Shown here piece after piece: positions 1 to 64,000 of a stretch of 64,000 nt of DNA. The translations under genes and the position numbers were made by a program. Below the pieces are notes generated by a model, which was given only the letters and a program-made list of their open reading frames with translations, searched no databases and had not been told where the DNA came from. Position 1 is the first letter of the stretch, and the number at the start of each line of letters is the position of its first letter. Source of the stretch: Methanobacteriota archaeon (GTDB taxonomy: Archaea; JAADCQ01; Methanopyri; Methanopyrales; Methanopyraceae); contig JAMOPO010000015.1 in NCBI GenBank assembly GCA_027064425.1, positions 192,001 to 256,000 of the forward strand, given 5' to 3'.

Positions 1-677
1 TTGCCCGTGTAGTCGCACTCCGAGCAGCCCGCGCCCTTGCACTTCGGGCAGGGCCACTTGGTCTGCGGCAGCCCGCGGCGGAGCTTGAGGTACCGGCCCC
101 GCACGTACACGGGCTTGACGTTCAGCTCCAGCTTGGGGTCGTCCAGGGAGGGGCGGAAGTCGAAGATCAGCTCGGCGTCGGGGTCCCTCGGGTCCGCCCG
201 TTCTCCGAGGATGCGCTCGACGCGCTTGCCCACCTCCCGGTTGAACTCCCGCTTGATGGGCTCCCCCTCGGTCTCCAGCACGTCCCAGAGCTCCCGCTCC
301 CGGTCGAGGACGCGGTCCGGCCACCGGGAGCCGATGATGAACCCGTCGAAGTCCAGCTCCTCGAGCTCCAGCGCGGCCGCCTCCGCGAACTCGTCGCAGC
401 GCGAGAGGACGCCCTCGCAGATCCCGCAGGGCTCGGGTGAGGGCGGGTCGTCGAGGACGGCGGTCGCCTCCTCGAGACCGGAGCGGGCGAGGAGCTCGAG
501 CGCGTCGGTGTCGTCCTCGGCCTGCGCGAGCATACCCAGGGTGAGCTTGAGCGCCCGGCCGCGCTCCCGGTTCTCCAGCCCGGTGAGCCGGTACCCGAAG
601 GCCCTGCCCAGGCAGGCGTCGCACGGGTTGAACCGGTCAAGGGCCTCGAGCAGCCGCTCCCTGAGCCGCTCGTCCAC
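1..677 (-). CDS. pus10: tRNA pseudouridine(54/55) synthase Pus10, 5' part (runs off window)
   Basis: Manual translation from GTG at 677 gives CDACLGR...CGICEG, IKREFNREVGK and VYVRGRYLKLRRGLPQTKWPCPKCKGAGCSECDYTG, all characteristic of archaeal Pus10. GGGGG RBS upstream. Not in the ORF track because it is truncated. Confidence 0.9.
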   Translation of the reverse strand, partial: MDERLRERLLEALDRFNPCDACLGRAFGYRLTGLENRERGRALKLTLGMLAQAEDDTDALELLARSGLEEATAVLDDPPSPEPCGICEGVLSRCDEFAEAAALELEELDFDGFIIGSRWPDRVLDRERELWDVLETEGEPIKREFNREVGKRVERILGERADPRDPDAELIFDFRPSLDDPKLELNVKPVYVRGRYLKLRRGLPQTKWPCPKCKGAGCSECDYTG

Positions 678-729
678 GGCGATTCCCCCGCGATCGGGGC
701 GGTTTCACCGTGCCGAGCGTGCCTGAGCG

Positions 730-3416
<2,687 letters not shown>

Positions 3417-3420
<4 letters not shown>

Positions 3421-4790
3421 GCCTCACCCCCTCCGTCGGGGGGCACCGGGGTCGGGTACTCGCCGGTGAGGCAACCCACGCAGAGCTGGTTGCGCTTCAG
3501 GCCGATGGCGTCGACGAGGCCTTCGAGGGACAGGTACGCGAGCGAGTCCGCGGCGATCTCGTCCCGGATCTCCGGGATGTCCTTGTCCGCGGCTATCAGC
3601 TCTTCCTTGGTCGCCATGTCGATGCCGTAATAACACGGTGAGACGATCGGCGGCGAGGCGATCCGCACGTGGATGCTCTCCGCTCCGGCGTCCCTTAGCA
3701 TCTCGACGATCTGTCGGGACGTGTTCCCGCGGACGATGCTGTCGTCGATGACGGCGACGGACTTACCCTCGACGAGCTCGCGGATGGGGTTCAGCTTGAT
3801 CCGAATGCTGCGGACGCGCTCCTCCTGCTCGGGCATGATGAACGTCCGGCCGACGTACCGGTTCTTGATCAGCCCCTCCTCCATCGGCACGCCCAGCTTC
3901 TCGGCGTACCCCAGGGCGGCCGTGCGGCCGGAGTCCGGGACGGGGACCACGACGTCGCACTCGACCGGGGCCTCCTCGGCCAGTCGGTACCCCATCCGCT
4001 TCCGGCAAGCGTACACGCACCGACCCTCGATGATCGAGTCCGGCCGGGCGAAGTAGACGTACTCGAACATGCACACGGCGGGGCGCTCGCGTCGAACGAC
4101 CTTGGATTCGACCTCGCCGTCGCGGATCCAGACCACCTCGCCTCGGTCCAGCTCCCGCCACTCCTCCACGCCGAGCACGTCCAGCCCCACGGTCTCGGAG
4201 GACACGAAGTAACCCCGCTCGTCCCAGCCCAGGCACAGCGGCCGGAAGCCCCACGGGTCCCTCACCGCGATCAGGTCGCCGGAGCTGGTCACGATGGTCA
4301 GCGAGTAGGCCCCGACGAGCTCCTCCATCACGCGCTCGAAGGCCTCGAACACGTCGTCCGTCTCCGTAAGCTCCATGGCCAGGAGCCGGGCGATCACCTC
4401 GGAGTCCGTTTCGGAAACGAAGGCGTGACCTTCGGAAACCAGCCGCCTCCGCAGCTCCTCGGAGTTCACGATGTCGCCGTTGTGCGCCAGGGCCAGCTCC
4501 CCACCCGAGTAACCGACCTTGAAGGGCTGCGCGTTGATCAGCTCCGAGGCGCCGGTCGTGGAGTACCGGACGTGACCGATCCCCACCGGCCCGGAGAGCT
4601 TGCGGAGGTCCCTCCGGTCGAAGACCTCGGTGACTAGGCCCATCCCCTTCTTCCCGGTAAGCCGCAGCCCGTCGTACACGCAGATGCCGGCCGACTCCTG
4701 CCCGCGGTGCTGGTTGGCGTGCAGAATAAGGTAGTTGTAAGTGCCCGCACTGTCCCCATCCAGCAGGTAGCACCCCGAGACCCCGCACAT
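3417..4790 (-). CDS. purF: Amidophosphoribosyltransferase
   Basis: N-terminal MCG, QHRGQESAG, GHVRYST, AHNG, DDSIVRG, PCYYGIDM and C-terminal Cys cluster. True start is ATG 4790, not the longer ORF-track start. Confidence 0.97.
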
Positions 4791-4818
4791 GGGGATCATC
4801 CCCCGGAGGGAGGGCGCG

Positions 4819-5253
4819 TTGATCGAGCTCGTTGCGCTCGTCTTCATATCCTGCCCGGGCCCGGAGGATCTCGCCCTGCAGAACCATGCGCTGGAGGTCA
4901 AGAAGTCGTCCGAGCTCGAGCGTAGGTCATGGAGCGAGGTCAAGGTGACGAGCGAGCGGCGCGAGGAGGTCCCGCGCCCCTCACCCGGTGGGCGCCTGCG
5001 GCGATCCGAGGTTGCCGGGGAGAAGCAGGTGAGGGAGAGGGTGAAGCGGGAGGCTCCGACCGGCCGCGCGAGCGGGGTCGCGGGCGGGGGCAAGGGCGTG
5101 GCGGTGGGAAGGAAGAAGTCCAGACCGCGCCACCGGGGCGTCGGCTCCTGCCCGGGCCCCGAGCGGCCGGACCTCCTGGGGGCCCTGGTCACGTTCTCGC
5201 TCTCGGCGCTGGGCGGGCTGGGCATGTGGCTCAGCTCTCGGTCTCTCCGATGA
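4819..5253 (+). CDS. Hypothetical protein with C-terminal transmembrane segment
   Basis: GGAGG RBS before TTG 4819; fills the gap between purF and DP2; C-terminal LLGALVTFSLSALGGLGMWL. Confidence 0.45.
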   Translation: MIELVALVFISCPGPEDLALQNHALEVKKSSELERRSWSEVKVTSERREEVPRPSPGGRLRRSEVAGEKQVRERVKREAPTGRASGVAGGGKGVAVGRKKSRPRHRGVGSCPGPERPDLLGALVTFSLSALGGLGMWLSSRSLR

Positions 5254-8200
5254 ATCTCTTGAGGGAAACCTGCTCGGTGGATCCGAACAGCGTCCTCGCC
5301 TCCTCCTCCAGCAGTTCGACCTCCGAGGCGATGCTTCTCCACTCCTCGTCGGACTCACCGAACTCCTCCACGAGCCGCTTGGCGGGTTCCAGGTACTTCG
5401 TGGCGGTCGCCGGGTAGATGGTCAGGAGGACGTCACCGCCGCAGCGCGGGCACTTACCGCTGAGTGGTGGTACCTGGAACTTCGCGTTGCACTTGGAGCA
5501 TCGGAACTGCTGCCGGCCGAACTTGCGCAGGTTGCCCTTTATATCCGGTAGGAAGTGCGAGTCCAGGACGATCTTGGCGACGTCGGAGGCCTCGACGGCT
5601 CGGATCTTGCGGGCCAGCTCGAGCTGCTCCTCGAGCTTCTGCTCCATCTTCTCGAGCCGGGAGTATCGGGTCACGGTCGGGCCGAGGTCGATGGCCTCCG
5701 TGTCGTGGGTGAACTCGAGTCCGCGCGGGCAGTCCAGGTGGTTTTCCAGCCGGTCGACGAGGTCCTCCACCTCGCCCGGGTCGGCGAACTCCAGGGCCTT
5801 CCGGTACAGCTTCAGTGGGTAGTGGCTGCAGACGTCCATGTTCCAGACCTCGTCGTCTGTCTCGTGTGGGTTGACCACGACGGTGAGCACGAGCGGCGCG
5901 TCCATCAGACCGCCGCGCTTGTCCGGCAGGTAGATGCGGCTGAAGTTCAGCAGGACGTCCAGCAGGATCATGAACGCGTCCTCGTCGCCGTCGCAGTTCC
6001 GGCGCCGGGCGGCGTTGATGACCGGGTGGTTGTACCAGCAGTTGATGTCGGCGATGCCGACGATGCGGCCGACGACGCCGCAGGACGTGTGCGGCGCGAG
6101 CGTCACGATCAGGTGACCGATGAGGTCCTCCGGCCGCTCGACGCCGTACACGGGCTCGAGACCGTAGTACTTCTCCAGCAGCTCGTCGATGAACTGGCAG
6201 ACCTTTACGGCCCACTCGGCGGCCTTCCGCGGGAGGACCACGTCCTGCGGGTACAGCTCGACGACCTGATCCTCCGAGACCACGGGGTCGCCGTTCACGT
6301 CCCGCTCGAAGCCGAGGAGCCGGGCCTTGAGCGGCGTAAGCCCGATCTCCTTCAACCGCACGTGCGTGAGCGGGCAGTCGTTGCAGTCGAACCGCAGCGT
6401 GCCGTCCTTGAACACGTGCAGGTCACGCTTGGCCCGCAGCAGCCCCTTCTGCAGCGGCTCCGGCATCTTCAGCCGGCTCGTCATCCCCTTGACGCCCTTC
6501 AGGATGTCCGCCGTGCCACCCACGTCCTCCTCGGCCGCCCGCAGCAGCTTCTTGACGGGCAGCCGGGAGTAGGGGTCGTCGCCCTCCCCCACCTTCGCCC
6601 GCACGACCGGGTCGCACTCGTCGCAGTCGCACTCGTCCTCCGGCGCGTCACACCGGTTGCAGAACTGCTTCGTCTCCGAGCCGCACAGCGGGCAGACGCG
6701 GTACGGAACCAGCAGGTCGCACTCCGGGCAGATCCGGTAGCACACCTCGACCTCGTCCGACTCCTCCGAGTCCCCGCGGTAGAACTTCATGATATCTCGC
6801 TGGTTCCCACCCGCGATGCCGATCGGGAACAGCACGTGCGGCGGCGGGCTCATCTTCCGCTCGCGCGCCTTCTCCGGGCGTCCCATCCGGGCACCGATGC
6901 GCGTCGGCGCCTTCTCTCGGACCGGGAACCCGGCCAGCTTGGACACGTACCGGCACGTCTCGTCCCGGATGATCAGGTAGTCCAGCAGGTCGTCAAGGTC
7001 CTCGTCCGGCTCCCGGAACTCGCCCTCCTCGACCTCGTAACCCAGCTGCGCGGCCAGCGCTGACGCCCAGGGCTCCTCGATGACAACCTCCCCATCCTCC
7101 ACGCGGTGCGGTACGAGCAGATCCTCGAGGATCCCCTTCACGTCCTCCGGCGCCCGGATCTCCAGCTCGCCCCACTCCGAACCCCGGACCTCGATCGCCT
7201 CCCTCAGCTCGTCCACGTCCTCGGGCTCCACGTCGTGCCACAGGAACGTGTACTCCGGGTGGAACGGAACCCGGAACTCGCGGGAGAGCCGGATCGCGTC
7301 CTCGACTGAGACGTCCTTCGGGTCGGAGATGAGCGGCTGCACCTTCTTGCGCACGAGGCTGACTACGGACCGGGCGACCCGGGCGGGTCCGTTGATGTAC
7401 CCGTCCAAGCCCTTGCCCGAGCCCGACAGCCTGCTGGCCTCCTTGGGCAGCTCGCTCAGCGGCACATCCTTCAGCTTCTCGAACAGTCGCTTCGGCAGGT
7501 TCTCCTTCAGGACGTTGTACTTGACGACGTCCGGGACCTCCTCCACCCACCACTCCGGGCAGTAGGCGGGCGGCACGAGCGGGTGGTTGTTCTCGATGAA
7601 CTCGCCGACCGCGACGAGCATCTCGCCGAGGTCCAGGATCTCGTCGATCTCGTCCTTCTCGGCCAGCTCCTTAGCCTCCCGCGGGTCGTCGAGCCGCACG
7701 ACCGACCCGTCCTTCAGCCGCACGACCGGCGGCTCGATGTCGGTGACCGGAAGCACGCATGCGGCCTTACCGGGCCGCTCGATCTTCAGCTGGGTGCCGA
7801 TCACGATGAAGCCCTTGGTCACGTACATCAGCGACGGGTGGACGCCGACCGCGGCGAAGCCGGTGTTCCGCGCCCGACCCAGCCGAAGCCGGAAGCCACC
7901 CTTCGCGGACGGGTGCGAGAGCAGCGGGCGCCCGGCGACGAGATCACTCATGTACTTGTCATCGGGCTTGACGGCGGCCTCGTTTTCCTCCTCACCCTCT
8001 TCTTCGCCGTCCTCCTCTTCCTCCTTCTCGACGAGCTTCTCCAGGAACTCCCAGCCGTCCATCTCGTACTTCTCCACGCGCTTGAGCAGCTTGGGGGCCT
8101 TCTGGCAGATGCCCTCGCAGATGACCAGGAGCGCGCCACCGCGGAGCCGGTTGGGCAGGTGCGGGATGTCGCGGTGACCCTGGACCTCGACCTCTTCCGT

Positions 8201-9007
8201 CGGCTCACCATCGATCTCGATCGGGACGTGCCTCGCGACGATCTCGACCTCCTCCTCGGAGGGGTTATACTGGAAAGAACCTACCTTGTCCAGGTACGTC
8301 AGGACCTCCTCCACGTACCGGCCCACGAGGTCGTGCTCGAAGTCCTCCGGGTTGAACTCGGACAGGCCCGCCACCCGGCGAGCGTAGTCCGCAATCAGCG
8401 CGGACAGGGCCGCGGCGGTACCACCCGCCGCCCGGATCGGGCCCGCGTACTTAACCGCCAGGTAGCAGTCCTCCGGGTCGAGCTCCTTCCCACACTCCTC
8501 GCAGACCAGCTTGGGCTCGTCGTGCGGGGGCTCGGACTCATCCACCACCCGGTGCCCGGTTCCCCTCTCTCGGATCTCCACCGCAGCAATGCCCTCGAGC
8601 GGCGCCGACACGACGGCCTCGGTCATGATGGCGAGGCCGACTCGAACCGCGTAGTCCAGCCGCTTATGCAGGGGTAGGTCGCCCTTGACCTTGAGCTCTC
8701 CCTCCACGATCTCTCGAACGATCCTGAACGTGGCCTCCTCGCGGTCTCCCAGCTTCTCCTCGAGCTCCTTCAACCGATCGGCCACGTTCTCCACCTGCAG
8801 CAGACCCTCTACCCGCTCGCCGATTGAGGTGGCGAGCATCACCTCCGGCTCCGGCTTGGGGTCCTCACGCCTGCTTCGAGCCTCCTTGGCCACCTCGTAG
8901 AGCCCGGAGGCGACCTCCTCCAGGGTCTCCCAGTACCGCTCCAGCTCGCGCTCCGCGCGGGTGGTCACGGGGACGGGACCCCTAGCGGTTCTCCTCTCGC
9001 CACTCAC
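5231..9007 (-). CDS. polC: DNA polymerase D (II) large subunit DP2
   Basis: YAGPIRAAGGT, GGFRLRLGRARNTG, RIGARMGRPEK, KDGTLRFD, RRNCDGDED and C-terminal Zn finger; no intein; start approximate. Confidence 0.97.
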   Translation of the reverse strand: MSGERRTARGPVPVTTRAERELERYWETLEEVASGLYEVAKEARSRREDPKPEPEVMLATSIGERVEGLLQVENVADRLKELEEKLGDREEATFRIVREIVEGELKVKGDLPLHKRLDYAVRVGLAIMTEAVVSAPLEGIAAVEIRERGTGHRVVDESEPPHDEPKLVCEECGKELDPEDCYLAVKYAGPIRAAGGTAAALSALIADYARRVAGLSEFNPEDFEHDLVGRYVEEVLTYLDKVGSFQYNPSEEEVEIVARHVPIEIDGEPTEEVEVQGHRDIPHLPNRLRGGALLVICEGICQKAPKLLKRVEKYEMDGWEFLEKLVEKEEEEDGEEEGEEENEAAVKPDDKYMSDLVAGRPLLSHPSAKGGFRLRLGRARNTGFAAVGVHPSLMYVTKGFIVIGTQLKIERPGKAACVLPVTDIEPPVVRLKDGSVVRLDDPREAKELAEKDEIDEILDLGEMLVAVGEFIENNHPLVPPAYCPEWWVEEVPDVVKYNVLKENLPKRLFEKLKDVPLSELPKEASRLSGSGKGLDGYINGPARVARSVVSLVRKKVQPLISDPKDVSVEDAIRLSREFRVPFHPEYTFLWHDVEPEDVDELREAIEVRGSEWGELEIRAPEDVKGILEDLLVPHRVEDGEVVIEEPWASALAAQLGYEVEEGEFREPDEDLDDLLDYLIIRDETCRYVSKLAGFPVREKAPTRIGARMGRPEKARERKMSPPPHVLFPIGIAGGNQRDIMKFYRGDSEESDEVEVCYRICPECDLLVPYRVCPLCGSETKQFCNRCDAPEDECDCDECDPVVRAKVGEGDDPYSRLPVKKLLRAAEEDVGGTADILKGVKGMTSRLKMPEPLQKGLLRAKRDLHVFKDGTLRFDCNDCPLTHVRLKEIGLTPLKARLLGFERDVNGDPVVSEDQVVELYPQDVVLPRKAAEWAVKVCQFIDELLEKYYGLEPVYGVERPEDLIGHLIVTLAPHTSCGVVGRIVGIADINCWYNHPVINAARRRNCDGDEDAFMILLDVLLNFSRIYLPDKRGGLMDAPLVLTVVVNPHETDDEVWNMDVCSHYPLKLYRKALEFADPGEVEDLVDRLENHLDCPRGLEFTHDTEAIDLGPTVTRYSRLEKMEQKLEEQLELARKIRAVEASDVAKIVLDSHFLPDIKGNLRKFGRQQFRCSKCNAKFQVPPLSGKCPRCGGDVLLTIYPATATKYLEPAKRLVEEFGESDEEWRSIASEVELLEEEARTLFGSTEQVSLKRFIGETES

Positions 9008-9368
9008 GATCGCGCGACTCGACCTTCAGGGGGACGCCACCCACGTCGATGACCTCCTCGGTTCGGTCCCCACCCTTCCGCCGCTCCTCCTTCTCCTCTT
9101 CAACTGGGAGCTCCTCGATCCGGTCCTTCAGGCTGCCCGACGACGAGCCGGTCGAGCCGGTCCCACCGGGGACCTGCAGCGTGTAAGTCTCGACTCGCAC
9201 GTAACCGCCCGGGAACCGGTACTCGCGGACCTCCCGCTGACCCTTCTCCTCCAGCTTCTTCATCTCCTCTCGAACCTTCTTCTCCATCTCTTTCTCGAGC
9301 TCCTTGAGCGACTCGTCAACCATCTTGAAGAGCATCCGGAACAGGTGGTCGAACAAGCGCCTCCTCAC
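8982..9368 (-). CDS. Hypothetical protein
   Basis: 128-aa charged ORF overlapping the DP2 start, with host-like codon use. Confidence 0.65.
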   Translation of the reverse strand: MRRRLFDHLFRMLFKMVDESLKELEKEMEKKVREEMKKLEEKGQREVREYRFPGGYVRVETYTLQVPGGTGSTGSSSGSLKDRIEELPVEEEKEERRKGGDRTEEVIDVGGVPLKVESRDREWREENR

Positions 9369-9371
9369 CCC

Positions 9372-10331
9372 CTACGTCGGGCACGCCGGGTTCCCACAGT
9401 CGGTGCAGAAGCGGCCCTTCCAGCACTCGTTCGGGCAGGGCACGCCGGCGGCGCTCGCGCACGCGCAGCACGCCGCGGCGAAGGGGGTCAGGCCCACCTC
9501 GCGGGCCAAGCTCAGGATCCGGTCCTTGAGGTCGCCCGTCCGGATGTACCGCTGCCTCCTTCCGTCCGGGATCTCGTCAGCCCTCTTAACAATTTCCGAG
9601 ACGTCGAACCCGGCCCGCCTCAGCCGCTCCACGATGGATCGATTGATCCGGAACCCTCCCACCACGACCCCGCGAGCGCCCGCGTCCTTGGCCTCCCGGA
9701 GCAGGTCCTCGATCTCCTCGGTGCTCACCAGTCCAGGTAGGATAGGCCTCAGGAACAGGTCGACCGTGACCCCCGCCTCCGCCAGCCGCTCAATGCTCTC
9801 CAACCGCTCCCTCGGGGTCGGAGCCTGGGGCTCCAGTCGCCGGGCCTTGTCCTCGTCGGGTGTGAGCACCGTGACCAGACCGTTGACCGGCAGGCTCAGC
9901 GAGGAAAGGTCGTTCGCCACGTCCTCCTCGACGCGCGACTTCGTCGAGAACTGGGTCGGGTTGCCGAGCCACCGGTCGAACGCCCGGAGGTACTCCAGCG
10001 TCTTCTCCTTGAGCTCGGGCAGGAACGGGTCCGTGACGCTGCCCACGGCGATGAAGGTGCCCTCCGGTCCGGGCTCGAACCGGCGGTTGTAGAGCAGGGC
10101 CAGCGCCATCTCCTCGCCGGACAACGGGTACGGGCGCGCCCGCTCGAACTTGAATCCCATCTCCGGGATGTAGCAGTAGACGCACCCGCGCGGGCAGCCA
10201 TGCCCCGGGTGCACGGTGATCCCGCAGGGCCTCGGTCGGCGCCGAGCGTGAGAGTCCCGCCGGGCTCTCCTGGCACCTTCCCGACCCACGCGGCGCTCCA
10301 GCTCCCGGATCAGCCCGCCCCTATCCACCAC
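9372..10331 (-). CDS. Radical SAM protein (SplB/photolyase-like family)
   Basis: GCPRGCVYCY (CxxxCxxC), GSVTDPF, QFSTKS and Cys-rich C-terminus; start approximate. Confidence 0.85.
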   Translation of the reverse strand: MVDRGGLIRELERRVGREGARRARRDSHARRRPRPCGITVHPGHGCPRGCVYCYIPEMGFKFERARPYPLSGEEMALALLYNRRFEPGPEGTFIAVGSVTDPFLPELKEKTLEYLRAFDRWLGNPTQFSTKSRVEEDVANDLSSLSLPVNGLVTVLTPDEDKARRLEPQAPTPRERLESIERLAEAGVTVDLFLRPILPGLVSTEEIEDLLREAKDAGARGVVVGGFRINRSIVERLRRAGFDVSEIVKRADEIPDGRRQRYIRTGDLKDRILSLAREVGLTPFAAACCACASAAGVPCPNECWKGRFCTDCGNPACPT

Positions 10332-11650
10332 AGGAGCGTCACCCACGGTCCGGTCACCCCCGCCAGGTACAGGGTTCCCAGGAGCCCCCTCCGCATGATT
10401 CTCTTCTCGTGCGACCGCACCGCCGCGGCGGCCACGGCCACGTTGTACGGGCAGGAGGCCGCCCCGCATACGGCCCCCGCGAGCGTGACCTCGGGGTGAG
10501 GGGTGCCCGAGGAGAACGTGGCCATAACCGCCGTCGTGCTGCCCATCACCATCTCGCCCACGAGTCCCACCGCAAAGGCCACCAGCGGCATCGAGGCGTA
10601 CCGGCGCAGGAGCTCAGGGAGCGGGGAGGCGGCGATCAGCGCGCCGAAGACCAGGCAGAGGACGACGGCGACCAGCTCCCGCCAGGAGCGCGACAGCACC
10701 GTCCTCACGTGGCCCGGTACCCGGGACCACTCCGGGGCCGCGTAGGCCAGCACGGCCGCCCACAGCACCATCCAGGGGCGCACGTGGCTCAGGTGCAGCG
10801 ACTTGACGGCCCCCAAGGTCAGGACCGCGGCGCCGTACACGAGCACGGCCCGCGCGGCCCTGGGATGCAGCTCCAAGGACAGCCCATCCTCCAGCAGCTT
10901 CAGGTACCATAGGAACCCAGCCACCGCCCCGAAGGTCAGGAGGGGGCCCGTCAGGACCGGCGCCCGCAGGGCGTACCCCACCGCGGCCGCGGCGAGAGTC
11001 ATCACGCCCACCGTGACCGGGAGGAGCCGTCCGGGACTGACGTCGACGGAGTGAGCCACGATCACCGGTAGGAGGGCCAGGGCGGGCAGCTCGCACAGCA
11101 GGACGCCGGAGGCCAGGTCGGCGGGGTCCCGACCGGTAATCTCCGACGCGACGAGCACCGGAACGCCGAAGGCCGCGAAGGCCCCGAACGGGGCGTGCCC
11201 CACCAGGGCCGACGCGGCCGCGCGCGGCTTGCTGACGCCCGCCTCGGTCAGCAGCGGTCCTACCAGCGTCGTGGGCGTGCCGAAGCTGGCGACGCTCTCC
11301 AGCGCTCCGGACCCGACGAGGGACGCACCCAGCAGGTACCGATCGCGGTGCTTCGAGTCCGGCTCCAGGGCGGCGAGCAACGACCTGAGGGCATCGTCCC
11401 GCCGCATCATCTCGACCAGGGTCAGGCTCGCCAGCACGACGAGGGCGATCTCCACGCCCCTGGCCGCAGCCTCGCCCACCTGCAACCAAGGTATCTGAGC
11501 CGTGCAGTGCGTGAATAGTGAGGCTAAAACCGTTAGGGCGATGTGAAGGGCCACGGCGAGCGCCACGGCCCTGAGGAGCTCCCACCCGGCCAGAGCGGTG
11601 ACCAGGAGGGTCAGCATCGATGCTAGCGCGACCGCCAGCGCGGGCTGCAA
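10310..11650 (-). CDS. L-lactate permease (LctP)-like membrane transporter
   Basis: Highly hydrophobic; LESVASFGTP, GAFGVP-like and GSTTA motifs resemble the LctP family. Confidence 0.65.
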   Translation of the reverse strand: MQPALAVALASMLTLLVTALAGWELLRAVALAVALHIALTVLASLFTHCTAQIPWLQVGEAAARGVEIALVVLASLTLVEMMRRDDALRSLLAALEPDSKHRDRYLLGASLVGSGALESVASFGTPTTLVGPLLTEAGVSKPRAAASALVGHAPFGAFAAFGVPVLVASEITGRDPADLASGVLLCELPALALLPVIVAHSVDVSPGRLLPVTVGVMTLAAAAVGYALRAPVLTGPLLTFGAVAGFLWYLKLLEDGLSLELHPRAARAVLVYGAAVLTLGAVKSLHLSHVRPWMVLWAAVLAYAAPEWSRVPGHVRTVLSRSWRELVAVVLCLVFGALIAASPLPELLRRYASMPLVAFAVGLVGEMVMGSTTAVMATFSSGTPHPEVTLAGAVCGAASCPYNVAVAAAAVRSHEKRIMRRGLLGTLYLAGVTGPWVTLLWWIGAG

Positions 11651-11652
11651 CG

Positions 11653-12564
11653 GTGACCACCCTCGCGGCGTTGATGGTCGCCGTCAGCGGCTCCCACGCC
11701 CTATCGGTCTGCATAACCTCGGACACCATTAACGGGTACCGAAGCGACGTCGCCTTCCTGCGGGAGCTCGCCACGAGACTGCTCGAAAAGGCGCGCGAGC
11801 ACGGGATTCGCATCGACCGCCTGTACGTCAGCTACAGCGGTCGGGGTCAGGAGTACGTGTTCTACGTCCCGAGGCCCGGAGAAATGGTTCTGATCGGCAG
11901 GTACCCTCGCGTTGGCGAGGTTCCGCGCGGGTTCTGGGTCTGCCGGCGGTACGGCCTGAACGCGCTCATCTGGATCGCGGGCCGGGACGGCTCCTCTTAC
12001 TACGAGCTCAAGCGGCAGCTGCTGCGGGGCGACTCCCCCGTTCGGTACGTCGTGTACGTGAACGTCTCGCCGCGCTACCTGGTCGCCGATGATCCCAGCA
12101 AACCCGGGTTTCTAAGCGTGCTTGGGTACTGGGACGGTCCTTGCAAGATCTGGTACCCTTACTACTATCTCCGCCTCTTGGGCGTCGAGGTCGTGAACGT
12201 GAAGGACGTGTGCCCCTGGTACTCCCGGTTCGTGGAGCTGAACAGCACCGTGCCGCACCTGGTGGACGCCATCCTGAGAGCGCTGCGCCGAGCACTCCAG
12301 CACGGGGTGATTAGCTCTCGGCCCCCGTGGGTCGTCGACGCGGTCGAGACCATCCTGGGCGAGCTCGAGGGCCCGGAGCCGCCGGCGATCGATCCGAGCC
12401 AGCTCTCGGCCGCCGTCAGGCTGATCGAGGCGAGCGAGGGAGGGCCGGCGGGCCGCCGCGACTGCGCCCGGAGCGCTCCGGTAAACGTTATATATGGGCT
12501 CCTTCTGGCGGGGATGCTGGCGGGCCGCCCCGGCGGTGTAGCCCGGTCAAGGGCCCGCGGGTGA
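11653..12564 (+). CDS. Hypothetical exported protein
   Basis: Signal-like N-terminus and hydrophobic C-terminus; 3' end runs across the tRNA promoter and tRNA 5' end. Confidence 0.65.
   Translation: MTTLAALMVAVSGSHALSVCITSDTINGYRSDVAFLRELATRLLEKAREHGIRIDRLYVSYSGRGQEYVFYVPRPGEMVLIGRYPRVGEVPRGFWVCRRYGLNALIWIAGRDGSSYYELKRQLLRGDSPVRYVVYVNVSPRYLVADDPSKPGFLSVLGYWDGPCKIWYPYYYLRLLGVEVVNVKDVCPWYSRFVELNSTVPHLVDAILRALRRALQHGVISSRPPWVVDAVETILGELEGPEPPAIDPSQLSAAVRLIEASEGGPAGRRDCARSAPVNVIYGLLLAGMLAGRPGGVARSRARG
12483..12495 (+). promoter_or_regulatory. BRE/TATA promoter of tRNA-Glu
   Basis: AAACG followed by TTATATAT about 30 nt upstream of the tRNA. Confidence 0.75.
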
Positions 12565-12661
12565 CCGCGGGCCCGCCGATATCATGCGGGACTTTCGAGG
12601 CCCGCGTCCCGCGGGCCGAGGATATCCCGCGACCCGGGTTCAAATCCCGGCCGGGGCACCA
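12527..12661 (+). tRNA. tRNA-Glu(TTC) with two introns (12550-12580 in the D-loop, 12598-12623 at 37/38), C at position 8, encoded CCA
   Basis: Spliced sequence GCCCCGGCGGTGTAGCCCGGTCAATCATGCGGGACTTTCGATCCCGCGACCCGGGTTCAAATCCCGGCCGGGGCACCA folds as a cloverleaf; both introns are GC hairpins flanked by bulge-helix-bulge motifs. Confidence 0.95.
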
Positions 12662-12710
12662 AACCCGGAATCGTTACGAGTTCATTAACGATTGGCTCGG
12701 GGAGAACCCG

Positions 12711-13736
12711 TTGGACCGCGCCACCCTGTTGAAGGCGCTCCTGGGCGCCGGCCTCGGGGCGGCCGCGCTCTACGTCACCCTGGCTCACCTGGTGGACGCG
12801 CGCCGCGTCCTCCACGAGCTGGCCACCGCGGACCCGGGCTGGATGCTGGCGGCGGGAGCGTGTGAGATCCTCTGGTTCCTAGCTTGCGCGTGCGGGTGGA
12901 GGGCTACCTTCATCCCGCTCGGAGAAGCCCCCGCCCGCCGGTGGCTCCTCGCCCTGTACACCGTGAAGCTGATGGTGAACAACGTCCTCTCCGCGGGGAG
13001 AGTGCTCGGCGACGTGGCCCGGGTCTACTACGGGGCCCGGCTGGGGTGGCCCCTCCGGAGCACCGTTCCCACGGTCTTGGCGGACATCGTCCTCGGTAAC
13101 CTAGGCTACATTCTCGTCGTGCTCGCCGCCCTCGCGCTCTCGCTGTCGGTCGCGCGCGTCCCCCTCGAGCTGGCGGTGCTGAACGTCGCTGGGCTGGTCG
13201 CGGGCGCGGTCCTGTGGGCCGCGATGAGGTCCGAGAGGGCGTGCAGGGAGCTTTATGGGGTGGTGTGCGAGGCCGCGGAGGGGCTCCTGCGCCGGCTGGG
13301 TTACCCGTTGGAGAGCGCGGACGAGTTCGCGGACGCGACCGTCCGGATCTTCCGGTCCGACCGGGCCTGGACGGCCCTCGCCCACTACACCGTGGGTTGG
13401 GCGGCGCGGGTCCTGCGGCTCTGCTGCGTGACGTGGGCCATCTGGCCCTCCGCCCCGCCGCTCGTACCGGTGCTGATGTCGGTCGCTGTCCGCGGGTCGG
13501 CGGTGCTGTCCGTCTCCCCCGCCGGGATCGGGATCATCGAGGGGATCACGGCCGGGGCGATGGCGGTGCTGGGAGTTGACCCGTCTCGGGTGGTCGCCGC
13601 CCTGCTGCTGGACCGCGTGTACGCGACCCTGATTCCGGTGCTGCTCGGCGCGGTGAGCGTCCTCGTGCTGGAGCAGCGCGCCCTTCGGGGGGCGGGTGAG
13701 CGTGGACGTTCACGGGGAGGTGGTGGGGTTCGGTGA
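12711..13736 (+). CDS. UPF0104 / lysylphosphatidylglycerol synthase TM-domain (flippase-like) protein
   Basis: NNV...GDVAR, SPAGIGIIEG and LLDR motifs; multi-TM; GGAG RBS before TTG. Confidence 0.85.
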   Translation: MDRATLLKALLGAGLGAAALYVTLAHLVDARRVLHELATADPGWMLAAGACEILWFLACACGWRATFIPLGEAPARRWLLALYTVKLMVNNVLSAGRVLGDVARVYYGARLGWPLRSTVPTVLADIVLGNLGYILVVLAALALSLSVARVPLELAVLNVAGLVAGAVLWAAMRSERACRELYGVVCEAAEGLLRRLGYPLESADEFADATVRIFRSDRAWTALAHYTVGWAARVLRLCCVTWAIWPSAPPLVPVLMSVAVRGSAVLSVSPAGIGIIEGITAGAMAVLGVDPSRVVAALLLDRVYATLIPVLLGAVSVLVLEQRALRGAGERGRSRGGGGVR

Positions 13737-14412
13737 CGTGGCCGCTCTGGCCGACGTGCACATCGGGGTGGAGATCGAGCTGCGGCGCCGCGGGATCCGG
13801 GTCGTTAACAAGACGGAGGACCGGGTCGAGAAGCTGCTGGACCGGCTGGAGACGCTGGACCCCGAGGTGCTCGTGATCGTGGGTGACCTGAAGCACAACG
13901 TGCCCAGGGCCAGCGACCTGGAGTTCAGCGGCGTGCCCAGGTTCGTGGAGGCGGCGCTGGAGGTCGTGGACGAGGTCGTGGTGGTGAAGGGGAACCACGA
14001 TGGTCGCGTGGAGGACCTGCTGAGCGGGCTCGACGGCGTTCGCGTGGTCGGGACGCGGGGAGCGCTGGTCGACGGGATTTACTTCTCTCACGGGCACGCG
14101 GAGCCGGATCCCGACCTGCTAAGGGAGGCGAGGGCGGTCGTGTTCGGGCACGAACACCCGGTCTCGGAGGCCGTCCCCGGGACCACGGTGAAGGTGTTCT
14201 TGGAGCTTGAGCTCGACCTCGAGCGGCTCACTCGGGGTGAGCTGGAGGGCCGGCTGCCCGGGCTGGTGCTGCCAGCGTTCGACGACGTGGTGGGCGGGAC
14301 GGAGGTTGGGGAAGGTGCGGACGACGACCGGCTCCTGCTGGCGCACCGCCGGGGCGCGGTGGTAGAGGAGTCCGTCCTGCCCGTTCCGGACCCGGAGCTG
14401 GAGCCGATTTGA
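13696..14412 (+). CDS. Metallophosphoesterase (calcineurin-like)
   Basis: DVHIG, GDLKH, GNHD, SHGH and GHEHP motifs. Confidence 0.92.
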   Translation: MSVDVHGEVVGFGDVAALADVHIGVEIELRRRGIRVVNKTEDRVEKLLDRLETLDPEVLVIVGDLKHNVPRASDLEFSGVPRFVEAALEVVDEVVVVKGNHDGRVEDLLSGLDGVRVVGTRGALVDGIYFSHGHAEPDPDLLREARAVVFGHEHPVSEAVPGTTVKVFLELELDLERLTRGELEGRLPGLVLPAFDDVVGGTEVGEGADDDRLLLAHRRGAVVEESVLPVPDPELEPI

Positions 14413-14417
14413 GGGGC

Positions 14418-14473
14418 TCGCCCCCGGAAGTTTTCCTCATCGTGAGGTCTCGGGAGAGGGCGCGGCCGGTCAT
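14418..14473 (-). ncRNA. Candidate C/D-box sRNA
   Basis: ATGACCG-guide-CCGA-spacer-ATGAGGA-guide-GCGA; TTAAAAA upstream on the minus strand. Confidence 0.55.
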
Positions 14474-14538
14474 CGCCCCGGGGCTCGTTCCCAAGGGCTT
14501 TTTAACAGCTCCTCGGGCCGGGGCCTGGGGGTGGCGGG

Positions 14539-15603
14539 ATGCCGAAGGTCCGCGTGGGCGTGCTGGGAGCGACTGGGATCGTGGGTCAGCGGTTCGTGAG
14601 CCTGCTCGTGGATCACCCCTGGTTCGAGCTGGAGGCGCTGACCGCCTCGCCGCGGTCCGCGGGCAAGCCCTACGCGGAAGCCTCGAAGTGGTACCTGAAC
14701 GAGCCGCTGCCGGAGGACGTCGCCGAGATGACCGTGCTGGAGACGGATCCGAAGGAGGTCGAGCGTGAGGCGGACGTGGACCTGGTCTTCTCCGCCCTGC
14801 CGTCGGACGTGGCCAAGGAGGTGGAACCCAAGTTCGCCGAGGCCGGCTTCGCCGTGGCGAGCAACGCGAGCGCGTACCGGATGGAAGAGGACGTCCCGCT
14901 CGTAATCCCGGAGGTGAACCCGGACCACCTGGAGCTGATCGACGTGCAGCGGGACGAGCGGGGCTGGGACGGATTCATCGTGACGAACCCGAACTGCTCC
15001 ACGATCCAAATGGTGCTCACGCTCAAGCCGCTCATGGACGAGTTCGGGGTCGAGGAGGTCATCGTCTCGACCATGCAGGCCGTCTCCGGCGCGGGGTACG
15101 CGGGCGTCCCATCGATGGCCATCCTGGATAACATCATCCCGTACATCGAGGGTGAGGAGGAGAAGATGGAGACCGAGACGCTGAAGATCCTGGGCGAGCT
15201 CGACGGCGATCGCGTGAAGCCGGCGGACATTACCGTCTCGGCATCCTGCCACCGGGTGCCCGTGCTCGACGGGCACACGGAGGCCATCTTCGTGTCGACG
15301 ACCGAGGAGGCCGACCCGAAGGAGGCGGCCGAGGTGCTCGCCGAGTTCAGGGGCGTCCCGCAGGAGAGGGACCTGCCGACGGCGCCCGAGCAGCCCGTCA
15401 TCGTCCGCGAGGAGGAGGACCGGCCGCAGCCACGGTTCGACCGGGAGGCGGACGGCGGCATGGCGGTGGTCGTGGGTCGAATCCGGCGGGACCCGGTCCT
15501 GGGCGGGCTGAAGTACGTCTGCGTGGGTCACAACGCGGTGCGCGGCGCGGCCGGCGCGTCCGTGCTCAACGCCGAGCTGCTGGTCAGCGAAGGCTACCTC
15601 TGA
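14539..15603 (+). CDS. asd: Aspartate-semialdehyde dehydrogenase
   Basis: GATGIVG, NPNCST, QAVSGAG, CHRVPV and HNAVRGAAG motifs. Confidence 0.97.
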
Positions 15604-16064
15604 GCCAGCCGCTCCGCCAGGTCCACGGCCTCCTTCGGCGACTCCGCCCCCTCGATCTCACCGCGCTCCGCCAGCTCCCTTGCCCAGCCTCCCGAGGGCT
15701 TCAGCCCGATCACGGGCCTGCCCATCTTCCGCGCCAGTGAGATCTCGGAGAGCGTTCCCCAGCCGCCCGCGACCGCGATCACGGCCTCGCCCGCTCGGAC
15801 GACGAGCGCGTTTCGAGCCTCTCCCAGCCCGGTCGGCAGCTTGACGTCCACGTACGGGTTCGCCTCCTCATGATCCTCGCCCGGGAGCACGCCCACGGTG
15901 ATGCCACCTTCCTCCTTCGCGCCCCTGCACGCCGCCTCCATCACCCCACCCCGACCGCCACACACCAGCACGTGACCGCGCCGGGCGATCTCCCGCCCAA
16001 GGTCCTCCGCCAGCTCGAGCACATCACGAGGCGCGCTGGCACTCCCGATCACGGCGATCTGCAC
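15594..16064 (-). CDS. TIGR00725 / LOG-family Rossmann-fold nucleotide-binding protein
   Basis: [18 protein letters not shown] and GGWGTLSE motifs. Confidence 0.88.
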
Positions 16065-16078
16065 GGGACAGCCCCCTC

Positions 16079-16135
16079 TCAGCTGGCGTAACGGTCCCCA
16101 TCGCCCCCCGGCTAAGCCAACCGGGTGTTCATCAT
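16079..16135 (-). ncRNA. Candidate C/D-box sRNA
   Basis: ATGATGA-guide-CTTA...ATGGGGA-guide-CTGA. Confidence 0.65.
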
Positions 16136-16161
16136 CGGGCTGAGGGTGAGCGTGAGAGGGG

Positions 16162-16218
16162 TCGGTCCCGGGACTCCCGATCATCCCGGTTCCGGTCAGC
16201 TATCATCCGGTTCCTCAC
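16162..16218 (-). ncRNA. Candidate C/D-box sRNA
   Basis: GTGAGGA-ACCGGATGATAG-CTGA-hairpin-ATGATC-guide-CCGA. Confidence 0.65.
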
Positions 16219-16239
16219 TCCCCCTGCACGGCCGACACT

Positions 16240-16265
16240 GTCCCAATTAATCGTCCCAATTAATC
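16240..16265. repeat. Perfect 13-bp tandem duplication GTCCCAATTAATC
   Basis: Two adjacent copies at 16240-16252 and 16253-16265. Confidence 0.9.
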
Positions 16266-16280
16266 AACGCTCGGGACCGC

Positions 16281-16331
16281 TCGGTCGGGGCGCAGCTCCC
16301 CATCGACGTCGGTCCAAGCCGATGTCCTCAT
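16281..16331 (-). ncRNA. Candidate C/D-box sRNA
   Basis: ATGAGGA-CATCGGCTTGGA-CCGA-cgtcg-ATGGGGA-GCTGCGCCCCGA-CCGA. Confidence 0.7.
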
Positions 16332-16347
16332 CGCGGGGGCGGCGGGC

Positions 16348-17121
16348 GTGAGCGTGCTCAACGAGATCCTCTCCACCGTGAGGAAGCGCGTGGACGAGCT
16401 CAAGAACCGCGAGTTCAAGCCCAGGGCCGGAGGTAGGTCCCTCCGGCGGGCGGTCGAGGGCGACGGTGTCGCCGTGATCGCCGAGATTAAACCCTCCTCA
16501 CCCTCCCAGGGTCGCCTCAGGCACGAGGACGAGGAGGGGCTCCGGGAGCGCGCCCGCGCCTACGAGCGGGGCGGGGCCGCGGGCATCTCGGTGCTGACGG
16601 AGCCCGAGTACTTCGACGGCAGGCCCGAGTACATCCCGCTCGTCCGAGAGGCGGTCGACCTGCCGATCCTCAGGAAGGACTTCATCATAGATCCCGTGCA
16701 GGTGGAGGAGAGCGCGCACTACGAGGCGGACGCGATCCTGCTGATCGCGGAGGCGGTGGGCGACCGCGCCCCCGAGCTCATCGACCTGGCCCACGAGCAC
16801 GGTCTCGAGGTCCTCCTGGAGCTGGACCGCCGGGAGCACCTAAGGCTGCTGGACGACGCGCGGCCCGACCTGGTCGGCGTGAACAACCGGGACCTGCGCA
16901 CCCTGGAGGTGGACCTGAACCGCACGCTAGAGCTCGGCCCGGAGGTCAGGGGGAGGGTCGACGCCCCCCTGGTCGCGGAGTCCGGCGTCTCCGGGCCCGA
17001 GGACGTGGCCCGACTGGCCGAGGTCGCGGACGCGGTCCTGGTCGGCACGTACCTGATGAGGGCCGAAGATCCAGAGTCCGCGGTGCGAGGCCTCGTCGAG
17101 GCCGGGAGGAGCGCGAGATGA
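16348..17121 (+). CDS. trpC: Indole-3-glycerol phosphate synthase
   Basis: IAEIKPSSPS, SVLTE, LRKDFI, GVNNRDL and AESG motifs. Confidence 0.97.
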   Translation: MSVLNEILSTVRKRVDELKNREFKPRAGGRSLRRAVEGDGVAVIAEIKPSSPSQGRLRHEDEEGLRERARAYERGGAAGISVLTEPEYFDGRPEYIPLVREAVDLPILRKDFIIDPVQVEESAHYEADAILLIAEAVGDRAPELIDLAHEHGLEVLLELDRREHLRLLDDARPDLVGVNNRDLRTLEVDLNRTLELGPEVRGRVDAPLVAESGVSGPEDVARLAEVADAVLVGTYLMRAEDPESAVRGLVEAGRSAR

Positions 17122-17942
17122 TGTCGCCGGAGAAGCTGGCGTGGGCGACGCTGCTGGGGGTGTCCCGGGGGCTCTACGTGTTCGCGGGCGCGTTCGTGGC
17201 CTCCGTGGTTTACCGGTACGTGGCGGAGGAGCGGATCACGATGACGACCGCCCTCTTCATCGGCCTGTTGACCGCGGGCTTCGCATCGGGTCCCCAGAAG
17301 CTGGCCGCGCTGGCCTTTACACAGATCAACGTCGAGGTCCTGGCCTGGACGCTCGCCGCCCTGTTCTCGATCCCCGGGCGCACCTACGGGGACGCGCTGG
17401 GACGGAGGCTGCTCGAGGCGCGCATCACCAGCGTGAAGCCGACGACCAAGACGTACCGGCTTCCTTCCGACCCGGACAACATCGAGGATGTCCCGGGCGA
17501 GCCGCCCGCGCCCCGAGAGGTCAAGGAGCGGATCGCGGGCCGGGAGTACGAGTTCCCGCGCGGGACGCCCGAAGACGACGTGGAGCGGGTGATCAAACGG
17601 GACCTCGAGCGGGAGGGTGGGATCGGCCGTGCGATCGTGGAGGTGGGTGAGGACGAGGAGGTCCGCGTTAAAGTCGCCGGCTCCAAACCACCCGTGTCGC
17701 ACACGCTGCCGCCCGACAAGGTGGCCGTTTCGGTGAACCCGAAGGGCGGGTCAACCCACGTGGGCGAGGGCGACACGGTGATCGTCTACGCGGACGGGCG
17801 CAAAATCTGCGAGGCGGAGGTCTGGAAGCGGTCCTCGGACGGCGTCGTTCTCGTGGTGGATTCCGATCACGCGGACGAGCTAATGAGGTTGGTCACCAAG
17901 GGAAAGGACGTGTCCCTGGTGGTCAAGCCGGCCAGGGAGTGA
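17118..17942 (+). CDS. Conserved hypothetical membrane protein (N-terminal TM helices plus soluble domain)
   Basis: Three hydrophobic N-terminal helices; coupled to the trpC stop. Confidence 0.75.
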   Translation: MMSPEKLAWATLLGVSRGLYVFAGAFVASVVYRYVAEERITMTTALFIGLLTAGFASGPQKLAALAFTQINVEVLAWTLAALFSIPGRTYGDALGRRLLEARITSVKPTTKTYRLPSDPDNIEDVPGEPPAPREVKERIAGREYEFPRGTPEDDVERVIKRDLEREGGIGRAIVEVGEDEEVRVKVAGSKPPVSHTLPPDKVAVSVNPKGGSTHVGEGDTVIVYADGRKICEAEVWKRSSDGVVLVVDSDHADELMRLVTKGKDVSLVVKPARE

Positions 17943-18025
17943 GGTGTGCCCCGCGGCTAGCCAGGCCGGTCATTCATCGCCTTCCGGTCGTCATTCGTCC
18001 CGGCCCCAGCCTGGGACCGCGGGGC
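17942..18025 (-). ncRNA. Candidate H/ACA guide RNA
   Basis: GCCCCGCGG/CCGCGGGGC basal stem, internal pocket, GGCCGG/CCGGCC upper stem with GA/TGA K-turn-like motifs, ACA directly 3' of the stem. Confidence 0.6.
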
Positions 18026-18028
18026 TCA

Positions 18029-18110
18029 TCGGCAGGCCCCTACTCCCCATCATCGGGCTCGCGCCCTCCGGTTTTCGGGGCCCGCCTCTCGTGAGTCCCA
18101 GAGCCGTCAC
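18029..18110 (-). ncRNA. Candidate C/D-box sRNA with long internal hairpin
   Basis: GTGACGG-guide-ACGA-hairpin-ATGATGG-GGAGTAGGGGCCTG-CCGA, immediately upstream of the H/ACA hairpin. Confidence 0.45.
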
Positions 18111-18128
18111 ACGCTAAAAAAGGCTCGA

Positions 18129-18704
18129 TCAGAACGGCTCCAGCTCCGGGTAGTACCGCCGGAACCTCCGCAGGGCCTCCTTGGTCGGTCCGGGGAACCT
18201 GTTCCCCAGCTCGCGCACGAACTCCGACCGAGTCCTTCCCGGGATCAGCTCCAGGATCTCACGCGCCACCTCGACCGTCCTGGAGTCGCAGAACCTGGGC
18301 ACCTCCATCGTGAGCGTGAGCACGTCCTCTCCGAGCACCTGCTTGTGCCCCCGGGGGACCGACCCCAGCAACACTCCCCGCCCGAAATCCACGAGGCCCG
18401 GTACCCGCCCCCGGCTCTCCCGGGTGAGCCGATCGTAGGCTTCGGGCCGGTAGCAGTGCAGCTCCACGTACGCGTCGAACGGGCGCAACGACTCGACCAC
18501 CTCCAACCACCGCGCGCCCACCTCCGACTCGTAGAACCTCGGATCCACGGTGCTCACGTACGGCCCCCGGGACATGACCTTCCTGACCCGGAACTCCGGC
18601 GGGACCATCCGCCCGACCACCGGGTCGAGCCACCGGCCCTCGTCCCCATGCACCCCGTAAAGCAGCACCGGTCGGTGGATGGGGTGGTCACCGCGTGCGC
18701 CCAT
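18129..18704 (-). CDS. DUF2119-like conserved methanogen protein (Zn-peptidase-like fold)
   Basis: GVHGDEG, YVST, YVELHCY, GVLLGSV and TMEVP motifs. Confidence 0.7.
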   Translation of the reverse strand: MGARGDHPIHRPVLLYGVHGDEGRWLDPVVGRMVPPEFRVRKVMSRGPYVSTVDPRFYESEVGARWLEVVESLRPFDAYVELHCYRPEAYDRLTRESRGRVPGLVDFGRGVLLGSVPRGHKQVLGEDVLTLTMEVPRFCDSRTVEVAREILELIPGRTRSEFVRELGNRFPGPTKEALRRFRRYYPELEPF

Positions 18705-19936
18705 GGTTCCCGCAGGCCCCCGAGGTGGACACCCCGACCGTGAAGCCCGAGGAGGTGGAGTCGTACCTAGACGACGTCCGGGAGCGGGTCGGGGCGTACG
18801 CCTTCGGCGAGAAGAGCTGGTCCAAGAAGGTCCGCTCCCGGCGCGCCTACCTCCGTAAGATCGAGGGAGATGACGAGGCGCTGAAGGCTTACTCTGCCCT
18901 CCTCACCATCGCCGCCTCCGGGCCCAGGCCGGCCCGGCACCTGGTCGCGGAGGGCGAGTCCGCCCTCGCCGAGACGGCTCTGTACGAGGCTCGACGAGAG
19001 AGTGACGAGCACGAGTGCCTCGAGGAGCGCGCGCTCCGAGAGCTCTACCGCTGGGACGTCAGGGTCCTGCACCGGGAGCTCCAGCTGTACGCCGTGCACT
19101 TCACCTACCCGCTGCTCCATCGCTCCCCGGGCGGCCAGAAGCTGAAGGTCCACGTCACCGACGACCCGGCGGAGGCACTGCGCGAGCTGCGCTCACCCAG
19201 CACCCTGGGCGTCCGGCTGAAGGGTCGCGTCGACGGAACGGTCCTCGCCTGCCCCCGGTGCGGGTACGCCCGCCTCATGGGGTCCGACGGGCTCGGTCAG
19301 AGCAGGAGCCGTCAGTTCGGCCGCCGCGACGCGTGCCCGGAGTGTCGCTCCCGACTGATTCGAGTCCCCGACAGCGTCCTGGACGTGCTCCGCGAGCCCG
19401 GCGGGTACCTCGTCATGCACTTCCGCACGCTCGCGCGCACCTTCCGGGAGGACGCCCGGCGCCTCACCCTGGAGGACATCGAGCGGGCCCCCTCGGACGA
19501 GGAGCTGCGCGAGGTCTGCCTGGAGCTCTTCCCCCGGCTCAAGGAGCGGATGGAGCGGGCCCGCCGGCGGGCCAAGCGCGGCGGCTTCCCACCCTGCATG
19601 AGGAGCCTCCTGGAGCGGGCTCAAGAGGGCGAGAACCTCCCGCACGAGGCGCGGTTCGCCCTGGCCGCCTTCCTGATCAACGTCGGCTGGGACGAGGACC
19701 AGGTGGTCGAGGTCTTCTCGAACCTACCCGACTTCGACGAGGAGCGCTGCCGGTACCAGGTGCGCCACATCGCCGGAAAGGAGGGGTCGGGAACGAGGTA
19801 CCTTCCGCCCAACTGCGACAAAATGCGCGAGTGGGGCCTCTGCGAGAACCCCGACGGCTGCGGCGTTAAGAACCCGATCGTGTACGCTCGGCGAGGAGGC
19901 GAGTCCGCAGGATCGAGCTCCGACGGCTCGGCATAG
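18695..19936 (+). CDS. priL: DNA primase large subunit PriL
   Basis: C-terminal Fe-S domain FPPCM...HEARFALAAFL...FDEERCRYQVRHI...PPNCDKM...C...C. Confidence 0.9.
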   Translation: MRPWFPQAPEVDTPTVKPEEVESYLDDVRERVGAYAFGEKSWSKKVRSRRAYLRKIEGDDEALKAYSALLTIAASGPRPARHLVAEGESALAETALYEARRESDEHECLEERALRELYRWDVRVLHRELQLYAVHFTYPLLHRSPGGQKLKVHVTDDPAEALRELRSPSTLGVRLKGRVDGTVLACPRCGYARLMGSDGLGQSRSRQFGRRDACPECRSRLIRVPDSVLDVLREPGGYLVMHFRTLARTFREDARRLTLEDIERAPSDEELREVCLELFPRLKERMERARRRAKRGGFPPCMRSLLERAQEGENLPHEARFALAAFLINVGWDEDQVVEVFSNLPDFDEERCRYQVRHIAGKEGSGTRYLPPNCDKMREWGLCENPDGCGVKNPIVYARRGGESAGSSSDGSA

Positions 19937-19982
19937 GCGGAACGCTCGTCACCCCGACCTCGGCGATGGGCCTGCTCGTCAT
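19928..19982 (-). ncRNA. Candidate C/D-box sRNA
   Basis: ATGACGA-GCAGGCCCATCG-CCGA-spacer-GTGACGA-guide-CCGA; TTTAAG upstream on the minus strand. Confidence 0.7.
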
Positions 19983-20049
19983 CGCCCGTCCCGCGAGCTT
20001 AACTTAAAGGCCCTTAAGACGACCTCGGTGACGGACGGGGGATGCCAGA

Positions 20050-22935
20050 ATGAGAGTCGCGCTCGCCGTCCTGCTCGCCGCGGTGATCGCGGTCGCGGTG
20101 CCGGGGCCCGCGGGTGCTCTGGGCCCGTTCCTTAAGGGCCTGAAAATCGACTACCCCATCGACTGGCCGCGCTACTCGTTCTGGACGCACTCCGAGGTAA
20201 GGGTCTGTAGCAACGCAGTCGCCTACGACATCAAGCCCGTGGACTTCGGGTACGAGGTGTTCCAGGCGAACGTGGGCGTGCCCGTGTCCAAGGTTCCGGC
20301 CAGGGGAGTACTGATCGGGTGGTACGAGAAGGGGGAGCGGGGCGCTCCGGGCACCCTCGGCCTCACGTTCCTGAACCCGCAAGGATACCGGGTGGACGTG
20401 CTCCGAATCCCCGTTCAGTCCGGGCCGGCTGACCGCACCTGCCTCGGACTGGCCTACGATCGGGGTGCCCGGACGGCCCTCGTGGCCTGGACCTCAGGAG
20501 ACGCGATCTGGTTGATGGCCGTGCGCCTGGGCAGCGTGGCCTACACCGTCCGCACCGAGTCGGGAACGGTCAGGATGACGATGCCCATCGTCGAGGCCGG
20601 GCCGATCCTGACGAGGGTCGACGGCGGCAGATTCCCGGGACTCGCCGCGTACAGGGACTTCAGGCAGGTTCAGGTGGTAAGGCTCGGTGACAACCAGTTC
20701 CTGGTGATGTTCACCGGCCGGAACCCGAGCAAGCCGGGCGAGTACGGCCGGGACCTGCTGTACCTGGTCGCCACCGTCGACTGGAGCCGCCGAGACATCA
20801 ACGTGAAGGTCGGTGGCCAGGACCTGGGCTTCCAGAGCGTGGTGGCGTACCGCGTCAAGCTGATTCGACTCAACCCGCGCCCGAACGTGATCGGCCTCGC
20901 GTTCATAGGTCGGTGGAGGCAGGCTGAGGCCGGCGTCTGGTGGGTGACCCTGGGCTTTGACGGCCGCGGTTTGCGGATCATCGACTACCGGCGAATCAGC
21001 GACGACGAGTTCTACCTACCGCAGACACCGTACGCCCTGTTGGACTTCGCCGTCTGCGACCTGGGCGACAGGTACGTTGTCCTGGTGGTCTGGAACGACT
21101 CGCGGATACCTCACTTCGCGTGGCTGCTCGAGCGGTACCTCCGTTACAAGTACGGTAAAGGCGTCGAGGTGAAGCTGCCGCAGCACGACAAGCTCTGGAC
21201 ACTGTACGGGCAGCGCGTGGTCCTGCGTCGGGACGGCACCGTGGATGAAGCCACGCTGCTGAGGTCGGAGGGTGGGTTCCCGAAGAACTTCGAGGTGGGC
21301 TACCTGGCCCGGGCTGAGGTCTCGAAGTCAGAGGAGGGCGTTACCGTCAGCGTGGACACTGCCGAGATCGACTCCGTCACCGTCCTCACCTGCACGATCA
21401 ACGGGAAACCGTACTTCGTCGTGCACTACGCGGCGAACCTCAGGTGGAAGGACGTGGCTTACTGGGTTGATTACGCCTACCTCGGCTGGGGCTTCGAGAA
21501 GTCGGCACACGGGTACGACGTGTTCGCCACTCCCGTCCCGGCTGACCCGACGGTTCCTCCGTCGGTGATCCCGGAGATGGACGAGTGCAAAACGGGCCGG
21601 CAGGAGACCGAGGCCTACGTTCTGTACCCGGTGCACGTGGAGGGCAAAGCCGGCGTCCTGGTGAGGAGCGGCGGGACAGTCCACATCGACGCCTCAGGGC
21701 TCGCGATGGTGGCCGCGCCGACCGGCACGTACCTGCACCTGCACGACGTCATCCCGTACGTCGAAGTAACGTCGCCGGAGGGCTGGACCCTGGGGCGTAA
21801 GGGGGAGAAGACCCGCGCCGTCTGCATGAACCAGCTGAGCGTCCGGGCGGTCACGCTGCCGGACTCGCCGATCGCGTTCGAGGGATACCTCGAGGTCGAG
21901 AAGGAGTCCGAGACCGGTCCGAAGGTGAGCGGACCGCTCTACGTTCGTGTCTTCGTCCCAATGGTCGGCCCGCTGAAAGACCTGTACCGGGAGTGCTACG
22001 AGCTGGGCCTGCTCCCGGGCAGGATCATGTACGGGCTGCTGACGGACGATGTAGCGTACCAGCTGCAGCTGAAGTACGGAACGTACCAGGGCGAGTTCTA
22101 CGGCGTCGTCACCCTGACGGACGTCCTGGTCTGCGGGACGCTCGAGGCGAGACCGATCGTCATCGAGGATCACCCGTCGATCGTCCCGACGCACCTGCAG
22201 TACGACCTGATGGCCGGGGAGCCGCCCACCGGCCGGCTTGAGGTGTACTACACCACCGACTTCAAGGACGTCCTGCCGCCGGGCTCGGTCTTCCTCGTGA
22301 TGCTCAAGCAGGGGCAGCCCGTGTCGGCCGACTACTTCCTGCTGAAAGGGGGCGAGATCCTCAGCACGGAGGTCTCGATACCGCTCGCCGAGGCGCTGGC
22401 CAAGCTCATGGAGGCGGTGAAGAACGGGGTCCTCGATACGTCGAGGCTGCCCGCCTGCGCTAAGCGCGCCATCGAGGTGCTCGAGAGGCTGCCCAAGACG
22501 CGCATCGTCGAGGAGGCCATCAGCCTGCTGAAGGAGCTGCTCAACGCCCCACCCAACCTACTGCCCCAGACGTTCCGTCGGGTCCTGGGCCGGCTGATCG
22601 AGCTCACGCAGGGACAGTACGTCATCACGGCCTTCTTCCTACCGGCGGTCAGCGACGTCGAGGACCTGCCGCTGCCCGCCAGGCGCGATCAGCGCCTCTC
22701 GCGGGCGATCCACGAGATCGCGTACCTGGGCGCCACCAGCTGGGTGCCGCTGTACATGACCTGCGGGTCGGTTACCATCCGAGTCTCCGGCGGCACCGTG
22801 GTCGTCGCCAGCGGCCACCGCTCCACGCCGACGACCGGGCCCGGCCGCCCCGGTCAGGGTGTCAGGCCGTTCCAGCGGATCTCACCGGTGATCCTCCCGA
22901 TCGCGCCCCCGCGTGCGCGTCGTCGCCGCTCGTAG
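20050..22935 (+). CDS. Large secreted/surface protein with Pro-rich/Arg C-terminal tail
   Basis: Signal peptide MRVALAVLLAAVIAVAVPGPAGA; beta-rich body; ends ISPVILPIAPPRARRRRS. Confidence 0.85.
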   Translation: MRVALAVLLAAVIAVAVPGPAGALGPFLKGLKIDYPIDWPRYSFWTHSEVRVCSNAVAYDIKPVDFGYEVFQANVGVPVSKVPARGVLIGWYEKGERGAPGTLGLTFLNPQGYRVDVLRIPVQSGPADRTCLGLAYDRGARTALVAWTSGDAIWLMAVRLGSVAYTVRTESGTVRMTMPIVEAGPILTRVDGGRFPGLAAYRDFRQVQVVRLGDNQFLVMFTGRNPSKPGEYGRDLLYLVATVDWSRRDINVKVGGQDLGFQSVVAYRVKLIRLNPRPNVIGLAFIGRWRQAEAGVWWVTLGFDGRGLRIIDYRRISDDEFYLPQTPYALLDFAVCDLGDRYVVLVVWNDSRIPHFAWLLERYLRYKYGKGVEVKLPQHDKLWTLYGQRVVLRRDGTVDEATLLRSEGGFPKNFEVGYLARAEVSKSEEGVTVSVDTAEIDSVTVLTCTINGKPYFVVHYAANLRWKDVAYWVDYAYLGWGFEKSAHGYDVFATPVPADPTVPPSVIPEMDECKTGRQETEAYVLYPVHVEGKAGVLVRSGGTVHIDASGLAMVAAPTGTYLHLHDVIPYVEVTSPEGWTLGRKGEKTRAVCMNQLSVRAVTLPDSPIAFEGYLEVEKESETGPKVSGPLYVRVFVPMVGPLKDLYRECYELGLLPGRIMYGLLTDDVAYQLQLKYGTYQGEFYGVVTLTDVLVCGTLEARPIVIEDHPSIVPTHLQYDLMAGEPPTGRLEVYYTTDFKDVLPPGSVFLVMLKQGQPVSADYFLLKGGEILSTEVSIPLAEALAKLMEAVKNGVLDTSRLPACAKRAIEVLERLPKTRIVEEAISLLKELLNAPPNLLPQTFRRVLGRLIELTQGQYVITAFFLPAVSDVEDLPLPARRDQRLSRAIHEIAYLGATSWVPLYMTCGSVTIRVSGGTVVVASGHRSTPTTGPGRPGQGVRPFQRISPVILPIAPPRARRRRS

Positions 22936-22962
22936 CACGAACCTTTTTTCAAAGCTGATTGA

Positions 22963-22995
22963 GTATTACTCTCAGCTCAACCCGTAATCTTTAAG
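22963..22995 (+). promoter_or_regulatory. Putative NikR-type operator abutting a TATA box
   Basis: GTATTA-N16-TAATCT (core ATTAC-N14-GTAAT inverted repeat) running into TTTAAG, about 45 nt before the ATG at 23037. Confidence 0.5.
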
Positions 22996-23036
22996 TCGCA
23001 ACCCAGGGCGCCGGCGTCGGGGGTGAGAGCACCTCG

Positions 23037-24782
23037 ATGAGAGCCCCCGCGCTGCTTCTCGTCCTAGCGTCCGTCCTGGTGGCAACCGGGGTTCCGGCCA
23101 GCGCGGCGTCGGAGCGGGACGTCAGCCAGTGCCTGCAGGATTGCATCAAGTGGCTGGTGGAGAACCAGTTCACGGAGCAGGACGTGGGCAAGTCGTGGAC
23201 GTTCGAGGATCCGGGCGGCACGTACCAGGGTGCCAGGTACGCGGTGCACTTCGCCACCGAGGAGAACGGGCAGCTGAAGGACCAGGGTCCGGCTAAGGAG
23301 GTGCTCCGAGTCGAGCAGTACGACGTGGGCGTGTGGCCGGCCACGTTCAAGGGCGACAACCGGATCATCGCGGTGAGGGCCAGCCAGTGCGCGTTTCGGG
23401 ACAAGTACGGCCTGGAGGCCGTGCAGGTGGGTAAGTACATCGCGGCGCTGGTGGACAGGTCCAAGCGCGTGATCTACGTGAAGCCGTCCAGCAAGTACCC
23501 GGGCGTGCTGTTCGGCGGCGAGCCGGCGTACTCGTCGACGAAGTTCGCCGTCCCGATGCTGGTTCTCGCGGTTAAGGAGGGCGTCAAGGATCCAGCCTTC
23601 AAGGAGGCCGTGAAGCGCGCCGTGAAGTGGGTGCTCACGGTCAACAAACCGCGCGGGTATTACTACCAGCGGTCGCTGGCGGCGATCCGCGAGAAGCTGG
23701 AGAAGGAGGGCAACCTCACGACCAGCATCGGCGGCGCGCTGTACTACTACGTGATTCCGCTGCTGCTGGGCCGCGAGCTGGGGATCGTGGACGACGACCT
23801 GTGGAACCAGTGCAAGGACCACGCGCTGTACATCCTGAGGCACGCGGTGCTGGCGCCGGAGGTGCACTGGAAGACGTGGGCCGAGTACCGGAACGTTCTC
23901 GTGATTGACGCGAAGGGCAAGCTGGCCTACTGGCTGAGGCAGAAGCGGAAGGAGGGTGAGTGGGTCAGCTACAGTCGGACGTACGACACCGCGGCGGCCG
24001 TGCTGGCGCTGGTGCACGCGATCAAGCTCGGGCTACTGAAGCCGGACGAGGAGGTTCAGATCGGTGAGGTGAAGGTCAAAGTCGGTGACCTGGTCCGGTA
24101 CGCGACGAACGCGCTGGTGAGGTTCTTCGTCGAGGGCTGCGGCAACCCGTGCTACCTGGAGAAGCAGGCGGTGGAGCAGGGAGTCTACTGGAAGTCGTAT
24201 TACTACCCGGTGAAGTACTCGTTCTACGCCCTGTGGGCGATCCGGGACGCGAGGGAGGCGGGGCTGCTCGGTGACTACGCGCGGAAGCACCTGAGCGTTG
24301 CGCTGCGGCGGTACGTGGGCTGGCTGGAGGGCATGCAGCTGGAGGGCAGGCCGGGGTACTTCCCGTACAACGAGTACATCCTGGGCTCGCCGGACTTCGC
24401 GAGCACCTGCGCCGCGCTGCTGGGCCTGTGCATGGCGGTAGAAATGGGACACCGTAGTCCGACAGCGATCGACCTGATCAAGAGGGTGGTTGACGCGCTG
24501 ATCAGCCAGTACAGGGACGCCAAGAAGCGGGGGCTGAAGTACCTATTCTACGTGCCGACGCCGGAGAGCAGGTACTACCTGTACATGTCCAGGTTCTTCG
24601 CGGACCGCAGCGTGAACGAGGTGGCGTTCGCGACCGCACACGCGGTGGCGGCGCTGGCCGCGGTGGAGAAGCTGCCGGCAGACGTTAAGAAGCAGGTTCT
24701 GAAGGGCAGGAAGGTGCCGGTGGCACCGGTAGTGATGGCGGCGGTGGCACTGCTGTTACTCAGGCGCCGCCTCCCCGCCTAA
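23037..24782 (+). CDS. Secreted alpha/alpha-barrel (prenyltransferase/terpene-cyclase-like) protein with C-terminal anchor
   Basis: Signal peptide; repeated WL..xQ motifs (IKWLVENQ, VGWLEGMQ, DALISQ) and TAxAxxAL helices; C-terminal VPVAPV-TM-RRR. Confidence 0.7.
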   Translation: MRAPALLLVLASVLVATGVPASAASERDVSQCLQDCIKWLVENQFTEQDVGKSWTFEDPGGTYQGARYAVHFATEENGQLKDQGPAKEVLRVEQYDVGVWPATFKGDNRIIAVRASQCAFRDKYGLEAVQVGKYIAALVDRSKRVIYVKPSSKYPGVLFGGEPAYSSTKFAVPMLVLAVKEGVKDPAFKEAVKRAVKWVLTVNKPRGYYYQRSLAAIREKLEKEGNLTTSIGGALYYYVIPLLLGRELGIVDDDLWNQCKDHALYILRHAVLAPEVHWKTWAEYRNVLVIDAKGKLAYWLRQKRKEGEWVSYSRTYDTAAAVLALVHAIKLGLLKPDEEVQIGEVKVKVGDLVRYATNALVRFFVEGCGNPCYLEKQAVEQGVYWKSYYYPVKYSFYALWAIRDAREAGLLGDYARKHLSVALRRYVGWLEGMQLEGRPGYFPYNEYILGSPDFASTCAALLGLCMAVEMGHRSPTAIDLIKRVVDALISQYRDAKKRGLKYLFYVPTPESRYYLYMSRFFADRSVNEVAFATAHAVAALAAVEKLPADVKKQVLKGRKVPVAPVVMAAVALLLLRRRLPA

Positions 24783-24802
24783 ACGCCCCCGCTAGGGGGT
24801 TC

Positions 24803-27800
24803 TTGATGAAGGACGTCCGACGCCTCGCCCTCCCTCTAGCGCTCCTCCTAGTTCACCTCCCGGTCCAGACGGAAGCGTCCCCGCTGCAGGACTCTCCCCA
24901 CCACCTCGTCGTCGTGACCGGGTACTGGTCCCTGGGGCTACCGGCCGCCAAGGCTGCCTCCGGACTGCCCGTCACGGTCGTCGTGGAGGACGCCGTGTCT
25001 CACGGATTCGTCTCACCCGACGCGGTCAAGGAGGCGATCCTGCGCGCCGACACGATCCTACTAGTTCACACGAGGAGCAACCCGATCCTCGGCACGATCC
25101 TAGCGAACCTGCCCGCCGGGAAGCGGGTGTTCGTGTACAACAACGTGCTCCCGAAGCCGCAGGACGCCCGGAACCTGGCGGACGTCACGGTGGAGTGGGA
25201 GGGCGTCACGATACCGCTCTCCCTGTACGTCCAGTCCCGCTCTGAACGCAACCTCCGGAGCCTATTCGAGTACCTGCTGACCGGGCGACCGGGCCCGTTC
25301 CACCCGTTCGACGGCTGGGTCGAGGGCTACGACTACGAGCGCGACGAGATCGTGCGGCCCGAGGATCCCGGTCCGGAGGAGCTCCGGGAGGCGCTCTCCC
25401 GGTACGGATCCGCGCCCGTCTACCTGGGAGATCGGGCGTACCCGCGGTGGTTCGTCGAGCTCCTTAAGTCCCGGCTGCCCGACCTGATCCGAGAGGTACT
25501 CTCGCACGAGCCTCGGCGCGACGGCCCGGCGGTCCTGATCGTCTGCGACTCAACCGCGCTGGAGTGCGGGTGGACGGCCCCGCTGCGAGAGCTCTGCCGG
25601 GCGCTGGTCAAGCGCGGGCTGGCGCCGCTGGTGCTGGCGCTGCACTACGACCTGCTGGACGGGGACCTGGAGGACGTCCTCCGGGCCCTGCGCGAGACGG
25701 TGAGGCGGCTCAACGTCCAGGCCGTGATCTTCCTGGCCGGCTTCTTCCGCATGCGCTCCCCGGACTCCCCGGAGGTGAAGCTGCTTGAGGAGCTCGGTGT
25801 GCCCGTGGTTAAGGCGATCAGGCTCGGGCACACGATGACGGAGTGGCAAGCGTACTGGCGGATGCCCAGCGGCATGGACTGGTCCGCGCTGTACCACATC
25901 GTGATCCCGGAGAACCTGGGCCTGATCGAGGGCATCCCGATCTCGGTCCGCGAGTGGCGGACGGACGGTCCGAGAACCCTGCTGGGCGGCGTCTGGCGCG
26001 CGGACGTGCCCGTCCCGCCCATGGTCGAGCTGCTGGCGAGCCGGGTGGCCGCGTGGGTCAAGCTCCGGCTGAAGCCGAACGCGGAGAAGCGGGTGGTCAT
26101 CCTCTACTGGGCGGCCGAGCCGGGCAAGGAGGGAGTGGGTGTCGCCTCCTCGCTCGACGTCTCGGCCTCGATCGTCAACTTCCTCGCCTGGCTGCTGGCG
26201 CGCGGGTACCGGGTCGAAATCCCGCGGGAGCTCGCCGAGTACCTCCGGCGGTTCGCGGACGAGGTTCCCCGGGACTCCGAGCTGTACCGGGCGCTGAAGT
26301 CCGGCTCGATCGAGGAGGTGGTCAGGGCGATTCGAGGCACGCTCCTCGAGATCAACCGGCTGGAGGTGGAGGCGGAGGAACTCGCGGAGAAGGGTGGGTG
26401 GAGGCGGGCGCTCGAGCTCTACGCGCGGGCTTACCGCCTCATGCGGCCCCTCGCCGACGCGCTCGGCCGGTTGATGGTGGAGGAGGGCTCCAACATCGGG
26501 GCCTACATCCTGCGGCGCGTGCGGGCCGAGGACGGCAGGCTCGTGCTGGAGCTGCTGGCCTACGAGAACGGCAGGTTCGTGCGGAGGGAGTGGGAGGTCC
26601 GCTACGTTCATCTCCTGCCGCTCGACGAGTACCTGCGCTGGTACCGTACCCTGCCGGAGGAGGCCAGGCTGTGCGTGGAGAAAGGCATCTTCGGGTACCT
26701 GGAGGCGCTGCTGAGGTTCGTGAAGCGGTACGGTCCGGTGGTGGATTCGCTGAAGCTCCGGGCGCTGACGAACGGGTTGAGGTCGCTGGTGGCGTACGTC
26801 GAGGGCCACCTGCAGTACCTCCAGCTGTCCGACCGGGAGCGTCGGGAGTTCCTGGGCGACCTCCGGTCGCTGGTGGAGGACGTCGTCTCCGCCCTGACCG
26901 ACCCGAACCGGGTGGATGAGGCGCTGCACCGGTGCGAGGAGCTGCACCGGAAGTGGTCGCGGGTGGAGGCGCTGTACGGGTGGTTCACGGGGTGGGGTCC
27001 GCCCGAACGCTCGCGTTACCTCGTCGAAATTGACGGGAAGAAGTACTTCGTGATTCGCGGGATCCGGTTCGGGAACGTGCTGGTCGCGCCGCAGCCGGCG
27101 CGCGGGTACTACGTGGGCATCAGCGTCGCTTACCACTCCACGATCCTGCCGCCCTGTCACTATTACCTCGCCTGTTACTACTACTTCACCCGCGTTTTCC
27201 GCGCGGACGTGATCGTGAACACGGGCAAGCACGGCACGTACGAGTGGCTCCCGTACAAACCCCTCTTCATGTCCTGGTGGGACTTCCCGCAGATCTGCAT
27301 CCAGGACGTTCCACAGGTGTACCCGTATTACGTGGCCGACCCCTCCGAGGCGCTGGTCGCGAAGCGGCGGGGCTGGGCCGTCCTGGTTAACTACCTGCCG
27401 GAGTCGCTGGCCAGGTGCGAGCTGGAGGACGAGTGGGGCGAGCTACTCGAGCTCCTGCGAGAGTACCTGTCCTCGGGCCTGAGCGTGTACCGGGCGCGGA
27501 TCCTGGAGCTCGTCAAGAAGACGCGGGCGTACGAGCTCCTGAACCTCAGCTCGCTGGAGGAGTTCGAGCGGGATTTTGACGGCAACTGCGCCCGGCTCTA
27601 CTTCCTGCTCCACGACCTGGAGGAGCACGAGGTGGTTCCGGTCGGGCTGCACGTGTTCGGGATGCCGCCGTTGGGTGAGGATCCCGTCGAGACGCTGGCC
27701 AGCTTCGCCGCGAAAATCCTGGTGAACGAGACGCTCGGCGCGCTGGACTACCCGCGCGCCCTGGAGCTCTGTCGGGAGGTGATCGAGCGGCCGGAGGCGA

Positions 27801-30800
27801 GGGAGTCCGACGAGCTGCACCGGGAGGCGGCGCGGGTCGTGGAGCTGCTCTTCCAGAGCGCGCGGCTCGAGCGGGAGAACTTCCTCCGCGCGCTCGAGGG
27901 CCGCTACGTTCCACCAGGGTACGCCTCGAGCCCGTTCAAGGAGATCGACGCGCTGCCCACGGGCAGGAACTCCTGCATGTTCGACCCTCGCAAGTGGCCG
28001 GACTGGATCTCGATCAACCCCGCGTACGCGGTGGCGATCCCCCTCCGACTGGTCGCGAAGAAGGTCGTCGCGTTCGACTGGGCGACGGATAACATCAACA
28101 CGCGGGCGCTGCCGATCGCGGTGCAAATGCTGCTGCTGGGCGTTCTCCCACGCCGGAACTCTGAGGGGGTCGTCGTCGGCGTCGACCCGTGCGCGCCGCT
28201 CCGCCCGAACGCCGTGGCGGGAACGCGCCGATACGGCCAGGTCCTGATCACGGGCAGGCTCGTTCGCATGGATCTCTTGGGTTCGGGCACGGTGCGCCTG
28301 GTGGTCGCACCGCCCGGCGGCGGGACCGAGATCGAGGTGCGAGCCCCGCTCGACTCCCTCCCGTTCCCGCTGTTCGTGGGCGACCACGTGACGATCCTGG
28401 GCACGCTGGTTCCGCCCGAGCGGAGGGTGGAGCTGCTGGACGCCGAGGTGCTGAGATCGTACGAGGGAGGGTACCTGACGCCCACCGAGCTCGCGGCCGT
28501 GGGAAGCGTGGCCTCGGGCCCCGTCGTGGTGAAGGGAACGGTCAAAGAGGTCAGCGGGAACTTCCTGGTGGTTACGGACGGGACGACGGACGTCCGGTGC
28601 TGCGTCGCGGGTCCCGTGCGGGTGAGGCCGGGCGAGACGGTCTTCGTGCGCGGGCGACCGCTGATCCAAGAGGAGCCGCCGATCGTGTCCGCGACGCTCG
28701 TGCTCCGGGGCCGGCTGACGCGGATCACGGACGTGATCGTGCTCGGCACCTCCTGCTTCCGGGACGTGTTCGCCCACAACATCCTCGCGGAGCTGTTCCT
28801 GGGCCGCGCGGCGGCCATTTTAGCGGCGGAGCCGTACCTGGCGGCGGAGCTCGGTGTTCCCTCCTTGGTCGGAGCGCGGGTGAAGGGGGCGAACGTCCCC
28901 GGGCTCGTGCTGGAGCGACTGCGGGAGATCGTGGGCCGGTTGCGGCAGGGTCGGTGGGAGAACCCGCTGCACGAGACCGTGCTGCGGGTCTACGAGGCGG
29001 CGCTGGACCTGGCCTCCTCCATGGGTAGGGAGAGGTTGGCGAGGCTGCTGTGGGAGGGGTTGAAGTCGCTCTACGCTCAGGTTCAGGAGGCGTGCTCGCA
29101 GCAGGGGCTGAGCTTCGACTCCGTGCTCTCTACGGCCAGGGAGCTGGCGTATCTCGCGCCACCGAGCGAGAACTACGCGTTCCTGGACTGGGCGGCGGTC
29201 TACCTGGCGCTACTCGCGTGCCGGGAGCGTGAAGTCAGCGCGCCGCTCCGGGCTTGGGTGGAGCAGGTCCGGAGGATCCCGGAGGCGGATTACCCGCTCC
29301 TGGCGGCGATCGACGTGTTCTGTCAGGCGCCCGGTGACTACACGAACGTGATCGGGAAGACGATCGAGTCGGGCGCGTTCCTGCTGGAGGAGCGGGTTAA
29401 GCTGGCCCTGACCTGGATCTCCGCGATGAGCTACCTGTACGGGCCGCGGTACTGGGGCGTCAGCGTGCCGCTGCTGCTCGCGCTGAACCTGGCGGTCCCG
29501 GACCACACGCTCCACACGATGGTCTCCTCGGACGAGAAGGCGACGTTCTTCTACGACGACTGCATCTACGCGTTCGAAGGCGGGATGCGGCTGGCCGTCG
29601 AGGCCGTGAACGGGCTGGCGCCCGAGCAGGAGCCGGAGATCGGCATGCTCGTGCTCAACCTGCGCCACGCCGCCCTCGGGACCTACACCGGCGGCGACTA
29701 CTCTCGAACGGTGTACCGGCTGGCCCACGTCGCCGAGCTGATCGCCCGCGCCAACCCGAGCCTGGCCCCGTGGCTCCGCGACCTGGCGTCCAGCCTGGCG
29801 GCCGGTAACCTGATGGCGGCGATGATCGCGAGCAACCTGACCCTGCTGATGCAGCCGTCGACCGAGGCGGAGCTGCGGGCGCTGCGCGGCGACCTGACGG
29901 CCGCGTACCGGTACGCCCTGCTGATGCCGTTCCAGTCCTACGCCTGGTACGACCTCATGCGCACGGTCTTCAACCCGCTGTATCTGCGCGGCAAGCGGTT
30001 TCACGGCTACTCAGGTGCGGTGGACCTACTCAAGCGACTCGACTTCCTGATCACCGGCTGGAGCACCCTGACGCCGGGCCTGCTCGGCTGGAACGGCATC
30101 TTCCGCCGCGTCGCCCGGGTTCTGGTCGAGAACAGGTCCTGGCTGGCGCGTTACGCCCCGGAGAGTCTGCTGTCCGTCTCGGTCAAGCTCCTGGTGATCG
30201 CGTTCGATCGGGCCCGGTACGGGCTGGTGAGCGGGGAGCTGCTGCGCAGCCCCGAGTTCGTGCAGCTGGTCCGCGAGGTCATCGTGCCCGAGCTGCTTGA
30301 GGGCGAGCTGTGCTGCTGCCCGGCCGTGTGCGGTAACCCAACGATTCAGGAGCGGTTCCTGCAGGCGCTCGCGGCCTACGAGTCCATCATCCCGCAGGTG
30401 CGTCCGGCCATCGCGGTCTTCACGACCAACTACGTGGGCCGGCCGATCCCAGGCCGGACCGCCAACGTCACCACCGCCCCGGGAGCGGCGCCGGCCCCGA
30501 CCACCGTCGGCCCGACGCCCGCATCGTCCCTCGCACCGACCGCGGCTCCGGCGACGACACCGGCGGTCAGCCCCGCCGCCCTCCCCGCGCCCAGCCCGGC
30601 GCCGCGGCGGGTCTTGAACGCCCAGGCGCCGAGTGCCACCACGGCACCGGTCTCAACATCTACCTCGGGCACCCCGGCGACGAGCGGTACGCGGTCCATC
30701 GCCAGCACCGCCGCGGCCCCCTCAGCCAGCGCGCCGGTCAGCCCGATGACCGGAGCCAGAACCGCCGTCCGGGTGGCCAGAGCGGTGGCCGCCGTCGCGG

Positions 30801-31174
30801 AGGCGTCGGTGAGGGCGCCGGTCCGGTCCCTCGCAACCGCCGTCCGGGGTACCGGAGGGGGAGCCTCGATCTCGACCGTGGGTGCGGCGCTCAAGTCGGT
30901 CGGGGCCGGTTCCGAGCGCGCTGGGGGCGGGAAGTCCGGGGCGTCGGTGAGGGCGGTTCAGGCGGGCGCCGCGTCTCGCGGCGGTGCGTCCGCGCCGGCT
31001 CAGGCTCGGGCTCGGTCGGCTCGGGTCATGGTGAGGTCCTCGCCGGCGACCCCGGCCTCCCAAGCGCCACGCTGGGTCCTTTACGCGCTCATTGCGGCCC
31101 TGCTGATGTCGGTGCTGGCGGTAAGCGTGGGGTACTCCCGGAGGGCTGGGATGTCAAGGACTCCAGGGTGGTAA
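24803..31174 (+). CDS. Exported CobN/Mg-chelatase H family protein with C-terminal TM anchor
   Basis: LRLKPNAEKRV, FGNVLVAPQPARG, PPCHYYLA, GKHGTYEWLP, AKRRG, GLHVFG and LPTGRN CobN motifs; signal peptide; Pro/Ala/Thr linker at about 30460-31060; C-terminal TM. Confidence 0.88.
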   Translation: MMKDVRRLALPLALLLVHLPVQTEASPLQDSPHHLVVVTGYWSLGLPAAKAASGLPVTVVVEDAVSHGFVSPDAVKEAILRADTILLVHTRSNPILGTILANLPAGKRVFVYNNVLPKPQDARNLADVTVEWEGVTIPLSLYVQSRSERNLRSLFEYLLTGRPGPFHPFDGWVEGYDYERDEIVRPEDPGPEELREALSRYGSAPVYLGDRAYPRWFVELLKSRLPDLIREVLSHEPRRDGPAVLIVCDSTALECGWTAPLRELCRALVKRGLAPLVLALHYDLLDGDLEDVLRALRETVRRLNVQAVIFLAGFFRMRSPDSPEVKLLEELGVPVVKAIRLGHTMTEWQAYWRMPSGMDWSALYHIVIPENLGLIEGIPISVREWRTDGPRTLLGGVWRADVPVPPMVELLASRVAAWVKLRLKPNAEKRVVILYWAAEPGKEGVGVASSLDVSASIVNFLAWLLARGYRVEIPRELAEYLRRFADEVPRDSELYRALKSGSIEEVVRAIRGTLLEINRLEVEAEELAEKGGWRRALELYARAYRLMRPLADALGRLMVEEGSNIGAYILRRVRAEDGRLVLELLAYENGRFVRREWEVRYVHLLPLDEYLRWYRTLPEEARLCVEKGIFGYLEALLRFVKRYGPVVDSLKLRALTNGLRSLVAYVEGHLQYLQLSDRERREFLGDLRSLVEDVVSALTDPNRVDEALHRCEELHRKWSRVEALYGWFTGWGPPERSRYLVEIDGKKYFVIRGIRFGNVLVAPQPARGYYVGISVAYHSTILPPCHYYLACYYYFTRVFRADVIVNTGKHGTYEWLPYKPLFMSWWDFPQICIQDVPQVYPYYVADPSEALVAKRRGWAVLVNYLPESLARCELEDEWGELLELLREYLSSGLSVYRARILELVKKTRAYELLNLSSLEEFERDFDGNCARLYFLLHDLEEHEVVPVGLHVFGMPPLGEDPVETLASFAAKILVNETLGALDYPRALELCREVIERPEARESDELHREAARVVELLFQSARLERENFLRALEGRYVPPGYASSPFKEIDALPTGRNSCMFDPRKWPDWISINPAYAVAIPLRLVAKKVVAFDWATDNINTRALPIAVQMLLLGVLPRRNSEGVVVGVDPCAPLRPNAVAGTRRYGQVLITGRLVRMDLLGSGTVRLVVAPPGGGTEIEVRAPLDSLPFPLFVGDHVTILGTLVPPERRVELLDAEVLRSYEGGYLTPTELAAVGSVASGPVVVKGTVKEVSGNFLVVTDGTTDVRCCVAGPVRVRPGETVFVRGRPLIQEEPPIVSATLVLRGRLTRITDVIVLGTSCFRDVFAHNILAELFLGRAAAILAAEPYLAAELGVPSLVGARVKGANVPGLVLERLREIVGRLRQGRWENPLHETVLRVYEAALDLASSMGRERLARLLWEGLKSLYAQVQEACSQQGLSFDSVLSTARELAYLAPPSENYAFLDWAAVYLALLACREREVSAPLRAWVEQVRRIPEADYPLLAAIDVFCQAPGDYTNVIGKTIESGAFLLEERVKLALTWISAMSYLYGPRYWGVSVPLLLALNLAVPDHTLHTMVSSDEKATFFYDDCIYAFEGGMRLAVEAVNGLAPEQEPEIGMLVLNLRHAALGTYTGGDYSRTVYRLAHVAELIARANPSLAPWLRDLASSLAAGNLMAAMIASNLTLLMQPSTEAELRALRGDLTAAYRYALLMPFQSYAWYDLMRTVFNPLYLRGKRFHGYSGAVDLLKRLDFLITGWSTLTPGLLGWNGIFRRVARVLVENRSWLARYAPESLLSVSVKLLVIAFDRARYGLVSGELLRSPEFVQLVREVIVPELLEGELCCCPAVCGNPTIQERFLQALAAYESIIPQVRPAIAVFTTNYVGRPIPGRTANVTTAPGAAPAPTTVGPTPASSLAPTAAPATTPAVSPAALPAPSPAPRRVLNAQAPSATTAPVSTSTSGTPATSGTRSIASTAAAPSASAPVSPMTGARTAVRVARAVAAVAEASVRAPVRSLATAVRGTGGGASISTVGAALKSVGAGSERAGGGKSGASVRAVQAGAASRGGASAPAQARARSARVMVRSSPATPASQAPRWVLYALIAALLMSVLAVSVGYSRRAGMSRTPGW

Positions 31175-31663
31175 GGCGGGGGAGTGGAGCCCGGACCGGC
31201 AGTAGTCCCCCGTCAGAGCGAGCAGGGCGAGTGGAATCAGGACGTAATCCCAGTGCCGGGCTGGGATCGGAGTCAGCGCCAGCCGGATCCAGCCCCTTGG
31301 ACCGGGGAAGATTGGCACTCCGCGCGCGGTGAGCATATCTTGGAGCGTGTGGAAGAGCCCACCCAGCAGGACGAGCGCCAGGGTGCGGTGGTGCGTCCAA
31401 GTCGTCAGGGCGCCGAGCAGCCAAGGCCATGGGCAGTGAAGCGCGCCCCTGTGTCGGAAGGTTCTGGACAGCGACTCTCTGACCCGGGCGCGGGTGACGG
31501 CCTCCAAGGACCCTAAAAGCAGCCGAGTTATGAGCGAGTTCGGGTGGTCGAGGTCCGGGAGCAGAGCGCCCACAGCGGTCAGGAGCGCGGGGTAAGGGCC
31601 CAGGAAGTGGCTCACGATCAAGTAGGTGACCAGAACGTGGGTGATCGCTCTCAGCCCTCTCAC
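31154..31663 (-). CDS. Membrane-bound metal-dependent hydrolase (YdjM/DUF457)
   Basis: TH, GALLPDLDHP, HRGALH and HTLQDMLT..GV motifs. Confidence 0.88.
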   Translation of the reverse strand: MRGLRAITHVLVTYLIVSHFLGPYPALLTAVGALLPDLDHPNSLITRLLLGSLEAVTRARVRESLSRTFRHRGALHCPWPWLLGALTTWTHHRTLALVLLGGLFHTLQDMLTARGVPIFPGPRGWIRLALTPIPARHWDYVLIPLALLALTGDYCRSGLHSPALPPWSP

Positions 31664-31674
31664 CCCGCCGCGGG

Positions 31675-31731
31675 ATGAGGAGTCAACCTGGCGCGGAAGC
31701 CTTTCGGATGAAGAGGGGAGGGGGTCCCCGA
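31675..31731 (+). ncRNA. Candidate C/D-box sRNA
   Basis: ATGAGGA-guide-CGGA...ATGAAGA-guide-CCGA flanked by a CCGCGG/CCGCGG terminal stem. Confidence 0.7.
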
Positions 31732-31734
31732 CCG

Positions 31735-31814
31735 CGGTGTGCCCGGGCCTATCAGCGGGACCCTCATCGGAGCGGGGGCCGCCCCGCCCTCGGGCCCGCC
31801 GGGGCGACCCGGGC
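31735..31814 (-). ncRNA. Candidate H/ACA guide RNA
   Basis: GCCCGGGTC-GCCCCG-GCGGGCCC-GA-hairpin-CGATGA-GGGTCCCGC-TGATA-GGCCCGGGC-ACA: basal stem, pocket, K-turn and ACA box. Confidence 0.72.
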
Positions 31815-31858
31815 CCCCTCGGTTGACCCGCGTCCGGGGCGTTGAATCGGTTTCGGAG

Positions 31859-31912
31859 ATGAGGAGGGTGGTGGACGCTGAGAGGGATCGATGACGACCC
31901 TCTCGGCGCCGA
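31859..31912 (+). ncRNA. Candidate C/D-box sRNA
   Basis: ATGAGGA-GGGTGGTGGACG-CTGA-spacer-ATGACGA-CCCTCTCGGCG-CCGA. Confidence 0.75.
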
Positions 31913-32776
31913 TCACTCCTCCTCGATCACTCCGCGGATGAAGGCCATGGCCGCCCTGCGAAGCAGCTCTCGACCGGCGATGGAGGCCGGGGCCGAGGCG
32001 GGCACGGCGCGCAGTTCGACTCCTTCCCCTTCAGCGCGCAGCTCGAGGTGCTCTCGAGCGTCCAGGGTGAGGGTCAGGCCTCCCCTACCGTGCTCCAGGA
32101 CCGTCCCGGAGACGACGGCCGACACCTCGGGCCCGGTCAGCGCCATCCCCAGCTGGGCCTTCCCGGTGATGTCCCTCAGGGCGTCCTTGAGCTCGTCCTC
32201 CCGGGGCTGGAGCAGGAGGAGCAGGCTGTCGTCCCGGGGCACGGCCCGCAGCGTTCCGGAGCCCGTGTCCCCGTTGAGGGTCACCCTCACCCGGCAGAGC
32301 TGCACGGCCCGGCCTCGTAGGATCGGCTCGACGGCGAGGTCCAGGGCGCGGTCGGCGGCGGTCAGAAGGCTCCCCTTCGCCGCCTCCGGAGCCTTCGGCT
32401 TGAATCGGAGCGTCATCTCACCCTCGGGGACGAGGATGTGCCGCTCGAACGGGTAGGTGGAGGGTCCGCCGAGGGTGGTGAGCACCAGGCTTCCGTTCAC
32501 CTCGAACCGCTTCAGGGCGATCCCGTACTCGACCAGTGATGCCGCGGTCGGTGGAGTGAGCACGACCCGAGAGCGGGGCGGGGTGAAGGAACCCTTTTCC
32601 AGCTCCGCGGAGCTGAAGGAGGTGCTGACTGACTCCAGGATCGGGTCCTCCTCGACCTCGATCGGCTCCCGGGGGACCAGGAACACGTTCTCCTCGACGA
32701 TCCTCAGCGAGGCCTCGCAGCTGCCCACCGGCTCCCCGTCGACCTCAACCTCGAGCGAGCCCCGGTGGGCGATCAA
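31913..32776 (-). CDS. Hypothetical protein
   Basis: 287-aa ORF with host-like composition; TTTTTATA on the minus strand about 35 nt upstream; start approximate. Confidence 0.7.
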   Translation of the reverse strand: MIAHRGSLEVEVDGEPVGSCEASLRIVEENVFLVPREPIEVEEDPILESVSTSFSSAELEKGSFTPPRSRVVLTPPTAASLVEYGIALKRFEVNGSLVLTTLGGPSTYPFERHILVPEGEMTLRFKPKAPEAAKGSLLTAADRALDLAVEPILRGRAVQLCRVRVTLNGDTGSGTLRAVPRDDSLLLLLQPREDELKDALRDITGKAQLGMALTGPEVSAVVSGTVLEHGRGGLTLTLDAREHLELRAEGEGVELRAVPASAPASIAGRELLRRAAMAFIRGVIEEE

Positions 32777-32836
32777 CCTCGGTCCCCGACACCCGGGCGG
32801 TCGCGCAGTATAAAAATGGACTGAACGGGTCCGCCC

Positions 32837-32883
32837 TCAGGGGGGCGCCTCGTCACCCGTTCAGCGTCGGGGACGGTCGTCAT
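32837..32883 (-). ncRNA. Candidate C/D-box sRNA
   Basis: ATGACGA-CCGTCCCCGACG-CTGA-acgg-GTGACGA-guide-CTGA. Confidence 0.7.
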
Positions 32884-32887
32884 CCCC

Positions 32888-32947
32888 GTGATGTGGAGGG
32901 TGGTGGGAACCGAGGGAGGACCCAATGATGAGTAACCCCGGTACCGA
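32888..32947 (+). ncRNA. Candidate C/D-box sRNA
   Basis: GTGATGT-guide-CCGA-spacer-ATGATGA-GTAACCCCGGTA-CCGA. Confidence 0.65.
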
Positions 32948-32975
32948 ACCATCTTCCTTTCAGGGGTGGCGACGG

Positions 32976-34589
32976 GTGCAGCCGCTCCTTCTGCTGCCCC
33001 TGATCCTGGCGCTCGCGCCGGCGTCGGCCACCGTCCACGTGGACGTCTTCCCGTGCCTGGACAGCGACGCCTGGTCCGGGGAGCACGTGCGAGCGCTCAG
33101 GACGTTCCTGGAGTGGTGCGCGGACCACGGCGTCAAGGTCGCGGTGTTCCACTACAACACCTGCGAGGAGGCCGCTCCCGGAATCACCCAGGTGATCCGC
33201 GAGTTCGCGGGGCAGGGCGTGATCACGCTCGTGGGCCTCCACTCCACCTCCCACTCGATGGGAGATTTGCCCGTGAGCATTCAGTACCTGGAGCTGAAGT
33301 ACAACGCCGAGTTCCTCCGGGAGAGCGTTGGGATCAACGTGAACGACCGGGTGCTCAGCGTCCCGTACTGGGTGTTCTCGCCTCGCACCCTCGAGGCGTG
33401 CGCCCTGTTCGGTGTCAGGGTGATCGTCTCCGGCAACGGTCCCAACACGCTCTCCCCGGAGCACGATCGGGTGTGGGACAAGGTCAGCTTCCCCGGACAG
33501 CTGATGATCCCGGGCAAGTTCACGGTCGTGGGAGAGGTGATCTACCACCTGCCCGCCGTCAGCTACCCTTCACTCGCCGCCCAGAGCGCCGCTCTGGGCA
33601 CCACCGTGGGGGAGGTGCTCCGGCGAGCCGTCGAGAGCCTCATCGAGAACGGCCTGGTCCCGACGGATCGGGACGTGAGGCTCACGCTGGCCGTGCTCGT
33701 GCACCCCTGGGAGCTGGCCGACTCCGGCACGCTTGAGGGCATCGAGGGGCTGCTGGAGCTGGTGTCGTCTGGAGCCCTGGACTTCGACTGCAACGGCGTC
33801 CCGGTAGTGTTCCGGCTGGCCGATCCGGCGGAGGTCGTCAAGGACTTGGAGGAGGGGAGGTTCGAGGGACCGGTGGTGAGCCTGCCCTCGCCCGACTACC
33901 GGTACGTGCTGCTCAGCAAGGGTTACAAGCCGTGGTGGGAGCTCCTCCGCCAGTGCTCCAGCGACGAGAACGCTATCCACATGATCAGGACGTGGAGGGA
34001 GGCCGTCCAGACGCTGGAGTGCGTTGACGCGGAGCTCCTGACGCTGCTGCGGGCGGGCCGAACCGAGGGCCTCGACACCCTGCTGAGGGAGGTGGCTGAG
34101 ACCGCGGTGGATGAAGCCGAGCTGTACAACATGGTGAAGAACTGGGACCCGGCGGGAGCCAAGCGGGCAGTGGAGCGGTTCAGGGAGGTCGCGGACCGGC
34201 TGTACTCGGCGGTCGTCCGGACGTTCGCCGACTTCCTCTCGGGACTGAGCCGCGAGCTTGAGGGGGTGCGGGAGCTGAGGGAACTCGTGAGCGACGTCGC
34301 GGGGAGCGTTGAGGAGCTTCGGGCGCGGGTCGAGGCGGTCGAAGCCGAGGTGACCGACCTGCGGCTGGAGGTGGGCCTACTGCGGGACGAGCTCGTGGGG
34401 CGGACGTCGAGGCTGGAGGAAAGGGTGAAGAGCGTTGAAAAAAGGCTCTCCGAGCTGGAAAACGATATCAGGGGGATCAAGCAGGGCCGCGAGTCACCCG
34501 GAGAGCGGGGAGGCGGGGCCCTGGTGGTGGCACCTTTCGCCCCACCAGTCCCGCGGGGGCGAGGAGCATGGAAGCGTGGGATTTCGTGA
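32976..34589 (+). CDS. Secreted polysaccharide-deacetylase-like protein with coiled coil and Pro/Arg tail
   Basis: Signal peptide; GLHSTSH, PYW and LVHPWE (CE4/NodB-like) motifs; heptad coiled coil; ends LVVAPFAPPVPRGRG. Confidence 0.75.
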   Translation: MQPLLLLPLILALAPASATVHVDVFPCLDSDAWSGEHVRALRTFLEWCADHGVKVAVFHYNTCEEAAPGITQVIREFAGQGVITLVGLHSTSHSMGDLPVSIQYLELKYNAEFLRESVGINVNDRVLSVPYWVFSPRTLEACALFGVRVIVSGNGPNTLSPEHDRVWDKVSFPGQLMIPGKFTVVGEVIYHLPAVSYPSLAAQSAALGTTVGEVLRRAVESLIENGLVPTDRDVRLTLAVLVHPWELADSGTLEGIEGLLELVSSGALDFDCNGVPVVFRLADPAEVVKDLEEGRFEGPVVSLPSPDYRYVLLSKGYKPWWELLRQCSSDENAIHMIRTWREAVQTLECVDAELLTLLRAGRTEGLDTLLREVAETAVDEAELYNMVKNWDPAGAKRAVERFREVADRLYSAVVRTFADFLSGLSRELEGVRELRELVSDVAGSVEELRARVEAVEAEVTDLRLEVGLLRDELVGRTSRLEERVKSVEKRLSELENDIRGIKQGRESPGERGGGALVVAPFAPPVPRGRGAWKRGIS

Positions 34590-34999
34590 GAATGATGGAG
34601 TGCGCGCTGGCGGTGGCCAGCGTCCGCCTCTTCGGCGAGCGAGGTAACGCCCTCAGGCGCGTCATGGGGGAGATCATGGCGGAGATGCTGAAGGACCGCG
34701 TCCCGGACGACCCGAGGGAGGCGCTGAGGGAGCTCCTCGAGCCGCTGGCCGAGGTGGAGATCGACGGGGACGAGGTGCGCGTTAAGGAATGTCGCGTGTG
34801 CTACTCTGCCATGCTGCTCGACGTGGCGACGGAGAGCGAGCTGGACACGATCCGGCGGGTGGTGCCCTGCCCCATCGTGAACCTGTTCAACCAGCTGGCC
34901 GAGCTCAAGGGGTGGAACGTGCGACTGGAGCCCGAGGTCACGCCGCTGTCCGGGGAAACGGACCCCGGATCCTGCGTCCAGCGCCTCCAAGAAGAGTAG
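34568..34999 (+). CDS. Hypothetical V4R/ligand-binding-like protein
   Basis: GAGGAG RBS; C..C, PCP and terminal C pattern. Confidence 0.65.
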   Translation: MEAWDFVRMMECALAVASVRLFGERGNALRRVMGEIMAEMLKDRVPDDPREALRELLEPLAEVEIDGDEVRVKECRVCYSAMLLDVATESELDTIRRVVPCPIVNLFNQLAELKGWNVRLEPEVTPLSGETDPGSCVQRLQEE

Positions 35000-35020
35000 C
35001 GGCGGGTGATCGAGCGGGCG

Positions 35021-35071
35021 GTGATGAGGACCCGGTGCCCCGACCGGTGAGGACGTCTGGGGTGGGACTGA
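35021..35071 (+). ncRNA. Candidate C/D-box sRNA
   Basis: GTGATGA-GGACCCGGTGCC-CCGA-ccg-GTGAGGA-guide-CTGA. Confidence 0.75.
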
Positions 35072-35075
35072 GCCC

Positions 35076-35129
35076 TCGGTCCCGGGTGGACTCCTCATCC
35101 GAGGACTCGGTCCCGGAGTAGCTCCTCAC
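35076..35129 (-). ncRNA. Candidate C/D-box sRNA
   Basis: GTGAGGA-GCTACTCCGGGA-CCGA-spacer-ATGAGGA-GTCCACCCGGGA-CCGA; TTAAAA upstream on the minus strand. Confidence 0.72.
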
Positions 35130-35172
35130 CGGGCGCTCCCAACGCCCCCGGCGCCCGCCCCGATTTTAATCC

Positions 35173-35931
35173 CTACCTCCCGGCTCGCCGGCACTCGAAG
35201 CACCGGCCGCACCGGATGCAGTCGGATCCCGAGGGGAAGTTCTCCGCGGGTGTGAGCCCCATCGGGCAGGTGGCGCACCTCGGACAGCCCAGGCACCCCG
35301 GCTTCAACGCCCGCACGCTGGCGAGGCGGTCGAGCGCGGTCCACCCGTGAGCGATCCTGAGCAGAACCCCCACGGGACAAACGTACCGGCAAAGGAACCT
35401 GGGCACGATCATCGAGGCCAGCACCGGGAGCGAGACCAGCCCCAGCCTCAGCGTCGCGTAGTACCCGAGCCGGGGATTCTCGAGCTGGCTGGCAAGGTAG
35501 TGCATGGGGCACACCGCGTACCACGGCCTGATCAGGGCCGCGGCTCCGACCAGCGTCAGGAGCAGGACGACGTACTTGGCGTACCGGAGCCGGAGGTCCA
35601 CTGGCGGAAGGTTGACGGTTACCCCCAGCCGGCGGCCCAGGCCCGCCAGGAGGTCTTGAAGGAATCCTAGAGGGCAAATCCATCCGCACACGGCCCGCCC
35701 TACGAGCACGGCCGGAAGCAGCCAGGCGACGGCCGCCACGAACGCCAGGTAGCCCGGGCTCGTCAGGCCGGCGAGCGCGGTGGGCAGCAGGTACAGCGTC
35801 AACCCCGTCCCGATCACCCCGGCGCAGCCGCCTGAAACCCCAGGCACGATCACGGGCACCTTGAGGACAATCCCGGACACGGCGGCCCCGGCGCTCACGG
35901 TCTGAACGAGCCTCCTCCACCCGGAGATCAC
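35173..35931 (-). CDS. NapH/MauN-type membrane 4Fe-4S binding protein
   Basis: GRAVCGWICPLG, RFLCRYVCPVG, CLGCPRCATCP and CIRCGRC motifs. Confidence 0.85.
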   Translation of the reverse strand: MISGWRRLVQTVSAGAAVSGIVLKVPVIVPGVSGGCAGVIGTGLTLYLLPTALAGLTSPGYLAFVAAVAWLLPAVLVGRAVCGWICPLGFLQDLLAGLGRRLGVTVNLPPVDLRLRYAKYVVLLLTLVGAAALIRPWYAVCPMHYLASQLENPRLGYYATLRLGLVSLPVLASMIVPRFLCRYVCPVGVLLRIAHGWTALDRLASVRALKPGCLGCPRCATCPMGLTPAENFPSGSDCIRCGRCFECRRAGR

Positions 35932-36153
35932 CGGGCTCCCCCCTCGACGGCGGACGCAGAGGGGGTGCGGAGAGGACTCGAAGGAGCGGCAGGGGAGTCG
36001 TGTGGGCTCAAAATGACGCTTCATCGCGGCAGCGGCACGGGCGCAATCAGGCACGCGGCGGCTGCCAGCGCTGCCCGTGCTCGTCCTCTGATGGTTTCCG
36101 GAGGCGGACACGTTGAGGGTGCGCCTGGGTGAAGGGGGTACACGGTGGGCGGG

Positions 36154-36207
36154 TCAGCGAGCCCCCCAGCCATCATCTGGTGTCGGTGACCCGGCACGAT
36201 TCATCAT
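36154..36207 (-). ncRNA. Candidate C/D-box sRNA
   Basis: ATGATGA-guide-CCGA-caccag-ATGATGG-CTGGGGGGCTCG-CTGA. Confidence 0.72.
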
Positions 36208-36292
36208 CCGGTCGCTCCGCCGTGGTCGTGCGGCTCGGACCCGGTGATTAACGTTACGACCCCCTGACGCGCGGCGGCCGAGCCCGCGCGGC

Positions 36293-36751
36293 TCACTCGC
36301 CCGCCCGTACGCGCTCCAGCTTCGCCTCGAAGTAGTCGGGCGAGTACTTGAGCACGATGACCCGAGTCACGACGAGAACGGCGAGGAGGACGGTGACCGA
36401 CAGGAGCTCGACGGGCTGAATACTGCCCCGGTAGTACTTGAGGAACGTCTCCCGAAGCATCGTGATTATCGTGATATCGACGACGTAGCGCAGAGGTACG
36501 CGGTGATGTCGAAGCGTCTCTAGCACGCTCTGATACACCTCCAGGAGCAGCAACACGTCGAACACGCACTCCACGATCAGCCCGAACGCGGCCCGGAACC
36601 TCACCTGGTAAGGGCTAACCAGGAACGTGCTCACGATGTCGTACACGCCGACGGCGAAGACGATCAGCGTAATACCCAGGATCGCCACCATCACGGTGTA
36701 GGCGGTGACCCGGAGCAGCCGATGGGCGAGCTCGTCCAGCCGGTTGCCCAA
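36293..36751 (-). CDS. PsiE-family membrane protein
   Basis: Four TM helices; LLLEVYQSV...VPLRYVVDITIITMLRE pattern. Confidence 0.8.
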   Translation of the reverse strand: MGNRLDELAHRLLRVTAYTVMVAILGITLIVFAVGVYDIVSTFLVSPYQVRFRAAFGLIVECVFDVLLLLEVYQSVLETLRHHRVPLRYVVDITIITMLRETFLKYYRGSIQPVELLSVTVLLAVLVVTRVIVLKYSPDYFEAKLERVRAGE

Positions 36752-36807
36752 GCCTTCTCACGCCCGCAAGGGTGATACCCCTGCGGCGTCCGCGTGCCAG
36801 GGGGCCG

Positions 36808-36858
36808 ATGAGGACCGTTCCCCTTGGGGACCTGAATGACCAGAAGTCGCGGGGCCGA
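36808..36858 (+). ncRNA. Candidate C/D-box sRNA
   Basis: ATGAGGA-guide-CTGA-ATGACCA-GAAGTCGCGGGG-CCGA. Confidence 0.55.
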
Positions 36859-36936
36859 GGCGGTCGCCGGGCAGGCCGCTAGTTACGGTTTCCATTTCGC
36901 GGGAGCCTCCGCCTCAGGTTGAATCGGGCGGTGGGT

Positions 36937-36985
36937 TCAGCGCCCCTGGGTGTCCTCACCGCTCGGAGATCCCCCTCCTCATCAT
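36937..36985 (-). ncRNA. Candidate C/D-box sRNA
   Basis: ATGATGA-GGAGGGGGATCT-CCGA-gcg-GTGAGGA-CACCCAGGGGCG-CTGA. Confidence 0.78.
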
Positions 36986-37009
36986 CCCCGACTAGCAGGG
37001 GACTGGCCG

Positions 37010-37630
37010 TTGAGAGAGGTCGTCGAGAGGATCGAGGGGTGGCTCCGTCGCCTCGAAAGACGCGGGGAGTACGAGCCGGCCTGGGGCGACCGCGAGGACG
37101 TCTACGCCGTCGCGCTCGCCGGCGTCCTGCATCAGCGCACGCGCCGCGAGCTCGCCGAGCCCGTCCTCCGCGAACTCCTCCGCAGATACCCGGAGCCCCG
37201 GGACCTCCTCTCCGCCCCCGAGCGCGAGCTGAGGTCGCTGCTCTCACGCATCGGGCTCGTCGAGCGGCGGCTCCGGACCGTGGTGGGGCTCGCCCGGCTG
37301 CTGGCGGAGTGCCCGCGTCCGTCCCGGAGGAAGCTCCTCGAGGTTCCCGGGGTGGGTCCCTACACCGCCGATTTAGTTGCCGCCGTCGTTTATGAGGAGC
37401 GAGTCCTGCCCGTCGACGCGAACGTCCGCCGCGTCGTCGAGCGTTCCACGGGCCGCCCGGTGGAGAAGGTGAGAGGGGAATGGGTAAAGTCGGCTCGGAG
37501 TCCGCGCGACCTGGCCCTAGGTACCATCGAGCTGGGTCGGCGACACTGCCGGTCCGAGCCCAGGTGCGACGAGTGCCCCGTCAGACCCGTCTGCGCGGCC
37601 CGGTCCGATGAGGAGCCTCGCCCGAGCTGA
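37010..37630 (+). CDS. HhH-GPD DNA glycosylase (endonuclease III/MutY/MIG family) with Fe-S cluster
   Basis: LHQRT, LLEVPGVGPYTA, PVDANVRR and CRSEPRCDECPVRPVC motifs. Confidence 0.88.
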   Translation: MREVVERIEGWLRRLERRGEYEPAWGDREDVYAVALAGVLHQRTRRELAEPVLRELLRRYPEPRDLLSAPERELRSLLSRIGLVERRLRTVVGLARLLAECPRPSRRKLLEVPGVGPYTADLVAAVVYEERVLPVDANVRRVVERSTGRPVEKVRGEWVKSARSPRDLALGTIELGRRHCRSEPRCDECPVRPVCAARSDEEPRPS

Positions 37631-37658
37631 GTCCGATGAGGAGGGCGCTCGAGACCGA
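37608..37658 (+). ncRNA. Candidate C/D-box sRNA overlapping the glycosylase stop
   Basis: ATGAGGA-GCCTCGCCCGAG-CTGA-gtccg-ATGAGGA-GGGCGCTCGAGA-CCGA. Confidence 0.75.
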
Positions 37659-37703
37659 GGACGGCGGCGAGACTTTAAATCCCCAAGCCGCCGGACGCCC
37701 GGG

Positions 37704-37754
37704 ATGATGTGCTAATCGGCCGCCTGAACGGGTGATGACGTTCCAGGCCGCTGA
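37704..37754 (+). ncRNA. Candidate C/D-box sRNA with its own TATA (TTTAAAT 37674-37680)
   Basis: ATGATGT-GCTAATCGGCCGC-CTGA-acgg-GTGATGA-CGTTCCAGGCCG-CTGA; the first guide is complementary to GCGGCCGAUUAG, which resembles archaeal 16S rRNA near helix 11. Confidence 0.8.
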
Positions 37755-38027
37755 CCGCAAGCTCGAGCCGGATCCTCGCCATCCCTTACCCACCCTAACG
37801 CTCGCCTCCACGCGTCGAGACCGGCCAGCCCGGGATCCGGCCATCGGGCTCCGCCGGTTTTGTCGGTGCCTGCCGGGGACCCACGAGTGTGCCTAGCCAC
37901 GCCCGCGCGACGAGGGTAATTGGATTCGAAGTGGAAAGCGCACTGCAGCCAGCTGCGAGACTTCCGTTGACGCTCGCCGATCGAGTGGGCATAAATAGGT
38001 GGAAGGGGGCGTCGGGAGCGCGCCGGG

Positions 38028-38082
38028 ATGAGGAAAGCACCCCTAGGTGACGCCGGCCGATGATCGGCTTCGCCCTGACCGA
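38028..38082 (+). ncRNA. Candidate C/D-box sRNA
   Basis: ATGAGGA-AAGCACCCCTAG-GTGA-spacer-ATGATCG-guide-CCGA; ATAAATA upstream. Confidence 0.6.
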
Positions 38083-38084
38083 CC

Positions 38085-38555
38085 TTACCGCGTCTCCCAC
38101 TGGAAGGTCACCGTCGTCCCGTCCACTTCCTCCTCCAGCTTCACCACGTCCAAGCCCTCGCGCCGCAGCCCCTCCAGGATCACTCCCTTGGTCACCACGC
38201 ACGCGCCCTCACCGCGGTCCGTGCGCTCCTGCCAGCCCAGCGTCTCGAGCACGTCCTCCAGCTCAACGCGCCCGTCCTCGACCTCGAAGTCGCCGATGAG
38301 GTCGTACTGCCTGATCAGGCTCAGCGCGTCCTCCAGGCACTCGATCTTCTTGCCCTCCGTCTCCTCGAGTATTTTCAGGAACTGCCGGCCCACTTCCATC
38401 ACGATGGGTTCCCACGAGTCACCTAGGTGCTCCAGCGCCGCCATCCGCAGCGCGCTCAGCAGTGCGAAGGCCAGCTTGCGGTGCTCGGGCTGCTCAGCCA
38501 GCTCCTCTGAGACGTCCGCGCGCAACCTTTTTTCACCCTCAAACACGGGTCCCAC
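38085..38555 (-). CDS. Hypothetical V4R-like protein
   Basis: Acidic ORF with ACVVTKGVILEG; strong AT-rich promoter upstream; start approximate. Confidence 0.7.
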   Translation of the reverse strand: MGPVFEGEKRLRADVSEELAEQPEHRKLAFALLSALRMAALEHLGDSWEPIVMEVGRQFLKILEETEGKKIECLEDALSLIRQYDLIGDFEVEDGRVELEDVLETLGWQERTDRGEGACVVTKGVILEGLRREGLDVVKLEEEVDGTTVTFQWETR

Positions 38556-38624
38556 CTGCCCCCCCCCGGAGAGGGTGCGCCGGCCGCGTCCGTCCTCCCT
38601 GCCCCCAACCTTACTACACGTTAG

Positions 38625-38660
38625 AGGGTTTAAATTTCTTTGATTATTCAATTAAAGGCT
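38625..38660 (-). promoter_or_regulatory. AT-rich promoter with palindromic operator-like element
   Basis: Minus-strand GAAATTTAAA (BRE-TATA) next to the near-palindrome TTGATTATTCAA. Confidence 0.55.
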
Positions 38661-38853
38661 AAGGGCCTCGCCGCCACTTCAGTGTAGTCTTCCGGATGGC
38701 TCTCTTGAAGTCCGGAAACGGATTCGTTTACGCGGCCGATACGGACTGGTGCCGGGAGGAGGCCCCGCCGATGATCGGGGGCACGGGGCCGAGGCCGTCC
38801 ACCGGCGACGGGACACCGTTAAGGAGGCCGCCGGGCCGAACTCGATGGGCGGG

Positions 38854-38903
38854 GTGAGGAGGCCGAGGAACGCCGATCGTGTGAGGAGGGTCGGTGTTGC
38901 CGA
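38854..38903 (+). ncRNA. Candidate C/D-box sRNA
   Basis: GTGAGGA-GGCCGAGGAACG-CCGA-tcgt-GTGAGGA-GGGTCGGTGTTG-CCGA. Confidence 0.72.
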
Positions 38904-39036
38904 CCGCCGCGCGAAGCAGTAAAACGACCCGTCAGAGTTCCCGGCCGGAGGCCGATGCGGAGTGGTCCCGCGGGGAGGGCCTACCCGATGACCACCGGGT
39001 TACGGTGCCGGAGGCCGCTCCCGGGAAACCGCCTTG

Positions 39037-39092
39037 ATGGGGACGCCGAGGGGTACTGAGACCAGAGGATGATGAGTGGCGGCGCGAACCGA
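39037..39092 (+). ncRNA. Candidate C/D-box sRNA
   Basis: ATGGGGA-CGCCGAGGGGTA-CTGA-spacer-ATGATGA-GTGGCGGCGCGAA-CCGA. Confidence 0.68.
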
Positions 39093-39120
39093 CCCTCCCG
39101 CTCTAACGCCGACGCGGGCG

Positions 39121-39181
39121 ATGACGAGTGTGGCCCCGGCGGCGGCATCACTGAGCTGATGACGACCTCGGAGCGCTCCGA
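39121..39181 (+). ncRNA. Candidate C/D-box sRNA
   Basis: ATGACGA-long guide-CTGA-gctg-ATGACGA-CCTCGGAGCGCT-CCGA. Confidence 0.68.
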
Positions 39182-39208
39182 GCCCCGCCCCGCGCTCCTC
39201 CTTTCAGG

Positions 39209-41392
39209 TCAGCCACCGAGAGTGGTGTAAAGGATGTAGTCCAGGAGCAAGGCCAGCGTGAACATCAGCGCGCCGACGGCTACCTCGGTCACTTCCCTGA
39301 GCGCGTCCAGCGGGTTCTCGCCCGCCAACAGCTTCTCCAGCATCCCCTCCAGCGTCACGAGCGCCAGCGCCACCGGCACGGCGATGATGACCTTAACGAG
39401 GAGCTCTTTCAGCCACGGCCGCCGAGACTCAACCACGGCGCCTCCGAGCAGCACCCCGGATTTGACCTTGTCGAACACCCACCACTCGAGGCCCGCCGCC
39501 CCAACCCTCCAGGCGGGGTCCCCGACCAGGCAGTGGCTCCCGGGAAGCACGGGCACGATCAGCCGGCGGTCGTTCATGGGAACGATGACCCGAAGGACGG
39601 CCAGCCGATCCTTAGGCAGGTCCACGCGCACCACCTGATACTTCAGCTTACCTAGTCCGGGAACGTCTGCGGTACCCTCGCGCACCACCGTCCAGCGAGC
39701 GGGTTGAGCTCCGGGCGCGTGCACGCCGGTGTACGCCTCCCGGTACGCGTCCCTGGGCACGGTCGCGCACCGCAGGATCCGGGCCCCAGCGGGCAGCGGC
39801 ACCTCCGGGACCGTGGCGACGACGTCGAGGAGCACCGCGTCCGCCCGCGCGAGCCGCAGCACGATCGTCTCCGGGCCCCGCGCGAGGTCCCGCAGCCGGC
39901 CGACCTGCAGGAGGTTCGTCTTCAGGAGGGCCCCGCCCGCCGCGTACCACGGGATGACCAGCACGTACAGGTCGGGGTGCAGGTTGCGCAGGAGCCGGGA
40001 GTCGTTGAGCCCGACGTACCACTGATCGCCCGCGCGGACGAGGCAGAGGTACCGTGGCAGGCCCTCGAGCAGGAGGTTGGCGGTGAGGCCGATCGGCAGA
40101 TACTCGCTGGACCGCAGCCGGAGGTACAGGAACGCGTCGTCATCGGTCCTCACATGGAGGGCCAGGGCGTTCTCGAGGAGCGGCTTGAGGATCCGGCCGA
40201 GCTGCGACTCCAGAAGGTACTCGGACCGAGTGCTGCACTCGAGCCCGCGCATCGAGACCACGTGGACCCACTCGGGCAGCCGGAGCGAGGCCCGCTCACT
40301 CGGCGGGCTGGGCGGGTGGTACCTCTCGCACCAGCGCTCCACGTCCTCAACTGAGCTCTGCGTCAGTACTATGTCCGCGGGCACGATCGCCGCCAACTCC
40401 AGGCTCAAGCGCGGCACGTACACGGTCCCCTCCACTCCGGGCCACAGCCGGAGGAGCACGTGTACCGCTCGGTCCCCGTCCCTCAGCACCACGAGCTGGT
40501 GGTCCAGGGGCTCCGGGCGTGGCAGGGGGAGGGAGTCGGCGTGCACCGACGCAGGCAGCGCTAGAACCGCCGAGAAGAGCACGACGATCGCCCACCGGCG
40601 CCGGCGGACCGGGGGCACGACCGGCGGTAGGACCAGCGCTCGCCGCTTGGAGTGTGAGGGCGGGACCTCGGGTCCGCCCCGGCTCACCGTGACGGGCTCC
40701 AGTCGCCCGCGCCTGAGGTCCTCGAGGCTCAGGGCGCACAGGCCCAGTCCCTCGAACGAGGCTCCGCGGTCCAGAAGGGCGCGGCCATCGTCGACCCATA
40801 GGACGTAGCTGTCCCTGACGTCCTCAGACTCGTTCTCGAACGAGACTCCGAGGTGGTAACCATCGTCCCCCGCCAGTAGCAGGTGCCCGTTGACGGCGCG
40901 CGCCCGCACCTCGACGACCAGGAGGCCACGGTCGACCCGCGCCTCCAGAACGGGGACGTCCACGTACCCTCGGTCCAGCAGGTCGCCGAACGCGCGCCGC
41001 ACGCCCTCCGGGAACCCTTCGACCGGAACCCTGACGTACCAGCCCCGGTCGACGTACACGCCGGTTTCCCGCCACTCGATCCGGCGGTGAGTGGTCCGCC
41101 AACCGTGCACCGCGTGCTTCGACCACTCGGATTTGGGCGGCAGCTTCAGCTCGCCGTGAGAGCTCGACCTCAGCTCGCTCTCGGAGAACCAGTACACGCC
41201 CAGCACCTCCGAGTTGAGCGGCAGGAGGACCCGAACCGTGTCCGATTCCGACACGTGCACCAGGTACAGGAGGTCCGCGTGGTCGCCGCTCGGGACCCCC
41301 TCAAAGAACACGTCTACTTGGTCGGCGGTGCCCGGGACGAGGACCGTGAATGTCGCCAAAAGGACGGCGATCGTGGTCGCCCGGGAGGCCAT
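39209..41392 (-). CDS. Secreted/membrane protein, apparently two fused exported modules
   Basis: N-terminal signal; internal LVLPPVVPPVRRRR followed by a second signal peptide; two C-terminal TM helices. Confidence 0.75.
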   Translation of the reverse strand: MASRATTIAVLLATFTVLVPGTADQVDVFFEGVPSGDHADLLYLVHVSESDTVRVLLPLNSEVLGVYWFSESELRSSSHGELKLPPKSEWSKHAVHGWRTTHRRIEWRETGVYVDRGWYVRVPVEGFPEGVRRAFGDLLDRGYVDVPVLEARVDRGLLVVEVRARAVNGHLLLAGDDGYHLGVSFENESEDVRDSYVLWVDDGRALLDRGASFEGLGLCALSLEDLRRGRLEPVTVSRGGPEVPPSHSKRRALVLPPVVPPVRRRRWAIVVLFSAVLALPASVHADSLPLPRPEPLDHQLVVLRDGDRAVHVLLRLWPGVEGTVYVPRLSLELAAIVPADIVLTQSSVEDVERWCERYHPPSPPSERASLRLPEWVHVVSMRGLECSTRSEYLLESQLGRILKPLLENALALHVRTDDDAFLYLRLRSSEYLPIGLTANLLLEGLPRYLCLVRAGDQWYVGLNDSRLLRNLHPDLYVLVIPWYAAGGALLKTNLLQVGRLRDLARGPETIVLRLARADAVLLDVVATVPEVPLPAGARILRCATVPRDAYREAYTGVHAPGAQPARWTVVREGTADVPGLGKLKYQVVRVDLPKDRLAVLRVIVPMNDRRLIVPVLPGSHCLVGDPAWRVGAAGLEWWVFDKVKSGVLLGGAVVESRRPWLKELLVKVIIAVPVALALVTLEGMLEKLLAGENPLDALREVTEVAVGALMFTLALLLDYILYTTLGG

Positions 41393-41627
41393 CGCGCGGG
41401 CCCCCGGCCCGCCTGCAACGTCAGGTTCATTTAACTTACTGTCAAGTCCACTGGCCGGCAGGAGAGGACCGGTCGCGTGGGTGCCACATCACCGAGGCCC
41501 GCACCACTCGTTCGACCCCGGACCGAATGAGCCGACGCCGAAGCGGTGCGTTGAACCTCCGGAGACGAAAGCTACCCTTCCGTTTCGTCGAGTCGCGATC
41601 GTCCCCACCGGCGAGCCTCTGGGGGCG

Positions 41628-42523
41628 GTGAAAGTCACGGTGTACGGGTGCGGGACGAGAGCAAGGCCGTGAAGCTGGTCGAGAATCGTCTGAGGGTAGA
41701 TTACGAGCTACCGCTGGGCGGCGCGCACCTGGCGTATCGGGCGGCGGAGGCCGGGCGCGATGCGGTCCTGTGCGGTCCGAAGCTTGACCTCTCGGAGGGG
41801 TCGAAGGAGCGATTGGAGTCAGTCGGTGTGGGGCTCGAGACGGGCGACAGCGTGTAGGTGCGGGGCATGGTGAGGTGTACGTACACCCCGTTCGGGTGCA
41901 CGGTAGAGATCGCCAGGAGGTTAATCGACGACGTCCGCGAGGGAGCCGTTCTCCGCACGACGTGCACGTGCCCACCGACCGCCCTGCACCACGACCTAGA
42001 GCGCGAGCCTCGCACGGATCGGGAGGACGCTGGTGCCTCCTCCTTTCACCCTGCCGGGATCCCGGGCACGGAAACTCGAGACCTGGTACTGGTGGCAGAC
42101 GCGCGAGCCGAAGGGTCAGGGATCGAGCTGTCGTCGGAGGAGCAAGTCGAGCGGTGTACCGACTTGGCGGAGGACATGAAGTACGGCGTCTACGTCTTGG
42201 ACCCCGAGATCGCTCCGCTCATCAAGGACATGTCCATAGTTCTCACCGTGAGGGCAGTCCAGGCGATCTGCAACTACCTCCAGGTGGATTTGCGGTGCTC
42301 CCACCGGGATGATCGAGGAGCAAGTGGAAGAGAGATGCCATCCACCATGGCGTACTCGGTCGGCAAGCACGGGATGGACGCGCTCGACAAGATTGATGGG
42401 GAGGCGCTGCTGAAGTCACTACGGAACATGGCACTCACGGAGGGCATCGAGCGAGTTGTGGACTTTTCAAGCGGTGCCACCCGGACTCCATCAACGGTGA
42501 CCGAGGGAGCATGCGAGAGCTGA
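41628..42523 (+). pseudogene. HmdII/HmdIII (H2-forming methylene-H4MPT dehydrogenase-related) pseudogene
   Basis: MKVTVYGCG, then a frameshift to ELPLGG..AAEAG, an in-frame TAG at 41855-41857, then TPFG.TVEIA, TCTCPP and SSFHPAGIPGT, matching the HmdII family. Confidence 0.8.
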
Positions 42524-42673
42524 GTTCCATGATGGTGCCTCCGGACAATCTGGTGGACGAGTTCGAGAGATCGTGGAAGAAGCTCCGGTCCAGTACGTTC
42601 GCCGGAAGTTTTCGAGGAGCGGTGCTGGAGCTTCCGTTCGGCCAGCGCAGCGGTGAGGCCACCTCGCTCGGTC

Positions 42674-43118
42674 CTAACCCAATCTAAGCGCCCCAGGTCG
42701 CTTCCATGTCGGGTCGCAGTCGACCCGGATTCTGATTACCTCTTCTTCGATGGCGTTGGTCGCGGTCCCGCCCCTGGTTTCACCTTCCGGTCCTGAACGC
42801 CGTGTAACGCACCGTCGCGTTGTGGAGGGGCCAAAGCGCGCCATCCTGACGCTCACGGCCGACTCGTTGGAGGAGGAGTCAGCCCGGCAACGCCTCGGCG
42901 TTGAGCGCGTGCACGCCTCCATTCGCCCGACCTGCCGACGTAAAGGTTGGTGAGAGATCGCGTCCGGGGTACTGCTCACCAGTGACGGCACGTCCACGAG
43001 GGCTTACCGCCTCTGCCCAAGCCACATGTGCCTGGTGCTGCACTTCCATTCCCTGGAGGCGAGGATTACGTGCCATCTTGTCCGAGTCCTGCTTCGGTTC
43101 CATGTGGCACCGCCTCAC
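42674..43118 (-). pseudogene. Heavily degraded TruA-like tRNA pseudouridine synthase relic
   Basis: FTSAGRANGGVHAL resembles TruA motif II (AGRTDxGVHA) with the catalytic Asp lost; fragments lie in different frames. Confidence 0.4.
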
Positions 43119-43405
43119 TTCTTAATCGGGGAAGCTACCGGCACGGGTCGTAAGCTCGCAAATGAGAGGCGACTCCTCTTCCGACTGGGGGTTTAGGCGA
43201 GGACGCAGCCTTTGGCCTTGGTCAGGTGAGACGTGTTGGATGCCCTCTCTGCAGCCTGAGGACAGGAGGCACGTAGCCGAGTCATTCACCATCGGGGCAC
43301 GCTGAAATCATCCACGCATAACGGGCTCGACCCCGGCGACTACCGCGAGCGCCGAGGTCCGTGACTATTTCAAGCATGGCTCGACCGTCACGTCCGGGGA
43401 TCCCG

Positions 43406-44701
43406 GTGCGGGTCCTACCGATCGCGGTGCTCCTGCTTACCCTCCCGGTGGCCGCCCAGGCGCTTCAGCCCGAGGTCCTGTGGAAGGAGGAGTTCCCCGA
43501 CTGCCCCGGAAGCGGCTTCGTCCACCTGGTGCCCATCGAGGGCAAGGACAACGCGGCGCTGCTCGTCGTCCGCACGCCGGAGCGCTGGTCGCTGTACGAG
43601 GTGAGGGCCCAAGGGGTCACGCACCTCGGGGACGTCAGTCTGGGCACGCCTAGGTCCACGGCGGTCGAGGGAGCCGCGTACCTACCGGACCGAGGCGAGC
43701 TGCTGATCGCGGCCGTGGTTGGTGAGGAGGAGGCTGGTCCGGCCGGCTGCGCCCTAGCGGTCAGCCTCCGGCGCAGCGGGACCGACGTCCGAAGGTTCGA
43801 TGGCCCCTACCTCGCAGCCAGACCGTGCCCGGATGGGACGGTTCTGGCGCTGCTTTACGAGGGACACGAGTTCCTCGAGGACAAGGGCGTCCACCGCTAC
43901 ACGCTGACCCTGACGCGCCTGCACCCGGACGGTCGCGCGGAGCGGTTGGTAACGTTCGAAGTCCTCTCCACGCTGCCGCCGGGCACCGTGTCGATTCCAG
44001 GCACGCTTCGGATCGAGCCCTTCGGCGACGGCTACTTGATCACGGGCTCGGGCCTCGTGGGCCTGGTCGAACTCAGGAGGACGGCGTCCGGCTGGGAGCC
44101 GGACTGCATCATCCCACCGGACAACTTCGGCCGCGAGAGGCCCGTCCAGTACTTCCAGAACTCGGTCGTCCTGGACCCGTCGGAGCGGCTGATACTCGCC
44201 CGTGTGGCCGAGATCGCGAACCCGGAGATCGGGGACTGGGTGGTCTGCAGGCCCAGCCCGCAGGGCGGTGTCCCGGAGGAGCTGCGGCGGGTGAACCTAG
44301 GAGAGATCCTCTCCTTCCTGCAGACAGGGGTCAGGCTGAGGGTCGACGGGATGGTGTACCGCGTGGTGCCGGCCATCGGACCCTCCTCGGCCGAACTCTT
44401 GATCCTCGGGTCCGGCACGACCCAGGTGTGGGAGGTGCCAGGGTTCCAGGAGCTGGCGGTGACCCCGAGGTTGTACGGTGTCAGAGTCTCCGAAAACGGG
44501 GCGGGCGGATGTACAGTGGAGGTCTGCGCGTTCAAGCCCTCAAGGAGTGAGGAGTGGCTGGCGCCCCTGTTTGGCGGCGCTGGGGAGGGGACCGGGGAGA
44601 GGAGAGTGAGAGGAAGGGAGAGCAGGAGGGGTGAGGGCGGGAAGAGCGGCGGAGTGATGGTCGTCCCGGCGGTCCCACCGCGACGTCCTCGGCGGTCGTG
44701 A
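43406..44701 (+). CDS. Secreted beta-rich protein with Pro/Arg C-terminal tail
   Basis: Signal VRVLPIAVLLLTLPVAAQA; ends GGVMVVPAVPPRRPRRS. Confidence 0.8.
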   Translation: MRVLPIAVLLLTLPVAAQALQPEVLWKEEFPDCPGSGFVHLVPIEGKDNAALLVVRTPERWSLYEVRAQGVTHLGDVSLGTPRSTAVEGAAYLPDRGELLIAAVVGEEEAGPAGCALAVSLRRSGTDVRRFDGPYLAARPCPDGTVLALLYEGHEFLEDKGVHRYTLTLTRLHPDGRAERLVTFEVLSTLPPGTVSIPGTLRIEPFGDGYLITGSGLVGLVELRRTASGWEPDCIIPPDNFGRERPVQYFQNSVVLDPSERLILARVAEIANPEIGDWVVCRPSPQGGVPEELRRVNLGEILSFLQTGVRLRVDGMVYRVVPAIGPSSAELLILGSGTTQVWEVPGFQELAVTPRLYGVRVSENGAGGCTVEVCAFKPSRSEEWLAPLFGGAGEGTGERRVRGRESRRGEGGKSGGVMVVPAVPPRRPRRS

Positions 44702-44900
44702 ACCGAATGCCCGGGAGCCTACCACCCTCAACCTTCACCCACTTGTTTTTCCGAGAATTATCTTCGAGCCTGGGCGTGAGATGCCCAGCATCGTGCCCGC
44801 CCGTCCCGGTCACGCGGTCCTCCGTGTCCCCAACCCCGGAAGACACGGGTCGGACGTCATTCCAGTGCGGTAAATCCACATCCACAGCGACCGGCGCGGA

Positions 44901-46195
44901 GTGAGGGTGGTACGGAGCGCCCCAATTCACGCTATTTCCGTCCAGCTGGATCTCCGGGCTGGTTCCGGTGACTGGGCGGAAAGGGGACGGGGCGTACGTT
45001 TCGGTGCTGATAAACAGGTACCTCGACGAGCACAAGGGTCCGAAGATCGAGCTCTGGTTGCTGAAGTACAACGCATGGGAACGGCGGGTGTCGGTGGGAC
45101 CGGTGTACGGAAAAATTAACGTGTCCGAGCTCAACCCGGAGGATCCGGGATGCTACTTCGAGCCCATCGGTGCCGTGCACGACGCCGAACACGGCCAGCT
45201 GACCATAGCGGTCTCAACCAGGCGCATGCCGGTGCTGGCCATGAGAGTGAAGGCCGGAGCGTCCCCCGAGCTCGTGGACGTGAAGGCCGGTACAGGCTCG
45301 GCTCGTCAGGCTGTACCTGGACTCCGGGGAACGGGAGGTGCTCGCGGAGTTCACGGTGACGCACCCGCCCTACACCAACTCCGGTCACCCGAACCTCGGC
45401 AGGTGCAAGGACGGGTACGTCGTCACGTTCCTCGACGTTCCGGACCGGGCCGTGCTCGTCCGCAGAACCTCCTCAGGCTGGAAGACCGTAACGCTGAGAG
45501 TCCCAGAGGGCTGGGAGTTCGTTGCCTACGGGAAAACAGGTGGAGCAGGCCCGCCGCAGGCGACTACATCTTCCTGCTGAAGCGCGACTCCGACGGGAGG
45601 TCTGAGGTGTCGTCGCGAGCGTCAGCGCGAGCGGTGAGGACCTCCCATACATCGACGTCGTCACGACGACGCTCCCATCAGGAAAGCGTGTCGACTGGCT
45701 AGCATTCGTCGCCTGGGAGGCTGACGGGGACACCCTTAGGCTCGGGTACCTGAAGTGGACTGGCGGAAGGCCGGAGTTCCACCCGATAGGGGAGGTGCGC
45801 GCTGAATACAGGTTCGACTATTGGTTCATGGCCGGCCCGATCCTGCTGACGAGCGAGGGATTACGCCTGGTAAAGGCCGAGCCCGAGCCGGGAGACCTCC
45901 AGGTGGCGTGGGTGAGACCGGACTCATACGAAGTGCGCCTGGGTGAGGAGCTCCGGACGCTTCCCGCGACTGTGCTGGGATGGGACGTGGACGTGGGCGA
46001 GCTGGATGGGACCTTCCTCATAAAGAATGAGGACACCGAGCAGCGAGTCGTGGCCGTTATACGTGGCTCTTGGCCCGTTTTTCGTGCTGGAAAAGAGGTT
46101 GGAGCCGCCCGCGGAGCGACCACCCGGGAAGACGGGTGGTGGCAGCGGTACCAGTCGTAGCCGTCGTCCCCATCCCCAAACGGTCCAAAGCGTAA
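44901..46195 (+). pseudogene. Frameshifted secreted beta-rich protein
   Basis: Consecutive coding-like fragments in alternating frames ending VAAVPVVAVVPIPKRSKA*. Confidence 0.55.
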
Positions 46196-46276
46196 ACCAT
46201 CGCTGACCGGCCGGAGCCCCGCCGACGCGCCCGCATCCCGGAACGAAGGTGGAGGCGAGGGGAGGGCGGAAGGGGA

Positions 46277-48163
46277 TCAGGTGCGGACCCAGCGCCTCGG
46301 CGGGATCACCGGCGGTACGAGGACTGGGAACTTTCGCACGCCACCCTGGTCACCTTGACCCTGCTGACCTCCCTCTGAGGACTGCTTACCCTGATGACGA
46401 CCCGGCTGGCCCTTGCCTTCATGGCCTCCCTGGCCCGGCTGGCCCTGGTTCTGGTCCGCCTGCTGACCTCCTCCCTGACCACCCTGCTCGCTGCCCTGCC
46501 CGCCGCCAACGGCCTTCGTTAGTCGAACCTCGAGCTCGTACTGACGATCGACTGAGATCCACATCCGGGGCTCGCACGTGCGGTGCAGGTACCTCTCCGG
46601 TACCGAGGCCACCAGCGGTGCCGAGTACCTCAGAACCAGCTTGTACTCGCCCGGCTCGATTCTCGTTCGCGGGACCAGCTCCAGAGTGACGGTCCACCGG
46701 TCACCCTCCCTCCCAAGCTTCACATACTCGGACACCGCTACGGTGCTACCCGACGCGTCTCGGAGCTCCGCGGTCACCGCCGCCAGCGAGCCCCTGCTCG
46801 CGAAGCCCTCGACGCCCAGCATCACCTTCAGCCGGTCCAGCCCAACCTCCACCTTCTCGACCTTGAACTCCGGCCTCACGACCAGCAGTCCGACCTCTTC
46901 CAGCTTGCCGTCCTCCCCGCCTTCCACCAGCACGAACGGGGCGAACACCTCCAGACGCCTCCCGTACGGATCACGGAACTCGTACTCGTCGACCACCTTA
47001 CCCTCAACGGCGTCGATGAGCCACACTCTGGCGCCTCTCGACCCCCATGCAACCAGGAACTTCACGCTGTCCTCCGAGCCCTTGTCGAACCTAGGTATCC
47101 CCGGCGCCAGGAGCGGTGCCAGCGCTTCGATGGGCTCATCTGACACCAGGCGCCCCCTCATGACGTCGTACAGCTCGCTGCTCACCACTTTTCCATCGCG
47201 TTCCACCGGGTTCCAGTACCTCACGAGCACGTACGGACCTCTCACCATCACGTACATGCCCGTTCCCTTGACGGTTGCGAGCGTTCCCTCACGGACGAGC
47301 CCTGGATGATAAGGGTCAGTAATATCGTAAATGCGGTACTTGACGTCGTAGTAACGCGCATTCTCGGCGGCGCGCTCGGTGACCCAAACCACGAGGAGGT
47401 ACGTCCTCCCGCCGGCGCCGAACACGTCGTACGCCGCCAGGTATGGGTCCGTCAGCACCCGGCTGGCGCACTTCACCCTCCCGGACGGCGCATCTTCCGG
47501 GAACTTGACTGGCACTCCCACAAGGTCCTCGACCAGTACTCTGGGCCTCGTGATCACCCGCTTGATCACAATCTTACCGTTCTTCCTGTCGTAGAAGGGC
47601 ACCAGCACTGTGCGGTCGTCGAGAGCCACCGGCGGTCCGAAGTTGAAGCCGTAGAACACGCTAGCGTCGATGTCAACGTCGTCCCAGAGGTCCACACCGT
47701 CGAGCACCCCGCGCCAGTGGAGGTCCACGTCGCTGGAGTAGTAAGGGCAGTACTTGTTGATCTCCTCAAAGTAGCTGAGGCGTCCGGGTATCCCGAAGTA
47801 AACACCGTACGAAGCACCCGTGTCACATACTATCCCGCTGCCGTCCAACTTGGGCGTCAGCTTGTACCTGTCCACGAGCACACTGTTACCGGATTTATGC
47901 TTGTTCATGGCTAATCTTAAGGCGGGAACTAGCGTTCCTGTTCCCCTGCGCTTCTCCAACCACTCCGTAGTATAGGTGCTCACGATCGCCTTATCATCAT
48001 AGTTATAGTACCTGTATTCAAGCGCGCACCAACCGTGGATGAGGGGCTGTCTGGGGATCCCCAGCTCATCGCACCTCGTCATGTGCACGATCTCCAACGC
48101 CGCCAGACCCGGAGTAGGAAGGATCAGTAGGGCGACTAACACCGCGGGGCTGGGACCTCGCAC
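46277..48163 (-). CDS. Secreted surface protein with Gly/Gln linker and Pro/Arg tail
   Basis: Signal peptide; GGQG-rich linker at about 46340-46510; ends RKFPVLVPPVIPPRRWVRT. Confidence 0.85.
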   Translation of the reverse strand: MRGPSPAVLVALLILPTPGLAALEIVHMTRCDELGIPRQPLIHGWCALEYRYYNYDDKAIVSTYTTEWLEKRRGTGTLVPALRLAMNKHKSGNSVLVDRYKLTPKLDGSGIVCDTGASYGVYFGIPGRLSYFEEINKYCPYYSSDVDLHWRGVLDGVDLWDDVDIDASVFYGFNFGPPVALDDRTVLVPFYDRKNGKIVIKRVITRPRVLVEDLVGVPVKFPEDAPSGRVKCASRVLTDPYLAAYDVFGAGGRTYLLVVWVTERAAENARYYDVKYRIYDITDPYHPGLVREGTLATVKGTGMYVMVRGPYVLVRYWNPVERDGKVVSSELYDVMRGRLVSDEPIEALAPLLAPGIPRFDKGSEDSVKFLVAWGSRGARVWLIDAVEGKVVDEYEFRDPYGRRLEVFAPFVLVEGGEDGKLEEVGLLVVRPEFKVEKVEVGLDRLKVMLGVEGFASRGSLAAVTAELRDASGSTVAVSEYVKLGREGDRWTVTLELVPRTRIEPGEYKLVLRYSAPLVASVPERYLHRTCEPRMWISVDRQYELEVRLTKAVGGGQGSEQGGQGGGQQADQNQGQPGQGGHEGKGQPGRHQGKQSSEGGQQGQGDQGGVRKFPVLVPPVIPPRRWVRT

Positions 48164-48409
48164 GCTTCACAACCCCCGAGCAGGGCTCCGTCCCCCACCG
48201 GAAGACCATACTATCTATACGCATTGAGTAATATCACGGTTCGGAAGGTACTAGAACGTTATATGATTTCGTGGATCGGAATACACGACGGACGTGCACG
48301 GCGCGCCGGCGCGGTGGACGAGAGGGCCGTAGTTCGCCTCTGGAACGCGAAGGTACCGGGTGGCTGGACTGGGGTAATCCACGAGCCTCGGGAGGATTTC
48401 GGCGGGGGT

Positions 48410-49295
48410 GTGAGCCTCTCCATCCGTCGCCGAGCTGAGGGACGTGACCGTCCGCTTCGGAGACGTGACGGTACTGCGAGCCGTGGATCTCACGGTCGAG
48501 GAAGGCGAGTGCCTGGTTCTCTTGAGCCCGAACGTGTCGGGAAAAACCACCCTGTCGCGCGTCGTCGCGGGGGAGCTCGAGCCCTCCGAGGGGGAAGTCC
48601 GCGTCTTCGGCGAGGTCCTCCCGAAGGCTGGCCGGCCGCGTGGGCTACGTGCCGCAGGAGCGCCTCCATTACGGGTACCTCACGGCCCTGGAGAACCTCC
48701 GCTTCTTCGCGACCATGTACGGGACGTCTAAGGACCGCGTCCGTGAGCTCGTCCAGCGGTTTGGCCTTCCGGACCGGCGGGAGGACCGGCTGAGCGGGGG
48801 GCTACCGGCGGAGACTCAGCCTGGCGATCGCCCCCTGCCGAACCCCAACCTGCTGATCCTGGACGAGCCCACGGAGGGCCCCCGACGTCAAGTCTCGGCG
48901 CGAGCTCTGGGAGCTCCTTGAGGGGCTGAAGTATGGTCGCGCCCTGCTGGTCGCGACTCATGACATGGAGGGGGCGGAGCTCCTGGCCGATCGGATCGCC
49001 GTGATCCACGAGGGGGGAGATCGTCGCAGTCGGCACGCCCGAGGAACTTCGGCGGGAGGTGAGTGGCGAGCCCGTGATCGTGGTGAAGGGAGCCATCCGG
49101 GGCGAGGAGGAGCTCCCGTTTACGGCGGTGCGGAGGGGGGCGACGAGCTGGAGTCCACGTGGAGAATCCCGACCGTGACCTTGTGAGGGTCGTGGAGGCG
49201 CTGCAGAGGGCAGACTCTCAGATCGGGGGGTCCGGGTGGAGGAGACCTCGCTCGAGGACGCGTTCGTCAGGCTGACCGGGGTCGAGCCGGCTTGA
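48410..49295 (+). pseudogene. ABC transporter ATP-binding subunit pseudogene
   Basis: Degenerate Walker A SPNVSGKTT, GYVPQE, LSGG, LLILDEPT, ATHDM and ETSLEDAF spread over several frames. Confidence 0.85.
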
Positions 49296-50397
49296 ACTCT
49301 CGGCGCGTCCTGGCGGTCGCGGTCAAGGACGTCAGGGGGAACACTCCGCGATCGGTCCGCGGTCTTTTGGGTGTTCGTGTTTCCGATCCTCCCGCTCACG
49401 GTGTTCAAGTTCAGTTCGGCGGGAGTCACCGGCTCCGCGCGGACGTGGGCGTGGTCACGTACGGCTCGAAGATCGCGGAGGCCTTCGTGGAGGGTCTGAA
49501 GGGCTCGAAGGAGCTGCACGTTAGGACGCTGTCCGACGAGCGGGGGGTCCTCCGCCTGCTGAAGCGGGCGACCTGGACGCGGTGATCACGTTCCCCGCGG
49601 GTTCGACCGCGCGGTCCGGGAGGGGAGCGACCGCGGGTAAAGGTGTACGTCGACCACACGGATCCGCGGGAGTACAAGGCGGTGAAGGGAGCGGTGATCG
49701 GCGCGCCGGAGGGGTTGAAGCGAGATACGCCGAGAGGTTCCAGCTCCGTACGTGGAGTTCGTCGAGGCGTACGCGAAGCCCTTCCGCGTGGACGTGCACG
49801 GGGCGACGCGGGCGGTGATGAAAGGCTTCTTCCCGCTCGCGTTCATCAGCGTGCAGTTGCTGTTCGCAGCGTCGGCGGCGATGCTGACGCTGGACGAGCT
49901 GAGGACGGGTACGCTTCGGCAACTGGCGACCACCCCGGTCTCACCTGGGAGTTCCTGGCCGGCAAGTACCTGGCCACGGCCGTCATCGTGGTGCTAGGCA
50001 CCCTGCTGGGCGTCGCCTACTCGTGCGTGGCCCTCGAAATTCGGTACCTACCCTCGTCCGAGGGCTGAGCCCTCGTGCTGCTGGGAACCGTGGCCTCGAC
50101 GGCCGTCGGCGTCCTGGTGGCGCTGCGTGCCGGGAAGAGAAGTCAGCGAGCGCCATGCTCAACGCCATCGGGATCCCCGCCACGCTCCTCGGGGCGGTCG
50201 TGATCCCGGAGAACCTGGTGCCGGAGGTCGCGCTCAAGGTCCTCCACTGGTACCTTCCCGTAACGTTCGTGCACGCGCTCCGGGCGGCGGACCTGCACGG
50301 TAAGCCGGTGGCGACGGACGTGGTCGTGGGGACGACCGCCACCGCCGCGGTCTTCGCGACGTCGGCCCTGGCGTTCCGGCGGGCGACGAGGGGTTAG
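49292..50397 (+). pseudogene. ABC-2 type permease pseudogene
   Basis: Fragments DELRTGTLRQLATTP, EFLAGKYLA and LPVTFVHALR in different frames. Confidence 0.8.
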
Positions 50398-50465
50398 GCG
50401 ACCTGGCGGCCCCGAACCGTCAGTGATTTCCGTCTGATTATCATCATGACCCAGGGGGCCGGAGT

Positions 50466-51932
50466 TTGCGGCTCCTCACTGCTCTCTTGATGCTCCCTTT
50501 GCTGCTCGCGCCCGAAGCCTCCTCAGCCGAGGTCCACACCCTGAGGATCGGCCTCGCGGAAGGGCCGGCACAGGTCATCGTCCCGGACCCGGACTTCGGG
50601 CAGGTCGAGTTCGGCCGCGACGTGGACGGGGACGGTCGGCCTGACCACACCTGGTGCGGCGAGGTGGCCGTGCTCACAATGTACAACGTCGCGGTAGCCC
50701 GGGGGATTTGGGAGCCCATCCTCGGGGAGGTCCTCACGCCGGAGGCGCTCGAGGTCGCGGAGGTCGAGTTCTGGAGGGCCACGGGGCTGAAGACTGAGTC
50801 GGAGCGTGACGCGGGCGTGTACCCGTACGCCATCTTTGCCGTGGCCGGCGGGAACGTAGGGGTCATCGTCTGGAGGTCGAAGGGGTCGCCGGACCCGAAG
50901 CGCAGGCTCCACGTGCCCCACGCGGTGGTCGTGCTGGGCGCGACGGAGGACGGGACCGAGTTCGTGGTCAAGGATTGCTCGTTCCTGGACCCCTTCAACC
51001 CGACCAACCCGATCGCCAACTACATGGACTACATGGAGATCAGCCGAGAGTACCTGGTCTGGAAGATGGTGCCAGTCATCAACGCGGCCATCCAGGCCGG
51101 CGCGAGCCTTCCCACCCGGTCGCCGGGCACCATCCTGCCGTGGGCGACCCCGGTCCGGATCACGTGCGACTGGCGCGCGGCGATCGCGTACTTCCCGCTG
51201 CCGAGATCTCCGAACGACCTGCCGCGGGAGCTTGCCTGGCTCCGGGAGGGGCTGCACGAGGTCCGGAGCTACCGTTGGTGCGTGGGCGGTAGGGTCGTCG
51301 AGATCACAGTTTACGGGTACAGCGTGTCGTCCGTGGAGGAGCTTGTGGACGTCGTCCGGAAGCTCGCGCTCGCCGGGGTCCCGGTCGTGTGCAAGATCGA
51401 CCTGCCCTTGGGGGCGCATGGCACCGACGAGACGCCGCCGCCCGAGTTCATGAGGGGGCGCGGCTGGGAGTGCGGGTACGTTGGCATGGAGATCCTGGAG
51501 CGCGTGAGGGGTGAGGAGGGCACCGGCGAAGAGGAGCCCGGCGTGGTCAGCGGGGTGTCCGGAAGCCAAGGAGGGCCGTCCGGGTACGTGGGGGAGCGGG
51601 CGTCGGAAGGTGAGGGCTGGGGTGAGGGCGCGTCGAACGGTGCGGCGGAGCGGGGCGCGACCGTAAGCCAGGGGACCGCGGTCACGCGCGTGGTCTGGAA
51701 TTACTATCACGGTCCGAGTCCAGGGTCGGAGCGGTCCTCGAAGGGCTCGAAGGGCGAGTCGAAGGGGCACGCGGTGAGCGGCGTGGGCGCGCCCGAGCCC
51801 TCATCGGAGCGGAAGTCGCGGAGGCGCGGCGTTCCGGTGCTGCCCGTGGCGGTGGCGGCAGTGATCGCCCTCCTCGCCCGCCGCATCAATAACCCCCGGC
51901 CGGTGTACGGATACGGCCACGTTCCCGGGTGA
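50466..51932 (+). CDS. Secreted C39-like/papain-fold peptidase candidate with C-terminal anchor
   Basis: Signal peptide; WCGEVAVLTM (Cys), HAVVVLG (His) and VVKDC (Asp); G/S/E linker; VPVLPV-TM-RR. Confidence 0.65.
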   Translation: MRLLTALLMLPLLLAPEASSAEVHTLRIGLAEGPAQVIVPDPDFGQVEFGRDVDGDGRPDHTWCGEVAVLTMYNVAVARGIWEPILGEVLTPEALEVAEVEFWRATGLKTESERDAGVYPYAIFAVAGGNVGVIVWRSKGSPDPKRRLHVPHAVVVLGATEDGTEFVVKDCSFLDPFNPTNPIANYMDYMEISREYLVWKMVPVINAAIQAGASLPTRSPGTILPWATPVRITCDWRAAIAYFPLPRSPNDLPRELAWLREGLHEVRSYRWCVGGRVVEITVYGYSVSSVEELVDVVRKLALAGVPVVCKIDLPLGAHGTDETPPPEFMRGRGWECGYVGMEILERVRGEEGTGEEEPGVVSGVSGSQGGPSGYVGERASEGEGWGEGASNGAAERGATVSQGTAVTRVVWNYYHGPSPGSERSSKGSKGESKGHAVSGVGAPEPSSERKSRRRGVPVLPVAVAAVIALLARRINNPRPVYGYGHVPG

Positions 51933-52021
51933 CGAGGCCCGCTTTGCGACCGTCAAGTCCTTCGCCTTCCATCGCTCGAGCTCGAGTCGTGCGCTCGGAA
52001 CCCGGTGCTTGTCCTCGGGGG

Positions 52022-52609
52022 CTAACGGGACAGCAGCCTGCGGAGTACCCGCTCGGTGAACCAGGCTTTCCAGGGTCCGAGCACGGTCCTCGCGAACCTG
52101 GGCGCTCGGTCGAGGAGGTCGCGGAGTTGGGGTAGCCCCGCGGGCTCGAGGTCGAAGGCGAGGGCGAGGGTGCGGGCGATTAGCCGGCGTGGATTCTCCG
52201 ACTTGTGAGCCTCCCGCACGATCCGCTCGAGCGCGGCTCGAAGGTGCCGCACCGCGAGTCGAGCAAGGTCGAGCACGGTCCTCCTCGACTGCTCGGCGAG
52301 CCACTCCACGAACTCCACGCTCGGGCCCGACTTGCCCAGGTAGATCAAGCGCGGGCGCCGGCGCCCCGGAGTCCGCTTGAAGTACGCCACGAAGTACGGT
52401 CCGTACGTCTTCCCGCCGATCTTGCGATACGTCTCTCGCAGCTCGGGCTTGACCTGTCGGCGGTACGCTTCACGCAGCACGCGCAGGCACCGAATCCGCT
52501 CCACGGGATCCGCCGGCAGCGGAGCCCCCCACCAGGACACGCCCGCCACCCCGAGCCAGCACTCGCCCCCCTTGTAACCGGGCGCAGGTAAAAACGTTCC
52601 GATGCCCAC
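52022..52609 (-). CDS. Basic protein with GPY motif (Methanopyrus DUF1678-like / mobile-element-type DNA-binding)
   Basis: YRKIGGKTYGPYFVAY...LIYLGK motif; Arg-rich. Confidence 0.6.
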   Translation of the reverse strand: MGIGTFLPAPGYKGGECWLGVAGVSWWGAPLPADPVERIRCLRVLREAYRRQVKPELRETYRKIGGKTYGPYFVAYFKRTPGRRRPRLIYLGKSGPSVEFVEWLAEQSRRTVLDLARLAVRHLRAALERIVREAHKSENPRRLIARTLALAFDLEPAGLPQLRDLLDRAPRFARTVLGPWKAWFTERVLRRLLSR

Positions 52610-53059
52610 CGACCCGCCTCGGAAGCCTTCAAGCGGGCGACTGGCGGCTCACCTTCGAGGTTACAAATCCTCTGGAACCGGCCCTAACCCTGGGGAGGAT
52701 AGCCAACCAGCGCTGAGTGGCCCGTCCCCGGGCCAACGATATTTCGAAACGAAACTTGGATGTGAAGTTTGGAGGCTTCAGATGCACCACCGAGGCGTGC
52801 GCTTTTCCCTGAGTGCCTGGAGCCTCGTTACCACATGGAACGGCCGCACTTCGACGGAGCTTCGCGTCGGGATCGCATCACCCAGGTGGCTGGAAGACCG
52901 CAGTGTCCAGGTCGAACGCGCGCCGCTGGGCGCTCGGAGCCCTCGATTACAATCCCCCTAGCGTCGGTCGGGTCCGGCGCGGTCGCGAGCGCGACACCCG
53001 GGTGAGCGCTGAGAGCCGACGATGATCCGGGGACGACGGTCAACTGGGGGCGGCAGACC

Positions 53060-54187
53060 GTGCTTCTTCGGGACTGGGACTGGAGGGAGGTGGCGGTGAA
53101 AATCGCGCGGGCCGCGCGCGAGGTCCTGGGCGAGGACGCCCGGGTTTACGTCTTCGGCAGCGCGGTTAAGGGCGAGACAACGGCGGCCTCTGACCTGGAC
53201 GTGGCCGTGGTCGTCGAGGACGAGGGCTGCGTTGACCCCGGGAAGGCGGCCGCCGAGATCCTGAACCGGGCGGGCGTGGACCCGTTCGCCCCCGTGCACC
53301 TCCACGTGGTGACCCGGGAGGCGTTCGAGCGCGATCCGCCCGACGCGTACGTCGAGGTGAGGCCGGATGGCACCCTCCGCGAGCACGGCGAGCCCGAGAC
53401 GCCGGGACGCTCGGCGTCCGTGGTCAGGGCCTTATGGAGGTCCGGGCTCGCGCTGCTTGAGGCCGCCGAGGGACTCCCGCCGCTTGCCGGCCTCGCCGCC
53501 GCCCGCGAGGGGATGAGACTCTGCCTCAGGGCGGCGAGCCTCGCGCTGGCTGGGTCACCGTCCAAGGATCCGAAGGACCTGCCGGGGAGCGCCGCCCGAG
53601 GGGCCAAGGAGGTTCTGAGGAGGCTGGAGCGGCGCCTGAAGGTCGCCCGAGAGGGTGAGGAGCCGAGCCTGGAGGAGCTCTCGGAGCACCTCGATGAGTG
53701 TCTGAAGGCCGTGAGGGCGCTCGCCCGGAACCTCCCCGTCGAGCTACCCGCGGGAGGTGAAGAGATGAGCGTAGACGTCGAAGAAATGGTGAGGATGGCT
53801 AAGTGGAAGCTCTCGGAGGCCAAACGCGCACTGCGGGAGGGTCTCGGATCGCTCGCGGTCGCCGAGGCCCACCAGGCCCTCGAGCTCCTGATCAAGGCCA
53901 CGCTCCGGGAGCTGGACGTCAAGCCGCCGAGGACCCACGATCTCAGGCAGCTCCTGGGCGTGCTTGCGATGAAGCTGCTGGACATGGAAGAAGGAGACCT
54001 GGCGGTTGAGGTCCGGCGGATCGCCAGGGAGCACCGCGACGCGCTGGCTTCGCTCCTGGAGGGATACTTCTCCCGGTTCGAGCCTCCCTTCGAGGGAGAC
54101 GCGGAGGAGGTCGTGAAGAAGGCCGAGGAGGTGTTCGAGGACCTCCGTCGCGTTCTGGACGAAGTCCGCGCTGCGGTCGAGGAGTGA
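53060..54187 (+). CDS. Minimal nucleotidyltransferase (MNT) fused to HEPN domains
   Basis: VFGSAVKG...SDLDVAV (MNT); central degenerate HEPN-like helices; C-terminal HEPN AHQALELLIKA...PRTHDL. Confidence 0.85.
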   Translation: MLLRDWDWREVAVKIARAAREVLGEDARVYVFGSAVKGETTAASDLDVAVVVEDEGCVDPGKAAAEILNRAGVDPFAPVHLHVVTREAFERDPPDAYVEVRPDGTLREHGEPETPGRSASVVRALWRSGLALLEAAEGLPPLAGLAAAREGMRLCLRAASLALAGSPSKDPKDLPGSAARGAKEVLRRLERRLKVAREGEEPSLEELSEHLDECLKAVRALARNLPVELPAGGEEMSVDVEEMVRMAKWKLSEAKRALREGLGSLAVAEAHQALELLIKATLRELDVKPPRTHDLRQLLGVLAMKLLDMEEGDLAVEVRRIAREHRDALASLLEGYFSRFEPPFEGDAEEVVKKAEEVFEDLRRVLDEVRAAVEE

Positions 54188-54472
54188 CGTCCAGCTCACC
54201 GTCACCGCGTGGGCACCGGAGTTCTCCGGGGTGTGAGTTTCAGTACCGCGGGCCGCGTTGGGAAGCCGAGCCCGCGGTCCCGAGAAGCGGTTATCGCAGG
54301 CCGTCGACACACTCTCCAAGGTCGGCCATACGTGGGAGGAAGCGGGCGGGGGGTGAGGGACTACCGGCAGGCCCGGGTCACGATCGCGGGGGCTGAGCCA
54401 CGCGAGCGACCGAGAGAGCCCGTGGTGGGGTGGGTGGTTCCGGAGGGTCACCGTTCCCATGGGCGGGTCGAG

Positions 54473-54874
54473 TCACCCCGGTCCATGGTCTTCCTCCAAC
54501 CGCTCGAGCAGCTCAAAGAGCTCCTTGACGGTCTCGACGGCCCACTCTGCGGTTTCTTTAGAGGGTTTCCAGGCACCGTATCGGCACTCGGTGTAGGCCA
54601 CGGCCAGCACGTCGAGCGCCTTCGCGTGCTCGCGGATGAACTCGTCGATGCGCTCGTCCCCGGTAACGTCCCGGAGAACTCCGAGGAGTTCCCGCAAATC
54701 GTGCCCTCGCGCGTGCTCTCCTGTGAGCAGGATCTGGGCGGCCTTGATTCTGAGCTGCGCGGCCTGCTCCGCCATGACCAGCGCCAGGTCGGTGTCACCC
54801 CGCTCCAGGAGCCACCGCGAGGCCTCCAGCGACCCCTCCGCGCGCTCCAAAAGTCTCTTCCTCAGCCTCCTCAT
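54473..54874 (-). CDS. HEPN domain protein
   Basis: AEQAAQLRIKA, RGHDLRELL and Y.ECRY motifs. Confidence 0.88.
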   Translation of the reverse strand: MRRLRKRLLERAEGSLEASRWLLERGDTDLALVMAEQAAQLRIKAAQILLTGEHARGHDLRELLGVLRDVTGDERIDEFIREHAKALDVLAVAYTECRYGAWKPSKETAEWAVETVKELFELLERLEEDHGPG

Positions 54875-54896
54875 CGTGGGCTCCCGGGCACCGGGG

Positions 54897-55262
54897 ATGC
54901 GTCGGAATCTATTGATTCGCCGGGCCCGGATCAACCGCCGGAACTATCGGGAGTTCGTGTCGCGGTGGCGCGAGTGGGGCGAGCGGGTCGCGGAGGTTGC
55001 CCGGCGCCTTCTCGGCGAGGAGACCCGAGTGTTCGTGTTCGGGAGTGCGGTCAAGGGGGAGGCGCTGCCCGGGAGCGACCTGGACGTGCTGATCGTGTCC
55101 GAAGAGGTCCCAAGGGACCTGGAGGATCGGGTAGACCTGATCCGCGAGCTGGAGCGAGAACTCGACCTGCCGGATCATCACCCGATTGAGTTCCACCTCG
55201 CCACCCCGGAGGAGTATGAGGAAGTCTGGCGGATGCTCCTCGACGAGTACGAGGAGTTCTGA
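54897..55262 (+). CDS. Minimal nucleotidyltransferase (MNT)
   Basis: VFGSAVKG...GSDLDVLIV and PIEFHL motifs. Confidence 0.88.
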   Translation: MRRNLLIRRARINRRNYREFVSRWREWGERVAEVARRLLGEETRVFVFGSAVKGEALPGSDLDVLIVSEEVPRDLEDRVDLIRELERELDLPDHHPIEFHLATPEEYEEVWRMLLDEYEEF

Positions 55263-55299
55263 TCGACTGCGGCCGGTGGAGATCGGGAGGTGGGGTGTT

Positions 55300-56103
55300 C
55301 AGGTCAGGCCGGGGCGCGCCAGGTGGAACCTCGCCTCACCGGATCGCCGGCGCCACCGGGGCGGGCACCCCGCGGTGGCCCCGCCCCTCCATGCGGAGCA
55401 CCGTCGGGGTCTGCGCCCTTCCGAGCGCCCTCCTCGTGCTCCACGATCAGGGTGTAAAAACCGGGCCGTCTCGGCGCCCGAAACTCAACGCCACGCACCC
55501 TCTCGAGCCCGTAGTTTTCGGGCAGCCTCACCTCACCCAGCTATCCCGTCAACCCCCGATTGTTCTCCAGCCTGAACCTCAGGACGCCCTCCGACGGGTG
55601 GCCCATGGACCGGTGGTCCAGCGTCGCCAGGTACGGCTGGGCGTACACGACGGTCGTGCCTAGGGATCACCTCGGAGTCCAACTGGACCCACTCCCGCCC
55701 CTCGTCCGGGGAGCTCCCACGTGACTCCCGAGCGGCACACGGGCTTGACCCGCTCCCACCTCGCGTTGGGCACGTTGGCGCCCGTGATCGAAGGGTAAAA
55801 TCGGGACTCGAGCACCTCCGAACCTTCCGGCAGGAGCACGTGCAGCGTCACCGACCTCCCGGGCTCCTTAGCCCGGATGTACGCCCGGTGCTCCGCGATC
55901 ACGTAATCGAGGATCCCCTCTGTGCCGCCGCGTCCCGTGGTTACCGTCTTCTCACGGACGTCCTTGATTACCAGCCAGCTCCGCACTCCCACGCCCAGGA
56001 GCGCTCCCGGGCCCGCCCGGGAGTCGCCGTGGGCGGGTGCCGGCAGGATCAGGGCAATGACCGGGACGATCGCAACCGGGAGCGCTCGCCCACGGTCCGG
56101 CAC
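55300..56103 (-). pseudogene. Truncated/frameshifted secreted protein, paralogue of the 41392 N-terminal module
   Basis: Signal peptide; VTLHVLLPEGSEVL resembles VRVLLPLNSEVL; the frame breaks near 55660. Confidence 0.5.
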
Positions 56104-56327
56104 TCCGTCCGCTGCGCCCAGCCTGCCCGGCCCGACCGCGCGGCCTTCGCTCTGGGGCGCCGAGAGCTTGGCCCGTAGAGGACCCCCTTATCCGGTCGCC
56201 CGGGGTCGAAGCGCTCCCTACCCGGTGCTCGGACCTTCCATCGGGTCAGCACCCAGGTCCCGCGGCGGAGGCTCCTCGGATGGGTAAACCGTCCAGCCGT
56301 CGACACGGCGCGCCGGGGAGCCCGGAA

Positions 56328-57575
56328 ATGAGCGTTGAGGTATCGGTGGCCAGGGAGCTGCTGCGGCTGCTTCGCGGTGCGGAGAGAGAGCTGACGGTCG
56401 TGAGTCCGTGGGTCACCGTCACTCCGAAGGAGCTGTGGGAGTGGCTCCGGGACTATGCCGGCGACCTCCGGCGGTCGGTGGATAGCGAGGACTGGGAGGA
56501 GCTCTTCCGCGCCGAGCGGTCCTACCTGATCTTCGACTACGACGCGACCCGGGAGCACCTGCCTGAGCGGGAGCTTGAGCGGGTCGTGGTTGAGTGGGCG
56601 CGACTGGGGTTCCACGTCCTCGACGTCAGTAGGAGAAAGGACCGTCGCGAGGGGGGAGAGGAGCGCCTCGGGACGCACCTAAAGGTGTACCTCGGCGACG
56701 ACGAAGTCCTCGTCGGGAGCATGAACTTGACGCAACGAGCCCTGGACCGGGCTAGGGATGGTGACGAGATCCTCGTCGGGGTAAGGAAGAGAGACGTCGG
56801 ACGCATCCGAGAATACGTGGTAAAGAGGATTAGGGACCGCGGCAGGACGGTGGCCGTGGGTAACCCAAGGCTGCCGGACGGTCGCTTCAAGGTCTTCCTC
56901 GTGGACAGGGACGAGCGGAACGATGGGGTCGTGCTGAGGGCGGTTAAGCCGAAGGAGCGGAAAAAGTGCTACCGGATACCGATCAGGGAGGGGAGCAAGG
57001 AGGCTGCGGGCTTTGTGCTCGACGGTCGGCTCTACAGGGTCGAAGGGAGGCGGGACTGGGACGTGGTTGATATCGTCGACTGCACCACCGAGGTCAGAGG
57101 GGCGGACGAGCGGGAGGTGGAGGAGGTTCTCAGCCCCTTCGCGTGCATGAGATTGCACGAGTTGGACCCGGAGCAGCTGCGCCTCGTGGAGACCGAGCGA
57201 CGCGAGCTGAGCGCTGCCGGAAGCGTTAGGAGGTACCTGGACGGGTTCGAGAAGGAGTTCGGCGAGATCCGCCGGGTCAAGCGACTGTGGGGGGTCACGC
57301 CGTTCGTCGCGTGGGAGCTTCCCTGGAAAAGAGGACTCCCGTACAGCCCGCCCCGGCGGTGGCGGCGGCTCGTCTACGTGAAGGCTCGACAGGGGAAGGG
57401 TGGGAGGCTGAAGCTGGAGTACGTGGGATGGGCCGGAAGCGGGGAGCGCATCCGTGACCTGCTCCGAGAGGTTCGAGACGCGGCCCTCTCCAAGCCCGGC
57501 GTCACCGTCGACCTGGGGATCGTGGAGACGGACGAGGAGTTGGTGCCGCTGCTGGCCGTGGTTAAGCGGTCGTGA
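56328..57575 (+). CDS. Phospholipase D-family (single HKD) nuclease
   Basis: VVSPWV and HLKVYLGD...GSMNLT (HxK-x4-D...GSxN) motifs; unknown C-terminal domain. Confidence 0.82.
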   Translation: MSVEVSVARELLRLLRGAERELTVVSPWVTVTPKELWEWLRDYAGDLRRSVDSEDWEELFRAERSYLIFDYDATREHLPERELERVVVEWARLGFHVLDVSRRKDRREGGEERLGTHLKVYLGDDEVLVGSMNLTQRALDRARDGDEILVGVRKRDVGRIREYVVKRIRDRGRTVAVGNPRLPDGRFKVFLVDRDERNDGVVLRAVKPKERKKCYRIPIREGSKEAAGFVLDGRLYRVEGRRDWDVVDIVDCTTEVRGADEREVEEVLSPFACMRLHELDPEQLRLVETERRELSAAGSVRRYLDGFEKEFGEIRRVKRLWGVTPFVAWELPWKRGLPYSPPRRWRRLVYVKARQGKGGRLKLEYVGWAGSGERIRDLLREVRDAALSKPGVTVDLGIVETDEELVPLLAVVKRS

Positions 57576-57894
57576 CGGGCCGACGCCGCGGAACGGCTCC
57601 AGGCGCTAACCCGGCCCGTCTGTACGTGTCGGCAAGGATTTCTTCCGGTTTTCTACGCCGTTGACTGGCCTCCTCGGGGCTCGGGAACTGCCTCATCCGG
57701 CTCGGGCGCCCCTCGCCGTCGCGGGGTTGATATGACGATTCTGAAACGGTCTCCGGTTTTTAGAAGCGGGTTGCTTTGATGAGGAAACGGGCTCGGGTGG
57801 CCGGCCCCGGAGCTGGTCCGGTCGCGCTCGGGCTCCGGGCATGGAAAGACTTACTGGCGGGTGCGGAATCGCCGGTGCCCGGAGGTGACGCGCG

Positions 57895-60099
57895 TTGACG
57901 GGTCACAAAATCGACTCGTGGTTCCCGATCACTCTCGTCTCGGATGAGTGCGAGCGCGAGCGAGGGCTCGGGTCACCGGTTGGGGTGCTCCCAGGGTTCA
58001 GGTCGCCGCTCGCGCTGGCCCGGGCGGTGGTCCTGCTGAGCCTCTCCACGGAGGACGCGGAGCGGGAGGCTCTGCTTCCGGCGCTGCAGCCGGTCATTGG
58101 GGAACCCTGGAGGACCTCGATCGGGGCGCTGGGCGAGGAACCTGAAGAGGTGCGGGTCTTCGGTGATGGGTCGGTCGCGCTCGAGGCGGCGCGGGCGGGG
58201 CGGCGGGTCCGGCTCGTTGCACCCGATCCCGCGATCGCCCGGTTCTTTGAGGAGGTGTTTGGGCGACTGTTGGAGGAGGGCGAGGAGGCGCTGGAGGAGT
58301 TGGCCGGCTTCCTCCGGCAGGTGGGAAGGGTCCTGAGGAGGCGGCTCAGTGACCTCTACGGCGGTGGGGAGCGGGCTTACCTGTGGATCAAGCGGGTGAG
58401 GTGCCCGCAGTGCGGGCTCCTGATACCGCTCATGGAGCACCGGTGGATCGTGAAGGGAAGCTGTGCGTTAAGGGTGGAGGTGCCGGAGGGCGGTGACGAG
58501 GTGGAGTTCGAGGTCGTCGAGCCGGAGGAGGCCGGTCCGGGAACCCTCCGGGCCGGCCGCGTGACCTGCCCGAGGTGTAGGGAATCGTGGGGGCTGGAGA
58601 GGGTCCGGCGGAGTTTCCTGCTCCGGGCCGCCAGGGGAGGCCCCGCCGGAGCGTACCTGGCGGCCGTCGTGGAGGACGGCTCGGTCCGGTCGGCCACGGA
58701 TCCGGACCTTGATCGCGTCGAGCGGGCCCGCGAGCTGGCCCGTGAGCTGGGCAGAAGCCGGCTCCTGCCGTGCGAGGACCCACCGGGGTGGCTCCGGAGG
58801 TGGGGCGTTTGGGACGTCTCCTGGATGTTCAACAGCAGGCAGCTGGCCGCGCTCCTGGAGGCCGTCACCGTGACCCTCAACGTCGGTGAGAGTCTGGAGT
58901 GGTGCAGGGTCTGGGCCGCCGCCGTCCTGACCGAGCTCTCCCTGCGGAACTCCGTGCTGTCCCGCTGGGACCCGGCGGTCGGGGAACCAGGGAGGGCTGA
59001 AGGCTGGGCGTGGGAGTACGGGGAGCTGCCCGTTCCCCGGGCGTGGGAGAAGGTTTCCAGTGAGATCCTAAGGGCCTGTCGGGAGCTGATCGAGGTCGCG
59101 GAGGGTGTCGAGGTGGAGGTCGAGGTGGCCGACGGTGGGTGGGGGGTGGCTCGGGACCTCCCGGACGCGCTGTTCCGGGCCTGGTCGGGGGCCCTGCTGA
59201 ACGCGCCGGTGTGGGGGACGGAGGGACGAGGCGGGAGCTCGATCCTCGGCGGGCTCAGCTGGGGTGGCCGATCCTTCCTCGTGCTCCGGAGTGACCGGGT
59301 GGCGGAGCGATGGATGGAGGTCGTGGGGGAGATCGTGGGCCGGGGGCTCAGGGCCGCGTCGGCGTGGCCGGTGTTCGGCGAGAACGTGCTGGTGGTCCCG
59401 CTGGTCGAGCGCGAGTCGCCCGAGGAGGTTGACTGGGAAGACGTCGTCTCCGAGGTGAGGGACGCCGTGCGAAGGCTTCTGGACGCGGCGCGCGACCTGG
59501 AGGGGCGCGGGTGGGAGTCGGTGGGGGTGGTGCCGTACGCCGCCGCCCTTCCCCCGTGCACGGGGCTGGACGTCGTCAAGCGGGGCGGGGACAGCCTGAG
59601 CATCCGGCAACCCGAGGTCCTCTCAGAGGTGCTCGCGGAGGGCTGGCGAGAGCTGGTGACGGCGGTCCTGGAGCTCCTCAACGTGGGCGTGTCGGACCCG
59701 AGGGCGCGGTTCTACGCGGTGTACCGGCTGCTTTGGGGGTACCGCGAGTCCTGCGATCCGCCGAGCCGGAGGAGGCTCGAGCCGCTGCTGAGGGCGCTGA
59801 AGCTGGACCCGGACGAGCTGCCGTACCTGAGCGCGGACGGCAGGCTGGAGTCCTACCGCGAAAGGCGCGAGCTGCGGCCCCGAGAAGACCCCGTCAACGC
59901 GTTCCACGCGGCGCTGTTGGCGGTCAGGGAGGGCGCCCCGGAGTCCGCGCTGGAGGGGGTGCCGGAGAACGTTAGGAAGGAGGTCCTCGAGCTGGCCCGA
60001 GCCGTGATCCGGGCGGCCCGCCGCTGCGGCGAAAATCACCCCGAGGTGGAGCTGGCGCGGAGGCTCCTCGGGGTGTCGGTCGGTGTCGCGGGGCGATGA
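57895..60099 (+). CDS. DUF1156-family adenine DNA methyltransferase homologue, catalytically degenerate
   Basis: IDSWFP...PLALARAV, AYLWIKRVRCPQCG..IPL, CPRC, FNSRQL, NSVLSRWD and WEYGE; the SAM motif is reduced and no DPPY is present. Confidence 0.75.
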   Translation: MTGHKIDSWFPITLVSDECERERGLGSPVGVLPGFRSPLALARAVVLLSLSTEDAEREALLPALQPVIGEPWRTSIGALGEEPEEVRVFGDGSVALEAARAGRRVRLVAPDPAIARFFEEVFGRLLEEGEEALEELAGFLRQVGRVLRRRLSDLYGGGERAYLWIKRVRCPQCGLLIPLMEHRWIVKGSCALRVEVPEGGDEVEFEVVEPEEAGPGTLRAGRVTCPRCRESWGLERVRRSFLLRAARGGPAGAYLAAVVEDGSVRSATDPDLDRVERARELARELGRSRLLPCEDPPGWLRRWGVWDVSWMFNSRQLAALLEAVTVTLNVGESLEWCRVWAAAVLTELSLRNSVLSRWDPAVGEPGRAEGWAWEYGELPVPRAWEKVSSEILRACRELIEVAEGVEVEVEVADGGWGVARDLPDALFRAWSGALLNAPVWGTEGRGGSSILGGLSWGGRSFLVLRSDRVAERWMEVVGEIVGRGLRAASAWPVFGENVLVVPLVERESPEEVDWEDVVSEVRDAVRRLLDAARDLEGRGWESVGVVPYAAALPPCTGLDVVKRGGDSLSIRQPEVLSEVLAEGWRELVTAVLELLNVGVSDPRARFYAVYRLLWGYRESCDPPSRRRLEPLLRALKLDPDELPYLSADGRLESYRERRELRPREDPVNAFHAALLAVREGAPESALEGVPENVRKEVLELARAVIRAARRCGENHPEVELARRLLGVSVGVAGR

Positions 60100-60814
60100 G
60101 TCGGACGTGCCGGCGAGGCTTCGGGAGAGGCTCTGCAGCTTCCGTGGCGTCGTCCTGGACGCCGACGTGTTCGCGGCCCTCGTCGGGGCCTTCTCGGACG
60201 ATCTCTGCGAGGCGCCGACCGACAACGTCGTGTACGCGTTCCTCCTCGAGCTCAGGCGGCTGATGGGTGAGAGGTTCGTCCTGTACTCCTACGAGGAGCT
60301 CCAGGCGAAGTACGCCGAGATCGTGAGGGAGCTCGCGGACGAGCGGGTCGTGTGCGACGACTGCCCCGCCTCGCCCGTAAGCCCAACCGTACGGGGTCTC
60401 TGCCACCTGTTCAGGAGTCACAAGGAGGTAAGGGTGCCCAGGCTACTGTCCCGGTCAGGCCTCCTCGAGCAGCTGGAGCGGCTGTACCGGGAGCTGCTGC
60501 GCGCGGGGTGCACCTGCCCACCCGAGTTCAGGGACTTCAAGCACGACTTCGTGGAGGGGCGCGCCGGCGACGAGCACGTGCACGTGGCCAACGTCCTCGT
60601 GGCCGCGGTCAAGAGGGCCGTCCTCGTGACCTCCGACCGCAGGATCAAGGACGTCTGCGATAGGTTGAAACCCGGCTGCCTCTGCATCCGCCTCGACCGC
60701 GAGTGCGTCAGGGACCCCACCCAAGAGGAGCTCAGGCTCGAGCTGGCCCCCGAACTCGGTGGCCTCCCCTCCGAGCTGAGGTACCGGCGGGTGGCCGGCG
60801 GGTTCGCCCCTTAG
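60083..60814 (+). CDS. PIN-domain ribonuclease candidate
   Basis: VVLDADVF, D.H and LVTSDRRI acidic PIN pattern; translationally coupled to the methylase homologue. Confidence 0.65.
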   Translation: MSRGDESDVPARLRERLCSFRGVVLDADVFAALVGAFSDDLCEAPTDNVVYAFLLELRRLMGERFVLYSYEELQAKYAEIVRELADERVVCDDCPASPVSPTVRGLCHLFRSHKEVRVPRLLSRSGLLEQLERLYRELLRAGCTCPPEFRDFKHDFVEGRAGDEHVHVANVLVAAVKRAVLVTSDRRIKDVCDRLKPGCLCIRLDRECVRDPTQEELRLELAPELGGLPSELRYRRVAGGFAP

Positions 60815-61004
60815 CTCCGGGCGGGTCGCTCCTCCTCCGCGGTGCCCGGGCGCTCCTACCGTTGTAATCTCACTCCCTGAGCGGGCCCCAGCCTCCGGGG
60901 CCGAGGCTCGCGCGGTGACGGCAACGAGCAACCTGCGGTAGCCTCTCTCCGCCCGGTCACGAAGGCAGGCTGAGGTGGGGCGCGCCGGACGGGTCCGGCG
61001 GGGG

Positions 61005-62669
61005 TCAGCCGAGCCCCATCAACCTGCTCTCCACCAGCGCGCCGAGCGTCGCGAGGGCTGGTCCGAGCACTCCCGCCCAGTACCCGGGAAACTTGTTACC
61101 GAAATCGCACGTGACGTTGGTTAGCGAGTGCAGGAGCGCACCGGTCGGTAGCGGGGCGACCGCGTACAGGACGTGATTCGACGCCCGGTCGACCACCGCC
61201 CTCCACTCCAGCGGCCAAAGCTCCCCCTCGATCGCGGCCTCCAGCAGCCCGTACCAGGAGCCCGCGAGCGGGAGCGGCAGTCCGGAGAGATCGCTCATGA
61301 GCCGCTTCGCCGGCTCCTCGATCAGCGGAGCCCAGACCGAGCCCTCGACCGCGTCGAGCACGCGCGACGAGGCCCGATCGCCGAGTCCCAAGAGCCCCAG
61401 CAAATGCCCCCCCGAGGCAGTGAAGGATCCCGACGTACGCCGGACGCGCCGCGTACTCGAGGACGCTGGCCAGGTCCCACCGGGACTCGGGCGCTTCACC
61501 CAGCCGCGGGAGGCGCTCCAAGAGCTCGATGCAGGCCAGCGAGGTCGCGAGCCCAACCCCGCTCGCGAGGAGGTAAGCCCCCGGAAGCAGGCCGGGGTTC
61601 AGCAGCGTCAGCAGCGGTCGGGCGAGCTCCGTGCCGGCCAAACCGGCGGCCTCTATGAGGTTCCGGATTCCATGGGCCGGGCGGAGAGCCGGAGGAGGTT
61701 CCGGCTGAGGAGTCGCTCGACGCCGTCGATGGATTTCAACAGCTCCGCGAGGCCGGCCAGCCGCGGGTTGCGCTCCCGTATAAACCCGAGAGACGGTCTC
61801 GCGAGCTCGAGGAGGATCCTGCTCCGGTGACGTCGGGTCAACCAGAGCCCCGACCCGCCTCCGGCGGACCCCACCTGGGACGGCCGAACGAAGTCCTCTG
61901 AGGTCAGCTCGAGGAGCTTTTTGACCCCCTGGACGGCAGGCGGGCGCGCCACGCACCACCCGTACGCAGGTCGTAGACGACCCGGTACGCGTCCGACCCG
62001 CCGGGCCTCGCGAAGTCAAATGCGACGGTCTCGCCCTCAAGCTCCACGCGAACGAGGAGGTCGTAGGGGTCCATGAGCTCGATGGCCTGGGTGAGCGGGA
62101 TGATGCCCACCATGGTCGTTTCGAGGGCAGAGGGCGGCGGGAGGTGCGTGGCGGGTTCGAAGACCCCTCCGCCGTGAATGATGAACACCGGGAGCTCCTC
62201 GCCAGCGTGTACCGGCTCGACGGGTACGGAGCGGAGGCCCGGTGTCCAGAACCCTACGACCAAAGTACGTGCGGGTGGGATCGAGCCGCACCGAGCGGCG
62301 AACGGTGCCCGCGGGCGTCGGGTCCTCGACCGCCACCTCGGTCGGCGTCACCCGAACCCTCGGCTCGTCGGAGCCCAGCCAGAAGACGGGCCGGCTCTCG
62401 TCGGGGGCGATGAGGATGTGGGTCCAGCCGACGACCGTTGGAAGGTCTTCGGCGCCGTTGAGCCTTTCCGCAAGCTGACTCGTGACCTCCAGGGTGGCAC
62501 GCCTCGGCCCCTCCTTCTCCAGCGCAACGGCGCGATCCACGAGGTCCGGTAGGAGGACGGCGTCACCCGAGGCCGGGATCGCCGTCAGCGACAACGTCAG
62601 CACCGCGGTGCCAGGGTCCGGGCACCCACCGGCTCGCTCCCCAGTGTCCCAGAGCTCGAGCCGGGTCAT
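61005..62669 (-). pseudogene. Frameshifted secreted/membrane protein
   Basis: Signal-like TAVLTLSLTAIPASG followed by several coding-like fragments in different frames and C-terminal TM helices. Confidence 0.5.
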
Positions 62670-63725
62670 CCCCCGACCGCATCAAGGAAGGGCTGGAAGC
62701 CCCGCCACGGCCCTGGTGCGAGCGGGTTGTTAGTGCTTCGGACGAGCGCCCCGGCTCCGGGTCGCGGCGAACCGTCATTCTTAAGAGAGGAGCCCGCAGG
62801 GCGAGTGCGGCCCTTCCGAGGAGTTGCAAGGGACGATCTTGGAGTGTGGAGGCCGCCCCGAACGGGGTTCAAAGAGTCCGATGGAGTCGCCGGCGTGACC
62901 GTGTCGGGCGACGCGGTGGTGGTCAGAACGGTGGACGGCGGGAGCTAAGACCGCTCATACTCGCCTCGAAGGGTTCGCCGAGACGATCCGGGAGCTGAGG
63001 GGTCCAGGGTTGAGCGGTAAGCGCCACCGGTCTTTCGGGAAGGCCATCGACTTCAGTCGGATTCGCCCGCACCGGATCGCGCCGATAGCGGGTGTGACGG
63101 TAGCGGCCACTGCGGGAGCGGTGATCGGCACGATTACCGGTATTTTGGAGCGGCGATGTCCGTACCAGTCCCCGGTTGAATGCCAGCCCCGGTGTGCCCG
63201 AGGTGGCATCCACGTGCGAGTCGAGCCGGGCCGGCCGGTGATCGTGCGTGACTATGGGTACCTCGAGCAATGAAAAGAGATCCCGGGCACCCTGATATTG
63301 GGAGCAGAACGTGGTCACGATGAGAGCCCCCACGCGGGTGGTGCACTGGAAGGGTCAGAGTGGTGTGAGTGTACCCGCGAAATCGAGGAGGCGCGCCGCT
63401 GCTGGTGAGGTGGCGCGGAGGAGTTGGCCCGAGAGCCCGGCTCGACGCCCTATTCTGCGGTGGCCCACCGGATCGGCCGTCGGCTCGGTGGAGCGGTCGT
63501 CGGGGAGCGGGGCGGGCCGCGAGCGAGGCGTTCGGAAATGGGAAAACGATGCGTTACCCTTTATTAACATGCCGTATCTTTAGCACAGGAAAAGGTTTCT
63601 CTGGCTGGCGCACACCCGGTGCCGAAACCGCCGGGGCGCCGGAGCCGAGTGGGGCTGGTAGCGAAGGGAACGTCCGCTTCCGATGCGTGAGGCGACGCCG
63701 ACCGCCGTACCGCAACGCCTACAGG

Positions 63726-64000
63726 TCAGGACGGGATGGCGTCCGCGGGCAGCCACAAGCGCCGGGTCAACCTGGACGCGCGCAGGGTGATCAGGGCTCT
63801 CATGATGAAGCAGACCGCCAGCGAGAGAACGCCGACCGCCTCACCGTACGGGACGCCCCAGACGAGGGCCACGAACGGCGCCGCTATCAGTCCTGCCAGC
63901 CCGATTGCCACCGGGAGCATCAGGAAGTGCAGCCCTATCGTCTGCTCGGCGATGGGGTACTTGAGGGGCCTCCGGCGGTGCGCCCGCACGATCAGGAGCG
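63726..64000 (-). CDS. Membrane protein, 3' end (starts beyond window)
   Basis: Open frame to the window edge with two hydrophobic helices. Confidence 0.5.
   Translation of the reverse strand, partial: LLIVRAHRRRPLKYPIAEQTIGLHFLMLPVAIGLAGLIAAPFVALVWGVPYGEAVGVLSLAVCFIMRALITLRASRLTRRLWLPADAIPS

Follow-up and report, generated by a model that had tools for sequence, protein, structure and literature searches.

Canonical class I chelatases, the ATP-dependent CobNST and ChlHID, belong to the enzymes that insert metal in the making of vitamin B12 and chlorophyll; they are cytoplasmic and act with AAA+ and VWA partners. In the available part of a review, the ChlH residues H621, E660, and H1174 are described as essential, and the proton channel as lined by H621, Y653, E625, and Y651 (PMC13297055). 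The HmuS/BtuS proteins of Bacteroidota belong to the same superfamily and are membrane-anchored outside the cytoplasm. HmuS is, according to the accessible text of the HmuS paper, the sole family member shown to be ATP-independent and extracytoplasmic; the same text calls the role of the archaeal homologues unclear and names Met-79, His-254, and body motifs as particular to HmuS (PMC12583661). Known NikR operators consist of two inverted arms of 6–7 bp placed 13–16 bp apart, GTATGA-N16-TCATAC in E. coli and GTGTTAC-N13/14-GTAACAC in delta-proteobacteria. For the latter boxes, the part of the source available lists GTaTTAC as a variant in its Table 4 (PMC545781). In Methanothermobacter marburgensis, a protein annotated as CobN1 and NikR1 were abundant only under nickel limitation, as stated in the excerpt available of that report (PMC12350162).

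Gene layout of the locus

The window, a stretch of 64,000 nt from a genome of the genus Methanopyrus, contains a tight unit of two co-directional genes. Gene 1 (23037–24782, + strand) encodes a protein of 581 aa (P0001), and gene 2 (24803–31174, + strand) encodes a protein of 2123 aa when read from TTG (P0002). The gap between them is 20 nt counted to this TTG, in agreement with the initial annotation, and 23 nt if one counts to ATG 24806, with which the database form of gene 2 begins. A GGGGG run is located immediately 5' of the gene 2 start. A TATA-like element, CTTTAAG (22989–22995, + strand), was recognized 41–47 nt upstream of the gene 1 ATG. In this genome, mcrB has a box like it in its promoter, CCTTTAAA, at a comparable distance, which makes the assignment of CTTTAAG as a TATA box reasonable.

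The best explanation of the locus as a whole, to which we give a probability of about 0.5, is that both genes form an operon displaying a two-part module outside the cell. A secreted, membrane-anchored (alpha/alpha)6 toroid protein and an exported protein of the CobN/ChlH family would carry out ATP-independent extracellular chemistry on metal-tetrapyrroles, with NikR as the best candidate for the regulator.

The exported CobN-like protein

The CobN-like nature of the gene 2 product was confirmed by its match to PF02514 (E 1.9e-136, 456.9 bits at a cut-off of 24.5), together with the GxHGxxEW, YxY, and PSE motifs; the NCBIfam equivalogs CobN and BchH matched far under their cut-offs (280 vs 822 bits). 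Its best sequence matches in the PDB were CobN (9uk9, 4.4e-50) and ChlH (4zhj, 3.7e-46). HmuS (9d26) was matched more weakly (6.2e-31), in a single stretch corresponding to residues 737–894 of the gene 2 product. The likeness to HmuS/BtuS proposed in the initial annotation thus holds at the level of the superfamily, but by sequence the protein is nearer to CobN and ChlH.

The best-conserved part of the chelatase core comprises residues 730–1130 (26990–28192, + strand). It contains H810, E814, Y840, Y842, and E849 at the positions of ChlH H621, E625, Y651, Y653, and E660, so that five of the six ChlH residues are retained. The sixth position, H1174 in ChlH, is occupied by Cys1587, whereas bona fide CobN has Asp there. 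In contrast to canonical CobN and ChlH, the gene 2 product is exported and membrane-tethered, is paired with a toroid protein, and has about 900 additional residues (inserts, a Cys motif, and a tether). A signal peptide, residues 1–25 (24803–24877, + strand), was read by eye as MKDVRRLALPLALLLVHLPVQTEA|SP, with the cleavage site TEA|SP. An insertion of residues 1131–1284 (28193–28654, + strand), beta-rich as judged from sequence, has no counterpart in canonical CobN/ChlH or the other three exported paralogues. Directly past the canonical CobN C-terminus, there is an invariant CCCPxxC motif (30311–30331, + strand), followed by a low-complexity A/S/P/T-rich tether of about 230 aa (30380–31066, + strand) and a putative, hydrophobic transmembrane helix, residues 2091–2111 (31073–31135, + strand), with a basic tail ending in GW.

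No gene for a chelatase ATPase was found among the 20 neighbouring ORFs scanned, and no ChlI/ChlD or CobS/CobT gene adjoins gene 2, as had been noted before. The gene 2 product, as read from its sequence, is a protein with an intact catalytic core placed where there is no ATP or AAA+ partner. AAA+ matches of the Mg_chelatase family sit elsewhere in the genome.

HmuS is the closest model of how such a protein might work: its ATP-independent action is known (PMC12583661, in the text available), and that of the gene 2 product would be analogous, in an archaeal host. A narrower reading is that the gene 2 product is a heme dechelatase of the HmuS type, which takes iron from environmental heme, with nickel and cobalt uninvolved. 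The singular position of HmuS in the family speaks for it, as does the rise of proteins annotated as BtuS in Methanosarcina barkeri upon a change of iron and sulfur sources, reported in the accessible part of that work (PMC10846266). We regard this reading as improbable, because the protein is better matched by CobN and ChlH, the promoter half-site is common to nikR, and the partners of the hmu operon (HmuY, HmuR, HmuT, HmuU, and HmuV) are absent near the two genes, the neighbours being the toroid gene and housekeeping genes. The unclear role given to archaeal homologues in the available text of the HmuS paper also weakens it.

The toroid protein

The (alpha/alpha)6 toroid fold class of terpene cyclases and prenyltransferases also takes in transcobalamin. 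The gene 1 product was predicted to adopt this fold (AF2, pLDDT 87.9), which bears out the alpha/alpha barrel of the initial annotation. The 50 fold matches listed (VIA-align) were terpene cyclases, glycoside hydrolases, and epimerases. The best one was drimenyl diphosphate synthase 8zgw (Z 22.7 and rmsd 3.5 over 290 aligned residues), and class II terpene cyclases among the matches listed gave Z 20–23 across residues 26–544. The comparison with transcobalamin and intrinsic factor stands as far as the alpha6/alpha6 barrel is concerned, but the solved structures closest in fold are terpene cyclases, and the 50 matches listed do not include transcobalamin.

Unlike class II terpene cyclases, the gene 1 product is secreted and anchored, has beta-strand insertions in its model (residues 53–159 and 275–313), and gives no Pfam match with an E value of 0.1 or lower; its paralogues give weak to clear matches to SQHop_cyclase_C. 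A VDDDL sequence at residues 251–255 was compared with the cyclase DxDD motif by sequence only; D253 alone is invariant over 11 rows of the family. The family had seven matches in 1.84 billion representatives, all from Methanopyrus. The signal peptide comprises residues 1–23 (23037–23105, + strand; MRAPALLLVLASVLVATGVPASA|AS by eye, cleavage site ASA|AS), and residues 1–20 of the model have low pLDDT. A putative C-terminal sorting or anchor signal, residues 560–578 (24714–24770, + strand), consists of VPVAP, a hydrophobic stretch, and RRR. Reading of the sequence thus upholds the signal peptides and C-terminal anchors earlier proposed for both products.

Recurrent toroid and CobN-like modules

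Five exported CobN-like genes were found in the genome, every one near a secreted toroid gene. The second toroid and CobN-like pair is located at C15:327107-334581 (tblastn). At the other three loci, the secreted toroid gene is adjacent or one gene away; two of these toroids passed the Pfam cut-off for SQHop_cyclase_C with 49.4 and 40.8 bits, and the third matched weakly. Both pairs are retained in genomes G001 and G002 although the flanking genes differ. Exported CobN-like proteins also occur in other archaea, but the pairing with a toroid was seen in Methanopyrus only.

One of the five modules also encodes a secreted protein (C3:58221-59693) with, according to its model (pLDDT 69.2), a class II chelatase fold. 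All of the best 38 rows of its structural matches were class II chelatases and their kin, including CpfC (Z 15.1), SirB (Z 14.3), CbiK (Z 12.6), and FetB (Z 12.0); the next row had Z 8.3. Neither the membership of the pair in a set of five modules nor this protein had been noted in the initial annotation.

Toroid and exported CobN-like proteins could also be structural or adhesive parts of the envelope built on reused folds, with no metal-tetrapyrrole chemistry. The long low-complexity tether, the anchors, the big lineage-specific insertions, and the presence of five paralogues fit such a role, and toroids of a similar kind turn up among the surface proteins of bacteria (atlas leads, every score under 0.9). 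Moreover, in one paralogous CobN-like type the His and the catalytic Glu are replaced by R and G (2 of 2 rows), so at least that copy may be non-catalytic. Against this, all nine orthologous rows of the gene 2 product retain H810, E814, Y840, Y842, and E849 despite an overall identity of just about 60–65%, and one module secretes a further protein with a tetrapyrrole chelatase fold unrelated to the first. We therefore consider a purely structural role unlikely.

Proposed mechanism

In the preferred reading, that of a catalytic surface module, the toroid would be held near the membrane by its short C-terminal anchor, and the gene 2 product, of the type of the class I chelatase subunit that binds the tetrapyrrole, would extend from its C-terminal helix on the flexible tether of roughly 230 residues. 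It would handle a metal-tetrapyrrole without ATP, either stripping the metal out, in the way HmuS dechelates heme, or allowing a favourable metal to insert. The toroid may serve as carrier or docking partner, the two proteins presumably being in contact. A factor bound at GTATTAC beside the TATA box probably holds transcription down; if this factor is NikR, its best candidate, the operon would be nickel-repressed. The constant pairing of the two surface proteins in a heat-loving methanogen is a hint of extracellular chemistry on metal-bearing pigments, possibly switched by nickel.

A more far-reaching and rather doubtful version is that toroid carriers feed both tethered class I CobN-like chelatases and class II chelatases of the CbiX/ferrochelatase fold, in a NikR-controlled, ATP-free loading or stripping of nickel or cobalt on a porphyrinoid at the surface. 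If true, surface metal acquisition based on tetrapyrroles would also explain the abundance of CobN paralogues in methanogens.

Candidate operator and possible nickel control

The repeat GTATTA-N16-TAATCT leading into TTTAAG, described in the initial annotation, is present (22963–22968, 22985–22990, and 22990–22995), with arms complementary at 4 of 6 positions; it occurs once genome-wide, at the gene 1 promoter. The patterns GTATTA-N16-TAATAC, which had been put forward for a genome scan, GTAT.A-N16-T.ATAC, and the E. coli GTATGA-N16-TCATAC each had no occurrence in the whole genome. The register GTATTAC-N14-GTAATCT (22963–22990) fits better, matching the perfect palindrome GTATTAC-N14-GTAATAC at 12 of 14 positions. 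Like NikR operators, this candidate site has 7-bp arms 14 bp apart, and its right arm abuts the TATA-like box, as expected of an archaeal repressor site; the right arm is, however, degenerate (5/7). The left arm is the repeat of the nikR promoter.

The nikR gene of this genome (C15:59676-60119) has in its promoter a tandem GTATTAC-caa-GTATTAC at −46 and −36, that is, direct repeats 3 bp apart and not an N14 palindrome. The exact half-site lies within −200 to +10 of 20 of the 1380 predicted genes, among them nikR, gene 1, the paralogous toroid gene, mcrB, and the N-terminal piece of a split cytoplasmic CobN. The enrichment at CobN-family promoters was spotted post hoc, and two of the 20 matches are inside a frameshifted CobN-like gene and one falls within the opening codons of an adjacent ORF. 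The intergenic promoter DNA of the other three exported modules contains no exact half-site. As to the motif expected at nickel-uptake genes, the exact half-site occurs twice at nikR, but the promoter of the sole CbiM/NikM-type transporter has only one-mismatch half-sites, one of them probably its TATA box. The NikR-like box of the initial annotation gains from the presence of nikR and the shared left half-site, and loses by the poor right arm and the loose scan given below.

Nickel control of the operon, judged from these sequences, is plausible. The competing view, which we hold at somewhat under even odds, accepts the operon and takes GTATTAC-N14-GTAATCT for chance AT-rich promoter sequence close to the TATA box or the site of another regulator, with expression independent of nickel. 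A loose two-arm motif (four half-site variants, spacing of 3, 13, or 14, up to two mismatches) gave 6 pairs in non-coding DNA vs 5.9 in 30 shuffles, not above chance. The cbiM half-site TTAATAC is kept in 6 of 6 genomes exactly at the expected position of the TATA box. The promoters of gene 1 orthologues in G001 and G002 have GTAACAT-N14-[G/A]TATTAA, the second element of which (TATTAAT) is at the TATA position, and G004 has GTAACAC plus a distant ATATTAC. A perfect palindrome with 6-nt arms around GTATTAC, AGCTGA-N13-TCAGCT (22953–22977), overlaps the candidate operator; it was not found in the orthologous gene 1 promoters compared.

Other data favour a NikR operator. The strict pattern, allowing up to two mismatches, was found once in the window, against a mean of 0.01 per 64 kb in dinucleotide shuffles (1 of 100 with a match); since the strict and loose scans disagree, significance varies with the strictness of the motif definition. 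Repeats related to the tandem 7-mer of nikR are present at the nikR promoter in five of six Methanopyrus genomes, G004 being the exception, and the paralogous toroid gene has GTATTAC in its promoter in G000, G001, and G002.

Two-gene unit and affiliation of the genome

The studied genome (G000) was assembled into 57 contigs with a total length of 1.54 Mb and a G+C content of ~68%; the window corresponds to C15:192001–256000. All close homologues of P0001 and P0002, the two proteins considered here, are labelled Methanopyrus or Methanopyraceae. G000 also carries genes for methyl-coenzyme M reductase and for a DNA polymerase of the PolD type. We therefore assign it to the genus Methanopyrus and its source to the hyperthermophilic methanogens. 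The initial annotation interpreted the locus as a nickel-repressed surface operon for tetrapyrrole or metal scavenging. The observation behind it is real and richer than was seen at first, and the interpretation is partly supported. The genes of P0001 (window 23037–24782, +, 581 aa) and P0002 (window 24803–31174, +, 2123 aa) are indeed separated by 20 nt, signal peptides and C-terminal anchors can be read from both sequences, and TTTAAG follows the inverted repeat. Since the next gene 3' of P0002 points towards it, with overlapping ends, the unit consists of two genes. The secreted 961-aa protein P0003, encoded directly upstream (window 20050–22935), was rejected as a third member: its relatives are ~37–38 kb away from the pair in two other Methanopyrus genomes (G001 and G002), it has no Pfam match, and it does not resemble the secreted protein encoded next to the C15 module. 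No Rfam family was matched in the window. ARAGORN called an 83-nt tRNA-Gly(TCC) at window 58588–58670, inside a long ORF (57895–60099) without Pfam match; Rfam gave no tRNA there at gathering score.

Exported CobN-like protein and its toroid partner

To our knowledge, no role has been established for the many CobN/ChlH paralogues of methanogens. Synthesis of F430 and anaerobic synthesis of cobamides employ small class II chelatases instead. The role of archaeal HmuS homologues is called unclear in the available part of the 2025 HmuS paper (PMC12583661), and the modules described below bear on this acknowledged question. In the accessible portions of the literature on archaeal and methanogen CobN and on Methanopyrus NikR, neither an exported archaeal CobN-like protein nor a toroid partner is described.

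The assignment of P0002 as CobN-like was confirmed by a PF02514 match (E 1.9e-136), with scores far under the NCBIfam equivalog cut-offs for both CobN and BchH. Among solved structures it matched CobN (4.4e-50), ChlH (3.7e-46) and, as the weakest of the three, HmuS (6.2e-31). According to the available text of a review (PMC13297055), H621, E660 and H1174 of ChlH are essential, and the proton path is lined by H621, Y653, E625 and Y651. When P0002 was aligned to a cyanobacterial ChlH with matching numbering at H621 and E660, five of the listed residues were matched by H810, E814, Y840, Y842 and E849; each of these is conserved in 9/9 orthologous rows at ~60–65% overall identity. The position of H1174 is an invariant Cys in the P0002 family, Asp in Pseudomonas CobN and His in the cytoplasmic CobN of G000. 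As judged from the alignment, the catalytic core of this copy is intact. Compared to the canonical proteins, P0002 additionally has two helical inserts (residues 532–597 and 628–729), a beta-rich insert (residues 1131–1284), further inserts, an invariant CCCPxxC motif (residues 1837–1843), and an A/S/P/T-rich tether with a C-terminal helix.

P0001 had no match in Pfam or NCBIfam. A search of 1.84 billion representative proteins gave only 7 relatives; where a source name is given, it is Methanopyrus. The related-locus search with P0001 over genome contigs yielded no relative; orthologues were taken from a separate search of genomes. The AF2 model (pLDDT 87.9, pTM 0.87) is a predicted (alpha/alpha)6 toroid with beta insertions, in agreement with the alpha/alpha barrel proposed initially. 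Its top match was drimenyl diphosphate synthase (Z 22.7, rmsd 3.5, 290 aligned), followed by oxidosqualene and squalene-hopene cyclases and then by glycoside hydrolases and epimerases. The suggested likeness to transcobalamin holds for the fold class only, and transcobalamin was not among the 50 matches listed. An atlas search gave only scores <0.9. Complex prediction for residues 1120–1460 of P0002 and 24–556 of P0001 was uninformative (score 0.00, mark 0.32).

Recurrence of toroid and CobN-like modules

PF02514 matches were detected at seven loci in G000. Two are of the cytoplasmic type, one intact and one split, and five encode exported proteins whose N-terminus is signal-like and whose C-terminal part comprises low-complexity sequence and a helix with a basic tail. 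Each of these five genes has a secreted toroid gene as its immediate neighbour or with a single gene in between. The toroids were recognized by predicted fold (P0001), by 24% identity to P0001 over 372 residues and a weak Pfam match (P0012, in the second pair at C15:327107–334581), by SQHop_cyclase_C matches (C15:84021–85616, 49.4 bits; C57:153698–154897, 40.8 bits), and by weak Pfam matches (C3:59842–61347). The P0001 and P0012 pairs, but not their flanking genes, are conserved in G001 and G002. In the P0012 partner (G000:C15:327107–333188, equal to L009:5108–11189, −), Arg and Gly replace the catalytic His and Glu (2/2 rows). This gene is frameshifted into two overlapping frames in G000, by either a true frameshift or an assembly error, and is a single frame of ~1940 aa in G001 and G002.

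In the C3 locus, beside the exported CobN-like gene, the next gene after the toroid gene encodes a secreted, C-terminally anchored 490-aa protein (G000:C3:58221–59693, equal to L037:4221–5693, −). This protein contains an invariant PYHGSYDPHW motif; its only Pfam match, to CbiX, is sub-threshold (E 0.0068). For its model, of moderate confidence (pLDDT 69.2, 4-row alignment), the best 38 rows were all class II chelatases, including CpfC (Z 15.1), SirB (14.3), CbiK (12.6), FetB (12.0) and ferrochelatase; the following row had Z 8.3. In both G001 and G002, a distance of 2.6 kb separates the orthologue from CobN-like matches. The clustering of two unrelated exported chelatase folds is the strongest indirect argument that the modules handle metallo-tetrapyrroles.

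The split cytoplasmic-type CobN (G000:C26:28882–32281) consists of adjacent, divergent pieces: the N-terminal one (+, 690 aa) and the C-terminal one (−), with one TAG within the match. Contig C75 of G005 has the same layout. Eight predicted G000 proteins end in [VIL]P.x.P, a hydrophobic stretch and RRR (in P0001, window 24714–24770), and six of them are encoded in CobN-like loci. Besides all five exported CobN-like proteins, a single further protein terminates in a helix with a basic tail ending in G/R/K-W. At C57:74083–74445 there is a match to the exosortase/archaeosortase family (PF09721, 29.4 bits). Further SQHop_cyclase-type toroid matches on small contigs (C9, C10, C39, C43 and C55; 1.7–5.5 kb) may be within-assembly strain variants of the same genes.

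Distribution in other archaea and possible mechanism

In 10 further archaeal genomes, open frames matching PF02514 were selected for their length. All 14 CobN-like ORFs (1467–2394 aa) had a signal-like start and a hydrophobic stretch with a basic end, so export of CobN-like proteins appears widespread; a large subgroup of the CobN/ChlH paralogues is predicted to be exported and membrane-tethered. When 10 loci from other archaea were inspected by a crude search for repeat motifs, none showed a toroid neighbour. In a scan of 151 genomes, with up to 4 candidates scored per genome and PF13243 detecting only some toroids, the pairing was seen only in Methanopyrus: PF13243 and PF02514 matches were ≤5 kb apart only in G000, G001, G002 and G004. 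In three other genomes (G016, G039 and G123) they were on different contigs or >1 Mb apart.

Outside the cell there is neither ATP nor an AAA+ motor, and P0002, as a class I subunit, would therefore be restricted to binding, to release or to catalysing metal exchange that is thermodynamically favourable. That the CobN/ChlH/HmuS family can dechelate without ATP is demonstrated by HmuS, which is anchored on the outer side of the cytoplasm (available part of PMC12583661). The apparently intact core makes catalysis by P0002 more likely than binding alone, and the toroid might hand over or receive the macrocycle. Export, intact core, toroid partner, class II fold and a 7-mer shared with the nikR promoter make the question of the paralogues' role experimentally concrete.

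Candidate operator and possible nickel regulation

The GTATTA-N16-TAATCT repeat is present where it was initially placed but is weak in that register (arms 4/6). A better register, GTATTAC-N14-GTAATCT (window 22963–22990), is 12/14 to palindrome, and its architecture matches the NikR boxes in the available part of PMC545781. By chance, this strict pattern would be expected only 0.01 times per window (100 shuffles). A loose half-site family with three spacings gave 6 pairs in non-coding DNA versus 5.9 in shuffles, and the genome scan for a perfect or E. coli-type NikR motif, suggested by the initial comparison, found none anywhere in G000.

The promoter of the single NikR gene of G000 (C15:59676–60119) carries GTATTAC-caa-GTATTAC at −46 and −36. 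Related tandems occupy the same place in 4/5 other Methanopyrus genomes: GTGTTAC-taa-GTATTAC in G003 and G005, GTGCTAC-caa-GTATTAA in G001 and GTGTTAT-caa-GTATTAA in G002; the nikR promoter of G004 has no tandem repeats. Exact half-sites (GTATTAC, GTGTTAC or reverse complement) were located within −200..+10 of 20 of the 1380 ORFs called by a crude GC3 gene finder. These include nikR, P0001, P0012, the N-terminal split-CobN piece (−31) and mcrB (−78), the remainder being unrelated genes or artefacts. About 0.1 matches would be expected at the seven CobN-family loci, an exploratory figure counted after the motif was seen. The 7-mer is common to the nikR promoter and 2/5 toroid-gene promoters. 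P0012 promoters of G001 and G002 contain GTAATAA-N17-GTAATAC, and P0001-orthologue promoters contain GTAACAT-N14-[G/A]TATTAA in G001 and G002 and GTAACAC in G004. A half-site at C57:152246 was rejected as promoter evidence, lying within the first codons of a neighbouring ORF.

The available part of a report on another methanogen, Methanothermobacter marburgensis (PMC12350162), in which a CobN paralogue (CobN1) and NikR1 appear only under nickel limitation, fits our findings. Several results speak against NikR control: the right arm is weak, the loose scan gave about as many pairs as shuffles, the cbiM site is weak, and some half-sites overlap TATA boxes. We rate control of the candidate operator by NikR at slightly below an even chance. 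Nickel as the metal would be favoured only by the promoter evidence and the analogy with M. marburgensis.

The half-site 31 nt before the split CobN reads GTAACAC. The same 7-mer occurs at G000:C26:18559–18565, 78 nt before mcrB (C26:18637–19971), and [G/A]TAACAC is found at this place in 5/6 Methanopyrus genomes; as conservation extends over the entire promoter, the 7-mer by itself shows little. Methanopyrales have no NikM entry in the available part of a published BLAST survey (PMC10617489, Table 2). A CbiM/NikM-family gene (G000:C27:129796–130362; PF01891, 110.9 bits) was found in all 6 Methanopyrus genomes searched.
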